DNA from: Ignavibacteriota bacterium
GTDB taxonomy: Bacteria > Bacteroidota > Ignavibacteria > UBA10030
Reading direction: 5' to 3'
NCBI GenBank assembly: GCA_963701295.1
Contig: OY969585.1
Coordinates: forward strand, 1,472,001-1,536,000
Length of the DNA: 64,000 bases
Shown: positions 1 to 64,000 of the stretch, piece by piece
How the letters are laid out: each line of letters starts with the position of its first letter
Position numbering within the stretch: the first letter of the stretch is position 1
Position numbers and translations under genes: made by a program
The notes under the pieces: model-generated
Database searches by the model: none
What the model was told of the DNA's origin: nothing
Seen by the model: the letters and a program-made list of their open reading frames with translations, nothing else

Positions 1-1
1 C

Positions 2-103
2 TATGATTTGCGGGCGCGTGAAAACAGCGGTACAACAATTCAGCAAAATCCAACTGTTATTCAAGATGCTTCACAGGAGCCGATTGACTTAGGGCAGCTT
101 TGA
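2..103 (+). CDS. 3' end of an upstream gene cut by the window edge (possibly a membrane protein)
   Basis: Frame from nt 2 reads YDLRARENSGTTIQQNPTVIQDASQEPIDLGQL*. Its TGA (101-103) overlaps the next ATG (TGATG coupling). Confidence 0.6.
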   Translation, partial: YDLRARENSGTTIQQNPTVIQDASQEPIDLGQL

Positions 104-1047
104 TGGAACATCTTAATGAAGAATCCTTAGAAACAACAACACCGATTTTCGATGGTTCTTGGGAACGGGCACATCGCAATATAACAACAGCAGCGTTTCT
201 AGGTTTGATCATCACCGGTGTAGTATATTTTTACGCACAAACAATTATTACTGGAATATTGTTCTTTCTCAACGTATCAGGAACGCAGGAAATATTAAAG
301 GCGAAAACATTTTTTGAACGAATTTCGTACACAATGACAGTACTAAAAAATCCCTTGCGTTACTCTTTGATCGCCTCTCAGTTCCTTTTTATGCTTGTGC
401 CGATAGTATGGATTATTAAACGCTGGCATACGATTCATGTACTTTCATATGCTCGGATTGCACGTATCTCTCCTCTCGAACTCGTTGTTGCCGTCGCCGC
501 TACCGTCTGTTTTGTTCCTGTGAGTGGAGCCATAAGCGAATTCTTTATTAGGAAATTGAATATTCCAGATTTCTTAGCTCAGTTGAATGCTCAAATATTT
601 ACATCGTATAGCTCGCAGGAATTACTTTTCCTGATTGTTGCTGTGTGCATAACTCCGGCGGTGTGTGAAGAGATGCTTTTTCGCGGGTATGTTCAGCGGA
701 CCTTGGAACGCACCCTAGGAATGAAAAGCGTATTTATTACAGGCGTAATTTTTGGACTTTATCATATGCAGCCGTTAAATTTAATGTCGCTCTCTTTTCT
801 AGGAATTCTCATTGGATACTTTTATTATCGAAGCAAAAGTCTGGTACCGTGTATCTTTGCGCATTTTACAAACAACCTCCTTGCTGTTCTATCTCTCTAT
901 AAAACAAAACATGAACAAACAGTTTTTCGTGTTTTTGATTTTGAGATAACCTTTTTAGGGTGCATAGGTGCACTGTTGTTTACAAGTGCATTGATTTTTC
1001 TATATCATGAAATAACAAAAAAGAACTTTGTAGAACAGTTCGGTTAA
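103..1047 (+). CDS. CPBP (CAAX/Abi) family intramembrane glutamic endopeptidase
   Basis: Multi-TM protein with EExxxR (CEEMLFRG), FxxxH (FGLYHM) and HxxxN (AHFTNN) motifs. Confidence 0.9.
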   Translation: MEHLNEESLETTTPIFDGSWERAHRNITTAAFLGLIITGVVYFYAQTIITGILFFLNVSGTQEILKAKTFFERISYTMTVLKNPLRYSLIASQFLFMLVPIVWIIKRWHTIHVLSYARIARISPLELVVAVAATVCFVPVSGAISEFFIRKLNIPDFLAQLNAQIFTSYSSQELLFLIVAVCITPAVCEEMLFRGYVQRTLERTLGMKSVFITGVIFGLYHMQPLNLMSLSFLGILIGYFYYRSKSLVPCIFAHFTNNLLAVLSLYKTKHEQTVFRVFDFEITFLGCIGALLFTSALIFLYHEITKKNFVEQFG

Positions 1048-1198
1048 ATTAGTATCAAAAACCTATTCCTTTTAGCCGTTGGATATTTCTTCGTTTGGAT
1101 GGAACGTGCAGAAGAATGGAAATTACTCTGCTGTTAGCGGTTTCTCGTTTCTCTCTGAATAGTGAGAAATTCTTTCGCATTGAAAATTGAGTTGAAAC

Positions 1199-1234
1199 AA
1201 AAAAAAGACGGCATCAGAATGAAGCCGCCTTTTT
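1199..1234 (-). terminator. Intrinsic terminator after serC (possibly bidirectional)
   Basis: Minus strand ggcggc-loop-gccgtc followed by a T run; A/T tracts on both sides. Confidence 0.7.
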
Positions 1235-1254
1235 CTAATTACAGAATTATCTGT

Positions 1255-2340
1255 TTACTTGTTCGCCTTGTAGAATTCTTCCATATACTTCGCCAGAAGC
1301 TCAACCGATTCTATCGGGCAGGCATTATACATTGAAGCACGCATGCCGCCAACTGAACGATGGCCTTTCAGCCCGAGCATCTTTTTCGGTTTTGCCTCGG
1401 CAATAAATTTTTCTTCCAACTCCGGTGTCGGCAAGTTCCAGGTGACGTTCATCAGCGATCGATCTTCTTTATTGACGACTGAGCCTTTGTAGAATTCCGG
1501 ATGTGCATCGAAGATATCATAAATAAGCTTTGCTTTCTTTTGATTGCGCGCCTGAATAGCTTCGAGTCCGCCTTCTTTGATAATCCATTTCAGTGTTCTA
1601 CCGACCACAAATATCGGCAGGCAAGGCGGCGTGTTGTACAACGAACCCGCATCCACATGTGTTTTGTATTTTAACATGGACGAAATGTTTTGTTTTGCTT
1701 TCGCTTCCATCCACGCTTTCTTGATAACTACCATAACAACACCCGCAGGGCCAAGATTTTTTTGTGCACCGGCATAAACGAGACTATACTTTTTAAAATT
1801 CCGTTTGATGCCAAGCATGTCAGAAGACATATCAGCAATCAAAGGCACATTGCCAACATCAGGATCAGTTTTCCACTGTGTACCAAAGATTGTGTTGTTC
1901 GTTGTGATATGGACATAATCCGCATCACCGGAATATTTGATTTCCTTCGGCAGCTGATTGAAGTTCGTTGCTTTTGAAGATGCGACCTCAGTTACTTCTC
2001 CGAGAATCTTTGCTTCTTTTATCGCTTTCGATGCCCATTCACCTGTATTGACATAATCAGCTTTCTTGTGGAGAAAATTCATCGGAACCATAGCAAATTG
2101 TAGGCTTGCACCCCCACCGAGGAACACGACGGCGTATTCATCTGCCGAAAGCCCCATAAGAGCAAGAGCGTCTGTTTGCGATTCTGTTACTACTTTTTCA
2201 AATGCTTTATCGCGGTGGCTGATTTCCATAATTGAAACACCAAGTCCGGCAAAATCCATCACGGCATCTCGCGTCTCTTCAACAACGGAAAGCGGTAAAA
2301 CTGCCGGTCCAGCAAAGAAGTTGTGTGCACGTGCCATCAT
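1255..2340 (-). CDS. serC: Phosphoserine aminotransferase
   Basis: NFFAGPAVLP, ISHR, GGGASLQF, DMSSD, PLP-lysine motif AGAQKNLGPAG, GHRSVGGMRASMYN. Confidence 0.97.
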   Translation of the reverse strand: MMARAHNFFAGPAVLPLSVVEETRDAVMDFAGLGVSIMEISHRDKAFEKVVTESQTDALALMGLSADEYAVVFLGGGASLQFAMVPMNFLHKKADYVNTGEWASKAIKEAKILGEVTEVASSKATNFNQLPKEIKYSGDADYVHITTNNTIFGTQWKTDPDVGNVPLIADMSSDMLGIKRNFKKYSLVYAGAQKNLGPAGVVMVVIKKAWMEAKAKQNISSMLKYKTHVDAGSLYNTPPCLPIFVVGRTLKWIIKEGGLEAIQARNQKKAKLIYDIFDAHPEFYKGSVVNKEDRSLMNVTWNLPTPELEEKFIAEAKPKKMLGLKGHRSVGGMRASMYNACPIESVELLAKYMEEFYKANK

Positions 2341-2746
2341 TATGACCCTTTCTGAATTATTTATTCAAGTACATTCGGTAGGTGAAACGATTATCTAAAC
2401 ATACTAATATTTTTTTTCAGTGTCTACATTCTTTTTCAGAAATATGCATTTATTGGAGATAGGTTCTCTCTGGAAAGAAACACATAGAAATAGGTTGTTG
2501 TTGAGGCGTTGAATTCTACCACATCGTTGCAATGGAATAGCCACATAATGCAACGAATCGTCGATGGCGAAAAAAGAAGGTTTAAAAAGAATTGTTTGGT
2601 TGCTGGTTAGAATATTTTTTGGTATAATCAGAGAACCAAAACTGTTTGATTTTTCCTTCGATCTGCTCGGCAAACCGTAGCAATCGGTGGTTGGACAGGA
2701 TAAACAACTATAATTCTTACTCATCATTATCTTACAGGAGTATTCT

Positions 2747-3667
2747 ATGAAGATTCTCGTGACTGATGGTATTACGTCCGAAGGCGCAAAGATCCTTACA
2801 GATGCCGGACACCAGGTAGACAAAGTGAAGCTGACACCTGAAGATCTATTGAAAAAGATCGGTGATTACGATTGCATCATCGTCCGCTCCGCAACAAAGG
2901 TAACTAAGGAAGTAATAGAAGTTGGGAAAAAACTCAAAGTGATTGCTCGTGGGGGTGTTGGGCTGGACAACATCGATGTGCCGGTTGCCGAGAATAAGGG
3001 TATTAAAGTCTTGAATACACCAGCTGCATCAACTGTGTCCGTTGCAGAGCTCGCTCTCGCGCATATGCTTGCTGTGTCTCGCTTCCTGAATGTCAGCACG
3101 ATGGAAATGCGACAAGGCAAGTGGCCGAAAAAGGAATATGGAGAGGGCATTGAATTGTACAAAAAGAATCTTGGCATTCTCGGTCTCGGTAATATCGGAA
3201 AAGAAGTGGCACGACGCGGATTAGCATTCGGGATGCATGTATTGGCATACGATCCGCCATTCACTCCAATGGATTTCTTCGTCGAAATTACGACAAAGGA
3301 AAAAGTGCTTGTCAATGCCGACTTCATCACACTTCACCTCCCGTACAATAAGAAGGAGGGTCCAATTATCGGGAAGAAGGAATTTGAGATGATGAAAAAG
3401 GGTGTGGTCATCGTTAACTGCGCACGCGGTGGTGTAGTAGATGAAGCCGCTTTATTGGAAGCATTAAACTCTGGTAAAGTTGCTGGAGCAGGATTGGACG
3501 TGTTCACGAATGAACCACCGACCGAGGCTCAAAAAGCCCTGATCAATCATCCACGTGTGAGTGTGTCGCCGCATATTGGCGGTTCGACTGTTGAAGCTCA
3601 GGAACGCGTTGGCGCAGAGATCGCGCAAAAAGTAGTGAAAGCATTCAGCGCTCAAGAACACTCATAA
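2747..3667 (+). CDS. serA: D-3-phosphoglycerate dehydrogenase (short form, no ACT domain)
   Basis: VRSATKV, RGGVGLDNID, GLGNIG NAD motif, NCARGG, PHIGGST; sits between serC and DUF1015. Confidence 0.88.
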   Translation: MKILVTDGITSEGAKILTDAGHQVDKVKLTPEDLLKKIGDYDCIIVRSATKVTKEVIEVGKKLKVIARGGVGLDNIDVPVAENKGIKVLNTPAASTVSVAELALAHMLAVSRFLNVSTMEMRQGKWPKKEYGEGIELYKKNLGILGLGNIGKEVARRGLAFGMHVLAYDPPFTPMDFFVEITTKEKVLVNADFITLHLPYNKKEGPIIGKKEFEMMKKGVVIVNCARGGVVDEAALLEALNSGKVAGAGLDVFTNEPPTEAQKALINHPRVSVSPHIGGSTVEAQERVGAEIAQKVVKAFSAQEHS

Positions 3668-3683
3668 TAAATTTTGGAAGTGT

Positions 3684-4925
3684 ATGGCAACAATCCGACC
3701 GTTTAAAGCATTTCGGCCGAAACCGGAATTTGCCGGTGAAGTCGCTGCTCGACCGTACGATGTGCTCAACTCCGATGAAGCACGCAAAGAGGTGAAGGGA
3801 CATCCTCTCTCTTTTTTGCATGTTGGTAAACCGGAAGTTGATCTCGATCCGAGCATTGACCTCCACGACAAACGAGTCTATGAGAAGGGAAAAGAAAATC
3901 TCCAGAAACTCATCTCTCAAGGAGTTTTGGTGGAGGATTCAATGCCTTCACTCTATGTTTATGCACAGACAATGGATCATCGCACACAGTACGGTCTTGT
4001 CGGATGTGCGTCGGTGGAAGAGTACTGGAATGAAATTATTAAGAAGCACGAATATACACGTAAAGACAAGGAAGAAGACCGTTGTCACCATGTACGTGTA
4101 ACGAATGCGCATTCCGGTCCGATCTTTCTTACGTATCGCAACAACGCAGAAATTGATACCATAGTCGAACGCGTAACAAGTCATCCGCCTGAAAACGACC
4201 ATGTGGCACTTGATGGTATTCGGCACCAAAGCTGGGTGATCAAAGACAAAGCGATGATTGAAAAGATTACTTCAATCTTCCGAACGATTCCATACTTGTA
4301 TATTGCGGACGGACATCATCGCTCAGCAGCGGCCGCAACCATTGGCAGAGAACGTGCCAAGGCAAACCCCCACCATCGCGGCGATGAGCAGTACAATTTC
4401 TATCTCGCAGTATATTTTCCATCAAATCAGCTTCGGATTATGGATTATAATCGTGTCGTCAAAGATTTGAACGGATTGACGAAAGTAGAATTTTTTGACA
4501 AGCTGAAATCAGATTTTAACTTTGTCGAATCTTCAGCATCAGTCAAGCCAGCAAAAAAAGGCGACTTTGGGATGTACCTCGATGGCAAGTGGTACATCCT
4601 CACTGCAAGTCATTCATTGCAGTGTATCACAGATTCTGTGCAATGCCTTGACGTTTCGATTCTTCAGGATCATGTACTTGATCCTATCCTCGGTATCAAA
4701 GATCCTCGCATAGATAAACGAATTGACTTTGTTGGTGGTATCCGCGGATTAAGTGAATTAGAGCGACGGGTAAATTCCGGCGAAATGAAGGTCGCGTTCA
4801 GCATGTATCCCACATCTCTCGATGAGCTTATGACCATTGCGGACGATGGGAAAGTGATGCCTCCAAAATCAACATGGTTCGAACCGAAACTCCGCGACGG
4901 ATTGTTTGTACACTTCTTAGATTGA
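3684..4925 (+). CDS. DUF1015 family protein
   Basis: PYDV, KKHEYT, YIADGHHRSAAA, MPPKSTWFEPK motifs; usual serC/serA neighbour. Confidence 0.9.
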   Translation: MATIRPFKAFRPKPEFAGEVAARPYDVLNSDEARKEVKGHPLSFLHVGKPEVDLDPSIDLHDKRVYEKGKENLQKLISQGVLVEDSMPSLYVYAQTMDHRTQYGLVGCASVEEYWNEIIKKHEYTRKDKEEDRCHHVRVTNAHSGPIFLTYRNNAEIDTIVERVTSHPPENDHVALDGIRHQSWVIKDKAMIEKITSIFRTIPYLYIADGHHRSAAAATIGRERAKANPHHRGDEQYNFYLAVYFPSNQLRIMDYNRVVKDLNGLTKVEFFDKLKSDFNFVESSASVKPAKKGDFGMYLDGKWYILTASHSLQCITDSVQCLDVSILQDHVLDPILGIKDPRIDKRIDFVGGIRGLSELERRVNSGEMKVAFSMYPTSLDELMTIADDGKVMPPKSTWFEPKLRDGLFVHFLD

Positions 4926-4938
4926 AACGATAAAACGG

Positions 4939-5646
4939 ATGAAATATATCGTATTCTTGTTTTTCCTGCCAGCTTGTCTTTTCGGACAAGCTCGTTCGCC
5001 TGTAAAACTATACAAGATCGAAGATTCTGTCTGGGTGCACACCACGTACAAATTGTACAATAATATCAATCTGCCTGCGAATGGATTGATCATCCAGACA
5101 TCGGCTGGATTGGTATTGATTGACACTCCGTGGGATGATTCACTGACGACTGAACTGCTCGATTCAACAAAGAAGCGATTCAATCAAGATGTTGTTTTAG
5201 CAATCGTTACTCATGCGCACGAAGACCGAATCGGAGGTATCCGCACGCTTCATAAGAAAGGAATAAAAGTTGTCAGTATTGCCCTTACGTGTCAGAAAGC
5301 AAAAGAGCTTGGGTATGAAGTTCCGGAGCCGGTCTTCTCAACAGATACAACATTTATTTTTGGAAACGAACAGATTGAGTATTTCTATCCCGGTGCAGGG
5401 CATACGATTGATAACAGCGTTGTTTGGTTTCCAGAAAGAAAAATTCTCTTTGGGGGATGTTTGGTGAAATCTGCATCCTCAACCAATCTCGGCAATATTG
5501 CAGATGCCGATCTCAAAGAGTGGCCTCGGTCCATTCATACCTTGATGGAAAAATTCCCCACAATTCATGTGATTGTACCCGGTCATGGTGAATGGGGAAA
5601 CTATACGCTACTGCAACACACATTAGATCTGCTGTCGATGCACTAA
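4939..5646 (+). CDS. Subclass B1 metallo-beta-lactamase with signal peptide
   Basis: PANGL, LIDTPW, THAHEDRIGG (H116/H118/D120), GHTIDN (H196), FGGCLVK (C221/K224), LGN (N233), PGHG (H263). Confidence 0.9.
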   Translation: MKYIVFLFFLPACLFGQARSPVKLYKIEDSVWVHTTYKLYNNINLPANGLIIQTSAGLVLIDTPWDDSLTTELLDSTKKRFNQDVVLAIVTHAHEDRIGGIRTLHKKGIKVVSIALTCQKAKELGYEVPEPVFSTDTTFIFGNEQIEYFYPGAGHTIDNSVVWFPERKILFGGCLVKSASSTNLGNIADADLKEWPRSIHTLMEKFPTIHVIVPGHGEWGNYTLLQHTLDLLSMH

Positions 5647-5786
5647 GTAAATTCTTGTTCTCATTGAACAAGTACTTTCCCTTCGCTGGTAATCCACACT
5701 CACTGAATAATCATCTTTTTCCTTCCTTGCTGTAGTATTCTATACGCTCATTTATGAGAGAAAAACCGGATTTTTAGAAGGAATAA

Positions 5787-5827
5787 GCTACGGAACATTC
5801 CGTAGCAATCTACGGAACATACCGTAG
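5787..5827. promoter_or_regulatory. Two tandem palindromic boxes (CTACGG-N6-CCGTAG) upstream of the pilin-like gene
   Basis: gctacggaa-ca-ttccgtagc (5787-5806) and ctacgg-aacata-ccgtag (5810-5827), 22 bp apart. Confidence 0.65.
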
Positions 5828-5945
5828 GTTGAAAAATACTGGAATCACCCGATGTAATTCAAATGGTGCTGGAGTATCTTAATACCAGTTAGAATAAGTT
5901 AAAATTAACTCAACGATATACTAACAATCTTTAAAGGAGATACAA

Positions 5946-6431
5946 ATGAAAAAGCTTCTTTTAGTCGCCGTCTTATTGATGGTTGTCGCTGTTGCGTCGT
6001 ATGCGCAAGTACAGACTGCAAATATAACAGCAAATGTTAATGCAACTGTGACATTGGCAAAACTTACTGATCTGGCAACCCTTACTGCAAATCAAGGGCA
6101 GACAGTATCCTTTGCATCAAACACTGCGAACGCTGCATCATTTTTAATGACAGGAGCAGCACTTGCTTCAACAACAGTAGTCGTTGCATTTCCTGCAACA
6201 TTGTCTGATGCTGCCTTAAACACTATGACATTTACCGGACAAATCCCGCGAACAAATATTGTAGCTGGCGCTGCGACATCTACAGCATTAGCTGCGCTAA
6301 CCGGCGGGACCGCAACCACATCTGCTGGTGGTCAATTGTGGATATATGCTGGCGGCGGCGTAACAGCAGCTGCAGCACAACCGGCGGGACAATATACCGG
6401 CGTAGTTACAGTTACAGTTTCACAGCCGTAA
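5946..6431 (+). CDS. Secreted DUF4402-like / fimbrial subunit-like protein (putative major pilin)
   Basis: Sec signal peptide, Ala/Thr-rich all-beta pattern, C-terminal QPAGQYTGVVTVTV motif, strong AAGGAG RBS. Confidence 0.7.
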   Translation: MKKLLLVAVLLMVVAVASYAQVQTANITANVNATVTLAKLTDLATLTANQGQTVSFASNTANAASFLMTGAALASTTVVVAFPATLSDAALNTMTFTGQIPRTNIVAGAATSTALAALTGGTATTSAGGQLWIYAGGGVTAAAAQPAGQYTGVVTVTVSQP

Positions 6432-6456
6432 CGCAAACTTCAATACGCAGAATAAC

Positions 6457-6491
6457 AAAAGCTCGGTTGCCGAAAAGGCGGCTGAGCTTTT
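6457..6491 (+). terminator. Strong stem-loop after the first pilin-like gene
   Basis: aaaagctcggttgcc-gaaaa-ggcggctgagctttt. Confidence 0.7.
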
Positions 6492-6554
6492 GCGTTTTAA
6501 GTTTCTTGGAAGTATCTTAAATGCAATGAAGACTTCAAATTCGGTACGATCAAC

Positions 6555-7043
6555 GTGAATACCAGAATGATACTACTCTGCGCATGGGTACTGGCATTGT
6601 TCAGGATAGGAATTATCCCGACTGAAATGTTTGCACAGGATGGATTGACTGCTGTTAAACGCAGCGATCTGAGCATCGGCAATATCAATATCGGTCAATC
6701 GCTGCGCATTCTTCCTCAGAGTCCGGCAGCGGCAAAGTTTGAAATACGAAGCACATCCGAAACGGATATCTTCATACAAATTGTCCTTCCGGATCATTTA
6801 CAGGAGATTGGCGGGAAAAGCGAATTGGGTGTCACGTTTAGTACGGATTGTGCGCGATGGTCGCTGAACGATAATGTAGAAAACTCAACGTCGTTCGATC
6901 CACATTCTCCTCTCCGTGTACATTTAGGAAAAAACCAATCGGTGATTATCTGGCTTGGAGCATTTGTCGCTCCCCCGTCGAATCTCCAGGCCGGGCATTA
7001 TATATCGTCTATTACTCTCACAACAACTTCGGTGGCGAAATGA
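6555..7043 (+). CDS. Second DUF4402-like subunit (putative minor pilin)
   Basis: Signal peptide, DLSIGNI, AAKFEI, IWLGA, C-terminal LQAGHYISSITLT, parallel to the first subunit. Confidence 0.65.
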   Translation: MNTRMILLCAWVLALFRIGIIPTEMFAQDGLTAVKRSDLSIGNINIGQSLRILPQSPAAAKFEIRSTSETDIFIQIVLPDHLQEIGGKSELGVTFSTDCARWSLNDNVENSTSFDPHSPLRVHLGKNQSVIIWLGAFVAPPSNLQAGHYISSITLTTTSVAK

Positions 7044-7870
7044 AATATCAAATTCTTTTTTCTTTCTTTATCCCTTCTGTTCTGATTTCATTGAACGTTG
7101 TTGATGCGCAGGTCACTGTTGCGCCGCCGGTTGTTTTCATGAGTCCGGAGAATCGTTTCGATGTGCTGATGCTTGAGAATCGAACGTCCAACACACAGGA
7201 AGTGTCTGTGGAATTTAAATTTGGTTATCCGACCTCAGATTCACTTGGAGTTGTTGCCATGCAATATGCGGATTCGAGCGCAGAGCGGCAGTATTCTATC
7301 GCATCGTGGTTAAAAGCATTTCCAAAAAGATTTGTGCTTGTTCCCGGGGAACAGCAATCGGTGCGTCTTGCATTGATGGCGCCGCCGTCGCTTGCCGATG
7401 GTATATACTGGACACGCATTGTCACCACTGGTGCGCCTCAGCAAAAATTTGTGGATACAGTGCGGGCAGGTATCGTTACCCAGCTCAATTATGTATTTCA
7501 ACAAGTCACAACTGCTGCATTTGTCAAAGGAAAGATTGTTTCACAGCTTGCCATACAAGGAAAGGGTGTTCAACGTGATACCTCTGGAATTGCAATTCTC
7601 TGGTATGTCAACCGAACGGGAAATGCTCCGTACTTCGGCACTGCCGTAACGAAGATATTCAACCAGAGCGGCGATCTTGTTGATGAGATAAAAGAAACAT
7701 TGGCAATTTACTTTTCCATGATGAAGCGTTCACTCTTTTCCATTGCCAAAGTGAAACCGGGTTCGTACTCTGTCGAGGTATCGCTTCTCCCGGAGCGTAC
7801 TGACATTCCACATGATCAATTAAAACATTTCGATTCATTTTCACAGCGGTTCAATGTAACCATTCCGTAG
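7040..7870 (+). CDS. Putative periplasmic pilus chaperone (PapD-like fold)
   Basis: Signal peptide, VTVAPPVVF, PKRFVLVPGEQQSVRL, DGIYWTRI, second domain NRTGNA; ATGA overlap with upstream gene. Confidence 0.7.
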   Translation: MKYQILFSFFIPSVLISLNVVDAQVTVAPPVVFMSPENRFDVLMLENRTSNTQEVSVEFKFGYPTSDSLGVVAMQYADSSAERQYSIASWLKAFPKRFVLVPGEQQSVRLALMAPPSLADGIYWTRIVTTGAPQQKFVDTVRAGIVTQLNYVFQQVTTAAFVKGKIVSQLAIQGKGVQRDTSGIAILWYVNRTGNAPYFGTAVTKIFNQSGDLVDEIKETLAIYFSMMKRSLFSIAKVKPGSYSVEVSLLPERTDIPHDQLKHFDSFSQRFNVTIP

Positions 7871-7888
7871 AGACGGGGCAGCGAACCG

Positions 7889-10486
7889 ATGTATTTCCTG
7901 AAAACCGGGTTCGTACTATTGATTGCTTCAATTCTTTTTTCTCCATTCGCACAACCGCAGCAAGTATCATCGACTACTCCTGAGGAAGTATTTCTTCTCT
8001 TTCGTTATCAGCAGGGGAATGTGAATGAGATTGTTGTTGCCCAATATTTGAATGGAACTGTCTACCTGCCGTTTGGTGATTTATTTCACCTTCTGCAGAT
8101 CAATTATGCAGTTGACAGCGGAATGACCCGTATAACAGGTTTCTACCTTACTCAGCAGCGGCAATATGATTTAGATACTAAGAAGCTTCTTGCTCGCATC
8201 GATAATAAGGCAGTAGTACTACGGGAAGGAGAAATATCAAAAACTGATCTTGAGATCTATACACTGCCTTCTGTCTTTGAGAAAATATTCGGATTGAGAT
8301 TCACTGTAGATCTTCGCCATTTACAATTATCGCTGGAAACGGATGAAGTTCTACCTGTCGTAGCAGAACAAGAGCGTGAACAGCGAAAACAGATGTTGAA
8401 TGCTCTCAAGCAAGGACAAAAAGATTATCCATTGTTGTATGGACGTAGTCGCAGCATGTTTCGTGCAGGTGTGCTCGATTATTCGTTGACCGGGACACGC
8501 GAAAACGGATCGACGTCCTCAATGTATAATTTTGAAGGAGGCGCAGAAGTGTTCGATGGTGAATTGAACGCATCGATAAATGGAGCCCACGATCAGAATG
8601 GCTGGGGCAATGCGCAGCATGATCTCCATTGGCGCTATGCGTTCGATGAAAGGAAAGAGATCACACAGGCATCGGTCGGAAACTTACAAGGATTCGGAAT
8701 AACACAATCTCCATTCACCGGTGTCAGCGTCTCGAACGAACCGCTTGTGCCAAGGACGATGTATCAGACGATGGTCGTGGAAGAGCAAACTCAACCATAT
8801 TGGATGGTAGAGCTCTATCTCAACGAGCAGCTTACCGCTTCGGCACGTGCCGACGAGATGGGACGGGTTCGTTTTGAAATTCCGTTGACATATGGCACAA
8901 ACGTATTTTCTTTGCGGATGTATGGACCTTCAGGAGAAGTGCTGACAGAACGGAAACGTATTCAAGTGCCGTTCACATTCCTTCCATCGCATGAACTCAA
9001 TTATTCGATTAATGCCGGCAGACTACAAATCGGAGGGTTTCCACTCTATCAAGCGCAAGCAATCTATGGCTTGAGCAATGTCCTCACGAATCGAATTTCT
9101 CTTGAATATCTCCGCGATACACTGCGTCAGAGACCTGTGTTGACCGATGTCGTTTCAGCTCGCGTCGGCGAGAGTATGCTGCTTGCGTTCGAGGCATCTC
9201 CAACTGTCCGCTACCAAGCAAATATGGAAGTAATGTACCCGTCACAAATTTCGTACGATGTCACATACACCAAATTCGAGCCTGATCTGCTATACAATCC
9301 TTTGGCACAACGACATGCAATCCAGGCTGATGCTACAATCCCCTTTGAAGCCAATCAGGTTCATTATGTGCTTCGCAGCACGGTGAACCGGACAGATCTT
9401 GTTCATGGTTCAAATTTGTATTGGACAATCGGTGCATCGGTGTCGCATGGTCCGTTTATGGAATCTTTGGAAGAAAGATATTCTGAACTTGATGACGGAC
9501 AGGGAGGGATTTCGAGGAAACCAGCCCTCTATGCATCGGTGTTGTATACTGTACACCAGTTTGATGGACTGCCATTGGATATTAATTCATTTCTTCTCGG
9601 TGCAACAGCAACGTACGATCAATCTTCCAGACAGATAAGCGAGGTCACGTGCGATATTTCTGCAAATATTTTCAAGCAAGGACGTTTTCGCATCGGGTAC
9701 CAAAAGGATCTTTTATTGAAAACCACAACCGGCTTCCTCGAGCTTACATTCGATTTTGATTTTACCCGTTCGTCAACGTCGCTGTATACCGGAAACCGAA
9801 ATGCATTCAGCCAATCGGTAAGCGGTGCGTTGGTTTACGCAAGCGATGAGAATATACTTTCAGTCTATGGCAGGCAATGGAACGATAATACCGGTGCGAA
9901 CTTCCGCATGTTTCTCGATGAAAATGGAAATGACAAGTACGATGAGGGGGAAAAAATAATTGAAGGCGCTTCTGTCAGTATTGGGCAGTCTGCATCATAT
10001 CAGAAAAGCAGCGGTGGATTAGTGAAGGTCTGGGAACTGTTGCCATATGCACGCTATCAAGCAGAATTGCTTGATATTTCAATGGCAAATAGTCTTTGGA
10101 TTCCGAAACATAGGTTATTTGCATTTATCACCGATCCACACCGAGCGAAAACCATGGATGTTCCGTTTACGGCTGTCGGTATGATCGAAGGTACTGTTCT
10201 TCGTATACGAAAGGAAGAGAAAGTCCCGGTTCCGGGATTGAAAGTCCAAGTGGTCGAAGTAGGAGGAGCACTGAAGAAAACAATCTCTTTGTTCCAAGAT
10301 GGGTCGCTGTATTATGTCGGCTTGGCACCAGGGAAGTATATAATTTCCGTAGATTCGGTACAGCTCGTCATGCTAGGATTGATTGCAAAACCGATGATGC
10401 GTGAATTCATTATTAAAGCAACTGCTGAAGGGGATGCTGTCAGTGGATTAGATTTTATTCTTGTCGAATCAGATAACAAGAAATAG
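7889..10486 (+). CDS. Putative outer-membrane usher-like protein with C-terminal Ig/CnaB-like domains
   Basis: 865 aa; signal peptide; plug-like VELYLNEQL...IPLTYGTNVF...GPSGE; amphipathic beta strands; FLDENGNDKYDEGE; GLAPGKY; follows the chaperone. Confidence 0.7.
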   Translation: MYFLKTGFVLLIASILFSPFAQPQQVSSTTPEEVFLLFRYQQGNVNEIVVAQYLNGTVYLPFGDLFHLLQINYAVDSGMTRITGFYLTQQRQYDLDTKKLLARIDNKAVVLREGEISKTDLEIYTLPSVFEKIFGLRFTVDLRHLQLSLETDEVLPVVAEQEREQRKQMLNALKQGQKDYPLLYGRSRSMFRAGVLDYSLTGTRENGSTSSMYNFEGGAEVFDGELNASINGAHDQNGWGNAQHDLHWRYAFDERKEITQASVGNLQGFGITQSPFTGVSVSNEPLVPRTMYQTMVVEEQTQPYWMVELYLNEQLTASARADEMGRVRFEIPLTYGTNVFSLRMYGPSGEVLTERKRIQVPFTFLPSHELNYSINAGRLQIGGFPLYQAQAIYGLSNVLTNRISLEYLRDTLRQRPVLTDVVSARVGESMLLAFEASPTVRYQANMEVMYPSQISYDVTYTKFEPDLLYNPLAQRHAIQADATIPFEANQVHYVLRSTVNRTDLVHGSNLYWTIGASVSHGPFMESLEERYSELDDGQGGISRKPALYASVLYTVHQFDGLPLDINSFLLGATATYDQSSRQISEVTCDISANIFKQGRFRIGYQKDLLLKTTTGFLELTFDFDFTRSSTSLYTGNRNAFSQSVSGALVYASDENILSVYGRQWNDNTGANFRMFLDENGNDKYDEGEKIIEGASVSIGQSASYQKSSGGLVKVWELLPYARYQAELLDISMANSLWIPKHRLFAFITDPHRAKTMDVPFTAVGMIEGTVLRIRKEEKVPVPGLKVQVVEVGGALKKTISLFQDGSLYYVGLAPGKYIISVDSVQLVMLGLIAKPMMREFIIKATAEGDAVSGLDFILVESDNKK

Positions 10487-10576
10487 ACCTTAAGAGGTGC
10501 TGCTTCTATCGAATGCTCGAAGTTTGTAGATATTTCAATATCTTCTTTCACATCGTCATTCCTTTAAATCAGTTAT

Positions 10577-10609
10577 TGACAAAAACCCAAAGAAATGGGG
10601 CTTTTGTCA
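10577..10609. promoter_or_regulatory. Inverted repeat (terminator or activator site) between usher and small secreted gene
   Basis: tgacaaaa...ttttgtca with inner ccca/tggg. Confidence 0.4.
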
Positions 10610-10641
10610 GCCGGTCCAAGCCACTTTAAGAGATTTTGAAC

Positions 10642-10656
10642 TGGAATATCCTTTGC
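10642..10656 (+). promoter_or_regulatory. Candidate sigma-54 (-24/-12) promoter
   Basis: TGGAAT-ATCCT-TTGC with exact GG-N10-GC spacing, 24 nt upstream of ATG 10681. Confidence 0.45.
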
Positions 10657-10680
10657 GACATCTTCTCATAGCAAAACGCT

Positions 10681-11034
10681 ATGAGAAGACTCTGCACCAT
10701 ATTAACACTAAGCACACTGTTGATGCTTATTATTCCTTGTTCGCTTACCGCGCAGCACCAGGCTCATTCTTCGGCGAATATAACGGTAACAGTTCTGCCG
10801 GCGGTTGGTGTGGAAGTGCAGGAACGAATCTCTTCATCGCACGAAAAGGGAAATATTCAATCTGAATTTCTTGTAAAAGTGAATGACTCAGGAAAGTATT
10901 CCCTCCGAATTCTTGACGAATCAAATACATCATCCACACTTTCGAAAGTGCTCGATGCAAATAGTGTCTACCGTCTCCAGGGAAGAAAATTAAGCTCGAA
11001 GAAGATTGTCCAAGTCGCTCTTCTCAGCAGTTAG
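10681..11034 (+). CDS. Small secreted protein, possibly pilus-associated
   Basis: Signal peptide followed by SSANITVTVLP, resembling the N-terminus TANITANV of the 5946 subunit. Confidence 0.5.
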   Translation: MRRLCTILTLSTLLMLIIPCSLTAQHQAHSSANITVTVLPAVGVEVQERISSSHEKGNIQSEFLVKVNDSGKYSLRILDESNTSSTLSKVLDANSVYRLQGRKLSSKKIVQVALLSS

Positions 11035-11367
11035 CGGTTCCTTCCCGCATTTTGTTGGTCATCATAATCTTGTTGAGTAATTCACTAAAGAATTCATTTC
11101 TATATCTTCAACTGATGTACATTCAAGGGCAGATTTGCACGGAATAGCGTTGACATGAAGCAATCGAAAATGTCCATACTCACGTATGGATATCCTTCGC
11201 ACTCAGTCTTCTTTTTTCTTGCTATAAGAAGCCGCACACTATCATCGTTAATGCCTATTTATAGATATTTGGTGCAATAATTTGTAACTTAAGTTGAAAA
11301 TAGCATCACCTAATATTATCATTATTTTTTCCTTTGAAAGGATTCAATTGAACAAGAAGAGTGATGG

Positions 11368-11607
11368 ATGGCTGAAATTGTAAAAAAAGTTAAGGGAACG
11401 GTCGTTATCGTGAACGAACGATGCAAGGGCTGCGGTTTTTGTGTCGAGTTCTGTCCGACAAAATGTTTGGAACTTTCCGGTCAATACAATTCAAAGGGAT
11501 ATCATCCTCCGGTACTTGTGCGGAAGGATGATTGCACAGGCTGTGATATTTGCGGAATGGTTTGTCCGGATTTTTCCATCTATGGTTTTATGAAAAAGAA
11601 GGAGTAG
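11368..11607 (+). CDS. korD: 2-oxoacid:ferredoxin oxidoreductase delta subunit (2x[4Fe-4S])
   Basis: CKGCGFCVEFCP and CTGCDICGMVCP; first gene of the OFOR operon. Substrate not certain. Confidence 0.85.
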   Translation: MAEIVKKVKGTVVIVNERCKGCGFCVEFCPTKCLELSGQYNSKGYHPPVLVRKDDCTGCDICGMVCPDFSIYGFMKKKE

Positions 11608-11611
11608 GAAT

Positions 11612-12769
11612 GTGCACGATGATTCAGAAGTATTAACAGGAGCACACTTTATCGACGGTGATCATGCATGCAGCGAAGGTGCTATTGCGGCAGGTTGTCG
11701 GTTCGTTGCAGGTTATCCGATTACACCATCCACAGAAATTGTGGAACGTATCGCGGAACGGTTCCCATTTGTCGGCGGAGTGTTTATTCAGATGGAAGAT
11801 GAAATTGCTTCGTCTATAGCAATCCAAGGTGCTGTGTGGGCGGGGAAGAAGGCCATGACCGTCACGTCGGGTCCCGGTTTCTCGTTGATGATGGAACACA
11901 TTGGGTTTGCTGCGATGACAGAAACTCCCTGTGTCTTTGTCGATGTACAGCGCGCGGGCCCTTCTACGGGCTTGCCAACGATGCCGGCGCAAGGTGATAT
12001 GATGCAGGCACGTTGGGGTTCGCATGGTGATTATGGCATTATTGCTTTGTGCCCAAATTCGCCGCAGGAATGTTTCGATTTGACAATTAGAGCATTTAAT
12101 CTTGCAGAACAATTCCGCGTACCGGTTTTGCTAATGATGGATGAGTGCGTCGGTCACATGATCGAGCGTGTTGTTATCCCTCCTACGCGTGAAATTCAAG
12201 TTTTTAAACGGCGCTACTATCATGGTCTAAAGAATGAGTTACTGCTATTTCAGCCAGATAACGATCTTGTTCCGCCTATGGTGAAAACAGGCGAAGGATA
12301 TCAGATACATGTGACCGGCTTGACGCATGATGAAAAGGGTTATCCGAACATGACGGTCGGTGCACAGGCTAAGCTTGTAACCCGGTTGGTGAACAAGCTT
12401 CGTGTCAATGTTGATAAGATCGTTGATTTTCGGGAAGATGGTGTTGAAGGTGCTGATATTGTTGTTGTGACGTACGGCATTACATCGCGCACTGCAATTC
12501 CCGCTATTGAACAAACACGGAAGGAAGGTATGCGTATCGGTCACTTACGACTTGTAACCGCATGGCCTTTTCCGGAAAAACGGATTCGCGAATTAGCATC
12601 CAAAGTAAAAACATTTGTAGTACCTGAACTTAATCTCGGACAAATGGTTTATGAAGTTGAACGACTTGCTAGCGGTAAAGCAAAAGTCGAACTTGTTCCG
12701 CACGCTGGCGGTACGGTGCACAATCCAAAAGAAATTTATACAACAATTAAACATTCGGTGAAAGGATAA
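11612..12769 (+). CDS. korA: 2-oxoacid:ferredoxin oxidoreductase alpha subunit
   Basis: GYPITP, QMEDE, TSGPGFSLM, DVQRAGPSTGLPT. Confidence 0.9.
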   Translation: MHDDSEVLTGAHFIDGDHACSEGAIAAGCRFVAGYPITPSTEIVERIAERFPFVGGVFIQMEDEIASSIAIQGAVWAGKKAMTVTSGPGFSLMMEHIGFAAMTETPCVFVDVQRAGPSTGLPTMPAQGDMMQARWGSHGDYGIIALCPNSPQECFDLTIRAFNLAEQFRVPVLLMMDECVGHMIERVVIPPTREIQVFKRRYYHGLKNELLLFQPDNDLVPPMVKTGEGYQIHVTGLTHDEKGYPNMTVGAQAKLVTRLVNKLRVNVDKIVDFREDGVEGADIVVVTYGITSRTAIPAIEQTRKEGMRIGHLRLVTAWPFPEKRIRELASKVKTFVVPELNLGQMVYEVERLASGKAKVELVPHAGGTVHNPKEIYTTIKHSVKG

Positions 12770-12774
12770 AGCCG

Positions 12775-13683
12775 ATGGGAGAAGATGCATTGTATACCAT
12801 TGACAATGTCGTTCCTCCAAATCCAATTGAAAATTTATTACGGGTGGATCGCATTCCGCATATCTGGTGTCCCGGATGTGGTATCGGTTCAACTGTCAAT
12901 TGTTTTGTGCGTGCCCTGCAAACCAGCGGATTGAATTTGGACAAAGTAGCGATTGTCTCTGGTATCGGCTGCACAGGCCGTGTTGCCGGTTACATCAAAC
13001 TGGATTCTTTTCATACTACGCATGGCCGTGCAATTCCATTTGCAACCGGATTGAAGCTGGCAAATCCGGAATTGAAAGTCGTTGTCTATAGTGGTGACGG
13101 CGATTTGACAGCTATTGGCGGCAATCATTTCATTCATGCAGCACGTCGCAATGTGGATATGACTGTTATCCTCATCAATAATATGGTTTATGGAATGACC
13201 GGCGGACAAGTTGCGCCCACGACACCGATTTCTGCAACAGCATCGACGACCCCGTATGGGAATTTCGAACAGACATTTAACCTGCCGTTCCTTGCCGAGT
13301 CCTGCGGGGCGGTGTACGTGGCGCGATGGACAGCGTTTCATGTGCGCCATGCTACAAAGTCCATCAAAGAAGCGCTTACAAAGAAGGGATTTTCGTTTGT
13401 CGAGATTCTTGCAGCATGTCCAACATTATACAGCCGCCGCAACAAACTTGGCGATGGTCTCGATCAGATGGTTTATTTTCGCGAGCAGAGCGAAATTAAG
13501 AACGGCGCCGACACGAAATCGGTTGCGCTCAACTTCCAGGGTAAAATCATAATTGGAAAATTTGTCGATATCGAACGACCTTCATATCAACAATCAATGT
13601 ACGATCATCTCAGGAAAAAACTCGGGGATCAATATATACCCTCAACAGAAATGAAGAACGTCTATGGCAAGAACAGAAATTAA
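12775..13683 (+). CDS. korB: 2-oxoacid:ferredoxin oxidoreductase beta subunit (TPP-binding)
   Basis: WCPGCG, SGIGC, HTTHGRA, GDGD...NN, YGMTGGQ. Confidence 0.9.
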   Translation: MGEDALYTIDNVVPPNPIENLLRVDRIPHIWCPGCGIGSTVNCFVRALQTSGLNLDKVAIVSGIGCTGRVAGYIKLDSFHTTHGRAIPFATGLKLANPELKVVVYSGDGDLTAIGGNHFIHAARRNVDMTVILINNMVYGMTGGQVAPTTPISATASTTPYGNFEQTFNLPFLAESCGAVYVARWTAFHVRHATKSIKEALTKKGFSFVEILAACPTLYSRRNKLGDGLDQMVYFREQSEIKNGADTKSVALNFQGKIIIGKFVDIERPSYQQSMYDHLRKKLGDQYIPSTEMKNVYGKNRN

Positions 13684-14227
13684 GATCGGCGGATTTGGAG
13701 GGCAGGGAGTTATTCTCAGCGGTTATATTATCGGTCGGGCTGCTTCTATCTATGATAATAAGTTCGCAACGATGATTCAAGCATTTGGGCCGGAGGCACG
13801 TGGAAGTTCTACCAGCGCTCAAATTATTGTTTCGGATGAACAAATCACCTATCCATACATCACTGCTCCGAATCTTATGGTGCTGATGTCTCAAGAGTCC
13901 TACGTAAAGTTTTCCGGCGAGCTTGTTTCCGGCGGCACTCTTATAACAGAAGAAGATCTGGTTACACCTCGTAGTCTACCCAATGATATCAAGCACTATT
14001 CAATTCCTGCAACTCGTTTTGCTGAGGAGTTAGGGAAACGTATGGTGTTGAATATTGTGATGATGGGGTTCACTACTGCTATTACTAGAATTATCGACGA
14101 ACGGGCGATGGGGGAAGCCGTAAAAGTCTCGGTTCCTAAAGGCACGGAAGAGTTAAATATCCTGGCGTTTATAAAAGGGTTGGAATATGGAAGGAAACTC
14201 ATTGAAGAAAAAAGTGCCCTTGCATAA
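13664..14227 (+). CDS. korC: 2-oxoacid:ferredoxin oxidoreductase gamma subunit
   Basis: GGFGGQGVIL, GPEARG, NIVMMG. Confidence 0.9.
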   Translation: MARTEIKIGGFGGQGVILSGYIIGRAASIYDNKFATMIQAFGPEARGSSTSAQIIVSDEQITYPYITAPNLMVLMSQESYVKFSGELVSGGTLITEEDLVTPRSLPNDIKHYSIPATRFAEELGKRMVLNIVMMGFTTAITRIIDERAMGEAVKVSVPKGTEELNILAFIKGLEYGRKLIEEKSALA

Positions 14228-14479
14228 TACTCCTGATGTGATGAATTGAAGATTTATTTTCGAGAGGAAATAGATTGAATTATCGACAACGTTCGGTTTC
14301 CTTCCATTAGTTTTCTAACCATTTGTAAATTCTTAAACCGTATTGTGCTTTAAACCTATCGAAGTTGATTGTTTTTCAATTTATAGGAGATGGTTTTTCT
14401 ACTTTCGATCCTAAGATATGGCAAGACTTTACACTTAAGGGTAATTTATAAAACTGCTATCTTGGAAACGGATTGATAT

Positions 14480-14608
14480 GAACAAGCCGTGATTGAAGCT
14501 ATGAAAGTCTCTGTCCCGAAGGGAACAGAAGAACTTAAGTTGAATTCGTTTCTCAAAGGACTTGAGTAGGGCAAAAAAATTCTTGAAAACAAGTATCTAT
14601 CAACGTGA
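14480..14608 (+). pseudogene. Orphan copy of the gamma-subunit 3' end
   Basis: From 14495: EAMKVSVPKGTEELKLNSFLKGLE*GKKILENK versus EAVKVSVPKGTEELNILAFIKGLEYGRKLIEEK in the intact gene; TAG at 14567-14569. Confidence 0.85.
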
Positions 14609-14645
14609 AGAGAGATTATTGGTTAGCCGTCTAGTACCTACGTAA

Positions 14646-14681
14646 GGGCAGAGCTTAAGACATAATCTTTAAGCTCTACCC
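14646..14681. terminator. Hairpin between convergent units
   Basis: gggcagagcttaa...ttaagctctaccc. Confidence 0.55.
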
Positions 14682-14709
14682 ACAGACATAGCCTCTGAGA
14701 AGCCTCTTT

Positions 14710-17700
14710 TTATTTCGTCAACATCATTTTTCTGATTTGTACTTTTCCTTCAGCTTTCAATCTCGCATAATACATTCCACTCGCAAGATTATTCGCATTG
14801 AAGGTCACAGTGTGATGTCCTGCTTGTTGTACTTGATTCACAAGCGTTACAATTTCTTTACCTAGGATGTCGTAAACGATCAACCGTACTTCAGCAGTTG
14901 TGCTTAGTTGATAACCAATCTCTGTTGAAGGATTGAACGGGTTTGGGAAATTCTGTTCCAGCAAGAAGCCGCTCGGTACTTGCACAGTTGATTCTACAGA
15001 TGTGGTTAATGATTCATAAACACCGAGTTCGAAAAATGAAATACCCAATTGAGTACCGCGTTGAATACCGATCAAACGCACATACCGTGCATTAACGGGA
15101 TCAAAATTTAATTCTATAGTATCCGGTCCAGAAGCATATCCAGTTACTACATCAGTAAAGATTAGACCATCCAACGATGTACTAATCGTAAATTGAGAGG
15201 CGTATGAACTATCCCATGTGATAGTGATATGGTCGATAGTTGTTATATCCTGAAGATCGACCTGCCACCATTGATTATCTGTATACGCAGAACTCCAGCG
15301 AGTGGTTGGATTTCCGTCATTTGCTTTATTTGCTTCGTCTCCTGTCAGTTCAACGGTGGAAGCAGTGCTTGGCATATCGAGCGCTTTATTTCGAGATAAT
15401 TTTTGTGGCCTTACATAGACTTTTTTTACGTATGAAGTATTTCCATTGATATTAGATAATATCAAAGTAAATCGAGTCGTAGCTCTTATAATTCTCGTAA
15501 TAGATCCATTTGTAACGACCGTTCCGATCCCATTATTGATAGAAGCAGAAGAAGCATTGGAAGAAGTCCAGGTGAGTGTGACAGAACCACCGCGTTCTGG
15601 GAGTGTATCAGATGATGCGATGAATGTTCCAGTGGGTGGAGGCAAGTCTGATAATCCATTTCCACTCACAAACACACTTTTTGTCACTGCGCCCCCTCCA
15701 CCAATTGTGATGGAATCTGAGTATGATTGCACAGTCGTTGGAGAAAACCTCACATAGATTATTTTCGGTATAGGTTGGAGTGTTCCGCTTGTATATGCTA
15801 TTCTTTTTGATGAAGTAAAGCCTGAGCTACTATCAGTTGATATTGTAAATCCCGATGGCGCTGTAATGGTAAGTGAGTCAGATGCAGGCGATAAATTCAA
15901 TCCCACTAACGTATAAGTCAGTTCACTTGATATCGTATTGATGGTAACATTTCCGAATGATAAAGATGTCGGGTTTACCGTCAGCGCGGATGCCGTAGCA
16001 GAGATGCCTGTTCCGGTCACTGCGACATTCTGTGTTGTTGCACCGCCTCCTGCATTCGTGATATTGCCAGTATAACTCTGCACTGCCGTCGGAGAGAACC
16101 TAACATAGATTGTTTTCGCAGAAAGTGTTCCACCTGTATATGCTATTCTTTTTGATGAAGTAAAGCCTGAGCTACTATCAGTTGATATTGTAAATCCCGA
16201 TGGTGCTGTAATGGTAAGTGAGTCAGCTGCAGGCGACAAGTTCAATCCCGTTAACGTATAAGTCAGCTTACTTGATATCATATTGATGGTAACATTCCCA
16301 AATGATAAAGATGTCGGGTTTACCGTCAGAGCAGGTGTTGGTGCACTAATACCGCTACCGGTTACCGCAACATTCTGTGTTGTTGCACCGCCACCTGCAT
16401 TTGTGATATTGCCAGTATAACTCTGCACTGCCGTCGGAGAGAACCTAACATAGATTGTTTTCGCAGAAAGTGTTCCGCCTGTATATGCTATTCTTTTTGA
16501 TGAAGTAAAGCCTGAGCTACTATCAGTTGATATTGTAAATCCCGATGGCGCTGTAATGGTAAGTGAGTCAGATGCAGGCGATAAATTCAATCCCACTAAC
16601 GTATAAGTCAGTTCACTTGATATCGTATTGATGGTAACATTTCCGAATGATAAAGATGTCGGGTTTACCGTCAGCGCGGATGCCGTAGCAGAGATGCCTG
16701 TTCCGGTCACTGCGACATTCTGTGTTGTTGCACCGCCTCCTGCATTCGTGATATTGCCAGTATAACTCTGCACTGCCGTCGGAGAGAACCTAACATAGAT
16801 TGTTTTCGCAGAAAGTGTTCCACCTGTATATGCTATTCTTTTTGATGAAGTAAAGCCTGAGCTACTATCAGTTGATATTGTAAATCCCGATGGTGCTGTA
16901 ATGGTAAGTGAGTCAGCTGCAGGCGACAAGTTCAATCCCGTTAACGTATAAGTCAGCTTACTTGATATCATATTGATGGTAACATTCCCAAATGATAAAG
17001 ATGTCGGGTTTACCGTCAGAGCAGGTGTTGGTGCACTAATACCGCTACCGGTTACCGCAACATTCTGTGTTGTTGCACCGCCACCTGCATTTGTGATATT
17101 GCCAGTATAACTCTGCACTGCCGTCGGAGAGAACCTAACATAGATTGTTTTCGCAGAAAGTGTTCCGCCTGTATATGCTATTCTTTTTGATGAAGTAAAG
17201 CCTGAGCTACTATCAGTTGATATTGTAAATCCCGATGGCGCTGTAATGGTAAGTGAGTCAGATGCCGGCGATAAATTTGAGCCTTGCACGGTATATGTTT
17301 TTTTGCTCGAAATCGTATTCACGATTACATTGCCAAAAGAAAAGGATGATGGAGTGATTGTCAATGTTCCTGTTGGTGAACTTGCATCCGAATTCCATAC
17401 TGATCCCGATTCGAGTCCTGTCGCTGCTTGGAATGCTGATAATGACGTGTAAAATACTTCATTAGGATACGGCGTTGCATTAAACCGTCCCGGACTATGG
17501 AAGCTATTATTTATGGATGTTAAGCCAGTAGTAGCATCAAATTTATCCAAGTTAGAATTCGATTGCTGTCCGGTAACATCGTTATGTTCAAATAATATTG
17601 TAGCAGAAGTGCCGAAAACAGATTCAACGCCTTGTCCTGTCGCAAAACAGTTTATCGTATTATTGTAAATATGGTCTTGACCTGTTCCACCTAATTGTTC

Positions 17701-18900
17701 TACTGTTCCTGCTTTACAAAGAGTGACACTTATCGCGGGGCCAATATCACCACCCGTGATGATATTATTATTATGGGCTACCCACTGTTCCCCGTGCAGA
17801 TAAATTCCACCTTGCATCCCGATGAAAGTGCAATATCGAACAGTGTCTCCTAAATTTAAATACGTATCAACACCCGAATCAATCACATTCTCCACAAGGC
17901 AATGATCTGCACCACAAGCATTGTCGGATTCAAAACCTAATCCGCACTGTTCTCCACCTTGTGAGATTCCTAACACGCCGTCCATCTCATGATTTACTGT
18001 GTCATATTTAAACCAGTTGCGCGAACCAAAATAATTATAGATACAAGTCCTGCTTGTTGAATCACAATAACACGAATCAATAAGACAATCATGGGTGCCG
18101 GTGGAAAGGAACATGGCTTCATTCATACAATTCAACGTCTTGATATGCCGCCAAATCAAATGGTCGCCCGTGAGAGCTTTCAGTGCCGTCCGGTAATTTC
18201 TAAACTCTAAGTTCTGTACGGTGACGTAACTTCCATCTGCAAAACTACCCTCTCGGAAGATGTGTAGTTGTCCTGGTGCATTGCTGTCATTTGTCCTTAC
18301 CCATATTGTGTCTGAACCGCCAGCACCTGGGCCATAGCTTGAAGCCACAAAGCTATCCAGAAATTTCCTTAGGCTATCGGCATTGGACAAATAAAACTGA
18401 ATCTCTCCCTCTTGATGTGTCATTTGCTGCCACGCGCCTGAATAATACTCATATCCATACGTCTCCACCGTGCGTCCGCACCACGTTTTGTAATAACCAA
18501 CTCGCCCGGGAACGGCTGTCCATGTATGAAATGACATATCTCCATAGATTATCGGTTTCCCACCTGTGCCATACGCATCTATCACTATACGATTAGATGA
18601 TGTTCCTGTGAATGTTTGAGATATCTCTCCTTCAAAAACGTCTCCCCGTTTAAGCAAAATATGATCCCCCGCATTGAAACTTGACCGCGATATTTTGGTC
18701 AATGTTTGCCACGGAGTCGTTGTGGATGTCCCATTGTTCCCATCATTCCCACTCGATGAACTAACGTAATACGTCGTCTGAGCTAAAAGTGCGACGGGAA
18801 GAATCAACATCAAAAAAAGTAAGCTGATCATTCTTGCCTTTGCAACAGTTGCCAAAGTCTGAGAAAGGATGGTTGAAAAAACCGTTCGTTGAGTTTTCAT
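14710..18900 (-). CDS. Large T9SS-secreted protein: parallel beta-helix, five Ig-like (choice-of-anchor D/ASH-like) repeats, F5/8 type C domain, CTD
   Basis: TTYYVSSSSGNDGNNGTS...PWQT...GDHILLKRGD beta-helix start; PTSLSFGNV repeats; ANDGNPTTRWSS...WWQVDL; QNFPNPFNPST tail. ATG 18900 has an AAGGAG RBS. Confidence 0.85.
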   Translation of the reverse strand: MKTQRTVFSTILSQTLATVAKARMISLLFLMLILPVALLAQTTYYVSSSSGNDGNNGTSTTTPWQTLTKISRSSFNAGDHILLKRGDVFEGEISQTFTGTSSNRIVIDAYGTGGKPIIYGDMSFHTWTAVPGRVGYYKTWCGRTVETYGYEYYSGAWQQMTHQEGEIQFYLSNADSLRKFLDSFVASSYGPGAGGSDTIWVRTNDSNAPGQLHIFREGSFADGSYVTVQNLEFRNYRTALKALTGDHLIWRHIKTLNCMNEAMFLSTGTHDCLIDSCYCDSTSRTCIYNYFGSRNWFKYDTVNHEMDGVLGISQGGEQCGLGFESDNACGADHCLVENVIDSGVDTYLNLGDTVRYCTFIGMQGGIYLHGEQWVAHNNNIITGGDIGPAISVTLCKAGTVEQLGGTGQDHIYNNTINCFATGQGVESVFGTSATILFEHNDVTGQQSNSNLDKFDATTGLTSINNSFHSPGRFNATPYPNEVFYTSLSAFQAATGLESGSVWNSDASSPTGTLTITPSSFSFGNVIVNTISSKKTYTVQGSNLSPASDSLTITAPSGFTISTDSSSGFTSSKRIAYTGGTLSAKTIYVRFSPTAVQSYTGNITNAGGGATTQNVAVTGSGISAPTPALTVNPTSLSFGNVTINMISSKLTYTLTGLNLSPAADSLTITAPSGFTISTDSSSGFTSSKRIAYTGGTLSAKTIYVRFSPTAVQSYTGNITNAGGGATTQNVAVTGTGISATASALTVNPTSLSFGNVTINTISSELTYTLVGLNLSPASDSLTITAPSGFTISTDSSSGFTSSKRIAYTGGTLSAKTIYVRFSPTAVQSYTGNITNAGGGATTQNVAVTGSGISAPTPALTVNPTSLSFGNVTINMISSKLTYTLTGLNLSPAADSLTITAPSGFTISTDSSSGFTSSKRIAYTGGTLSAKTIYVRFSPTAVQSYTGNITNAGGGATTQNVAVTGTGISATASALTVNPTSLSFGNVTINTISSELTYTLVGLNLSPASDSLTITAPSGFTISTDSSSGFTSSKRIAYTSGTLQPIPKIIYVRFSPTTVQSYSDSITIGGGGAVTKSVFVSGNGLSDLPPPTGTFIASSDTLPERGGSVTLTWTSSNASSASINNGIGTVVTNGSITRIIRATTRFTLILSNINGNTSYVKKVYVRPQKLSRNKALDMPSTASTVELTGDEANKANDGNPTTRWSSAYTDNQWWQVDLQDITTIDHITITWDSSYASQFTISTSLDGLIFTDVVTGYASGPDTIELNFDPVNARYVRLIGIQRGTQLGISFFELGVYESLTTSVESTVQVPSGFLLEQNFPNPFNPSTEIGYQLSTTAEVRLIVYDILGKEIVTLVNQVQQAGHHTVTFNANNLASGMYYARLKAEGKVQIRKMMLTK
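15650..17375 (-). repeat. Five intragenic 345-bp (115-aa) tandem repeats with a near-identical 690-bp super-period
   Basis: ttctttttgatgaagtaaag recurs at 15801, 16146, 16491, 16836 and 17181. Confidence 0.95.
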
Positions 18901-19256
18901 GTTATTCACTCCTTTGGTTTGCTACAATGTTCTTTACATGCGCGTTGCATGCATCAAGCGGAGTTCCATGAAAAGTAAAGCGAGTGAAAACGCTCAAAAT
19001 TGATGAAAAACGGATAAAACTGTTGGTCTAAAGGAAAAAGAAGTGAAGGTAGGAAAACGCTGATTGTAGAAAGGTAAAAAAAACTTACAAAGGATAGGAT
19101 AAGGTTGAGTCTGAACTCTTTAAATGTATGGTTATGGAAGAAGTGAGGTGAGAAATCGGTATTGAGAAAGCCTTTCGGATATAAAGAAGTTGCTATCTGA
19201 CGTAATTCATTTTATAGTATTTCAAAACAAGTAAATCACAAGTGCATTTTAGTGTT

Positions 19257-20159
19257 TTACTTTCTTTCCCATCGTGTTGGCTCGAACACAAATCGAACCC
19301 ATTGTGCAAAAAATTCTAATCCATGACTCCGCCAGCGGTTCATAGGATCATTGATGTCTAGATTTGCAGGAGGGAGAACATCGGTCCGCCCAAGTGCAGC
19401 ATCTCTTTTATATTCTTCTACTAATCTCTGTGCTTCGTACTCCGGATGTCCAAGGTGCATCAAGAAGCGATGATCGGTACTTTCAAAAATTGTATAACCA
19501 CCATTTTTAGAATGAGCAAGAAGATTAACTATCCCCTTCGCTCGTGCGGCATCAAGATCACTGTCAGAAATTCCGGAATGCCGGCTTTGCACACACCAGA
19601 AAACATCATCTAAATCACCGGTGATGGGATGAGATCGCTCAAGGTTGCGTGTTTCAAAGACGCCAAAGAGTTTATGCTGATACATCTCTTTTTCAATTTC
19701 CAATATTTTTGCTAACGCTAATCCTCCCCAGCAAATACCGAATGTAGAAGTGATGTTTTGTCTTGCAAAAGCCAGAATGGTCGTGATTTCATCCCAGTAA
19801 TTCACATCTTCATACTTCATTTCTTCCACAGGAGCCCCTGTGAGGATGAGCCCGTCGAGAGGGGACTTCGAGATAGCGTTCTCGAAGTAGTCGTAGTAAA
19901 GCTCAAGGTGATTCTGGTCTGTGCTTTTATAATTATGGGAATGAAGACGAAGCCATACTGGTTCAACTTGAATAATAGTACGGCTTAATGGATAGAGGAG
20001 CAGTGGTTCGTACCATTCTCCTTTTGGCATGATGTTTAAGACGCCGACACGCAGTGGACGGATGTCAGCACGGTTTGCCTCTTCTTCTGAGACACAGAGG
20101 ATACCGCGCTGTTCCAGTTTGCTTCGATGTTTATATTCATTAGGAAGTATGACACTCAT
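19257..20159 (-). CDS. metA: Homoserine O-acyltransferase, MetA/HTS family (probably acetyl-specific)
   Basis: IRPLRVGVLNIMP, TGAPVE, GICWG, SRHS, GHPEY; Glu after GAPV is the acetyl-CoA determinant in this family. Confidence 0.9.
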   Translation of the reverse strand: MSVILPNEYKHRSKLEQRGILCVSEEEANRADIRPLRVGVLNIMPKGEWYEPLLLYPLSRTIIQVEPVWLRLHSHNYKSTDQNHLELYYDYFENAISKSPLDGLILTGAPVEEMKYEDVNYWDEITTILAFARQNITSTFGICWGGLALAKILEIEKEMYQHKLFGVFETRNLERSHPITGDLDDVFWCVQSRHSGISDSDLDAARAKGIVNLLAHSKNGGYTIFESTDHRFLMHLGHPEYEAQRLVEEYKRDAALGRTDVLPPANLDINDPMNRWRSHGLEFFAQWVRFVFEPTRWERK

Positions 20160-20170
20160 AAGATGTCCTG

Positions 20171-22620
20171 TTAGTTCATGGAATGTGATACGTTCACGAT
20201 ATCATTGAAGATACCTGACGCAGTGAGCTTTGCTCCAGCACCGCTGCCGCGTACAACTAATGGTTGACGATACAGACTTCGTGTTGTCAGCGAGACAATG
20301 TTATCGTTGTCGGAGAGATGATAGAACGGATGTTCTGGTGCGATCTCTTCCACACCGATGTGTGCTTTATGGTTGTCGAATCGAGCGATAAACATGAGCG
20401 AACAACTGCGCTTTCTTGCGGCGGCTTTTTTCTTCTCGAGTATCTCATCTGATTCACGCAACGCAGCATCAATATTGGTTCCGTCAAAGATACTTTGTGG
20501 TAGATAGGGCTCTACAAAAATATCGCGCATTTCCATTATGAATCCAGCTTCCCGCACTAAAATAAGAAGTTTACGAGCGACATCTGTTCCGCTGAGATCG
20601 AGACGTGGATCCGGTTCTGTGTAGCCGCACTTTTGTGCTTCTCGCACAGCCTCGCTGAATTTCTTTCCAGCATTCAAGCTGTTAAAGATGAAACTTAGTG
20701 TGCCGGAGAGAACTGCTTCAATCTGTTCGATAGAGTCACCATTATGGACGATGCTTTTAATCGAGTCAATAATAGGAAGGGCTGCGCCAACATTTGTGCT
20801 GTACCGAAATTGTACCCATGTTGCGCAGAAACAATGCGAAGTTGTTTGTAGAAATCGTAGGAAAGTGTGTTTGCAACTTTGCTGGATGTAATGACGGAGA
20901 CACTTGCACCAAGGAGTGTGAGATACTGTTGAACTACACTTTCTACACCGGTGCAATCGATGACAATGGAATTGGCGGCATTGAACTGCTGAACTCTTTT
21001 GGAAAACTCTTGAGGATCTGATACTTGTAGGCTTTCGGCAAGGAGCCGGCTCCATTTTGTAAGATCAATTCCTTGTTCGTTAAAAATCATTTTTTGGCTA
21101 TTTGCTATCCCTATAATTTTAAAACGTGTGCGGAGCGCTGTCCGTGCATATTCCTTCTGATCCTGCAAAAGTTCGAGGAGAGCAGATCCGACAAGACCCG
21201 AACCCAACAGGAATATATTAAGAGTCTTTTGCTGCGACAAAAACAAATTATCATGAAGTGCATTCATTCCTTTCTGCAAGTCGGTTTGTTGCAAGACGAG
21301 TGCCAGATTACGTTCCGATGAACCATATGCAATGGCTCTTGGCTTAATACCGTTGCGTCCAAGGGTCTCAAACACTTTGCCTGTGACACCAGGGATGTTA
21401 TACACTTGCTCACTCACAACAGCAATAATGGAACAATCATTTTCTATTGTAATCGCGGATATCTGTCTGTGGTGGAGTTCTACACGGAATTCCAGTTCTA
21501 CTACTTCGCGTGCAGTACGAATGTGTTCGGATGCAATCGCTAGACAGATGCTATGCTCTGATGAGGATTGAGTTATCAATGTTACTTCGATATCTCTCCT
21601 TGCCAATGTTGCAAAGATGCGCGATGCAATACCGACAGTACGCAAAATGCCTTCACCGGTTACTTTCAACAAGCTGATTTTGTCGATGCATGCTATGCCT
21701 TTTACAGAGCTTCGCTCTGAAGAAGAAGGTTGATCGGAGATCAAAGTGCCCTTGAATTGTTCATTGAACGCATTTCGAATTCGAATAGGAATACGTTTTT
21801 GCAATACTGGAAGTATAGTTGGCGCATGTATGACTTTCGCACCGAAGTGTGACAACTCTAGTGCTTCCTCAAATGTCAATATCTCCAAAGATAAAGCGGA
21901 AGAAACCATTCGAGGATCCGCTGTCATGACGCCATCCACATCTGTCCAGATTTCAATTTCTTTCGCATCGAGAGCCGAACCGAGAATCGAAGCCGTATAG
22001 TCTGAGCCACCACGACCAAGAGTCGTTGTTTCATTGTCAGGACCGCAGGCGATAAATCCCGTTACGACTTGAATTGCATCTCTTTTCTTAAAATGATTGA
22101 GAATATTCCAATTTGTCACATTAAAATCAACTTGTGCAGCTCCGTACGTCAAGTCGGTACGAATAAGTGTGCGGCTGTCAACGTACTCGGCGACAAGACC
22201 GGAGCGATTCAACACATCTGCAATAATAGTACACGAAAGTTTCTCGCCATAACTCATTACATAATCGAGTGTGCGATTAGTAATTTCTCCTAATATCCAG
22301 ATACCATGAATGAATTCACGAAGTTCATGAAATGATTGAACGATAAACCGATGGGAATGTGAATCACTGTTAAACCCTAGAAGTATATCCGCTATAGCTA
22401 TGTGGCGATTCTCTAATTCTCTCAACGCGTTTTCATAGTTTTGGTCTCCGCGGAATGCTTGCTTGCTTGCATCAATAAGTTGATTGGTTATTCCTTCCAT
22501 TGCAGATGCAACGACAGCAATTTCACCGTGTTCTTTTTTCGATTGCTTAATAATGTTGACGACGGATGTAATGCGTTCAGGTGTACCAATGGAAGAGCCG
22601 CCGAATTTCAATATCTTCAT
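20171..22620 (-). pseudogene. thrA: Bifunctional aspartokinase/homoserine dehydrogenase split by a 1-nt frameshift (real or sequencing error)
   Basis: MKILKFGGSS, TTLGRGGSDY, two ACT domains and GSGLVG in one frame; FRYSTNVGAALP, GYTEPDP, GAGAKLTA in another. Frames join at the GGG at 20815-20817. Confidence 0.85.
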
Positions 22621-22738
22621 TTCGATTTCCTTTCTACGACTATACCCGCTCAATTACAGCTTTAAGAGAAGGGAAGAGGTGTACACTCTTCCCTCGGATT
22701 AATGTTAAACATACTTTTATTTGTTCGAATGAGCACCT

Positions 22739-24064
<1,326 letters not shown>

Positions 24065-24094
24065 TTATTATAGGTTTTTATGTGAAACGTCTAT

Positions 24095-24136
24095 AAAACG
24101 AAAAAGCCTCGTCGGGAAGATTTCCTGAAGAGGCTT
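24095..24136 (-). terminator. Expression-platform terminator of the SAM riboswitch
   Basis: Minus strand aagcctc...gaggctt followed by tttcgtttt, directly 3' of the aptamer. Confidence 0.8.
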
Positions 24137-24147
24137 GGGAGCATCTT

Positions 24148-24269
24148 CTCTTATCTATCCCTCGACGACCTGAGTGTCGCGGGCAGGATTTAGCACCTGC
24201 ATTCCGCTCGTGCGGAACCGGTTGCTAAGGCTTCAACGGGCCTGTTCCCTCAGCCTTTCTTTATAAGAG
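24148..24269 (-). ncRNA. SAM-I (S-box) riboswitch
   Basis: Minus strand ctcttat-aaaga-aggctGAGGGAacaGGCCCgtTGAAGCCttaGCAACC...GGTGCTaaaTCCtgc...GATAAGAG, upstream of metY. Confidence 0.93.
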
Positions 24270-24332
24270 GCATATTTCGGATTATATCGTTTTTCTAATC
24301 CGTGCGATAATCGTTGTGATCGTCGCTATTAT

Positions 24333-24361
24333 AATATACAACACCTGAGAGCTTTTGTCAA
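24333..24361 (-). promoter_or_regulatory. Sigma-70-type promoter for the riboswitch-met operon
   Basis: TTGACA-17 bp-TATATT on the minus strand. Confidence 0.65.
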
Positions 24362-24460
24362 GTTCCCTTAAAAAATTATTCTTGGCCTGTCTGATTTTGA
24401 TTTCCCACCGAAAAGTATAAAAGCTGCAATTTTTTCTCAATATAATTAGAAATAAAAATT

Positions 24461-24570
24461 AAAAAGCTCAAATAATTGCTCTGTTGGGCTTTTAAAAAAA
24501 CTTCAAGATTCAGATGTTCTTTTGTTTCTTCTGCAACAGGATCAAAGGATTCCTATTTATATGACTAGAT
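24461..24570. repeat. Degenerate copy of the hppA 3' end plus terminator (partner at 26461-26570)
   Basis: Ungapped match, 81 of the first 100 nt identical by manual count, offset exactly 2000 bp. Confidence 0.9.
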
Positions 24571-24792
24571 AGTCTCATCGATGGTGGATATTCTTAAGAA
24601 GAATTAGGATAATGCCAGTCAAATCCATGCAGTGACAGTAAAGTAGAGCAATATTGTAAGAGAGGAAAGGAAAACAATCGTCTTATTAATGGGGTTCGAC
24701 ATTGTTTCTTGGATTTCCCTGCATCTTGCCATATATTAACTAATACAGTCGCTGAAAATGAATGACCTATTAATGATAAGGAACTGATTTCA

Positions 24793-26475
24793 ATGAGAAA
24801 TATTTTTAATTCGTTGCGCGATTGGCACATAGTAATTGCAATTACCATATTAGTCATGCTCGTCTTTGGGAGGAGTCTGACCTATGAATTTACCAACACC
24901 GATGATACCCAACTGCTCGTTGTTGATCAAGAATATCTTGGAAACCTAGCAAATATTCCCAGACTATTTACTGCAGACGTATTTATCTCGAAGCCGCACC
25001 CATTTGTCTTTTATCGTCCGCTGTTCAATCTTCTATTTATGGTCGAACTGCAATTTGAAAAGAACGGTACGTGGTTGTTTCATCTTACAAATGTTTTGCT
25101 TCATTTTGGATGTTCTGCTATCCTTTTCTTCCTTTTCAAAGAATTAAAAATACCACGGTTGACGGCAGGAATGGCAGCGTGCATATTTTGTGTTCATCCG
25201 ATCAACACTTCGGCGGTGGCCTGGATTCCCGGAAGAAATGATACACTACTGACTCTCTTCATTCTTAGCTCGTTCTTTTTCTTTATTCGTTGGATGGAAA
25301 CGGAGAAAACGTGGCAGTTCTTGTGCCATTGGTTTCTGTTTTTTTTCGCCCTTCTCACGAAAGAATCGGCGGCTTTATTCCCAATTCTATGTTTGAGCTA
25401 TGGATTATATGTGCGCAGGGAAAACCTGGGACGATGGAAAATTATCCTTATGATCGTCACATATTCTTTTGCAACTGCGATATGGATAGCTCTACGAAGC
25501 TTGGTTCACCAAACATATGAAGTACATGATACAAGTATCCAGTTGATAATGGAATCACTTAAAAAATTTCCGGCTCTCGTTTTGTACTTTGGAAACATTT
25601 TTCTTCCGTTTAATCTCTCTGTGTATCCTAACTTTGAGGATCACTCTTTGATATTAGGAGGAATAAGTATTGTTGTGATTGCTGCTTTGGTGCTTGTTAA
25701 GCAGCCTTATCGAAGAGCGATCTTTTGGGGTTTTGCTTGGTTTTTACTTTTTCTTGCTCCCACTTTGATATATGGGACAAATTTTTATGAACATCGTGCG
25801 TATTGTGCTACGGTCGGAATTCTTTTTACTCTCACACAGCTTCGACCGATTCGGGATATAGATTTCTCGAAAACGCCTTATGTAGTAGGATTCGGTGTCC
25901 TCATTTTTTTCTTTTCAATCCTCACGATTTTGCATGTGGAGCATTTCCAAAACCGCCTTACATTTATGACAAGCGCATACCGCTTAGATCCAAGTATCGA
26001 TGAGTCGTATGCGGGTCTTGCCGGAACTTACATGGACGCTGGGGATGATGAGGCTGCTCTGAAAATACTGCAAGCTGGTATATCTCGAAAGCAGGATATG
26101 ATAATTGTTCATAGTATGCTTGGCGATATCTATGCCAACCAGGGAAATTACTCACAAGCGGCTCAAGAGTATAAGGCTTCTCTTCGGATAGAACCGTTGC
26201 GTCTCTTTACCTATCTCAATTACGGCAAATCATGTTTGCAAACAGGCAACTATGATCAGGCAGCGAAACTTTGGAAAACATCGGTGGCAATCAAGCCGGA
26301 ATTTGTTCTCGGCTATTATTATCTGGCAAATTTTTATGTTCACACAAAAATAGATCCTGATTCAGCAATGATCTATGTTCGGAAAATTCAAAGGCAGGGT
26401 GTGGTTGTGATGCCTGAATTACTTGAATCCATTGAAGCTGTAAAAAAACTGCAGAAAATAAAAAAGCCCAACTGA
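24793..26475 (+). CDS. TMTC-like GT-C membrane glycosyltransferase with C-terminal TPRs
   Basis: TDD acidic pair after TM1, YRPL, HP...AVAWIPGRND, LLTKE, many TM helices, TPR-like tail. Confidence 0.8.
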   Translation: MRNIFNSLRDWHIVIAITILVMLVFGRSLTYEFTNTDDTQLLVVDQEYLGNLANIPRLFTADVFISKPHPFVFYRPLFNLLFMVELQFEKNGTWLFHLTNVLLHFGCSAILFFLFKELKIPRLTAGMAACIFCVHPINTSAVAWIPGRNDTLLTLFILSSFFFFIRWMETEKTWQFLCHWFLFFFALLTKESAALFPILCLSYGLYVRRENLGRWKIILMIVTYSFATAIWIALRSLVHQTYEVHDTSIQLIMESLKKFPALVLYFGNIFLPFNLSVYPNFEDHSLILGGISIVVIAALVLVKQPYRRAIFWGFAWFLLFLAPTLIYGTNFYEHRAYCATVGILFTLTQLRPIRDIDFSKTPYVVGFGVLIFFFSILTILHVEHFQNRLTFMTSAYRLDPSIDESYAGLAGTYMDAGDDEAALKILQAGISRKQDMIIVHSMLGDIYANQGNYSQAAQEYKASLRIEPLRLFTYLNYGKSCLQTGNYDQAAKLWKTSVAIKPEFVLGYYYLANFYVHTKIDPDSAMIYVRKIQRQGVVVMPELLESIEAVKKLQKIKKPN

Positions 26476-26516
26476 TTGCTCAATTGGGCTTTTGAAAAGA
26501 CTTCAAGAATCAGATG

Positions 26517-29066
26517 CTACTTTGTTTCTTCTGCAACGAGATCTCCGGATTCCTTTTTGCTTTGATAGATTGCCCAGCCAATAGCTGTTGCAGCAATAAC
26601 AGCAACAACGATACCGGTTAGCAGATCAGTCCCGGCAATATTTGGCTTCGTAATGTTGAATTTCAGCACCAATCCAAGCGTCAGTAAGCTGACCATGTTC
26701 ATAACTTTGATCAACGGGTTAAGTGCAGGTCCCGCAGTGTCTTTTAATGGATCGCCAACGGTATCTCCGGTAACAGCGGCTTTGTGTGCCTCTGAACCTT
26801 TACCGCCATACAATCCGTCTTCAATCATTTTCTTAGCATTATCCCATGCACCGCCGGCGTTTGCCATAAACACGGCAAGCAGTTGGCCGACAAGGATAGT
26901 ACCGGCAAGGAATCCACCGAGCGCGTACGGTCCAAGGATAAATCCAACAAGAATCGGAGTCATAATGGCGAGGATGCCCGGTCCAATGAGTTCTTTCTGG
27001 GCAGTGTTTGTACAAATATCGACCACACGGCCATAATCCGGTTTCTTGGTGCCTTTCCAGATTTCAGGATCGTGGAATTGGATGCGGCATTCTTTGACAA
27101 TCCAGAATGCGGCACGACCGACGGCGCGAATAAGCATTCCGCTGAAGAGGAACGGCACTGCGCCACCAAGCATGAATCCGATAAACACGGTTGGATCTGC
27201 AACGGTGATCTTACCGGCTTCTGCGAAATACTGTGAAACTTTCATCAGGTTAATTTTCTCTTCACTACCGACTGCAATGACGGCGATGAAACTTGCGAAC
27301 AATGAGACCGCCGCGATAACGGCAGAACCGATGGCAATACCTTTGGTTTCAGCTTTTGTGGTATTACCGACTGCATCGAGATCGGCAAGTATTTGACGGG
27401 CGCGTTTGTAACTGCCAGGTTTTTCTTTTTCCATCTCATCTTTTTCGTAACCCATTTCGCCGATACCATTTGCATTATCTGCTACTGGTCCAAATACGTC
27501 CATCGAAATGGTATTACCTGTTAATGTCAACATACCGATACCGGTCATGGCAACGCCATAGGCGATGAAGAGTGGAGGAGTGCCAGCATACACGAGCACA
27601 GAAAGGAAAATTGCAACAGCAATAACAACGATTGCTGCAACGGTGCTTTCATAGCCGAGTGCAAAACCCTGGATGATATTTGTGGCATGTCCTGTAGTGC
27701 AAGCTTTTGCAAGACTTTTCACCGGTGCATGACTTGTATGTGTGTAATAACTTGTGACCTTATTCAATGCAACGGCAAGGAAAATACCGATCATGCAAGT
27801 AAGTGCCGGACGCAGATCGAGTCCAGGAATACCAAAGTTTGCGAACCAACCTAATTGCGATGGGTCGCCATTCGGGAATCCAGCGTAAGCTGTTGGGTTG
27901 CTTGCGAGATATGCGGCATCAAAATAGAGATAGCCGAATCCGAGTCCGACAAAACCAACAATACTGATGATTGAACCGATCCAGAATCCGCGATGAACGC
28001 TTTTCAGAGCTGTGTCTGAAGTGTCATCGGCACCGGCTTTCACCGTGTAAGTGCTGATGATGGAACCAAGAACGCCGATACCACGAACGAGCAGTGGGAA
28101 AATGACACCCTTGTGTCCGAAGCTTGCCATACCGAGAATCATTGCGGCAACGATGGTGACTTCGTAGCTTTCGAAAATATCTGCTGCCATTCCAGCGCAG
28201 TCGCCAACGTTATCACCAACATTATCGGCAATCGTGGCTGCGTTGCGCGGATCATCTTCCGGAATATCTTTTTCGATCTTACCGACAAGGTCGGCACCGA
28301 CGTCTGCGGCTTTCGTGTAGATGCCGCCGCCAACGCGCATGAACAATGCGATCAGTGTTCCACCGAATCCGAATCCTAACAAGGCTTCGTATGCATGTTC
28401 ACCGAAGAGCATAAAGATCAAGGTTCCGCCAAGCAAACCTAAGCCATCTGTGAGCATACCGGTGATAGTTCCCGTGCGGTAGCCGAGCTGAAGAGCTTCG
28501 CCATAACTGCGTTTTGCAGCAGCTGCGACACGAAGGTTTCCCTGTGTGGCAAGGCGCATACCGACAAATCCGACGAGGAAACTAAAAATTGAACCTACGA
28601 GGAACGCGCCTGAACGTCCCCAACGGAAGGCGTCGATCGTTCCTGTGTAAGTGAAATAAAGGAACAGAGTGATAATAATGATCAATGGTCCGATCTTCTT
28701 AAACTGCGCTGCGAGGTAGGCGTTTGAGCCTTCACGGACAGCGGCGGCAATTTCCTGCATTTTCTTTGTGCCTTGGTCGGCTTTACGCACTTGCTTTACG
28801 AGCAAGAGAGCATAAAGCAAGCCGGCAACGGCGATGCAAAGCACTGTAAGAAGTCCATAGATTTCAATGGGTTTGAAGTTGCTTTCACTGCTGAAAAGAG
28901 CGAATGGGTGAAATGATTCTTGAACAACCGTTGGTTCGGTGCTTTGAGTGTGGCCAGTGTATGGTATGAAGACATGCGCGGCAACAAAGAAGATCATCAT
29001 CGCAATGAGATAATTGCGGCGTGTCGTCTTCGATGAATTGACAAATAAATTGCGTAAGGTGTTCAT
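26517..29066 (-). CDS. hppA: Membrane-bound ion-translocating pyrophosphatase, K+-independent H+-PPase type
   Basis: GGIYTKAADVGADLVGK, EDDPRN, DNVGDNVGD, GNTTKA (Lys determinant), GDTVGDPLKD. Confidence 0.95.
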   Translation of the reverse strand: MNTLRNLFVNSSKTTRRNYLIAMMIFFVAAHVFIPYTGHTQSTEPTVVQESFHPFALFSSESNFKPIEIYGLLTVLCIAVAGLLYALLLVKQVRKADQGTKKMQEIAAAVREGSNAYLAAQFKKIGPLIIIITLFLYFTYTGTIDAFRWGRSGAFLVGSIFSFLVGFVGMRLATQGNLRVAAAAKRSYGEALQLGYRTGTITGMLTDGLGLLGGTLIFMLFGEHAYEALLGFGFGGTLIALFMRVGGGIYTKAADVGADLVGKIEKDIPEDDPRNAATIADNVGDNVGDCAGMAADIFESYEVTIVAAMILGMASFGHKGVIFPLLVRGIGVLGSIISTYTVKAGADDTSDTALKSVHRGFWIGSIISIVGFVGLGFGYLYFDAAYLASNPTAYAGFPNGDPSQLGWFANFGIPGLDLRPALTCMIGIFLAVALNKVTSYYTHTSHAPVKSLAKACTTGHATNIIQGFALGYESTVAAIVVIAVAIFLSVLVYAGTPPLFIAYGVAMTGIGMLTLTGNTISMDVFGPVADNANGIGEMGYEKDEMEKEKPGSYKRARQILADLDAVGNTTKAETKGIAIGSAVIAAVSLFASFIAVIAVGSEEKINLMKVSQYFAEAGKITVADPTVFIGFMLGGAVPFLFSGMLIRAVGRAAFWIVKECRIQFHDPEIWKGTKKPDYGRVVDICTNTAQKELIGPGILAIMTPILVGFILGPYALGGFLAGTILVGQLLAVFMANAGGAWDNAKKMIEDGLYGGKGSEAHKAAVTGDTVGDPLKDTAGPALNPLIKVMNMVSLLTLGLVLKFNITKPNIAGTDLLTGIVVAVIAATAIGWAIYQSKKESGDLVAEETK

Positions 29067-29560
29067 TGTACATCCTATAAAGTGAATAAAATGGTTGTCA
29101 ACAGAGCTAATGTGTTAAACGGGTGAAAGTATAACCTCCGCTTATGCTCAAACTTTACTAAAATGCACGAAAATTCCTTAAAAATCAATCTATTTATTTT
29201 TCTTGGACAATACTAAAAAGAGGCTGTGAAATGTCTTTCTTAAACTGGTGTAGATTATCGAGCACCATTTTCTCAAGTAGTTCTTGTCTAACTCAAAATG
29301 CTTTTATTTGAAGTGACGTAGATTACACCATTCTGTCCAAAAGCTAGTTTACATCTCTAGGCAGGATGATTATGGACATTGAGAATCACTCATTCTTTCG
29401 CGTTTGTAATCAATAACGAATATTTCTCGCAAAAAGACCGTCTATAAATATTGATCATTAATGTGATAAAAAAATTTTATACATTAAAAAAAGCATCTGC
29501 ATAGAATTGCTTTTTAATCTCATAGCCCAAAGTCAAATAGATGGGAAAGGAGATCAACAT

Positions 29561-30811
29561 ATGAAAGTTGAACAAAGAAGGTTGGAGCAGGCATATGCTG
29601 AAATGGAGAAGAGAGTAGAGGAGCGGATCGCCGAGTTGCAGCGAGAAATTGCTGAACGAAAGCGCACAGAAGAGGCACTCGCTCAAGAACAGTATCTCCT
29701 CCAGACTCTCTTGGACAATTTACCTGACAATATTTATTTTAAGGATACCGATAGTCGATTCATCAAAATCAGCAGGTCTATAATTGAGAAGTTTGGATTA
29801 AGCGGTTCTGCACAGGTTGTGGGCAAAACGGATTTTGACTTTTTCGCTGAAGAGTATGCTCAGACAGCATTTGAACGTGAGCAGGGGATTATGAGGACGG
29901 GACAGGCATTCATAGGGCTAGAAGAGAAGGAGACATGGCCTGACGGGAGCGAGACATGGGTAACTACTACCAAGATGCCTCTGCGAGATAAAAAAGGACA
30001 GATTGTAGGCACGTTTGGTATTTCCACGGATATTACCGAGCGCAAACAGATAGAAAAGAGACTACGCAAATTGAACGAAGAATTGGAACTTCGAGTCATC
30101 GAGCGCACAACTCAACTGGAGGCATTGAACAAGGAACTTAAAGCGTTTGCATATTCAGTTTCGCATGACTTGCATGCACCACTACGAGCTATTGACGGAT
30201 ACACGAAAATTCTTGAAGAAGACTATAAGCAGTTTCTGGATGAGGAAGGCAAGCGCGTGTGTGCCATCATCTGTAGCGAGACAAAACGTATGGGTCAAAT
30301 AATTGACAATCTTCGTTCGTTTTCTCAAATCAGCCATGCCGAGATGCAGGTTTCTCCGATCAACATGGAAGCAATGGCCTATTCGGTGTTTGATGAGTTA
30401 ACGACGCCGGAAAATCGGAAACGCATTGATTTCCGTGTTGCTTCTTTACCATCGGCACTTGGTGACCTCACGTTAATACACCAGCTGTGGATGAATCTCC
30501 TCTCCAATGCTATAAAATTTTCATCCAAACGGGAACGTGCGGTGATTGAAGTGGGATGTCAACAAGACGGACAAAGAAATATTTACTCAGTGCGAGACAA
30601 CGGTGTTGGCTTTGATATGCAGCGTGCAGAAAATCTCTTTACCGTTTTCTGGCGCTTGCACAGTAAAAAGGAATTCGAAGGCGCAGGAGTCGGTCTGGCT
30701 ATTGTTCAACGTTTGATTCATCGTCACGGCGGAGAGGTATGGGCTAAGAGCCAGATAGATAAAGGTGCCACATTTTATTTTACAGTACCACAGAAAAGAA
30801 AAGGGTCTTGA
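29561..30811 (+). CDS. PAS-domain sensor histidine kinase, probably N-terminally truncated
   Basis: Coiled coil, PAS/PAC, H box SHDLHAPL, NLLSNAIKF, DNGVGF, GAGVGL; start uncertain. Confidence 0.85.
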   Translation: MKVEQRRLEQAYAEMEKRVEERIAELQREIAERKRTEEALAQEQYLLQTLLDNLPDNIYFKDTDSRFIKISRSIIEKFGLSGSAQVVGKTDFDFFAEEYAQTAFEREQGIMRTGQAFIGLEEKETWPDGSETWVTTTKMPLRDKKGQIVGTFGISTDITERKQIEKRLRKLNEELELRVIERTTQLEALNKELKAFAYSVSHDLHAPLRAIDGYTKILEEDYKQFLDEEGKRVCAIICSETKRMGQIIDNLRSFSQISHAEMQVSPINMEAMAYSVFDELTTPENRKRIDFRVASLPSALGDLTLIHQLWMNLLSNAIKFSSKRERAVIEVGCQQDGQRNIYSVRDNGVGFDMQRAENLFTVFWRLHSKKEFEGAGVGLAIVQRLIHRHGGEVWAKSQIDKGATFYFTVPQKRKGS

Positions 30812-30920
30812 AAAATCTTTTGATAGAGATAATCTTCAGAATGCCGAGTTTATGATAAAGGCGTTTAAGTGTATGTAATGGAAAATTGTTAGTCACCCAT
30901 GGATTCGCGGAAGCTATGAG
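30812..30920 (+). pseudogene. Possible remnant of the cognate response regulator
   Basis: From 30828: DNLQNAEFMIKAFK, later FAEAM, resembling the receiver start EDNPxDAELxxRALK...DGAEAL; stops and frameshifts present. Confidence 0.45.
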
Positions 30921-31063
30921 CCAGCTTGGTCTCTATTGGTTGCTGGTAAATACAACTCCCAAATGATAGAAGAAATCCTTACGTTTTTAGACTATGAATG
31001 GCATGTGAGAGAAATTCGGCAACACCTAATGATGAAACACAAAACAGTACAATATATATGATT

Positions 31064-31660
31064 TTAAGGAATTAATGAGAGAAGACCATGTTTAATGAAG
31101 AACTTTGCGTTTTGACGAACGCGTTGCAATGGCAGAGAATGTGATTGTTGCGACCAAAGACGCAGCACGCTCCGCAGACCGCCGGTGATGAATTGTCGAA
31201 AGAGTTCTATATCGACATCTGGGTTGAATACTTTTCTTTGAACTCCCTCACGTATGATCTCTTCTGCAAGGTCAAGAAAGTCGTTATAATGCTTTGCCAC
31301 AATGCCACGTTTGTCTTTGATGAGAAGATATTGTTCGTTGACAAATACCAACGCGAGAGAAGGATTCGTAATAAAGATATCGAAAAATTGATCAATCACT
31401 AAGTCGAGTTTTTTTGATGGATCAATGTCGGTCTGCTGGACAGTACTTCGAAGATTATCTGTAAGCCCTACCCATAACTGTTCAAAAATTGTAAGCAGGA
31501 TTGCTTCTTTGTTTTTAAAGTACAGATACACACTGCCTGTTGCTATTCCTGCCTGTTCTGCAATAGAAGATATCTTTGTCCGGTGATACCCGCGTTGGGC
31601 GAAGATTTTTATAGATGCATCGAGAATCGCTTTTTCCTTATTTCCTTCACGTTTTCTCAT
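31064..31660 (-). CDS. TetR/AcrR family regulator (FadR-like)
   Basis: ILDASIKIFAQRGY...IAEQAGIATGSVYLYFKNKE helix-turn-helix. Confidence 0.92.
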   Translation of the reverse strand: MRKREGNKEKAILDASIKIFAQRGYHRTKISSIAEQAGIATGSVYLYFKNKEAILLTIFEQLWVGLTDNLRSTVQQTDIDPSKKLDLVIDQFFDIFITNPSLALVFVNEQYLLIKDKRGIVAKHYNDFLDLAEEIIREGVQRKVFNPDVDIELFRQFITGGLRSVLRLWSQQSHSLPLQRVRQNAKFFIKHGLLSLIP

Positions 31661-31677
31661 TGAATTATTTTCTTTAA

Positions 31678-31720
31678 TGAATTCCTATTCAATAATACGA
31701 ACCAAATAATGAAATATCAA
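31678..31720 (-). promoter_or_regulatory. tetR promoter with adjacent palindromic operator
   Basis: TTGATA-17 bp-TATTAT on minus; TGAAT-N4-ATTCA at 31678-31691 immediately downstream of the -10. Confidence 0.55.
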
Positions 31721-31888
31721 GCGATACGCAGGTTATGGTCCTTTTTTATGATTTGCTTGAATGGAGACTCTTACTTTCATCCATGATACTGATTATGTGA
31801 GTTCCCTCGGAGAATTTCTTGCCATATTTTTATATACTATAAGCGGAAAAGTTCACCATAGTATTTAAATCAAAGAAGAGGATAAAGA

Positions 31889-33568
31889 ATGTCTATTGAA
31901 AAGTCGCGCGATATTCTACAGAGCGAAAGCAAACAATGGATTGAAGGCATGTACACGAAGTCAATCGAAAAGTTTCCAGAGCGGGAAAAAGAATTTACTA
32001 CTGTTTCTTTTTCTCCCGTCAAATCATTATATACACCTCTGGATTTGTCAAATGAAGAGTATGGGGAGCATCTTGGCTTTCCGGGTCAATATCCTTTTAC
32101 GCGGGGTATTCAACCAACAATGTATCGCAGCCGTTTCTGGACAATGCGACAATATGCGGGATTCGGAACTGCAAAAGAATCGAATGAACGGTACCGCTAT
32201 TTACTCGGACAAGGACAAACCGGTTTGTCTGTTGCGTTTGATCTGCCAACCCAGATAGGATATGACAGCGACGATCCACTTGCGGATGGTGAAGTCGGAA
32301 AAGTTGGCGTTGCGATTGATTCCCTGGGAGACATGGAAATTTTATTTGATCGAATTCCACTTGATAAAGTTTCTACATCTATGACCATTAATTCGCCGGC
32401 CGCTATCTTGCTAGCAATGTATATCGCAGTTGCCGAGAAACAGGGCGTTGCAAAGGAGACAATCAGCGGTACAGTGCAAAATGATATTCTCAAGGAATAC
32501 ATAGCGCGCGGGACATATATTTTTCCTCCAAAACCATCTTTGCGACTCATTACGGATATTTTTCGTTACTGCAAGACTGAAGTACCAAAATGGAATACGA
32601 TTTCGATTTCCGGGTATCATATCCGCGAAGCTGGTTCGACGGCAGCGCAGGAAGTTGGATTCACTCTGGCTGATGGCATTGCATATGTACAGGCGGCAAT
32701 CGATGTCGGTCTTGATGTGGATGATTTTGCCGGCCAACTTTCTTTCTTTTTCAATGCACACAATGATTTGTTTGAAGAGGTTGCGAAGTTTCGTGCTGCT
32801 CGCCGTCTCTGGGCGAAGATTATGAAAGAACGGTTTGGCGCAAAGAAGGCAAAATCGATGATGATGCGTTTTCACACGCAAACAGCAGGTTCAACACTTA
32901 CAGCCCAGCAGGTAGACAATAATATTGTGCGAGTAACTATTCAGACATTAGCAGCGGTGCTTGGCGGGACACAAAGTCTACACACGAATTCACGCGACGA
33001 AGCTCTTGCGCTTCCAACAGAAGCATCTGTTCGTATTGCTCTTCGAACTCAACAAATTGTAGCTTATGAAAGCGGTGTTGCAGATACAGTCGATCCGCTT
33101 GCCGGTTCGTATTATGTCGAAGCAATGACGGATCGTATTGAAGTTGAAGCGATGGACTATATACAGAAAATCGATGCAGCCGGAGGAATGATTCATGCAA
33201 TTGAATCCGGATATCCACAAAGGGAAATTCAAAAGGCATCGTATCGATCAACAAAAATGATGGAAGCAGGCAATTGCATTGTTGTCGGCGTTAATAAATA
33301 CCGTGTTGAGGAACAAGAATTGGAAGGATTATTGAAGATTGATCGTTCGGTACAAAAAGCGCAGATACAGTCTCTGCGTACGATACGCGCGGAAAGAAAT
33401 CAGAATGAGGTACATACTCAATTGGCGGAACTCAAAAAAGCAGCAGCAGGAACAACCAATCTCATGCCTTTTATGCTCCATGCAGTACGTACCTATGCAA
33501 CTGTCGGAGAAATATGCAGTACTCTTCGTTCGGTCTTCGGGGAATATCGAGAGCACAATACACTCTGA
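31889..33568 (+). CDS. Methylmalonyl-CoA mutase, catalytic (N-terminal) subunit without the B12-binding domain
   Basis: WTMRQYAGF (Tyr), [12 protein letters not shown] (Arg), YHIREAG, QSLHTN; no DxHxxG motif. Confidence 0.92.
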
Positions 33569-33647
33569 TGATACACACGGAACAAATTCATGTTCTTTTA
33601 AATGATTCGTTGTTTCATTTTTGGTAATTTATTGAGAAATATTACAT

Positions 33648-34064
33648 ATGAATACTTCCTATGTTGAGCATATCGGTATAGCTGTTAAGAACCTTCAGGA
33701 ATCAATACAGTTGTATGAACATATCTTAGGTGTGCCTTGCTATAATGTAGAAGAAATTTCTGATCAAAAAGTCCGAACAGCATTTTTCCAAATCGGTCAG
33801 ACAAAAATTGAATTATTGGAATCCAGTGATCCGGAAGGGCCAGTCAGTAAATTTATCGAAAGAAAAGGGGAGGGTGTTCATCATATAGCATTTGCAGTGG
33901 AGAATCTAACAGATGCACTCAAGGAAATTGAAGCAAAAGGCTACCAACTCATCGATAAACAGCCGCGTCAAGGAGCAGAGGGGTTGAATATTGCGTTTCT
34001 TCATCCAAAATCTATCGGCGGTGTATTAGTGGAATTATGTGAAAATCCTGCAACGAAAAAATAA
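33648..34064 (+). CDS. mce: Methylmalonyl-CoA epimerase
   Basis: EHIGIAV, KIELLE, GEGVHHIAF, FLHPKS, GVLVELC; follows the mutase. Confidence 0.93.
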   Translation: MNTSYVEHIGIAVKNLQESIQLYEHILGVPCYNVEEISDQKVRTAFFQIGQTKIELLESSDPEGPVSKFIERKGEGVHHIAFAVENLTDALKEIEAKGYQLIDKQPRQGAEGLNIAFLHPKSIGGVLVELCENPATKK

Positions 34065-34085
34065 CGTCTTTCTCACCTAACTTTG

Positions 34086-34114
34086 TTGACTTTTTTCAAA
34101 AAAAAATGTACTCT
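34086..34114 (+). promoter_or_regulatory. Sigma-70-type promoter of the trp leader
   Basis: TTGACT-17 bp-TACTCT. Confidence 0.6.
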
Positions 34115-34123
34115 GGTACCAGA

Positions 34124-34204
34124 ATGAATAACGAGCTATACTATTCTCATCTGCAACAGGCTTGGCGGTGGCGATGGATGAAGTCCGCGCTTCCGCTGAG
34201 GTAG
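34124..34204 (+). CDS. Trp-rich leader peptide (26 aa)
   Basis: MNNELYYSHLQQAWRWRWMKSALPLR*; three TGG codons upstream of trpB2. Confidence 0.85.
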   Translation: MNNELYYSHLQQAWRWRWMKSALPLR

Positions 34205-34267
34205 CTCATTTACACTGATTACCCAAACAAAGGTGGAAACGCGGACTGGAGCGTTCCTGCCTTTTTT
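34182..34267 (+). promoter_or_regulatory. Transcription attenuator (antiterminator/terminator)
   Basis: agtccgcg (34182-34189) is complementary to cgcggact (34240-34247); the alternative hairpin ggaaacgc/gcgttcc is followed by T6. Confidence 0.8.
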
Positions 34268-34359
34268 CGTTTCATGCTGAATCGGATAATCGTGGAAACC
34301 TCCGTTCACAAGCGTGATTCACCAAAATAATATTAACAAATAACCATACGGAGGTCATT

Positions 34360-35673
34360 ATGCCGCGTAAATTCATGCTCGAAGAGCAGGAAATCCCAAC
34401 ACACTATTATAATATTGCAGCCGATTTGCCTACACCGCTGGATCCGCCGCTTCATCCCGGAACTAAGCAGCCGATTGGTCCGCAGGATTTAGCACCCATT
34501 TTCCCGATGGAATTAATTAAGCAGGAAGTGAGTGCCGAGCGCTTCATTGAAATTCCGGATGCAGTTCGAAATGCGTACGCCACTTTTCGTCCATCCCCGC
34601 TCATCCGAGCTCTTGATCTCGAACGAGCACTTGGAACACCCGCTCAGATCTATTATAAATATGAAGGGGTCAGTCCAGCTGGAAGCCATAAACTCAATAC
34701 AGCACTCGCTCAGGCATACTACAATAAGCAGGCGGGCATCAGACGTATTGCTACAGAAACAGGCGCCGGACAATGGGGAAGTGCATTGTCGCTGGCATGT
34801 AAAATGTTTGGTTTACAGTGCAAAGTGTATATGGTGAAGGTAAGCTATGAACAAAAACCGTATCGCCGCTCGATGATTCATACCTGGGGAGCGGAAGTGG
34901 TTGCAAGTCCGAGTACGGATACAAAATCCGGCAGGGACGCTCTTGCAAAAAATCCAAATTCTACAGGCAGCCTTGGTCTTGCAATTAGTGAAGCAGTGGA
35001 AGATGCAGCTGGACGTGAAGATACCAATTACTCCCTCGGCAGTGTATTAAACCATGTCCTATTGCATCAAACAATTATTGGATTAGAAGCAAAGAAGCAG
35101 ATGGAAAAGGCAGGTGTCTATCCGGATATCATTATCGGTTGTGTCGGCGGCGGTTCGAATTTCGGCGGCATTGTACTGCCATTCATCAAAGATAAACTTG
35201 CAGGGAAAAAATTCCGGGCAATAGCAGTCGAACCAGCCTCTTGCGCGTCGCTTACAAAAGGTGAGTATCGGTACGATTTAGGCGATGTTGCCGGTATGGC
35301 GCCCATGGTTAAAATGTATACCCTTGGTCATGATTTTATTCCGCCTTCAATTCATGCAGGAGGACTGAGATATCATGGAATGTCTCCAATCATCAGTAAA
35401 TTGTATCATGAAAAATTGATTGAAGCTCAGGCTTATGATCAAATGGAAGTCTTCGAAGCGGGTGTGTTGTTTGCCCAAACGGAGGGGATTATTCCGGCAC
35501 CGGAATCATCACATGCCATTAAATCTGCCATTGAAGAAGCGAAAAAAGCAAAGTTGGAAGGAACCAAGAAGGTCATTCTGTTCAACTTGAGCGGTCATGG
35601 CCATTTTGATATGAGTGCCTATGATGCGTACTTTGCCGGTAAACTCGGTCAAGGAAACGGTAACGGGAAATAA
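34360..35673 (+). CDS. trpB2: TrpB2-type tryptophan synthase beta chain
   Basis: [51 protein letters not shown]; no trpA nearby. Confidence 0.93.
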
Positions 35674-35685
35674 GAGAATCTTTAT

Positions 35686-35714
35686 GGGGGCGAGGCCATC
35701 TCGCCCCTGTTTTT
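35686..35714 (+). terminator. Intrinsic terminator after trpB2
   Basis: ggggcgag-gccat-ctcgcccc-tgttttt. Confidence 0.8.
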
Positions 35715-35911
35715 ATAAAATCACTTGAAATAGTTATTGCCTCTGAATTAGGTTGTTAGTACAATAATACAAGTTTACATCAAAACACTTCTAACTGCTG
35801 TATATTATTTCGAGAGGGCAAATGTCCTTTGCTGCCTGTCTCAACTATACAATTGCTTCAACTATGTGTAGTCATTTCGCAAATTCAATCTATCCCTAAA
35901 TTATAAGGAGG

Positions 35912-38665
35912 GTGTTTGCTATGAAAACCTCTCATTACTATTTCTTGTTTTCTATGGCTCTTCTTGATATGATCTTTACGGTTTCCACTTTTGCTGACTG
36001 GCGGACAGCTAATATAAATGCAGGATCTAAGCCCTACGCTATTGCAATAAATCCTTTCACAAACAGAATCTATGTTGCAAACGAATTTAGTAATGATGTA
36101 ACTATGATTGATGGACCTACCGGTAATACAGCCACTATACCGGTAGGAAATACACCGGTGGCTGTAGCAGTGAATCCCTCAACTAATAAAATTTATGTGG
36201 CAAACTATAATGGTAATAATGTTACAATAATAAACGGGGCCACAAATGCTACGGATTCTGTTACAGTAGGATATGGTCCTATCGCAATAGCTGTTAATCC
36301 GGTGACCAATAAAATTTATGTTGCTAATTATGTCGGTAATACTATCACAGTGATCGACGGAGCTACTAACAATACAGCAACAATACAGGTAGGGAATTAT
36401 CCTTGTTCTATTGCCGTTAATCCTGTCACAAATAAGATATATGTTATAAGCTCTGGCATAGGGCTTCTTCTCCGGGGTTATATACAAATAATTAACGGAA
36501 CTGATAACTCCTGTGTCGTAATAGCAGCCGGATCGATGGATGTCCCCTGTGCTGTAGCTGTGAATCCCGCTACCAACAAGGCCTATATAGTGTATGCGGG
36601 TTCCAGTTCTATCGCGATAGTTAAAGGAACAGCAGTAGACACAACTATTAATATAGGCGGAATACCCTATGCTATTGCTGTAAATCCGGCAACAAATAAG
36701 ATCTATATAGCTGATTCTTATTATGGATGTGTTAAAATTATTGACGGAGCTACTAATGCGGTAAACTCCACGCCTCAAGGAAATTGGCCAGTGGAAGCAA
36801 TAGCAATAAACTCTGCTACGAATAAAATATATGCCAATAATGTAGGGAACGATACCATTTCAGTAATAGACGGTTTCACAAACAGCATAACCACCGTTGT
36901 TACGGGTGATAGCAGTATGGCATTAGCTGTCAATCCGATCACCAATAAAATATATTGCGCAAACCGTGGTAGTGATAATGTTTCAGTAATCGACGGTTCG
37001 AGCAATGATACGCTTGTACTTAACACGCTTGGATCACCTTATAACGCAGCAGTAAATCCGGTCACAAATAGAATTTATACGATATCCAACGATGCTAAAA
37101 TAATTGAAATGATAGACGGAGCGACGAACAATCTTATCGGTTTTGACAGTACAGGAGTTTCCCCAAGTTCGATTGCGCTTAATCCTGTGACAAATAAAGT
37201 CTATGTAGCGAATCAGCAGAGCAATTATGTTACGGAATATGATGGAAACAATCTAAGTAATCAGATAGCTATACCGGTTAATGGTCTTCCCTCCGTGGTT
37301 GCTGTCAATCCTGTAACGAATAAAATCTATGTTGCAGACCGGAACATACATAATGTCACGGTCATCGATGGTGTTACCAGAAATACGACAAATGTCTCAA
37401 CCGGAGATTATCCATGTGCGATCGCGATTAATCCTACAACCAATAAAATCTATGTAGCAAATCTTAACAGCGATAATGTTACGGTCATCGATGGGATTAC
37501 CAATGGCGCTACAAATATTCCCGTTGGAGATGGTCCTTGTGCGGTAGCAGTCAATCCGCTAACAAATAAAATCTATGTAGCAAACCAGCTTAATGATAGT
37601 GTCACTATAATTAATGGGGCTAATAATAGTACTACAAGTGTTGGTGTCGGAGATGGTCCGGTTGCTGTTGCAGTCAATTCCGTTACAAATAAAATATACG
37701 TAGTGAACTTCCTTAGTGCCAATGTTACTATGATTGACGGCGCAACAAACGGCACTACACCGGTCGGCTTCTTTGGTAGTTATCCCTGGGTTGTATCGAT
37801 TAATCCTGTCACTAATAAAATATATGTTGCAAATTTTGGCTACCCGAGTATTGTTGTAATTGATGGAGCAACCAATTCAGTTTCAAATATAATTTTGAGA
37901 AACATTGCAAATGCTCTGGCTGTGAATCCGGTTACTAGCAAGGTCTATGCAACAATTCCTTCTGCTAACGTAATAACGGCAATAACTGAAACACCTTATA
38001 GCGATACGCAAGTTCATAGCGAAGTAAACGAATTTACCAATCATTCGACAACCATTGCCGGGCCTTTTTTGACGGGCAAAGGGGTAAATAGATGGACGCA
38101 ATACAGTACCAGGATCGAAGCTATCATCGGAAATACAAAAACTACTCAACAGCACTGGCTTGTAGCAGCGATAACCAGCGGTTTCGGTACAGATTCTGTA
38201 AGCTGGGCTGCTAACTTGGCCGCTGATACTTTGATGAAAGGGGAAAACTTTATTTGTACTTTAGCTTTGGAATCGGATGGTGCTACTGTAAATAATCTTG
38301 GTGTCGGCACACCATTTGCAGGAAATGTAACAATTTATCCTTTGTACCGAATTGATCAGTCGTCAACAGGTGTAGAAGAACAGGAAATCTCAACACCGAA
38401 AGTTTTCGCGTTACTGCAGAATTATCCAAATCCATTTAATCCAACCACAACAATTGAATTTACATTGGCAAAAAGCAGCAAAGTTTTATTGAAGGTGTTT
38501 GATTTACTGGGTCGTGAAGTTGCAACATTGGTGAACAGTGATATGAGGGCGGGAGTTTTACACAGGGTTCCATTTGATGGCTCCAAGCTCGCTTCCGGAA
38601 TATATTTCTATAGATTGGAAGCAGGTGAAAATGTACAAGTGAAGAAGTTGATGCTCGTAAAATAA
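35912..38665 (+). CDS. T9SS-secreted YVTN/YncE-type beta-propeller repeat protein
   Basis: Signal peptide; 16 repeats of PxAxAVNPxTNKIYVAN; QNYPNPFNPTT tail. Confidence 0.9.
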   Translation: MFAMKTSHYYFLFSMALLDMIFTVSTFADWRTANINAGSKPYAIAINPFTNRIYVANEFSNDVTMIDGPTGNTATIPVGNTPVAVAVNPSTNKIYVANYNGNNVTIINGATNATDSVTVGYGPIAIAVNPVTNKIYVANYVGNTITVIDGATNNTATIQVGNYPCSIAVNPVTNKIYVISSGIGLLLRGYIQIINGTDNSCVVIAAGSMDVPCAVAVNPATNKAYIVYAGSSSIAIVKGTAVDTTINIGGIPYAIAVNPATNKIYIADSYYGCVKIIDGATNAVNSTPQGNWPVEAIAINSATNKIYANNVGNDTISVIDGFTNSITTVVTGDSSMALAVNPITNKIYCANRGSDNVSVIDGSSNDTLVLNTLGSPYNAAVNPVTNRIYTISNDAKIIEMIDGATNNLIGFDSTGVSPSSIALNPVTNKVYVANQQSNYVTEYDGNNLSNQIAIPVNGLPSVVAVNPVTNKIYVADRNIHNVTVIDGVTRNTTNVSTGDYPCAIAINPTTNKIYVANLNSDNVTVIDGITNGATNIPVGDGPCAVAVNPLTNKIYVANQLNDSVTIINGANNSTTSVGVGDGPVAVAVNSVTNKIYVVNFLSANVTMIDGATNGTTPVGFFGSYPWVVSINPVTNKIYVANFGYPSIVVIDGATNSVSNIILRNIANALAVNPVTSKVYATIPSANVITAITETPYSDTQVHSEVNEFTNHSTTIAGPFLTGKGVNRWTQYSTRIEAIIGNTKTTQQHWLVAAITSGFGTDSVSWAANLAADTLMKGENFICTLALESDGATVNNLGVGTPFAGNVTIYPLYRIDQSSTGVEEQEISTPKVFALLQNYPNPFNPTTTIEFTLAKSSKVLLKVFDLLGREVATLVNSDMRAGVLHRVPFDGSKLASGIYFYRLEAGENVQVKKLMLVK

Positions 38666-38774
38666 AATACGAATGAACAGGTATGCAGTTGTAATATGTG
38701 CGATTGTCATTGTTCGAACGAAGATATCTCGATAGAGGCGAAATTTACAATATGCCCCTCTTTTTTCCCCTATA

Positions 38775-39533
38775 TTATAATGGGAAATGATAATTGATTG
38801 CGAAACGAAGCGTGAAACCCGATAAGTCCAATGAGTAATTGGGCCAGGTTTGTCCATCTACGGTTACCTTATTTACTTTTCCAAAAAGATATCCCCCTCC
38901 AGTCATAATAGACCAATTATCTATCAAAAAATATTGGGCGCCGAGCATTACCTGATATCCCGTGGTGAATCCGGTTCTGTTTAAATCTCCATATGAAGAG
39001 TAGTTTTCTAAAACCTCAGTCGCCGTAATCGAACCAATATCAAGATCGACAAATAAACTAAGATCGGAGACGGATTCAAGCGGCATCTCAGCTCTGATGG
39101 ATCCATAGAAAAATGTGCTGTTGATTTGATCACCAGTTGCTTGTTGAGTTGAGACTTTGGTTGTAAAGAAATACTCGTATCCGAAGCCAACCTGAACATA
39201 CTTGTTAATAACACAACCGCATTCGGCACCAAATATCATAGACATCGTTGATGGACTTGTTCCGTCAAGCTGCAGGTTTTGTGTTTTCCAATCCGTTAGC
39301 AATGAATATAATCCATTGACATTAAACTGAAGATATATGCTGCTCTTTGAGCTTTCAGGTTGTTCATTCTGCGAGAGAGCAGGAGTAGAATCAATGCTTA
39401 TCTTGCCAGAATGTTCCGGATCAACAGAGGTCTCTTTCGGATCATGACTCTCAGCAAGAGTAGTTCCAATAAGAAAAAATGGGATAAGATAATAAAGAAA
39501 TCGGTTGATCATAAGAGGTTCTTTGTCAAACAA
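38775..39533 (-). CDS. Outer-membrane beta-barrel protein
   Basis: Signal peptide, alternating aromatic strands, C-terminal FAINYHFPL; start may be ATG 39512. Confidence 0.65.
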   Translation of the reverse strand: MFDKEPLMINRFLYYLIPFFLIGTTLAESHDPKETSVDPEHSGKISIDSTPALSQNEQPESSKSSIYLQFNVNGLYSLLTDWKTQNLQLDGTSPSTMSMIFGAECGCVINKYVQVGFGYEYFFTTKVSTQQATGDQINSTFFYGSIRAEMPLESVSDLSLFVDLDIGSITATEVLENYSSYGDLNRTGFTTGYQVMLGAQYFLIDNWSIMTGGGYLFGKVNKVTVDGQTWPNYSLDLSGFTLRFAINYHFPL

Positions 39534-41525
39534 TTAGGAAAGTATCTCCTTTGCTTTTGATATAACATTCTCTACCGTAAATCCAAAATGTTTAAAAATT
39601 ACATCTATAGGAGCGGATGTGCCGAACGAATTCATACCGATGATCTTTCCATCGTCACCGACATATTTTTCCCAACCCATTGGAACGAGAGCTTCGATAG
39701 CAATGCGTTTTTTCACGTTTGGCGGGAGAATGAAGTTGCGATATTCTTTCGATTGTCTCTCGAACAACTCCCAAGACGGCATGCTGACCACACGTACTTT
39801 TAAACCTTCATTGATCAACTGATCGTATGCACCAAGAGCAAGCGGAACTTCAGAACCGGTGCCGATAAGAATCAGATCGGGTGTGGAGGAATTTTCGATA
39901 AGTATGTATGCACCTTTCACGAGATTCTCAGCAGAGGAATATTTCCCTCTATCAATGGTTGGCAGCTTCTGCCGCGTTAATAATAACGCAACAGGACCGT
40001 TTTTATATTCAATAGCAAACTTCCAAGAAGCAACAGTTTCGTTTGCATCAGCCGGACGAATAGAAATCATATTAGGGATACACCGAAGGGCGGCAAGTTG
40101 TTCAACCGGTTCGTGTGTCGGGCCATCTTCGCCCACGCCAATGCTGTCATGTGTAAAGACGTAAATCGGGCGAATACCCATAATGCATGCTAACCGAATG
40201 GCAGGCCGCATGTAATCCGAAAAGACGAAGAACGTTCCGCCGTAAGGAATCATGCCATCGGTAACTGCCATACCATTCATAATAGCTCCCATTGCATGCT
40301 CACGCACACCATATCGCATATAGCGATTCTCATAACTCTTTGCTTGGAACTCACCCATACTTTTTACAAATGTATTATTTGAGGGAGCAAGGTCGGCTGA
40401 ACCACCGATCATGGATGGAAGAAGTGGAGCAATAGCATTCAGTACTTTTCCAGATGCATCGCGTGTTGCCATAGCTTCTGAAAATTTTGGCAACACTTTC
40501 TTCCATTCTTCGCCAATATTACCGCTTCGGATGTTTTCAAGTTCTGCCGCTAGTTCTGGATATTTCTTTTTGTATTCTGCAAACTTTGTATTCCACCTTG
40601 CTTCTTTTTTCTTTCCGGTTTCAACCGATTTCCGGAATTGTTTTAATGCTTTTTCTGGGATGTAAAACTGTTTTTCTGGATCCCAACCGTAAGCTTTTTT
40701 TGTCAACTTCACTTCTTCTTCACCAAGCGGTGAACCATGGGCTTCTGCAGTGTCATGTTTATTCGGACTTCCATAACCGATATGCGTTCGTATCATAATA
40801 ATTGACGGTCGTCCGGTTTCTTTCTTTGCGAGTCGAATTGCTTTATCGATCGCTTTAAGATCGTTGCCGTCTTTTACTTTCAAGACATGCCAGCCGTACG
40901 CTTCAAAACGTTTCCCGCGATTTTCCGTAAATGCTAATTCTGTGGGGCCGTCTATGCTGATATGGTTGTCATCATAAATATAAATCAGATTGCTTAATTT
41001 CAAATGTCCGGCGAGTGATGCAGCTTCTGCTGTAATGCCTTCCATTAAATCGCCATCACCAAGAGTTGCATAAATAGTGTAATCGACAATTTTGAATCCT
41101 GGTTTGTTGTACCGTGCACCGAGATATTTTTGCGCGATCGCCATGCCAACGCCATTTGCAAATCCTTGTCCGAGCGGACCGGTGGTTACTTCCACACCGT
41201 CTGTATGTCTGTATTCTGGATGACCCGGTGTCTTGCTACCGAGTTGACGGAATTTCATCAATTCTTCAAGTGGAAGATCATAACCGGTGAGATACAGAAG
41301 GCTATAGAGGAGCATTGATCCATGTCCGCCTGAAAGGACAAAACGGTCACGATTATGCCAATGCATGTTTGCCGGATTGTGGTTTAGGTATTTCGACCAA
41401 AGTATATAAGCGACCGGTGCCATGCCCATTGGCATGCCAGGGTGACCCGATTTTGCTTTTTGGACACCGTCGATAGAAAGCGTACGAATCGTGTTAATAC
41501 ATAATTGATCTAATGATGATGCCAT
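39534..41525 (-). CDS. tkt: Transketolase
   Basis: [44 protein letters not shown]. Confidence 0.97.
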
Positions 41526-41794
41526 TATACCTTCTCCGATAGTTTTCTATTGTGAAACGTGAAGTAAGTGATACAAGATAGTGAAGGCTTCGCAGAAATT
41601 CAAAGTCGCAGAACAAATCCTTTTGCTCTTTTTTTAGAAAGAATCGCATTCATTACTTCGTACAGTCGAGTTTTCCGAGTGCTGCCTCCAGTGAAGAGGA
41701 AGAAGCAGGAAATCATGGGGAGCGGCTGTAGTCTTCTCACTCTCAAAATCGCTGTCGAAGGTTTCCTCCAATTTCCGGCGGGAGATTCTGACGG

Positions 41795-42232
41795 CTATTC
41801 GTTTCCTTTTGATGCCGGTTCGATACGATAGGAATGGGTGATTTTCGCACTCGCCGCTAATTGAGCAGAGACCGAGCAATACTTCGTTTTTGAAAGATCG
41901 ATCGCGCGTTCCACGTCATCTACTTTAATACCGTCCCCATAGAATACATATTCGATATGTATCTCGGTAAATATCCTTGGATGTTCTTCTCGCTCGATTC
42001 CTTTCACATTGCATTCGTATGCAACAACAGGAGAGCGTTTCTTTTTTAAAATCGGAATGACATCCATCGATGTACAACCAGCAAGTGCCATGAGCATGAG
42101 TTCTTTAGGAGTCGAGCCGGCTTCGCTGCCCCCGACCTCATTTTTTGTATCCATGATAATCCAATGGTTGGAATTCGCTTTAGCGGCAAATATATTACCC
42201 TTAATCTGTCTAAGGTGAATTTCTTTTGCCAT
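41795..42232 (-). CDS. OsmC/YhfA family protein
   Basis: PKELMLMALAGCTSMDV and KYCSVS; start at MAKEIHL. Confidence 0.88.
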   Translation of the reverse strand: MAKEIHLRQIKGNIFAAKANSNHWIIMDTKNEVGGSEAGSTPKELMLMALAGCTSMDVIPILKKKRSPVVAYECNVKGIEREEHPRIFTEIHIEYVFYGDGIKVDDVERAIDLSKTKYCSVSAQLAASAKITHSYRIEPASKGNE

Positions 42233-42828
42233 GTGCGAGTTTTTCCCTGTGTGAGTGAATCTTTGTTTTTTTGATTTCGTACCATTGTTGTAGTATTGCA
42301 CAGAGAGTAGCAATAGATACAACTAAAAGTTTCCTACCAGCAGCTAATTCAGTGATGATTAAGAAGAAAAGGATTCCAGTCAGACCAAAATCCAGTTTTC
42401 GATTAAAGGACAATTTATTTTGTCCTGCGTGTTTTATGTCCATCTCTTATTTTGTATAGTGAATGTGACCGCATTTCCTATCTTAGGGCTGTCCATAACT
42501 TTTTGTATGATGTCATGCTCGGATGTAAGTCAGAAAAATGTTTATAAAGATACACAACCTTTTGAGATTGTCCAAATAGCACTTCTAGTTTGGATAATTT
42601 TCCAGATGTTTTCTCATATTCTTTCGAAAACTTCAGTGGAACATAGAGTAGACAAGATCCGACAAAACTCATCAATGTGAGGAACTCGGCCAAGAGAACA
42701 TATATTTTGTTTCATACCGCTCTCCCTGAATTTAAAGTGGTGAATGACTCTTCACGGGCGGGCAAGGGGAAAAGGATTCAAAGTAAAAGAGAATAGCTAA
42801 CACTGTGGATTGAGACAGGATCTCGAAT

Positions 42829-42857
42829 AAAAAAGGCCGACGCACCACGTCGACCCT
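42829..42857 (-). terminator. Intrinsic terminator
   Basis: Minus strand ggtcgacg-tggtg-cgtcggcc-tttttt. Confidence 0.75.
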
Positions 42858-42886
42858 AAAAATTTCATAAGTTAAATGACTGTCAA

Positions 42887-43102
42887 TTATATAAGTGGAT
42901 CATCGTTGTCATCGATGTGAAGATCAGCATCAATTTCCTCAAGTGGAGTGATAGGAATTCCATCGGGGGAGATCAATGGTGGATCATTTGGTTTCTCTTG
43001 TTTCTTTTCTAACTGTCGCTGCCGCTTCTCTTCTTGCTTCTTCTGACGGGCAATCTCTTTCTTTCGCTTCTCAAATTTATATGATGCTGGATTCTTTCCC
43101 AT
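42887..43102 (-). CDS. Small protein with basic helix and acidic tail, function unknown
   Basis: GAGG RBS, own terminator, KFEKRKKEIARQKKQEEKRQR. Confidence 0.65.
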   Translation of the reverse strand: MGKNPASYKFEKRKKEIARQKKQEEKRQRQLEKKQEKPNDPPLISPDGIPITPLEEIDADLHIDDNDDPLI

Positions 43103-43238
43103 GACTCATTCCTCTCAAATATAGAACATCACTGCCGGTTCAAGTTTCATACAGCATATGGTATAACGTAATTATCTTTTTCTCGAAGTCAAAATATTAT
43201 TTCTCAAACCATCAAAATTTTTATTGGTGTGAGAGAAT

Positions 43239-43271
43239 AAAAAGGCATCCCGCTCTTCACGAGATGCCTTT
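43239..43271 (-). terminator. Intrinsic terminator after ahcY
   Basis: Minus strand aaggcatctcg...cgggatgcctttt. Confidence 0.75.
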
Positions 43272-43314
43272 ACCCGTATGCGTATTAGTCGAAGAAAATA
43301 ATATAAAGGACTCT

Positions 43315-44592
43315 TTATGTCCCGGCTGAATAATCATCAATGTATGTTGCTTGCTCCTTTGTGAGCTTATCGATCTTATAGCCCATCGTTGCGAGCTTGA
43401 CACCGGCGATTTCCTGATCCTGTTCGGATGGAATATCGTACACCTTATTTTCAAATCGTTTTCCCTTTTTATGAAGTTCCACAAGTCGGAGTTGCGACAT
43501 GAATTGGTTGGCAAACGACATATCCATCACTTCCGATGGATGTCCTTCAGCGGCGGCAAGATTGACAAGGCGCCCCTTCGCAAGTAAAAAAATGCGGTTG
43601 CCATCCTTCAACGTATATTCCTCATTGTCCTTTCGGACTTCACGCGTGCTCTTGGCGAGTTTTTCAAGATCCGGGATGTTAATCTCGCAATCATAATGTC
43701 CTGTATTACAGATGATCGCACCGTCCTTCATGGACTTGAAATGTCTTTCAATGATTATGTCTTTCACTCCCGTTGCTGTGATAAAGATGTCACCGATTCT
43801 TGCAGCATCATCCATCTTCATAACGCGGTACCCTTCGAGTGTTGCTTTCAGGGCTGCCGTTGGTTTCACTTCGGTTACGATGACATTTGCACCGAGACCT
43901 TTTGCTCGCAACGCAACACCTTTACCGCAATGTCCAAATCCGGCAACAACAATATTCTTGCCAGCCAAGAGGACACTTGTTGCGCGAAGAATACCATCGA
44001 GCGTTGATTGTCCGGTTCCGTACACATTGTCGAAGTCCCACTTTGTTTCTGCATCATTGACAGCGATGACAGGATATCGGAGCGCACCATCGTTCGCCAT
44101 CGCACGCAAACGATGAACACCGGTCGTTGTTTCTTCAGTGCCTCCAATAACAGTCGGAATCAATTCTTTATGTTTATTATGCACAGTGAAAATAAGATCA
44201 GCGCCGTCATCGAGTGTGAGATTCGGTTTGAATTTCAATGTCTCTTCAATGCACCAGTAGAATTCTTTCACATTCATCCCATGCCATGCGAAAATGCTTA
44301 CGCCCTCGTCAGCAAGTGCCGCTGCGACATCGTCTTGCGTTGAAAGCGGATTGCAGCCGCTCCAACTCACTTCGGCTCCCGCTTGGACGAATGTTTTCAC
44401 AAGCACTGCCGTCTCTTTTGTTACGTGCAGACATCCGGCAATTTTGTAGCCTTTAAACGGTTTTGTTTTACAATATTTATCCTGCAGTGCCATGAGTACG
44501 GGCATACGTGATTCTGCCCACTCGATACGAAGCTTACCGGCCTTTGCAAGTGAAAGATCTTTTACCTTAAATTTTCCTGGTTCGTGATCCAT
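43315..44592 (-). CDS. ahcY: Adenosylhomocysteinase
   Basis: GCLHVTKET, CNPLSTQD, DDGADL, EETTTGV, FDNVYGT, GRLVNL, GHPS. Confidence 0.97.
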   Translation of the reverse strand: MDHEPGKFKVKDLSLAKAGKLRIEWAESRMPVLMALQDKYCKTKPFKGYKIAGCLHVTKETAVLVKTFVQAGAEVSWSGCNPLSTQDDVAAALADEGVSIFAWHGMNVKEFYWCIEETLKFKPNLTLDDGADLIFTVHNKHKELIPTVIGGTEETTTGVHRLRAMANDGALRYPVIAVNDAETKWDFDNVYGTGQSTLDGILRATSVLLAGKNIVVAGFGHCGKGVALRAKGLGANVIVTEVKPTAALKATLEGYRVMKMDDAARIGDIFITATGVKDIIIERHFKSMKDGAIICNTGHYDCEINIPDLEKLAKSTREVRKDNEEYTLKDGNRIFLLAKGRLVNLAAAEGHPSEVMDMSFANQFMSQLRLVELHKKGKRFENKVYDIPSEQDQEIAGVKLATMGYKIDKLTKEQATYIDDYSAGT

Positions 44593-44635
44593 ATTATTTT
44601 GTCTCTAATTATAAGAGGTTTGTAATTTCCATTAT

Positions 44636-45781
44636 TTATTTTAATGCTTTCTGGAGTTTTTTTATCAAATCCAATTTTTCCCATGTAAATTCTTTTTCAC
44701 TGCGGCCAAAGTGACCGTATGCTGCGGTCTTACGATAAATCGGACGGCGCAGATCGAGCCGTTTAATGATACCGCGAGGCGTGAGATCAATTTCCTTCAT
44801 CACAAAATCCGAGAGTTGTGCATCTGGAATGATGCCAGTGCCGAAGGTGTTGATTTGAATGGATACAGGATCTACCACACCGATCGCATATGCTACTTGG
44901 ATCTGACATTCGGTGGCAAGCTTTGCTGCGACAATATTCTTTGCAAGATGACGTGCCGCATACGCAGCGCTGCGATCTACTTTTGTTGGGTCTTTACCAG
45001 AGAATGCGCCGCCGCCATGCGGTGCGCGTCCGCCGTATGTATCCACAACAATTTTACGTCCAGTCAAACCGCTGTCACCATGCGGTCCGCCAACTTCAAA
45101 TCTACCAGTAGGATTGACGAAGTAGCGTGTTTTATTATTGAGCATTCCGGATGGAATAACATTGCGTACGATTATTTCGATGACATCTTCTTTAATCTTT
45201 TTTTGTGTCACATCGGGATCGTGTTGAGTGGAGACAACAACTGTATCAACACGGATGGGTTTCCCGTTGCTGTCGTATTCGACCGTCACCTGGGACTTTG
45301 CATCGGGGCGAAGATAAGGCATTAAGGCGGGCTGTTTCTTTCGAACAGAAGCAAGTTGAAACACTAATTTGTGCGCGTACATAATTGGTGCCGGCATCAA
45401 CTCGGGAGTCTCCGAAGAGGCGTATCCGAACATCATTCCTTGGTCACCTGCGCCACCGGTATCCACCCCCTGAGCAATGTCAGGTGATTGAGAATGGATG
45501 GAAGAGAGGACTGAGCATGAATCGGCATCAAACCCGACTCCGGCTTTTGTATAACCGATATCGCGAATAACATTGCGGACGATTTCTTGGACTTCGATAT
45601 ATCCCTTGGTAGTGATTTCTCCACCGACGAGTACCATACCAGTAGTAACGAATGTTTCGCATGCCACACGCGATGTTTTGTCTTGTATAATCAATGCGTC
45701 AAGTACAGCATCAGAAATTTGGTCGCAGACTTTGTCGGGATGTCCTTCGGATACCGATTCCGAAGTAAATAAGTTTCTCAT
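44636..45781 (-). CDS. metK: S-adenosylmethionine synthetase
   Basis: [28 protein letters not shown]. Confidence 0.98.
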
Positions 45782-45868
45782 TGTTTCTCCGTATTAAGTT
45801 AATGATTCTGTAAAAATATATATTTTTGATCAGAAAATTTATCAGGTTGGACTGCAATGGTATGTTGA

Positions 45869-46843
45869 TCAGTAAAATTCCAGCTCAGATGAATCACCGA
45901 TATTAATTCGTTTATAATTTCCACGGACGACAGCGTTACTGCCAATAATAGAATCTTCAATGAGCGAGTTGAGGACCGTTGCTCTCTCACTAATGATAGA
46001 ATTGCGGACAATAGTATTTTCCACTGTTGCATTTTCAGCAATTGTGGCATATGGTCCGATAATAGCATTGGAAACTTTTGCTTTTGGTGAGATAAAAGCA
46101 GGCGGTTGAATCAGGACGCCTTTCAGTAGCTGAGGCATAGGCTGAAGTTCCAGAAGATACCGGTTGGTGGAAAGTAATGTCTCCGGTTTACCGCAGTCGA
46201 ACCATCCTTCTATGGAGAACGTCTTCATCTTTTCGCCATGGTCAATCATCATCTGAAGTGCATCAGTCAATTGGAACTCGCCCTTTGTACGTGTGTTGTT
46301 TCGAATCATTTCCTTCAAACAATCCACTAAGAGAGGAGGCTGCGTGATATAGTAAAGGCCGACGAGGGCAAGGTTACTCTTCGGCACTTCCGGTTTCTCG
46401 ACTAGTCGTGTTATCTGGCCGTCGGTTGTTTCGGCAACTCCAAACCGTCGCGGATCATCCACATGTTTAACACCAATTTGTGTTTGTTCGTTCTTAATCA
46501 TCGACTTCAGATCGACTTCAAAGATCGTATCGCCCAATATGATGAGAATAGGGCTGCGGGAAAAGGTATGCCGGGAGATGTAGATGGCATGACCCAGACC
46601 AAGGCGCTCTTCCTGTTCAACAAAATCGACCTTAATTGTATAGTTTGCGAGCACATATTCTTTGATCATCTCGCCGAGATACCCGATGATAATGGTAGCT
46701 TCGTTAAAGCCAGCCTCAATAATTTTATCAAGAATATGACCAATGATCGGTTTGCCGGCAACATTCAGGAGTACCTTCGGTACTGTGAATGTGTACGGGC
46801 GGAGTCTACTGCCGACACCTGCAACGGGTATGATTGCTCTCAT
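45869..46843 (-). CDS. Sugar-1-phosphate nucleotidyltransferase with C-terminal hexapeptide repeats
   Basis: MRAIIPVAGVGSRLRP, PK, LGLGHA, VEKP, WFDCG. Confidence 0.88.
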   Translation of the reverse strand: MRAIIPVAGVGSRLRPYTFTVPKVLLNVAGKPIIGHILDKIIEAGFNEATIIIGYLGEMIKEYVLANYTIKVDFVEQEERLGLGHAIYISRHTFSRSPILIILGDTIFEVDLKSMIKNEQTQIGVKHVDDPRRFGVAETTDGQITRLVEKPEVPKSNLALVGLYYITQPPLLVDCLKEMIRNNTRTKGEFQLTDALQMMIDHGEKMKTFSIEGWFDCGKPETLLSTNRYLLELQPMPQLLKGVLIQPPAFISPKAKVSNAIIGPYATIAENATVENTIVRNSIISERATVLNSLIEDSIIGSNAVVRGNYKRINIGDSSELEFY

Positions 46844-47075
46844 CTTCTGGATTTTTTCTTGTTGATAAATTCTTTTAAAAATACGGAAGAATCCTTTCAC
46901 AATCAAACTCAATCATTTTTCTGGAAATTGAAATTAAACAGTCTCTTTCCATTGAATTATTCTGAAAAACATGTAACTTATCAATAAACTGTATAGTTCT
47001 GTTATTCACACAGTTGTTCGCTATGATGAATCCATTTTTTAATTAGTCAGCAATAAATTAATAGGAGCGTTTTTT

Positions 47076-48290
47076 ATGGATATCAGCAAGTTAGCGGCAT
47101 CAATCGCTGAATCGCCAACGGTAAAACTCAACGCCGAAGCTACAAAGTTGCGTGCACAAGGTGAGGCAATTGTGCACTTTGGGATTGGCGAACCCAAAAA
47201 CAAAGCCCCACTGAGTGCAATTTCGAGTGCCATCGAAAAATTGAACTCAGGAGAAGTGAAGTATGCCCCCTCTGACGGCTTACCTTCATTGAAAAAAGCT
47301 ATTGTTCAATACACAGAAAAGAATTACGGGAGAACCATAGATTCGGCAAATGTGATTGTCTCTGATGGTGCTAAGCATTCCATATTCAATGTGCTCTATG
47401 CCCTTATCAATCCGGGAGATCAAGTCATTGTTCTGGCTCCATATTGGGTGAGCTATCCGGAAATGGTTAAGATGGTCAATGGTATCCCAGTGATTATAAC
47501 ACCAGCCGATGGGAGCTTTCATCCAAAACTATCGGAGATTGAAAAAGCAATTACTCCATCGACTCGTGCAATTATCGTCAATAGTCCAAATAATCCTTCG
47601 GGCGCTATTTTCTCGGATGAGTTTGTTAGCCAGATTGTTGAATTCTGTGAACGAAAAAATATTTATCTCTTGATGGACGATATTTACCACAAACTTATCT
47701 TTGATGGCAAAAAAATAACACCCGTGTTCAGCTTTACAAAAAAAGATATCGAATCGACCAATGTTATTGTGATTAATGGTATTTCAAAAACATACGGAAT
47801 GACCGGGTTTCGAGTAGGCTGGGTTGTTGCAAATCGAAAACTTGTGAAGGTTATGACAAATATTCAAGGACAAATTACTACCTGCAATTCACCAATCTGC
47901 CAGGTCGCTGCAGAAGCAGCACTGAATGACGACCAAAGTAGTGTCAGTACTTTATGCACAATCATAGAGAATAATCGCAATACAGTGATGCGGGAATTAC
48001 AATCTATTCCCGGGATGAAAATTGTAAAGCCGCAAGGAACATTTTATTGTTTCCCTGATTTTAGTGCATTTAATAAAGATTCTCTGGCATTGGCGGATTT
48101 TTTATTGAAGAAAGCTCTCGTGGTTACCGTACCAGGCAAAGAATTCGGTATGGAGGGTCACTTGCGACTCAGTTATGCCGGCGCGGCTAGCGAGGTTGCA
48201 GATGGATTAGCACGTATCAAATGGGCTTTGGATCCAAAGGCGCCGCGGGAGATCCAAATTGGTAATCGTAAAGTTGCCCGCGATTGGTAA
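47076..48290 (+). CDS. Class I/II PLP aminotransferase (aspartate aminotransferase-like)
   Basis: GEP, GAKH, PYWVSY, NSPNNPSG, DDIY, SKTYGMTGFRVG. Confidence 0.9.
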   Translation: MDISKLAASIAESPTVKLNAEATKLRAQGEAIVHFGIGEPKNKAPLSAISSAIEKLNSGEVKYAPSDGLPSLKKAIVQYTEKNYGRTIDSANVIVSDGAKHSIFNVLYALINPGDQVIVLAPYWVSYPEMVKMVNGIPVIITPADGSFHPKLSEIEKAITPSTRAIIVNSPNNPSGAIFSDEFVSQIVEFCERKNIYLLMDDIYHKLIFDGKKITPVFSFTKKDIESTNVIVINGISKTYGMTGFRVGWVVANRKLVKVMTNIQGQITTCNSPICQVAAEAALNDDQSSVSTLCTIIENNRNTVMRELQSIPGMKIVKPQGTFYCFPDFSAFNKDSLALADFLLKKALVVTVPGKEFGMEGHLRLSYAGAASEVADGLARIKWALDPKAPREIQIGNRKVARDW

Positions 48291-48330
48291 GAAACCTTTC
48301 GAGAATAACCTTTGTTCTTTTTATTAACTA

Positions 48331-50145
48331 ATGAATGGATTAATTATGAATGTCCCGCCATACATCAAAAATGAAAAAGCAATTACCTGGATAAAAGAAA
48401 TTGCTGCATTAACGAAGCCAGACAATGTGTGCTGGTGCGACGGTTCGCAATCCGAATATGACGAGATGTGTCAGCGGCTTGTGAAGTCGGGAACGTTCTT
48501 AAAGTTGAATGAACAGAAAAGGCCTAATAGTTTTTTGGCACTATCGGATGCGAGTGATGTTGCACGCGTGGAAGATCGTACATTTATTTGCAGTGTAAAG
48601 AAGAGCGATGCGGGCCCGACAAATAATTGGGCTGATCCACGAGAGATGAAAGCAATCCTGAATAAGTTATTCGACGGCTGCATGCGAGGACGCACCTTGT
48701 ATGTCATCCCATTTAGTATGGGTCCTCTCGGGTCGCATATCGCACACATTGGTATTGAACTAACTGATTCGCCGTATGTTGTCGCCAATATGCGCATTAT
48801 GACCCGTATGGGCAAGGTAGTATGGGATGTATTGGGCAATGGAGAGTTTGTTCCGTGCGTTCATTCGGTTGGAATGCCTTTGGCGCCGGGTCAGAAAGAT
48901 GTGTTATGGCCTTGTAACAAAGAAAAATATATTGTCCATTATCCAGAAGAACATGCAATCTGGTCGTTTGGAAGCGGGTACGGCGGAAATGCATTGCTCG
49001 GGAAAAAATGTCTTGCACTTCGCATCGCTTCTACTATGGCGCGTGACCAAGGATGGATGGCTGAACATATGCTCATTGTCGGGCTTGAATCTCCACAAGG
49101 TCAAAAAACTTATGTGGCAGCTGCATTTCCAAGCGCCTGTGGCAAAACCAACCTTGCCATGCTTATTCCGCCGGATGCTTTGAAAGCATGGAAAGTTACA
49201 ACAGTAGGCGATGACATTGCCTGGATTAAACCGGGCAAAGATGGTCAACTCTATGCTATTAATCCAGAAAATGGATATTTTGGAGTTGCCCCCGGCACTT
49301 CAGAAAAATCGAATCCGAATGCCATGGCAACTATTAAGAAGAATTCTATCTTCACCAACGTTGCGCTCACACCGGATGGTGATGTATGGTGGGAAGGTAT
49401 GACGAAAACACCACCCCCTGAACTGGTCGATTGGACAGGGCAGCCGTGGACTCCCGATTGCGGACGCAAAGCTGCGCATCCCAATGCACGCTTTACAACT
49501 CCGGCAAATCAATGTCCTTCTATCGATCCAGAGTGGGAAAATCCAAACGGTGTCCCGATTAAGGCGTTTATCTTTGGCGGCCGCAGGAGCAACACAACGC
49601 CATTAGTCTGTCAAGCGGTGAATTGGGCACATGGTGTTTATCTTGCTGCAACCATGGGCTCAGAGACAACAGCGGCTGCAGCGGGTAAGGTTGGACAAGT
49701 GCGCCGAGATCCGTTTGCAATGCTTCCATTCTGCGGCTACCATATGGCTGAGTACTTCGATCACTGGCTGACCATGGGACGCCGTGTTTCTCATCCTCCG
49801 CGAATCTTTGGAGTGAACTGGTTCCGGGTCGATGAGAACGGCAATTTTATTTGGCCGGGTTATGGTGAGAATATGCGCGTGCTGAAATGGATTGTGGAAC
49901 GCGTGAATGGATCTGCAAGGGGTTTTGAAAGTCCGCTTGGCTGGATGCCCCGGTATGAAGACCTTGACTGGAATGGATTGGAATTTTCCCAGAAGCAATT
50001 TGACGATTTAATGAAAGTGGATACGGAGTTATGGAAAAAAGAAATCCAGCTCCATGAAGAGTTGTTCATTAGTCTTTACGATAAACTGCCGAGAGAACTG
50101 AGCTCTGTTCGTGAGCTGCTTCTCTCCAGTCTTTTACGCGGATAA
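48331..50145 (+). CDS. pckG: Phosphoenolpyruvate carboxykinase (GTP)
   Basis: [42 protein letters not shown]. Confidence 0.97.
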
Positions 50146-50197
50146 AGAATTATGTGAAAGAGTTAAAAACATCTTTTGCTTGCGTTTTAAAATAATG

Positions 50198-50230
50198 AAG
50201 CCGCTCAGTCAAGTTGATGAAGCGGCTTTT
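50198..50230. terminator. Terminator between convergent pckG and ferritin
   Basis: aagccgct...agcggctttt. Confidence 0.65.
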
Positions 50231-50268
50231 GTATTTATCAGAAAAAAAAATAGAATGGTTACAATTTA

Positions 50269-50763
50269 TTATCCTGCCTTGCGTGCGCCGAGCTGGCGAT
50301 CAGCCATCATCAAACTGATGGGAGTGTTTCCAATCATTTTCAGCATGTTGATGATGTCTGTAGCGTTCTTCTCTTCTTCTACCTGTTCATTGATGAACCA
50401 CTGCAAAAAGGACTGTGATGCATAATCTTTTTCTTTCACAGCAAGCTCATAGAGCTTGTTAATAGATGCGGTGACTTTTTGCTCGTGTTCCAAAACCAGA
50501 TTGAATACATCTAAAGGTGCCTTGAATTTTGCGGCTGGCTGCGAAATAGTTTTCAAGAGTACCTTGCCGCCGCGATCGTACACATATTTGAAAAACTTCA
50601 TTGCGTGCCCGGTTTCTTCATGATATTGTACACGCATCCAATTCGCGAATCCGCTGAGATTTTCACCTTCGAAATGTGCCGACATCGAAAGATAGATATA
50701 TGCAGAAGAGAGTTCAAGATTGATTTGTTCGTTGATAGCATCCTGTAAAGATTTACTTAACAT
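50269..50763 (-). CDS. ftnA: Non-heme ferritin
   Basis: NEQINLE, YLSMS, EETGHA, LEHE, FLQWFINEQVEEE ferroxidase residues. Confidence 0.93.
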   Translation of the reverse strand: MLSKSLQDAINEQINLELSSAYIYLSMSAHFEGENLSGFANWMRVQYHEETGHAMKFFKYVYDRGGKVLLKTISQPAAKFKAPLDVFNLVLEHEQKVTASINKLYELAVKEKDYASQSFLQWFINEQVEEEKNATDIINMLKMIGNTPISLMMADRQLGARKAG

Positions 50764-50932
50764 GAGTTGTCTCCTTTGAGTGATTATTGTTTTATTCTCA
50801 ACAAATTTCTAAACCTCAGAGTTCCCAAATGTTTCATAGAATCTAATTGAAATCTTGGTAAATCGAAAGTATATTAATTATAGTTTTAAGCATAAAGTAT
50901 AAAGCAATAAAGCAGGAAGCAGTAAAGGAAAA

Positions 50933-51313
50933 ATGCCGACATACGATTATCGATGTAAATCGTGCGGATTTGAGTTTGAAGAATTTCAATCAATGTCTTC
51001 AGAAAAGCTGGTAATCTGCCCAAAATGTGCCGAACCGTCGCTGAAACGACTAATGTCAAGCGGGGCAGGATTGGTGTTTAAAGGAAGCGGATTTTACTTA
51101 ACTGATTATAAAAAGTCAAATTCCTCTCCGTCTTCATTAAGCGCGAAATCAGAATCGAAAACTGAATCGAAGCCTGAAACCAAACCCGAGTCCAAATCCA
51201 AATCAGAATCAGAATCAAAACCCGAATCAAAATCAGAATCAAAATCTAAATCTGAATCAAAACCTGATTTAAACCCTTCGACAGATTCATCTTCGGGGTT
51301 GGACAAAGAATAA
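50933..51313 (+). CDS. FmdB family zinc-ribbon protein with low-complexity tail
   Basis: MPTYDYRCKSCG, CPKC, FKGSGFYLTDY, then (S/P)ESK repeats. Confidence 0.88.
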   Translation: MPTYDYRCKSCGFEFEEFQSMSSEKLVICPKCAEPSLKRLMSSGAGLVFKGSGFYLTDYKKSNSSPSSLSAKSESKTESKPETKPESKSKSESESKPESKSESKSKSESKPDLNPSTDSSSGLDKE

Positions 51314-51363
51314 CAAAACCTTTGAATAAGAGCCTGAATATTCTAAGGGATATTCTATTTTAT

Positions 51364-52476
51364 TTACCACTTCCCCCCAACATCAAAACCTGCATCTTGA
51401 AGTATGTGCGCAGCTTCAGTAGCTACAATTCTATTTTCAAAAGACAGTCTGAATGTCCCGCCGCGTCCTTCACGAACTTTCAGTAACTCCATATCCTTAA
51501 TGTTAACGCCGTGACTTGCCAATGATGTTGTAAGGCGGGCTAACTCGCCGGGTTTATCTTCGACGAAGACTGCGAGTTCGACCAGCGGTGTAAGATATCC
51601 TTTCATTGAACGTGGGATACGAGATCGCAACGCGCGGGATGTTTTGAATTCTGCCGACAGGCGAGCGGGAGACGAATCCACAATGCATGCGATTTTATTC
51701 AATTGCTTGATGTAGAGGCGAAGCACTTTACTAATTTCCTTTTGATTAGCTGAGAGAATGTCTTTCCACATTTTAAATGGACTTGATGCGATGCGCGTCA
51801 TATCGCGAAATCCGCCGGCAGCAAACGCCAGATGGTTTGGAGCATCGGGATGATGTTTGCCTACAGAGTTCATCAGCGCCACGGCTGCAAGCTGTGGAAG
51901 ATGACTGAGAGCTGCTACAACACTATCATGTGTTGCCGGGTCGATTATAAAAATGCGCGCATCGAGCGTAGTAAAAAATTTTGCCAATAAACGTAGCGAT
52001 TGTTTCTTCGTCGTGTGTGTTGGAGTGAGAATGTACAGAGCGTTTTGGAAAAGTAAGGGATGTGCCGCGTTGATACCGGAAAACTCTGAACCGGTCATGG
52101 GATGCCCGCCAATAAAGTTCCCGTTCGGAAAGAGCTTCTGTGCTTGTTCGACCAGCATTCGTTTCACACTTCCAGTATCGGTAACGATGGTGTTCGGAGA
52201 ACAATTTTTTGCAACAAGAGGCAGCATCTTTGAAATACTCGAAACGGGTGCCGCAAGAATAACAAGGTCTGCCGAACGAACAGCTCCTTCCATCGATTTG
52301 TAGGTGAGATCGATTGCGTGACGGTCCAATGCTCGCTTGAGCACTTGCGGTGTATCCACGCCGGTAATATGAATTGCAGGAAATCGCTGCTTGATCGCAA
52401 GCGCCAGAGATCCGCCAATGAGTCCGACGCCAATAATGGTGATGTGCTGAAAAGGAAGCGGCTTCTGTGGTTTCAT
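51364..52476 (-). CDS. tyrA: Prephenate/arogenate dehydrogenase with ACT domain
   Basis: GVGLIGGS, DTGSVK, GGHPM, SHLPQ, FRDMTRIA, DKPGEL. Confidence 0.93.
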   Translation of the reverse strand: MKPQKPLPFQHITIIGVGLIGGSLALAIKQRFPAIHITGVDTPQVLKRALDRHAIDLTYKSMEGAVRSADLVILAAPVSSISKMLPLVAKNCSPNTIVTDTGSVKRMLVEQAQKLFPNGNFIGGHPMTGSEFSGINAAHPLLFQNALYILTPTHTTKKQSLRLLAKFFTTLDARIFIIDPATHDSVVAALSHLPQLAAVALMNSVGKHHPDAPNHLAFAAGGFRDMTRIASSPFKMWKDILSANQKEISKVLRLYIKQLNKIACIVDSSPARLSAEFKTSRALRSRIPRSMKGYLTPLVELAVFVEDKPGELARLTTSLASHGVNIKDMELLKVREGRGGTFRLSFENRIVATEAAHILQDAGFDVGGKW

Positions 52477-52485
52477 CTTAGGTAC

Positions 52486-53502
52486 TCATGCGATGGAGCG
52501 CTCGATGGCTTGAGCGATCATGCGAACTTCTTTCATCATCTGTGAAAATTGATTTGGATAGAGTGATTGCGCACCATCAGATAAAGCATTGTTGGGATCA
52601 TGATGAACTTCAACGATAATACCATCCGCGCCGGCGGCGACGGCTGCACGTGCCATTGGGATGACCTTATCCCGAATTCCGATACCATGTGATGGATCGG
52701 CAACAATGGGCAGATGGCTCTTCTTCTTAATGACTGGAATGGCACCGATATCCATTGTGTTGCGTGTGGCAGTTTCAAATGTCCGGATGCCGCGTTCGCA
52801 AAGAATGACTTGTTGATTGCCGCCGGAAAGAATATATTCTGCCGACATAAGCCATTCTTCGATCGTAGCGGCAAGACCACGCTTGAGCATCACTGGTTTC
52901 GATGCTTTGCCGAGGTCTTTCAGGAATGTATAGTTCTGCATGTTCCGTGCGCCAATCTGCAAAATGTCTGCGTACTTTTCGACCAGATCAATCTGGCTCT
53001 TGTCCATCACTTCGGTAACAACTTTCAGTTGAAACTCATTCGCTGCAGCGCGCAGGAATTTTAATCCATCTTCGCCAAGTCCTTGGAAGGAATACGGTGA
53101 AGAACGCGGTTTGAATGCCCCGCCGCGCAAAATCTTGGCACCGGCATCTTTAACAAGTTTTGCAATTTCAAAGATTTGTTTTTCGCTCTCTACCGCGCAT
53201 GGTCCTGCCATAACAACAACTTCAGGCCCGCCGATCTTCACGCCGCCGATATCAAAGATCGATCCTTCGCGTTTAAAGGCATGGCTGGTGAGTTTGAACG
53301 GTTCAGTGACGCGTAGAACCTCCGCGACGCCCGGCAGCAACTCGATTTGACGATGGTCAAATTCAGGATGAACGCCGATGGCACCTAAGACTATATGCTG
53401 CACACCCGTGGAGCGATGCACATCAAATCCATGATCGTGCAAAACGCGAACGATTTCTTCAATTTGTTTTTCAGCTGCGCCGGATTCTAAGACGACTATC
53501 AT
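52486..53502 (-). CDS. aroF: DAHP synthase, class I-beta with N-terminal regulatory domain
   Basis: [41 protein letters not shown]. Confidence 0.93.
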
Positions 53503-53587
53503 AATATTTAGTGAAATGTGATTTTGTGATTGTCAGTTGTTCGTCGTAAACAATTACTTCTGACTCCTATATTCTGTATTCTATCTT

Positions 53588-54493
53588 CTACTCGTATCTA
53601 TCCAGCTTAAAATTCTCACCAAGATAAAGTTTCTTCGCTTCAGGATCATTGGCGAGATATTCTGCCGTGCCGGATTTCAGAATTTTTCCCTCGAAGAGTA
53701 AATACGAACGATCTGTAATAGAGAGTGTTTCGTGCACATTATGATCGGTGATCAGCACGCCGATGTTCTTCTCCTTCAGCTTGATAACGATCTGCATAAT
53801 ATCTTCGACGGCAATGGGGTCGATACCAGCAAACGGTTCATCCAAGAGAAAGAATTTAGGATCTAGTGCTAAAGCACGCGCAATTTCTGTCCGCCGCCGC
53901 TCACCACCGGAAAGGACGTACCCCATGTTTTTGGCAAGATGCGTTAACCCAAATTCCTCCATCAAACGTTCGCACTTCTCTTCCTGCTCTTTTCGCAAAA
54001 GCGATGTTGTTTGCAAGACTGCAAGTATGTTATCACGTACTGACAACCGCCGAAATACTGAGGCTTCTTGCGGCAAGTATCCTATACCCATCTGTGCTCG
54101 TCGGTACATCGGTATCTTTGTGATTTCTGCATCATCCAAAAAAACTTTCCCGCCGTTCGGGCGTATCATCCCAACTATCATATAGAACGTTGTCGTTTTG
54201 CCGGCACCGTTCGGGCCGAGTAATCCGACAATTTCTCCTCGCTGCACCTGCACACTGACATTATTGACGACCGTGCGTTTCTTGTAGCGTTTCACCAGAC
54301 CGTCAGACCGGAGCGCCATCTGTGTGCCGGTTGATACTTCCGCAATTGAAGATGTGTGCTGTGCGACTGAAATGTTCAGCAGTGTTTCGACTTTTCGTGC
54401 TCGCCGTGTTGTCCGGTGCACGTTCGCTTTCGATTTTGCCGATGAAACAATCCGCGTTGTCCGTGTAACAGATTTGTTGATTCGTTTTGCCAT
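53588..54493 (-). CDS. lptB: LPS export ABC transporter ATPase with N-terminal extension
   Basis: [41 protein letters not shown]. Confidence 0.95.
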
Positions 54494-54494
54494 T

Positions 54495-55772
54495 CTACTC
54501 GCTGACTATTTTTATGCCTTGACGTTTCGGACGATTTTCATACAAACGAAACCCGACAAGATTATAATCCGGCTCATGATTAAGTATCATTTTTTCCGGA
54601 AAATATTGTCCTTGTACACCTCCGATGACTTTTATGCGATCCACTTCGCCGCCGATGAAATCGATTAAGATATGGTCGCCGCTTGATTTATTCACGCCGT
54701 TCGGCTCCTTGTTGTCGAACAAATAATAGAGACTTGTTGCGTTTTTCTGAACATCCACTTGTTCCAATTTATCAGCACGAAAGTACATTGTCAACTCCCG
54801 GCCCGTCAATTGGTTGAATCGATTGGGAAGTGCTGTGTCGACACGAGAAACTGCCATCGCCCGGTTTTTGACCCAAAGACTTCTCAGTTTTTTATCTTCC
54901 ATAAGGGCGCGAATGGAATCGCCGGTGATTTGATTTTCTCCACTCCAGATTATAGGATGGGTTTGGAGTGCAATAATGTCTTTATGAACAAAGTATGTCG
55001 ATATACCGCACCGCGAGGACATATCACTTTTCACCATACGAACGCTGTCGATAGCAACGAAGCGATCCGTTGTGTCTTGAAACGATTGCATGATCCTGCT
55101 TTCCACCACCATTGTGTCGATAATCTTGCTGGCAGATGTATCAATTTTGACTAAACGCGGTTGTTTCATCACAAGCGTAAATTTTTGCTGCTCGAGATGA
55201 ATGAGCGAATCACCGTAGATATTGACAGCGTTGTCTTTTTCAAACATATGTACGCTGCCGGTCGCGACCGAACGAGCTTCTGTTTCATAGTAATTCAAAA
55301 CATCGCAAGTAACAATGGAAGATGTATCCACAAGAACTACATTATCCCAGAAGAGCGAGCGTTTTTCATCCACAAAATATTTTGCATTCGCTGCTGTGAG
55401 AAGTGTTTTCCCGCGTTCTAATTCCACGCCATTCCGGCCTTCCATCATTCGTTGGTCGCCGTAATAGATGCCTTCTTTCGATCGGATTGTGACGCTGTCC
55501 CGAACAACTTTCACGTTTCCAAATAATTCAATTTTATTCTGTACCATAAACCGAAGCCCACGATCACACCAGATTTTCACCAATCCGCCGGAAGTGGGAA
55601 TTTGATCGAAATGAACATTGCCTATGAGTTCGCGGACTTCTTCACCGTTCAGAGGCTTTACTTTCAGCGTGTCCGCATGTCGCAGATCAATGATGCTGCT
55701 CTGTTGAGCGGATAAGCGGCAAACAAATACAAGAAGTGTGTTCAGAAAAAGATATGTCAGGCGGCGCCGCAT
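54495..55772 (-). CDS. OstA/LptA-like LPS transport protein (multi-domain)
   Basis: Signal peptide, repeated GNV beta-jellyroll motifs, located between lptC and lptB. Confidence 0.85.
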
Positions 55773-55777
55773 AGCTC

Positions 55778-56320
55778 TTATTCGTTTTGTGATTGACCTG
55801 TAACGCGGAAGATGCGGTAATTTTTTAAACTTTGATCCGATTCAAATCCATGTCCCTGCAGTTTATCCTTCTCTGTAGTAATTTGTACATATGCCGGAGT
55901 GTAAATGAGCTGGCGCTGGTTGTCCCAAAATAATTGTTCGGTAGTCATATGGGATGAATCGCTGGAAACGACAATTACATTCTTGCGCGCTTCCAGATTA
56001 TTGGTCGCTTCATCAACGCTTCCTTCTTCACTTGTCAGCACGGAGGTTTGAATGCCTTGCGGATTGAAGAAGCGTACCCTGACCCCCTGGCTCATTTGCG
56101 TTTTCTGGTCGGACTCGAATACACGAATATATCCAGCAAGAATAATAGCGGTAATATGTCCGGAGTCCGATACGACGATCGTGCTGTTCCAACTTTCTTG
56201 CTGCGGGAGTGTCTGGCTATCAACGGTAGAGAGTACGGATGGTTTTATTTTTTCTTCGCAACCAGAAAACATAAGCATGGCAGTACTGAGCAATGAAAAC
56301 CAGATGCAAAACGATTTCAT
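55778..56320 (-). CDS. lptC: LPS export periplasmic protein LptC (lipoprotein-type)
   Basis: Lipobox FSGC, TEQLFWD, GFESDQ; operon position. Confidence 0.85.
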   Translation of the reverse strand: MKSFCIWFSLLSTAMLMFSGCEEKIKPSVLSTVDSQTLPQQESWNSTIVVSDSGHITAIILAGYIRVFESDQKTQMSQGVRVRFFNPQGIQTSVLTSEEGSVDEATNNLEARKNVIVVSSDSSHMTTEQLFWDNQRQLIYTPAYVQITTEKDKLQGHGFESDQSLKNYRIFRVTGQSQNE

Positions 56321-57303
56321 GCGGAGGAATCTCCGCGCAGTCCCGCTTCAACCAGACTATGGAGGTGGAGAATTCCAACCGGGCGATGATCAGTATCCAC
56401 GACAATAAGCTGAGTAATTTTATAGGATTCCATAACCTCCAATGCCTGAGCAGCAAGCATGTTTTGGCTGATGGTTTTTGGATTTTGCGTCATCACTCGG
56501 CTAACCGTAAGGTTTGAAATATCAATTCTTCGCTGAAGGAGACGGCGAAGATCGCCATCGGTGAGCATGCCGCAAAGAATGCCGGCATCGTTCACGACGC
56601 ACGTAGCGCCCAATCGCTTTGAGCTGATTTCCGCGATGGCATCAGACACAGAAACATTTTCATTCACAAGCGGGATATCGCTGCCTGTAATCATCATTGC
56701 ATCGACTTTCAAGAGCAATTGTTTGCCAAGATTGCCGCCTGGATGGAACAATGCAAAATCTTCTTTGGTGAAGTTGCGCTTTTGCAGAAGCGTGATGGCA
56801 AGCGCATCACCCATTGCCAGTGCGGCTGTCGTCGAGGAAGTTGGGGCGAGATCGTACGGGCACGCTTCTTCTTTCACACTGGTGTCAAGGACGAAATCGC
56901 TCTGCTTGCTCAACGGCGAATTCAAATTGCCTACCATGGCGATCACCTTCACACCAAGTTGTTGAAATCGAGGCAGAAGCTGGCGCAATTCAGCTGTATC
57001 ACCGCTCTTTGATATGCATATCACAACATCATCGGGTGTCACCATTCCTAAATCACCATGCACCGCATCGGAAGGATGCATAAATGCAGAAGGAGTACCG
57101 GTGGAGTTCATGGTTGCGGCAATCTTGCGTGCGATAATGCCTGACTTTCCCATGCCGGTAAGAACGACACGGCCCTTTGCATTGAAGATGAGATCGACCG
57201 ATGCAGCAAAATTTCCATTGATATGCGATTCAAGAGCTGCAATAGCTTCCGCTTCGATGCGGATAATCTCTTTTCCTTTTTGGATTGTAGCATCAGCGTT
57301 CAT
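56317..57303 (-). CDS. kdsD: Arabinose-5-phosphate isomerase (SIS + CBS)
   Basis: TGMGKSG, HGDLG, APTSST, FHPGG, TDGDLRR. Confidence 0.95.
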   Translation of the reverse strand: MNADATIQKGKEIIRIEAEAIAALESHINGNFAASVDLIFNAKGRVVLTGMGKSGIIARKIAATMNSTGTPSAFMHPSDAVHGDLGMVTPDDVVICISKSGDTAELRQLLPRFQQLGVKVIAMVGNLNSPLSKQSDFVLDTSVKEEACPYDLAPTSSTTAALAMGDALAITLLQKRNFTKEDFALFHPGGNLGKQLLLKVDAMMITGSDIPLVNENVSVSDAIAEISSKRLGATCVVNDAGILCGMLTDGDLRRLLQRRIDISNLTVSRVMTQNPKTISQNMLAAQALEVMESYKITQLIVVDTDHRPVGILHLHSLVEAGLRGDSSA

Positions 57304-57321
57304 AGTGTTCTCAGGTAACTT

Positions 57322-57816
57322 CTAATGTTGTAGAATTAAATCGATCACTTCCCTCACAGCACCGTTTCCGCCACTGCAAGTACAAACAAAATGAACCCGC
57401 TTCTTTACAGCGGGGACGGCATCTGATGGGGCAGCTGAAAAACCAACGCATTCCAGCACCGGCAGATCAAATTCATCATCGCCGATGTAAGCAATCTCTG
57501 TATCGGCTAAATTCCATTTTGCTTTTATATGTTCGTAAACTTCCAATTTGTTTTCAGGGTTCTGATGAATCTCTGTAATGCCCAATTCTTCTGCACGCCT
57601 CGTAACAATATTTGATACGCGTCCGGTGATAATTCCAACTTTGATACCGGTGCGCTGGAGTTTTACGATACCATATCCATCTTGGATATTGAATTTTTTA
57701 AACTCATCTCCGGAGTTGGATAAATAGATTCCGCCGTCGGTCATTACACCATCCACATCAAGGAGGAGGAGCTTGATCTTGTGAAGTCTGGAGTTGATCG
57801 ATTGTTTGTGTGGCAT
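57322..57816 (-). CDS. kdsC: KDO 8-phosphate phosphatase
   Basis: DVDGVMTDG, GDDEFD, GGNGAVRE. Confidence 0.93.
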   Translation of the reverse strand: MPHKQSINSRLHKIKLLLLDVDGVMTDGGIYLSNSGDEFKKFNIQDGYGIVKLQRTGIKVGIITGRVSNIVTRRAEELGITEIHQNPENKLEVYEHIKAKWNLADTEIAYIGDDEFDLPVLECVGFSAAPSDAVPAVKKRVHFVCTCSGGNGAVREVIDLILQH

Positions 57817-57827
57817 AAGATTTGACC

Positions 57828-58661
57828 TTACAACTTCTTGACAAGATCGTCAATTGCTTTTACTTGCTTTACCAATTCTTCAAGCAAATCCAATTTCAAT
57901 TGACTTGCAGAATCACTGAGCGCTTGAGCAGGATTCGGATGTGTTTCGATGAAGAGCGCATCGCATCCTGCGGCAACTCCAGCGCGGGCGATGGGGAAAA
58001 TAAATTCCGGTTGACCGCCGCTCTGATTCTTCTCGCCTCCGGGAAGCTGCACCGAATGCGTCGCATCCAACACAACGGGATAACCAGATTTCCGCATAAT
58101 CGGCAGTGAACGCATATCCACTACAAGATTGTGATAACCGAACATTGTTCCGCGTTCGGTGAGAAGAATCTTATCGTTGCCCGTTGCAGCAATCTTCGCG
58201 GCAGCAAGATGCATATCATCCGGGGCAACAAATTGTCCCTTCTTAATATTCACAACCTTACCAGTTTTCCCAGCTGCTTCGAGCAACTCGGTTTGCCGGC
58301 AAAGAAACGCAGGAATCTGCAGCACATCGACAACCTCGGCGGCAATCGGTGCTTCGGCAGGACAATGGATATCGGTAAGAACCGGCACATGGAATTCACG
58401 CTTCACTTCTGCAAGAATCTGCAATGCTTTTTCATCGCCTATCGTTGTAAAGGAATTGCGGCTTGTGCGGTTCGCTTTTTTGTAGGAAGACTTGAAGATG
58501 AAAGGTATCCGGTGCCGTTCTGTAATAGAATAGATAGTCTTCGCAGTCTGGAGAATCATTTCGCGATTCTCAATGACACAAGGTCCGGCAATGAGCACCA
58601 ATGGATGGTTACCGCCGATGTGAATTGTGCTGACCGATATGGTTTTCGTAGGGGTATTCAT
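57828..58661 (-). CDS. kdsA: KDO 8-phosphate synthase
   Basis: AGPCVIE, KANRTS, QIPAFLCRQT, DATHSVQ; start at MNTPTK. Confidence 0.95.
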   Translation of the reverse strand: MNTPTKTISVSTIHIGGNHPLVLIAGPCVIENREMILQTAKTIYSITERHRIPFIFKSSYKKANRTSRNSFTTIGDEKALQILAEVKREFHVPVLTDIHCPAEAPIAAEVVDVLQIPAFLCRQTELLEAAGKTGKVVNIKKGQFVAPDDMHLAAAKIAATGNDKILLTERGTMFGYHNLVVDMRSLPIMRKSGYPVVLDATHSVQLPGGEKNQSGGQPEFIFPIARAGVAAGCDALFIETHPNPAQALSDSASQLKLDLLEELVKQVKAIDDLVKKL

Positions 58662-58788
58662 CGTGCCGCTGATGTGTTTATGTTGGAAAACATACGAAAA
58701 AAAGGCGGAACAATCAAAGAAACCCATTTCATTCAAATCCTTGCATCTACCACCTTATTGCATTATTTTAAGATCGGTTAAGTATATT

Positions 58789-59637
58789 ATGACGCTCCAA
58801 GCATACGCAAAAATCAATATCGGGCTTTATATCCTCGGCAAGCGGTCGGATGGCTATCACGATCTCGAAACTATATTCCATGAAATCGATCTGTTTGATG
58901 AAATAGACTTGGAGCCGCATAAAACATTAGAAATGAATGCCGACTCTATTCTTGTTCCTATTGATGAGTCCAACCTCTGTCTTAAAGCTGCGAACATACT
59001 TCAGAAAGAGAGAAAGATTAAGGAAGGAGTGAAGATTCAACTACGAAAAAACATTCCTATCGGGGCCGGACTCGGTGGCGGTAGCAGTGATGCCGCAGCA
59101 GTTCTTTGCGGATTGAACGAGCTATGGAAATTGAAATTATCCAACCATCAATTGCGGACGATTGCAGGGCAAATCGGTTCGGACATTCCATTCTTCATTG
59201 AAGGTGGAAATGCTTATGCTAGCGGACGCGGTGAAATACTGGAACATTTTTCTTTAGACATACCATTTTGGATAGCGGTCGTTACGCCGCTGATTCATAT
59301 TTCAACAACATGGGCGTATACTCATCTCAAGCTGCAGCGTGATGGAAAAGGATCCGAACTGCGGACGAAGATCGCTAAACACATATCGAACCCCAAAAAA
59401 ATAACATCGCTTGTACAAAATGATTTTGAGCAATCAACCATAAGCGTTTATCCGGAAATTGGTCGTCTCAAAGAGAAACTGAAAGAGCAGGGAGCGGTGT
59501 TTTCGTTAATGAGCGGAAGCGGTTCTTCTGTGTTTGGTTTTTTTGAGAGCGAAAAGAAAGCGCTCGATGCACTTGGATCATTTCCAAAAAACTACCAGAC
59601 GTCTCTTACGGCACCAACATTTAAACCGGGCCGTTAA
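58789..59637 (+). CDS. ispE: 4-diphosphocytidyl-2-C-methyl-D-erythritol kinase
   Basis: AKINIGL, DGYHDL, KNIPIGAGLGGGSSDAA, GSDIPFF, MSGSGS; start at MTLQAY. Confidence 0.95.
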   Translation: MTLQAYAKINIGLYILGKRSDGYHDLETIFHEIDLFDEIDLEPHKTLEMNADSILVPIDESNLCLKAANILQKERKIKEGVKIQLRKNIPIGAGLGGGSSDAAAVLCGLNELWKLKLSNHQLRTIAGQIGSDIPFFIEGGNAYASGRGEILEHFSLDIPFWIAVVTPLIHISTTWAYTHLKLQRDGKGSELRTKIAKHISNPKKITSLVQNDFEQSTISVYPEIGRLKEKLKEQGAVFSLMSGSGSSVFGFFESEKKALDALGSFPKNYQTSLTAPTFKPGR

Positions 59638-59655
59638 TCTCTTGCTGGCTGCACT

Positions 59656-61704
59656 TTGAAATCCGTTCTCTACATTGAAGCTTTTCTGATTCTTCAAGTT
59701 TGGACCATCGTTTTTCCTCAACATCGTACTGAAAAAAGGTCAGAGCGTGCTCCTGTCGATACTGCTACGGTGAGAGGCACAGTACAAGAAGGAAAGAACA
59801 TGTCTGTCGTTGGTCTAAGTAAACCGACAGATTCGACGGCTCATGCTCCTATAGATACAACAGTTGTAGATTCGGTTCGCATCCGTTTTATTCCCGGTAT
59901 GGGTCAGATCACTAGTGATGTCGATTCACTCAGCGTACTGTATCAGAAACAATTTTTATGGAGCGATGCAAAAGTTGTTAGTGATATTATTTGGAAATTG
60001 CCGGGGTTTTTCTATCGTGATTTGGGTGAAGCGGGGAAGTGGGGTCAGCTTAATGCCTTTGGGATGGATGGACGTGCTATCGGTATTCTCATAGATGGAC
60101 GGCCGATGAATGATCCGGTGACAGGTACATACAATCTTTCAGACTTGCCGCTCGAATTTATCGATCACGCTGAAATTCTTTCTGGTACTGCCTCAAGAGC
60201 GACTTTATCAGATGCGGCCGGCACAGCGCTAAATTTCGTTTCGCGTTCCTACAACAGTTATCGTCCGTTGACAAAACTCCGATTTGTTCAGGATCCAAAA
60301 GGGACATTGCTGACCGATGGACTTTTCACGCAGAATGTTTCCCGTGGTTTGAATCTTATGGTCGGATTTTCTCGACAGGTCTCTGACGGTCGTTATATCA
60401 ATGCTAGTTTGGATGCATGGAATGTGCGAACTCGTTTACGATATGATATTTCCGATAGATTTAATATTTCACTCACAGATTTTTATACAAAAGCCGGAAA
60501 TGGACTCAATGGAGGCGTCAACACATCACAATCCGAGAGTGTTTTTGCTGAAGCGGGAGCGATAGTAAATGACCTATATGTATGGGATAAACGATCGCGA
60601 CGGGATGTCACTTTAAATACCATTGCACGTATTTTTTCCGATTCCTCTTTTACAACACAGGCAAATGTCTATTACAGTACGATGGAGCGTGAATATTATA
60701 ATCCGTCAATTAGTTTGATTGATGATTTTACTCGATCGTCTTTTTGGGGCGCCTCTCTTCGGCAGCAGTTTTGCTTGGATTCCGTTCGTTGTACTCTTGG
60801 AGGATCATGGGAACAACGCAAGAGCGATTCTACAAGGGTGCTTGCATCACATCTCGAATCTGAGCAGTCTCTGTTTCTCCAAGCAGAGCTGCGGTTGATA
60901 AACATATTCATACCGTCAGTATCTTTGCGTTCAACTTCGCTTGATGGAGAAAGTTCGCTGAGCACCGGTGCCGGAGTGAAATCTGCAATCGTAGATTGGT
61001 TGACAATATCTGCTGATGTCTCATGGTTTGACAGATTCCCAACGTTTCAAGAACGATATTGGACTGATTCGACGTTTCTCCGCGCAAACGAAATCCAGAA
61101 AGAGCAGCATGAACTTATCCAGGGTGGATTTACTTTTCAGGCGGGATCAAATCTCGAGATCAGTCTCACAGGTTTTCAGCGGAACGTGAAACGCGCGATC
61201 GTTTTTCAACCGGCTGTGACGGCGGGAGGTTCTCCTGCTATCAGTATTTCCAACGCACGAGAAGTTGCTATACAAGGTATGACCGGAAGCGCAGTAATTC
61301 GCTGGCACAAGTTTGACGTATTAGGCGTTTTGACATTAACGCGCTATAAAGAAGTCGATACGTTGAAGACTTTAATGCCCGATGTTATTCTTGCCGGCGA
61401 AATGAGTTATCGTGACACCTTCTTCAAAGATAAACTTGATGCAAAGTTTGGCGTGCGCTCGCAGTTTTATAACCGGCAGCAGGGCATGCAGTTTGATCCG
61501 CAGACGCTTTTGTATTTTCAAAATAATACAAGCATCATAGGGCGTTCAACAACCCTCGATCTGTTTATGATTCTTAAGATTGGCGATGCTCACATCTCGC
61601 TTTCATGGCAGAATATTTTGAATGCATCATACATCCTTTCTCCGATCTATCCGATGCCGGGCAGATATATTCGAGTCGGTGTAAACTGGGTGTTTTTAGA
61701 TTGA
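59656..61704 (+). CDS. TonB-dependent receptor-like / putative porin outer-membrane protein
   Basis: Plug-like ILIDGRPMND...LPLEFIDHAEIL, barrel strands, C-terminal NIL...MPGRYIRVGVNW. Confidence 0.75.
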   Translation: MKSVLYIEAFLILQVWTIVFPQHRTEKRSERAPVDTATVRGTVQEGKNMSVVGLSKPTDSTAHAPIDTTVVDSVRIRFIPGMGQITSDVDSLSVLYQKQFLWSDAKVVSDIIWKLPGFFYRDLGEAGKWGQLNAFGMDGRAIGILIDGRPMNDPVTGTYNLSDLPLEFIDHAEILSGTASRATLSDAAGTALNFVSRSYNSYRPLTKLRFVQDPKGTLLTDGLFTQNVSRGLNLMVGFSRQVSDGRYINASLDAWNVRTRLRYDISDRFNISLTDFYTKAGNGLNGGVNTSQSESVFAEAGAIVNDLYVWDKRSRRDVTLNTIARIFSDSSFTTQANVYYSTMEREYYNPSISLIDDFTRSSFWGASLRQQFCLDSVRCTLGGSWEQRKSDSTRVLASHLESEQSLFLQAELRLINIFIPSVSLRSTSLDGESSLSTGAGVKSAIVDWLTISADVSWFDRFPTFQERYWTDSTFLRANEIQKEQHELIQGGFTFQAGSNLEISLTGFQRNVKRAIVFQPAVTAGGSPAISISNAREVAIQGMTGSAVIRWHKFDVLGVLTLTRYKEVDTLKTLMPDVILAGEMSYRDTFFKDKLDAKFGVRSQFYNRQQGMQFDPQTLLYFQNNTSIIGRSTTLDLFMILKIGDAHISLSWQNILNASYILSPIYPMPGRYIRVGVNWVFLD

Positions 61705-61779
61705 GTGGTCAAACACTTGAGCCGATGAGCAGATAAGAAGTGAAGTAGGTGAGAAGGTAAGTTGTCGAAGGGATAAATA

Positions 61780-62328
61780 ATGGAGATAGCGAGAAAAATA
61801 GTGACAGTTTTTGGCAGTTCGCGCCTAAGCGAGGGTGATGAAGAATACTGGCTTGCATACGAAGTTGGGAAAAACCTTGCCCTCCATGGATTCACTGTTT
61901 GCAACGGCGGATATGCAGGCATTATGGAAGCATCGGCGCGGGGAGCGAAAGAGGCAGGCGGTAAAACAATTGGCGTAACTTTTAAAAACAACTTCAAGAA
62001 GAATGTCAATCATTGGATTGATGAAGAAATGTTTCAGCCGACGCTTCTTGAGCGAATGATGAAACTTGTTGAGTTAGGCAATGCATATGTTGTGCTCAAA
62101 GGAGGAACCGGCACACTGCTCGAACTTGCCGCCGTGTGGGAATTTATCAATAAAGGACTTCTGAAAGAAAAACCAATCGTGATTGTCGGAGATTTCTGGG
62201 ATGGCGTTATCGAAACACTGCGGAAAGAATTACTCTGGGAAGGCGATGGCGATTGCACGAAGTATATTCATCGAACCTCATCACCGGAAGAATGCGCCAA
62301 ACTTTTAAAAGACCGACTTCATGAATAA
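61780..62328 (+). CDS. LOG family nucleotide-binding protein
   Basis: VTVFGSS, NGGYAGIMEASARGA, GGTGTLLEL. Confidence 0.88.
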   Translation: MEIARKIVTVFGSSRLSEGDEEYWLAYEVGKNLALHGFTVCNGGYAGIMEASARGAKEAGGKTIGVTFKNNFKKNVNHWIDEEMFQPTLLERMMKLVELGNAYVVLKGGTGTLLELAAVWEFINKGLLKEKPIVIVGDFWDGVIETLRKELLWEGDGDCTKYIHRTSSPEECAKLLKDRLHE

Positions 62329-62411
62329 CTCATCCGATGATGCAGATGTAATGCGACTCTCCATTCCGTATGAACGGAAAAAATCATGACGGTAGTCTTT
62401 TCTCATCAACC

Positions 62412-64000
62412 TTATTTCAACAAAACGAGTTTCCTTGTTTCGCTCGATATAGTGGACTGCCCGCTTGATATTTGACGGACTTGTATTCGATAGAAATATA
62501 TGCCGCTGGAAAGGTCTCTCGCATTAAATTGGATCTCGTGGTTCCCAGCTGTCTTTTCTTCATTGACAAGTACTGATACTTGACGCCCTAACGCATCGAA
62601 GATATTGATTGAAACAAAACTACGAATCGGCAGTGAATAACTGATTATTGTTGTAGGATTAAATGGATTCGGATAGTTCTGATATAAGACGAATCCGGAC
62701 GGCATGATCACTTCGTTCACAGAAGTGCTTACGGATAGAGGTATGAACAATTCTATACCATTACCTGTTCCTAGATTTCTTGTGTATTGCTTATCGATTG
62801 GGTTATTCCAGTGTTCATGCACACCAAGGCTCGATAATCTTATGCCGTCCTTATTTGGGGCATAGAAAGTTCCCGAAGGTGGATTATTGGCTTGAGCCGC
62901 TTCATGAAGATAATTATCCACATTTCCAAAAACGACGTTTATTGTGCTGCCATCTAAATCATATACCTGAGTAAATTTTTTATTTATCGCCTGTTCAGTG
63001 CGAAGGAAATCGATAATCACGCTTTCGAGTGCGACTTCATCTTGTGAAATAAAGATACTTGAAGTCCAGCGGTTATTAAACGGAGGCTGCTGGAACTTGA
63101 GCGCAGATGTGTTAGGGTCGTTTTCTACCGGAACTACATATAGACCATCGGTCATGAAAAACAGTGTTTTTCCTCCGAGGTCTTTATTTCCCATTAAGTC
63201 GACCAAAGGGTTATAAGTACCCATGGGCCTGCCCAAAAAATTCCATTCTGTGTTGGTAGCATTATCTATATAATCATGCACAGTGATATAGGGATGCACA
63301 CCAACAGAATGAGGAGTATTGACATCCCCATCTGCGCTCATTGAGCCAAAATGATTCTTTGCGCATCCTGTGACGCCCACATATCGATGCCCTTTAAGAT
63401 TTGCAAAATTAATAATATATGAAGCATGAGTGACTAATGTAGGAAGATACCCGGTGTGAAGTCCACCAGTTGGTTGCTCGAGTACTAAATTTTGTGAAAA
63501 ATGGATGGAAACAGTATCCCGTTTGTAAGCTTCCTGATTATGCGCAACAACACTTCCGACAAAATGAACGTATGGAAATTCCTTCTTACATTTATCGGTA
63601 ACAGATGCAGGGATAGTACGCATTATATCATAAAATGTGATGTTGCTATCAATAACACCTGCATTATTGACTAATTGTCGCGTCAGTGCCAGGACTAATT
63701 GTGGCGTACTAAAATTGTTGTTACTATTCGATGTGCTTGTGGATTGGACAAGACTTAGTTTAATTGCAATTTTTTCTCCCGCCTGATATCCAATATTGCC
63801 TTTACCATGCTCTTGGTTAAAGAATTTAAACAGCGTATCCCATGCAGCAACGTCTGTAGATTTTCCTGTCAGTCCACGGACGGATTTTGACAGCATCGAA
63901 TCTACAACAGTCTGAATTGTATTTGTTTCACTCCACCAGTATCCTGTAGTTCCGTTCCATTTTGTAGCTTCAGGATCCCACATCCAAACGACGCGTCCAG
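62412..64000 (-). CDS. DUF362-like protein with T9SS CTD (5' end outside the window)
   Basis: GEKIAIK, IINFANLKGH...VTGCAKNHFG, QNYPNPFNPTT tail; frame open to the window edge. Confidence 0.75.
   Translation of the reverse strand, partial: GRVVWMWDPEATKWNGTTGYWWSETNTIQTVVDSMLSKSVRGLTGKSTDVAAWDTLFKFFNQEHGKGNIGYQAGEKIAIKLSLVQSTSTSNSNNNFSTPQLVLALTRQLVNNAGVIDSNITFYDIMRTIPASVTDKCKKEFPYVHFVGSVVAHNQEAYKRDTVSIHFSQNLVLEQPTGGLHTGYLPTLVTHASYIINFANLKGHRYVGVTGCAKNHFGSMSADGDVNTPHSVGVHPYITVHDYIDNATNTEWNFLGRPMGTYNPLVDLMGNKDLGGKTLFFMTDGLYVVPVENDPNTSALKFQQPPFNNRWTSSIFISQDEVALESVIIDFLRTEQAINKKFTQVYDLDGSTINVVFGNVDNYLHEAAQANNPPSGTFYAPNKDGIRLSSLGVHEHWNNPIDKQYTRNLGTGNGIELFIPLSVSTSVNEVIMPSGFVLYQNYPNPFNPTTIISYSLPIRSFVSINIFDALGRQVSVLVNEEKTAGNHEIQFNARDLSSGIYFYRIQVRQISSGQSTISSETRKLVLLK

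Follow-up and report, generated by a model that had tools for sequence, protein, structure and literature searches.

A predicted divergent chaperone-usher fibre locus in a T9SS-bearing Ignavibacteriota bacterium

Five adjacent genes of an Ignavibacteriota bacterium are predicted to encode a chaperone-usher (CU) machine for a surface fibre, one that was missed by annotation. They occupy positions 5946-11034 of the window, that is the whole stretch of 64,000 nucleotides analysed (contig OY969585.1), and the operon likely builds a thin adhesive fibre by a divergent, non-classical CU route and is likely co-switched with T9SS surface proteins by a NarL-type two-component system; a probability of about 0.75 is given to this reading. 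Its core, a divergent CU fibre in a T9SS-bearing host of the FCB/Ignavibacteria-like kind, had been proposed in the initial annotation and is now supported by an usher model, a chaperone-pilin complex model and the co-occurrence of the gene families in other genomes.

Organisation of the locus

The gene order described earlier was recovered in full, as the ORF list of the window holds five co-oriented + strand ORFs from 5946 to 11034, assigned to a major pilin (P0001), a minor subunit (P0002), a periplasmic chaperone (P0003), an outer-membrane usher (P0004) and a mini-subunit (P0005). No paralogous copy of the locus was found elsewhere in the genome. A repeat search found no significant terminal repeats flanking the cassette, so an invertible switch or a transposon is not supported. 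The sigma-70 promoter scan of the window stayed at chance level. The contigs from RNA run X1 (share 0.06) belong to relatives and are mostly less than 95% alike; they leave 5985-6418 uncovered and give no evidence of expression. One contig of the same run fuses position 5695 to 11244, its short side being 35 letters only.

Chaperone and usher

The chaperone P0003 (7040..7870, 276 aa), in which the motif PGEQQSVRL is present, was modelled together with the pilin, as had been proposed, and binding was predicted with a score of 0.88 in 3 runs against 0.00 for the best of 3 controls, a score which may pass through resemblance to solved chaperone-pilin complexes. The score mark is attained by 116/157 solved pairs and 2/215 mismatched pairs; at least 87% of contacts agreed between the runs and the partner pLDDT was at least 87. 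The predicted interface comprises P0003 residues 24-30, 126, 142-157, 217-222 and 253-256. Strand 142-157 is placed alongside the last strand of P0001, with residues 150-156 paired in step and in parallel with P0001 153-159, and it is predicted that this G1 strand (about 142-157) completes the pilin by donor-strand complementation.

Two residues, P95 and R126, are invariant in the chaperone family (151/151 each), and R126 lies inside the predicted interface. P95 is the invariant strand D1 proline and aligns to EcpB Pro60, a position described in the available part of PMC4654587 as the sole residue invariant across CU chaperones; the alignment of domain 1 with EcpB that includes Pro60 is weak (E 0.0015). 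The column of W124 holds Trp in 134 of 151 members and Arg in the sister GEYRSH subfamily, R126 standing two residues further on, and the counterpart of EcpB Arg89, the strand F1 residue that in non-classical chaperones anchors the subunit C-terminus, differs between methods by these two residues (W124 by hhalign, R126 by MAFFT with a gap of two residues). Y224, a candidate for the domain-2 Tyr/Arg helpers of non-classical chaperones (Tyr196/Arg174 of CsuC), is conserved in 139/151 and aligns loosely to EcpB Tyr169; its part in the predicted interface, which names 217-222 and 253-256, is uncertain. With the mature start placed at Q24 on the ground of conservation, residues 24-38 hold no Arg or Lys, so an anchor of the PapD Arg8 type is absent. 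A single chaperone homolog among 29 is matched by PapD_N (E 0.019), and the protein-atlas search with the chaperone led to an unnamed cluster of 1164 members, most commonly from Gemmatimonadota.

The usher P0004 (7889..10486, 865 aa) models with pLDDT 87 as the plugged usher-type barrel expected of it. According to the model's DSSP list the barrel (residues 191-651) has 6 + 18 = 24 strands, with a six-strand plug (291-360) located between strands 6 and 7; it is preceded by an N-terminal domain (about 30-175), confidently folded and barely covered by the fold searches, and followed by two C-terminal sandwich domains (666-860). FimD was the best Foldseek match (E 1.3e-26), and VIA comparison gave Z 20.4 to FimD (614 aligned, rmsd 8.4) and Z 16.7 to the PapC pore (354 aligned, rmsd 3.7). 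In a wide fold search of 48161 chains the top four rows were PapC/FimD with Z 16-19, the next unrelated barrel reaching 12.8. Identity to FimD/PapC is 10-13% by structure alignment, and a weak sequence alignment with FimD covers the barrel start and plug (E 0.0015). Among 44 usher homologs the Pfam Usher family is detected in 4 (best E 2e-14), a SPOR domain in 14 and an OmpA domain in 1. PDB sequence searches with P0004, P0003 and three family profiles matched no CU protein, and the usher profile showed no detectable similarity to the single EcpC sequence (probability 0.5%).

Subunits

Both proteins of about 160 aa terminate, as reported earlier, in a G-x-Y-x-G/S strand, and their description as DUF4402 subunits holds in part: in a Pfam-type profile search of window proteins P0001 matches just below the cut-off (23.9 vs 25.2 bits), and P0002 is not matched directly but is reached with E 3e-11 when a profile built from the relatives of gene 1 is used. 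The gene of P0001 (5946..6431, 161 aa, signal peptide) has the strong RBS already noted, AAAGGAG 5 nt ahead of the ATG, and downstream of it at 6456..6492 (+) stands a stable hairpin of 16 pairs with a T tail (fold z -3.5, 0/200 shuffles equally good), which is likely an attenuator/terminator setting a high ratio of pilin to machinery. The protein does not model as a self-contained domain: at pLDDT 91 residues 21-35 are unpaired and form a free N-terminal extension, predicted to be the donor strand, and the remainder is a predicted incomplete Ig fold whose groove is filled by the chaperone strand in the complex model. CU pilins take all of the ten best Foldseek rows, headed by CsuA/B and CfaB at E 2e-3 to 5e-3; these are individually weak matches, no row having E <= 0.001, and the fold comparison scores to CsuA/B and CfaE (Z 7.1-7.2) equal those to unrelated Ig folds. 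The claim of a disulfide-free fibre stands as far as P0001 has no Cys, but not as a novelty, EcpA also having none. Cys is likewise absent from the last 135 residues in 34/40 aligned pilins and from the last 125 residues in 108/147 pilin-like ORFs.

The minor subunit P0002 (6555..7043, 162 aa, GTG start) has two Cys, at positions 9 and 99. The donor-strand segment is missing in 14/14 aligned members of its family, with 3 aligned donor-bearing pilins as reference, and dN/dS among 6 pairs of relatives is 0.15-0.23; from its sequence this protein is likely the fibre tip, a predicted single-domain tip/initiator. The mini-subunit P0005 (10681..11034, 117 aa) comprises a signal peptide, a pilin-like donor strand and a short beta domain which in the family alignment (n=18) terminates in LLSS/YLSS. 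Its N-terminus meets the pilin profile with hhalign probability 76 (E 2e-5), only the signal peptide and donor strand being aligned. Of 32 loci, among which 4 had less than 60 bp downstream, 17 hold an intact homolog, and dN/dS is 0.16-0.42 (7 pairs). P0005 can be regarded as a conserved mini-subunit and a candidate terminator/anchor or length regulator, a guess modelled on FimI-type termination as given in the available part of PMC12122975. The hairpin ahead of its gene is no better than shuffles (z -0.4), and all matches of the protein-atlas search with P0005 were below 0.9.

What Caf1/F1 and Afa/Dr assemble is either a short fibrillum or a polyadhesin that is amorphous and resembles a capsule, and it is conceivable, though improbable, that the present machine does the same, with the major subunit itself as the adhesin and P0002 only as a cap. 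The locus of the window indeed has no two-domain tip adhesin, the donor-less P0002 being single-domain; its single major subunit is rich in Ala/Thr/Gly (47% A+T+G), and in some pairs the major pilins diverge faster than their neighbours (dN 0.28 vs 0.02 for the chaperone in L008/L009), but the nearest fold rows are pilins of Csu and CFA/I, which form true pili, and two-domain-sized subunits of 300-370 aa precede the chaperone gene in some relatives.

Putative operator and T9SS context

The characterisation of the host as T9SS-bearing is borne out by SprA, PorV and a YPNPF-type motif at the C-terminus of 82 among 2941 called ORFs. Por_Secre_tail is absent from P0001-P0005 by a search in which the positive control at 14710-18909 scored E 1e-9. 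Upstream of the pilin gene, at 5788..5827, two TACG-N8-CGTA sites 22 bp apart (repeat D9/I6) form a putative tandem palindromic operator. The genome holds 4 exact tandem pairs of this kind where about 0.001 would be expected; on inspection all of them lie between genes, and a fifth, looser pair adjoins the regulator gene. The tandem palindrome also stands ahead of three T9SS cargo genes; three of the five operator-bearing promoters have extended homology in common, and therefore count as one origin. The palindrome TACGGAA-nn-TTCCGTA adjoins a NarL-type two-component pair and has 7-2-7 geometry, that of NarL sites according to the available part of PMC9314961; it is the candidate binding site of a predicted NarL/LuxR-type response regulator, GerE-type matches in the genome numbering 8. 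Since the palindrome pair is shared by pilus and T9SS cargo promoters, one two-component regulator likely activates both. The exact tandem recurs in 4/15 other same-genus genomes, each time at the pilin promoter, and in 3 other genera the site lies directly 3' of an HK-RR pair. An exact site was found upstream of the first pilin in 6/57 loci, the rate among 3000 random windows being 0.4%, and 51/57 lack it. A further point against the regulatory reading is that 15/16 genus genomes carry the regulator gene but an exact site follows it in only 4/15.

The shared operator could also mean that the fibre serves T9SS-exported adhesin-like proteins as a scaffold or stalk for their display, in place of the usual tip adhesin. 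This has a slim chance: co-regulation needs no contact, no T9SS cargo gene lies inside the window's cassette and the proteobacterial versions are complete without one, even though the tip in the window is single-domain, the same-genus genome G004 carries large PATR/fn3/T9SS-tail open frames flanked by chaperone and usher inside its pilus cassette, and genes of 1700-2200 aa stand ahead of the pilins in several other loci.

Distribution of the gene families and the cassette

The expected co-occurrence in other genomes was found, the subunit, chaperone and usher families being joined in 32/32 related loci; of 20 more loci picked by hand, 17 carry homologs of chaperone and usher alike, and the 3 misses run into a contig or fetch edge. 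The pilin-chaperone-usher linkage is beyond chance. DUF4402 genes occur in 65/301 sampled genomes of the Bacteroidota phylum. The initial emphasis on an FCB-type system was overstated, because homologs are also present in alpha-, beta- and gamma-Proteobacteria (among them Polaromonas, Sphingopyxis and Pseudoalteromonas plasmids), and one proteobacterial chaperone homolog carries the label 'fimbria/pilus periplasmic chaperone'. The available parts of PMC4654587 and PMC10104325 place CU pili in Proteobacteria, Cyanobacteria and Deinococcus-Thermus. A literature search by title and abstract start found nothing on CU pili of Ignavibacteria or on the present system, and DUF4402 or PF14352 was named nowhere in a search which left subscription journals mostly uncovered and excluded supplements, so that absence from print is unproven.

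The locus is a swappable cassette occupying one chromosomal site, which lacks it in the same-genus genomes G003, G007, G008 and G013. This, together with split usher frames in relatives L001, L011 and L100 and split mini-subunit frames in L007, L019 and L080, would suit a decaying or silent cassette from which no fibre is made in the host, but such a state is very improbable for a locus in which all five frames are intact, an RBS, the hairpin and the two operator sites are present, and four gene families are under purifying selection among relatives (dN/dS well below 1). The idea that P0004 is another plugged barrel (TonB-dependent receptor or porin) amid unrelated secreted Ig-fold proteins, to which the lack of any usher, PapD or other CU family from Pfam/NCBIfam on the window's own usher and chaperone might lend colour, can practically be dismissed in view of the lead of PapC/FimD by 3.5-6 Z units, the plug position with the C-terminal sandwich domains, and the chaperone-pilin complex prediction.

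Comparison with known pilus systems

The predicted CU fibre resembles archaic (sigma) pili, such as Acinetobacter baumannii Csu (CsuA/B, CsuC, CsuD, CsuE) and Pseudomonas aeruginosa CupE, in its pilin-chaperone-usher operon and in environmental hosts. CsuA/B is the best Foldseek row of P0001 (7zl4, E 2.1e-3), and an N-terminal donor strand, the invariant chaperone Pro and, tentatively, a conserved strand F1 Arg are common to both. In contrast to Csu, the tip in the window is single-domain and donor-less (CsuE has two domains), the chaperone holds Trp at the Arg column of the sister subfamily with its invariant Arg two residues on, there is an extra mini-subunit gene, and P0001 is without the conserved Cys16-Cys62 disulfide described in the available parts of PMC4654587 and PMC10104325. 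No SCPU (PF05229) row at E <= 1 was obtained for P0001, P0002 or P0005.

Alternative (alpha) pili, ECP (EcpA-E) and CFA/I (CfaA-E), share with the window a Cys-free pilin (EcpA) and a similar alternating N-terminal strand (E 0.004), and CfaB takes Foldseek ranks 2-6 for P0001. They differ in that the chaperone P0003 has no Cys and thus misses the C2-D2' disulfide of alternative chaperones (available parts of PMC4133393, PMC4654587), and in the EcpD/CfaE-type two-domain tip, which is not in the window; similarity of the usher to EcpC is not detectable. With classical type 1 (FimD/FimC/FimA/FimI) and P pili (PapC/PapD) the modelled 24-strand usher with plug and C-terminal domains and, in the complex model, the parallel G1-to-F strand pairing are shared; the low usher identity, a chaperone without the N-terminal Arg anchor and with a profile that gave no match to FimC, and the SPOR or OmpA domains on some usher homologs set the window's system apart.

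Type V pili of Bacteroidia (FimA/Mfa1) belong to the same broad phylum as the host, and their subunits are lipoprotein precursors matured by protease, with no usher. P0001, on the other hand, has no lipobox Cys and is accompanied by a chaperone and an usher. Polymerisation of Type V pili proceeds by strand exchange (available part of PMC4789730), as is proposed for the fibre described here.

Proposed mechanism

Judging from signal peptides, the subunits would enter the periplasm, where the chaperone would lend its G1 strand in parallel to the last strand of the subunit through alternating I145, T147, L149, Y151 and F153, while the domain 2 residues R253/D255 and the invariant R126 would be placed at the subunit C-terminus. 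The plug of the predicted usher would be displaced and the barrel opened. By analogy to FimD/PapC and Csu, the usher would take the donor-less P0002 first as the tip and after it P0001 in many copies, the N-terminal strand of each one entering the subunit added before it; the strong RBS and hairpin would provide surplus major pilin. Growth might be ended or anchored by P0005, donating a strand and offering no normal acceptor groove, although this is the weakest of the steps and rather doubtful. It is fairly probable that the response regulator at 2148018-2148689 of G000 binds the tandem sites and co-activates pilus and T9SS cargo as an attachment programme.

Significance

The system may be read as an additional, divergent form of non-classical CU pili, with fibre, function and regulation predicted. 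A far-reaching extension, which we consider unlikely, is that DUF4402 systems are a separate unrecognised non-classical CU branch, common in Bacteroidota, with its own Trp/Arg-shifted anchor, with a mini-subunit as donor-strand terminator and, in many cases, an usher that binds peptidoglycan, and that in Ignavibacteria-like hosts the fibre physically carries T9SS adhesins as one arm of an attachment programme under two-component control; if true, two secretion systems would together build one pilus. The predicted CU fibre gives DUF4402 a testable function, and a specific regulator-operator prediction connects pili with T9SS cargo. The five-gene system is small enough to be rebuilt in a laboratory strain and probes the limits within which chaperones can vary their chemistry for anchoring subunits. 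Given the share of sampled genomes with DUF4402 genes and the chaperone and usher homologs in most of the further loci, an adhesion organelle may have been overlooked in a large group of Bacteroidota from soil, sediment and elsewhere.

The five-gene locus and its host

All five co-oriented genes of the initial annotation are present as plus-strand open reading frames within 5946-11034: a major pilin (P0001, 161 aa, 5946-6431), a minor subunit (P0002, 162 aa, 6555-7043), a chaperone (P0003, 276 aa, 7040-7870), an usher (P0004, 865 aa, 7889-10486) and a mini-subunit (P0005, 117 aa, 10681-11034), as they are called here. The strong ribosome binding site, the lack of cysteine and the hairpin (16 pairs) behind the gene reported for P0001 were found as well, and its DUF4402 match lies slightly below the cut-off. 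The GC content of the locus is 44-47% versus 42% in the genome (G000), a single-contig assembly which is 99% complete. The genome encodes type IX secretion (T9SS; SprA and PorV), with a T9SS-type tail motif in 82 of 2941 ORFs, and the nearest relatives that have titles were assembled from metagenomes and are labelled as Ignavibacteriae, Ignavibacteriales or Bacteroidota. One T9SS cargo of 1399 aa lies in the window at 14710-18909 on the minus strand; it combines an F5/8 type C domain with five choice-of-anchor D repeats and has internal repeats that are almost identical to each other.

Usher and chaperone

The structure of P0004 was predicted from an alignment with 44 homologs (pLDDT 87) and bears out the proposed plugged barrel of usher type: six strands of the barrel (191-282) come first, then a plug of six strands (291-360), the remaining 18 barrel strands (370-651) and two C-terminal sandwiches; ushers are described as having 24 strands and a plug (PMC13721041). 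FimD and PapC are the best fold matches of the model. They fill the first 17 rows listed by Foldseek (E 1e-26 to 5e-9), VIA aligns 614 residues with FimD (Z 20.4, rmsd 8.4) and 354 with the PapC pore (Z 16.7, rmsd 3.7), and in an unbiased search of 48161 chains they scored Z 16.3-18.6, the next barrel reaching 12.8. This usher is missed by annotation because its identity to FimD/PapC is 10-13% and family assignment covers the last domain only (SdrD_B/CarboxypepD_reg). Among the 44 homologs, Pfam Usher is matched by 4, a C-terminal SPOR domain by 14 and OmpA by 1; neither SPOR nor OmpA is found on P0004 itself, and the fusions, which occur among the homologs P0012-P0050, suggest ushers tethered to peptidoglycan.

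P0003 has no family match and no PDB sequence match. It is predicted to bind P0001. Three runs score 0.88 and the highest of three controls 0.00, a pass which may stem from likeness to solved chaperone-pilin complexes; the score mark is reached by 116 of 157 solved pairs and 2 of 215 mismatched ones. Contact agreement between runs and pLDDT of the partners are both at least 87 (% for the former), residues 150-156 of P0003 are predicted to pair in step with 153-159 of P0001, and the predicted interface takes in P0003 24-30, R126 and 253-256 and P0001 32-39. P95 of P0003, aligned with EcpB Pro60, is kept in 151 of 151. The 60 locus chaperones fall into two subfamilies, GEYRSH and YWTR, and P0003 belongs to the latter. 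Non-classical chaperones have Arg89 (PMC4654587); GEYRSH chaperones carry Arg at this column, whereas in YWTR chaperones the column holds Trp and an invariant Arg stands two positions further on, so that R126 of P0003 may be a shifted or the true Arg89, depending on the alignment. Against 1.84 billion representatives the chaperone profile matched 2380 clusters with E <= 0.001; with a limit of 1e-30 the number is 416. Two chaperone paralogs per locus, like in the E. coli ecp operon, occur at L029 6926-12987 and L092 8961-11899, two related loci.

Subunits

In the model of P0001 (pLDDT 91), residues 21-35 have no strand partner. Foldseek lists nothing but chaperone-usher pilins in its first ten rows (CsuA/B, CfaB, FimF/FimG complexes); as no row reaches E 0.001 and VIA scores (Z 7.1-7.2) are level with unrelated Ig folds, this evidence is supportive of a pilin identity, not decisive. 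The pilin profile also matches P0002, and in the P0002 family (14 aligned) the first core strand directly follows the signal peptide, leaving no donor segment. P0002 would thus accept but be unable to donate a strand and, by analogy with chaperone-usher pili, would form the tip. The P0005 family sits behind the usher and is intact in 17 of 32 loci (4 of the 32 have no readable downstream DNA and 2 appear broken), with dN/dS of 0.16-0.42 over 7 pairs, i.e. purifying selection. P0005 resembles pilins in the signal peptide and a donor-like strand only, its body being about 50 residues shorter; as a guess, a protein that donates a strand but has so short a body could be a terminator or anchor analogous to FimI (PMC12122975).

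Spread of the system and its cassette site

Co-occurrence elsewhere was confirmed in a species-genome scan, where subunit, chaperone and usher families are present in 32 of 32 loci (titles include Ignavibacteriota, Bacteroidota, Kryptoniota and Balneolales) and the usher precedes the chaperone in 2. DUF4402 was found in 65 of 301 genomes of the phylum. Twenty further loci chosen by hand, 19 from this survey and one from elsewhere, contain the chaperone in 19 cases, the usher in 18 and both in 17. The usher was also matched in seven plasmid records. The clade is thus not confined to FCB, because three of these plasmids (Polaromonas, Pseudoalteromonas, Sphingopyxis) show the same layout of small gene(s), chaperone-sized gene and usher, two of them with DUF4402 labels. 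The Polaromonas cluster (L113 936-8539) lies between two IS6 transposase genes, which suggests mobility, and is followed by a LuxR-type regulator.

Among same-genus genomes, the contents of the site between a DUF1015 gene and a ferredoxin/oxoacid oxidoreductase operon vary. Besides the cassette described here, the site may hold a related one that has three pilins and runs the opposite way (G001, G009, also L011), or a cassette of GEYRSH type that includes large additional genes, though its promoter is 83-85% identical (G004, G010). In G008 it holds the beta-lactamase gene described below and nothing else, and in G003, G007 and G013 it is empty. Terminal repeats around the cassette were looked for and none found; exchange would proceed by recombination in the shared flanks. 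An intact subclass B1 metallo-beta-lactamase gene (4939-5646, plus strand; NF033088, 285 bits, cut-off 200) lies directly upstream of the pilus promoter; at this site G001 holds a broken remnant of it, and it is absent from the three empty sites. An imperfect 52-nt palindrome (11265-11316) lies in the interval from the cassette to the ferredoxin gene. Very large frames are inserted in GEYRSH-type cassettes of same-genus genomes at L098 8992-16941, L080 5219-11002 and L093 1-8580, with PATR/fn3/G8/T9SS-tail content by a domain scan of L098 only.

A putative shared operator

Two tandem TACG-N8-CGTA palindromes 22 bp apart (5788-5827) precede P0001 as a putative operator. G000 has 35 single sites and four exact tandem pairs versus about 0.001 expected. 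The other three precede secreted T9SS-tail genes (1179 aa; split 218 + 678 aa; 878 aa), and these promoters are of one origin, since they share longer homology. A fifth pair, of looser match, has a NarL-type regulator gene (receiver + GerE) on one side and a receiver-only gene on the other; the regulator gene in turn follows a gene for a PAS/GAF/HisKA_3 kinase. The palindromes share their 7-2-7 layout with NarL sites (PMC9314961). Four others of 16 same-genus genomes have the exact tandem, always at a pilin promoter, some of these promoters being otherwise unlike that of G000. It occurs in 5 of 61 same-family genomes (reversed-pattern control: 1 of 61), 3 of them from other genera, where it stands directly behind the same kinase-regulator pair and ahead of receiver-only genes, with an adhesin-like gene also downstream in 2 of the 3. 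Against this, G000 holds 8 GerE-type matches, the regulator has the exact site behind it in 4 of 15 loci of the genus, and of 57 pilin loci just 6 have it (background 0.4%). For these reasons co-regulation of pilus and T9SS cargo through the predicted operator is likely in the lineage of G000, not in general.

The regulator region (L112 4192-8826, G000 ~2145200-2149800) runs kinase, regulator, operator, receiver-only gene and a 149-aa frame, receiver-like at its start and then adhesin-like. This frame looks like what is left of the receiver-receiver-adhesin run found in genomes G335 and G338. At L110 2631-11036 (G000 ~1653630-1662000) three T9SS adhesin-like paralogs stand in tandem, the second and third each split into two frames (218 + 678 aa; 346 + 182 aa), either through a frameshift or through an error of assembly.

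Place among chaperone-usher pili

On its predicted models the locus has the general structure of chaperone-usher systems and would work like such a pilus. It differs from the archaic class in lacking the pilin disulfide (PMC4654587 and PMC10104325), SCPU and the two-domain tip, from the alternative class in lacking the chaperone disulfide (PMC4133393 and PMC4654587) and from the classical class in lacking the chaperone N-terminal Arg. Because defining features of each class are missing, it is best filed as a non-classical branch of its own. The absence of disulfides is no novelty in itself: EcpA too has no Cys. Polymerisation by strand exchange is described for type V pili (PMC4789730). No paper on DUF4402 or PF14352 was found in the literature covered, from which most subscription journals are missing. 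This would be a widespread and overlooked class of pili, yet one resting on a known mechanism.
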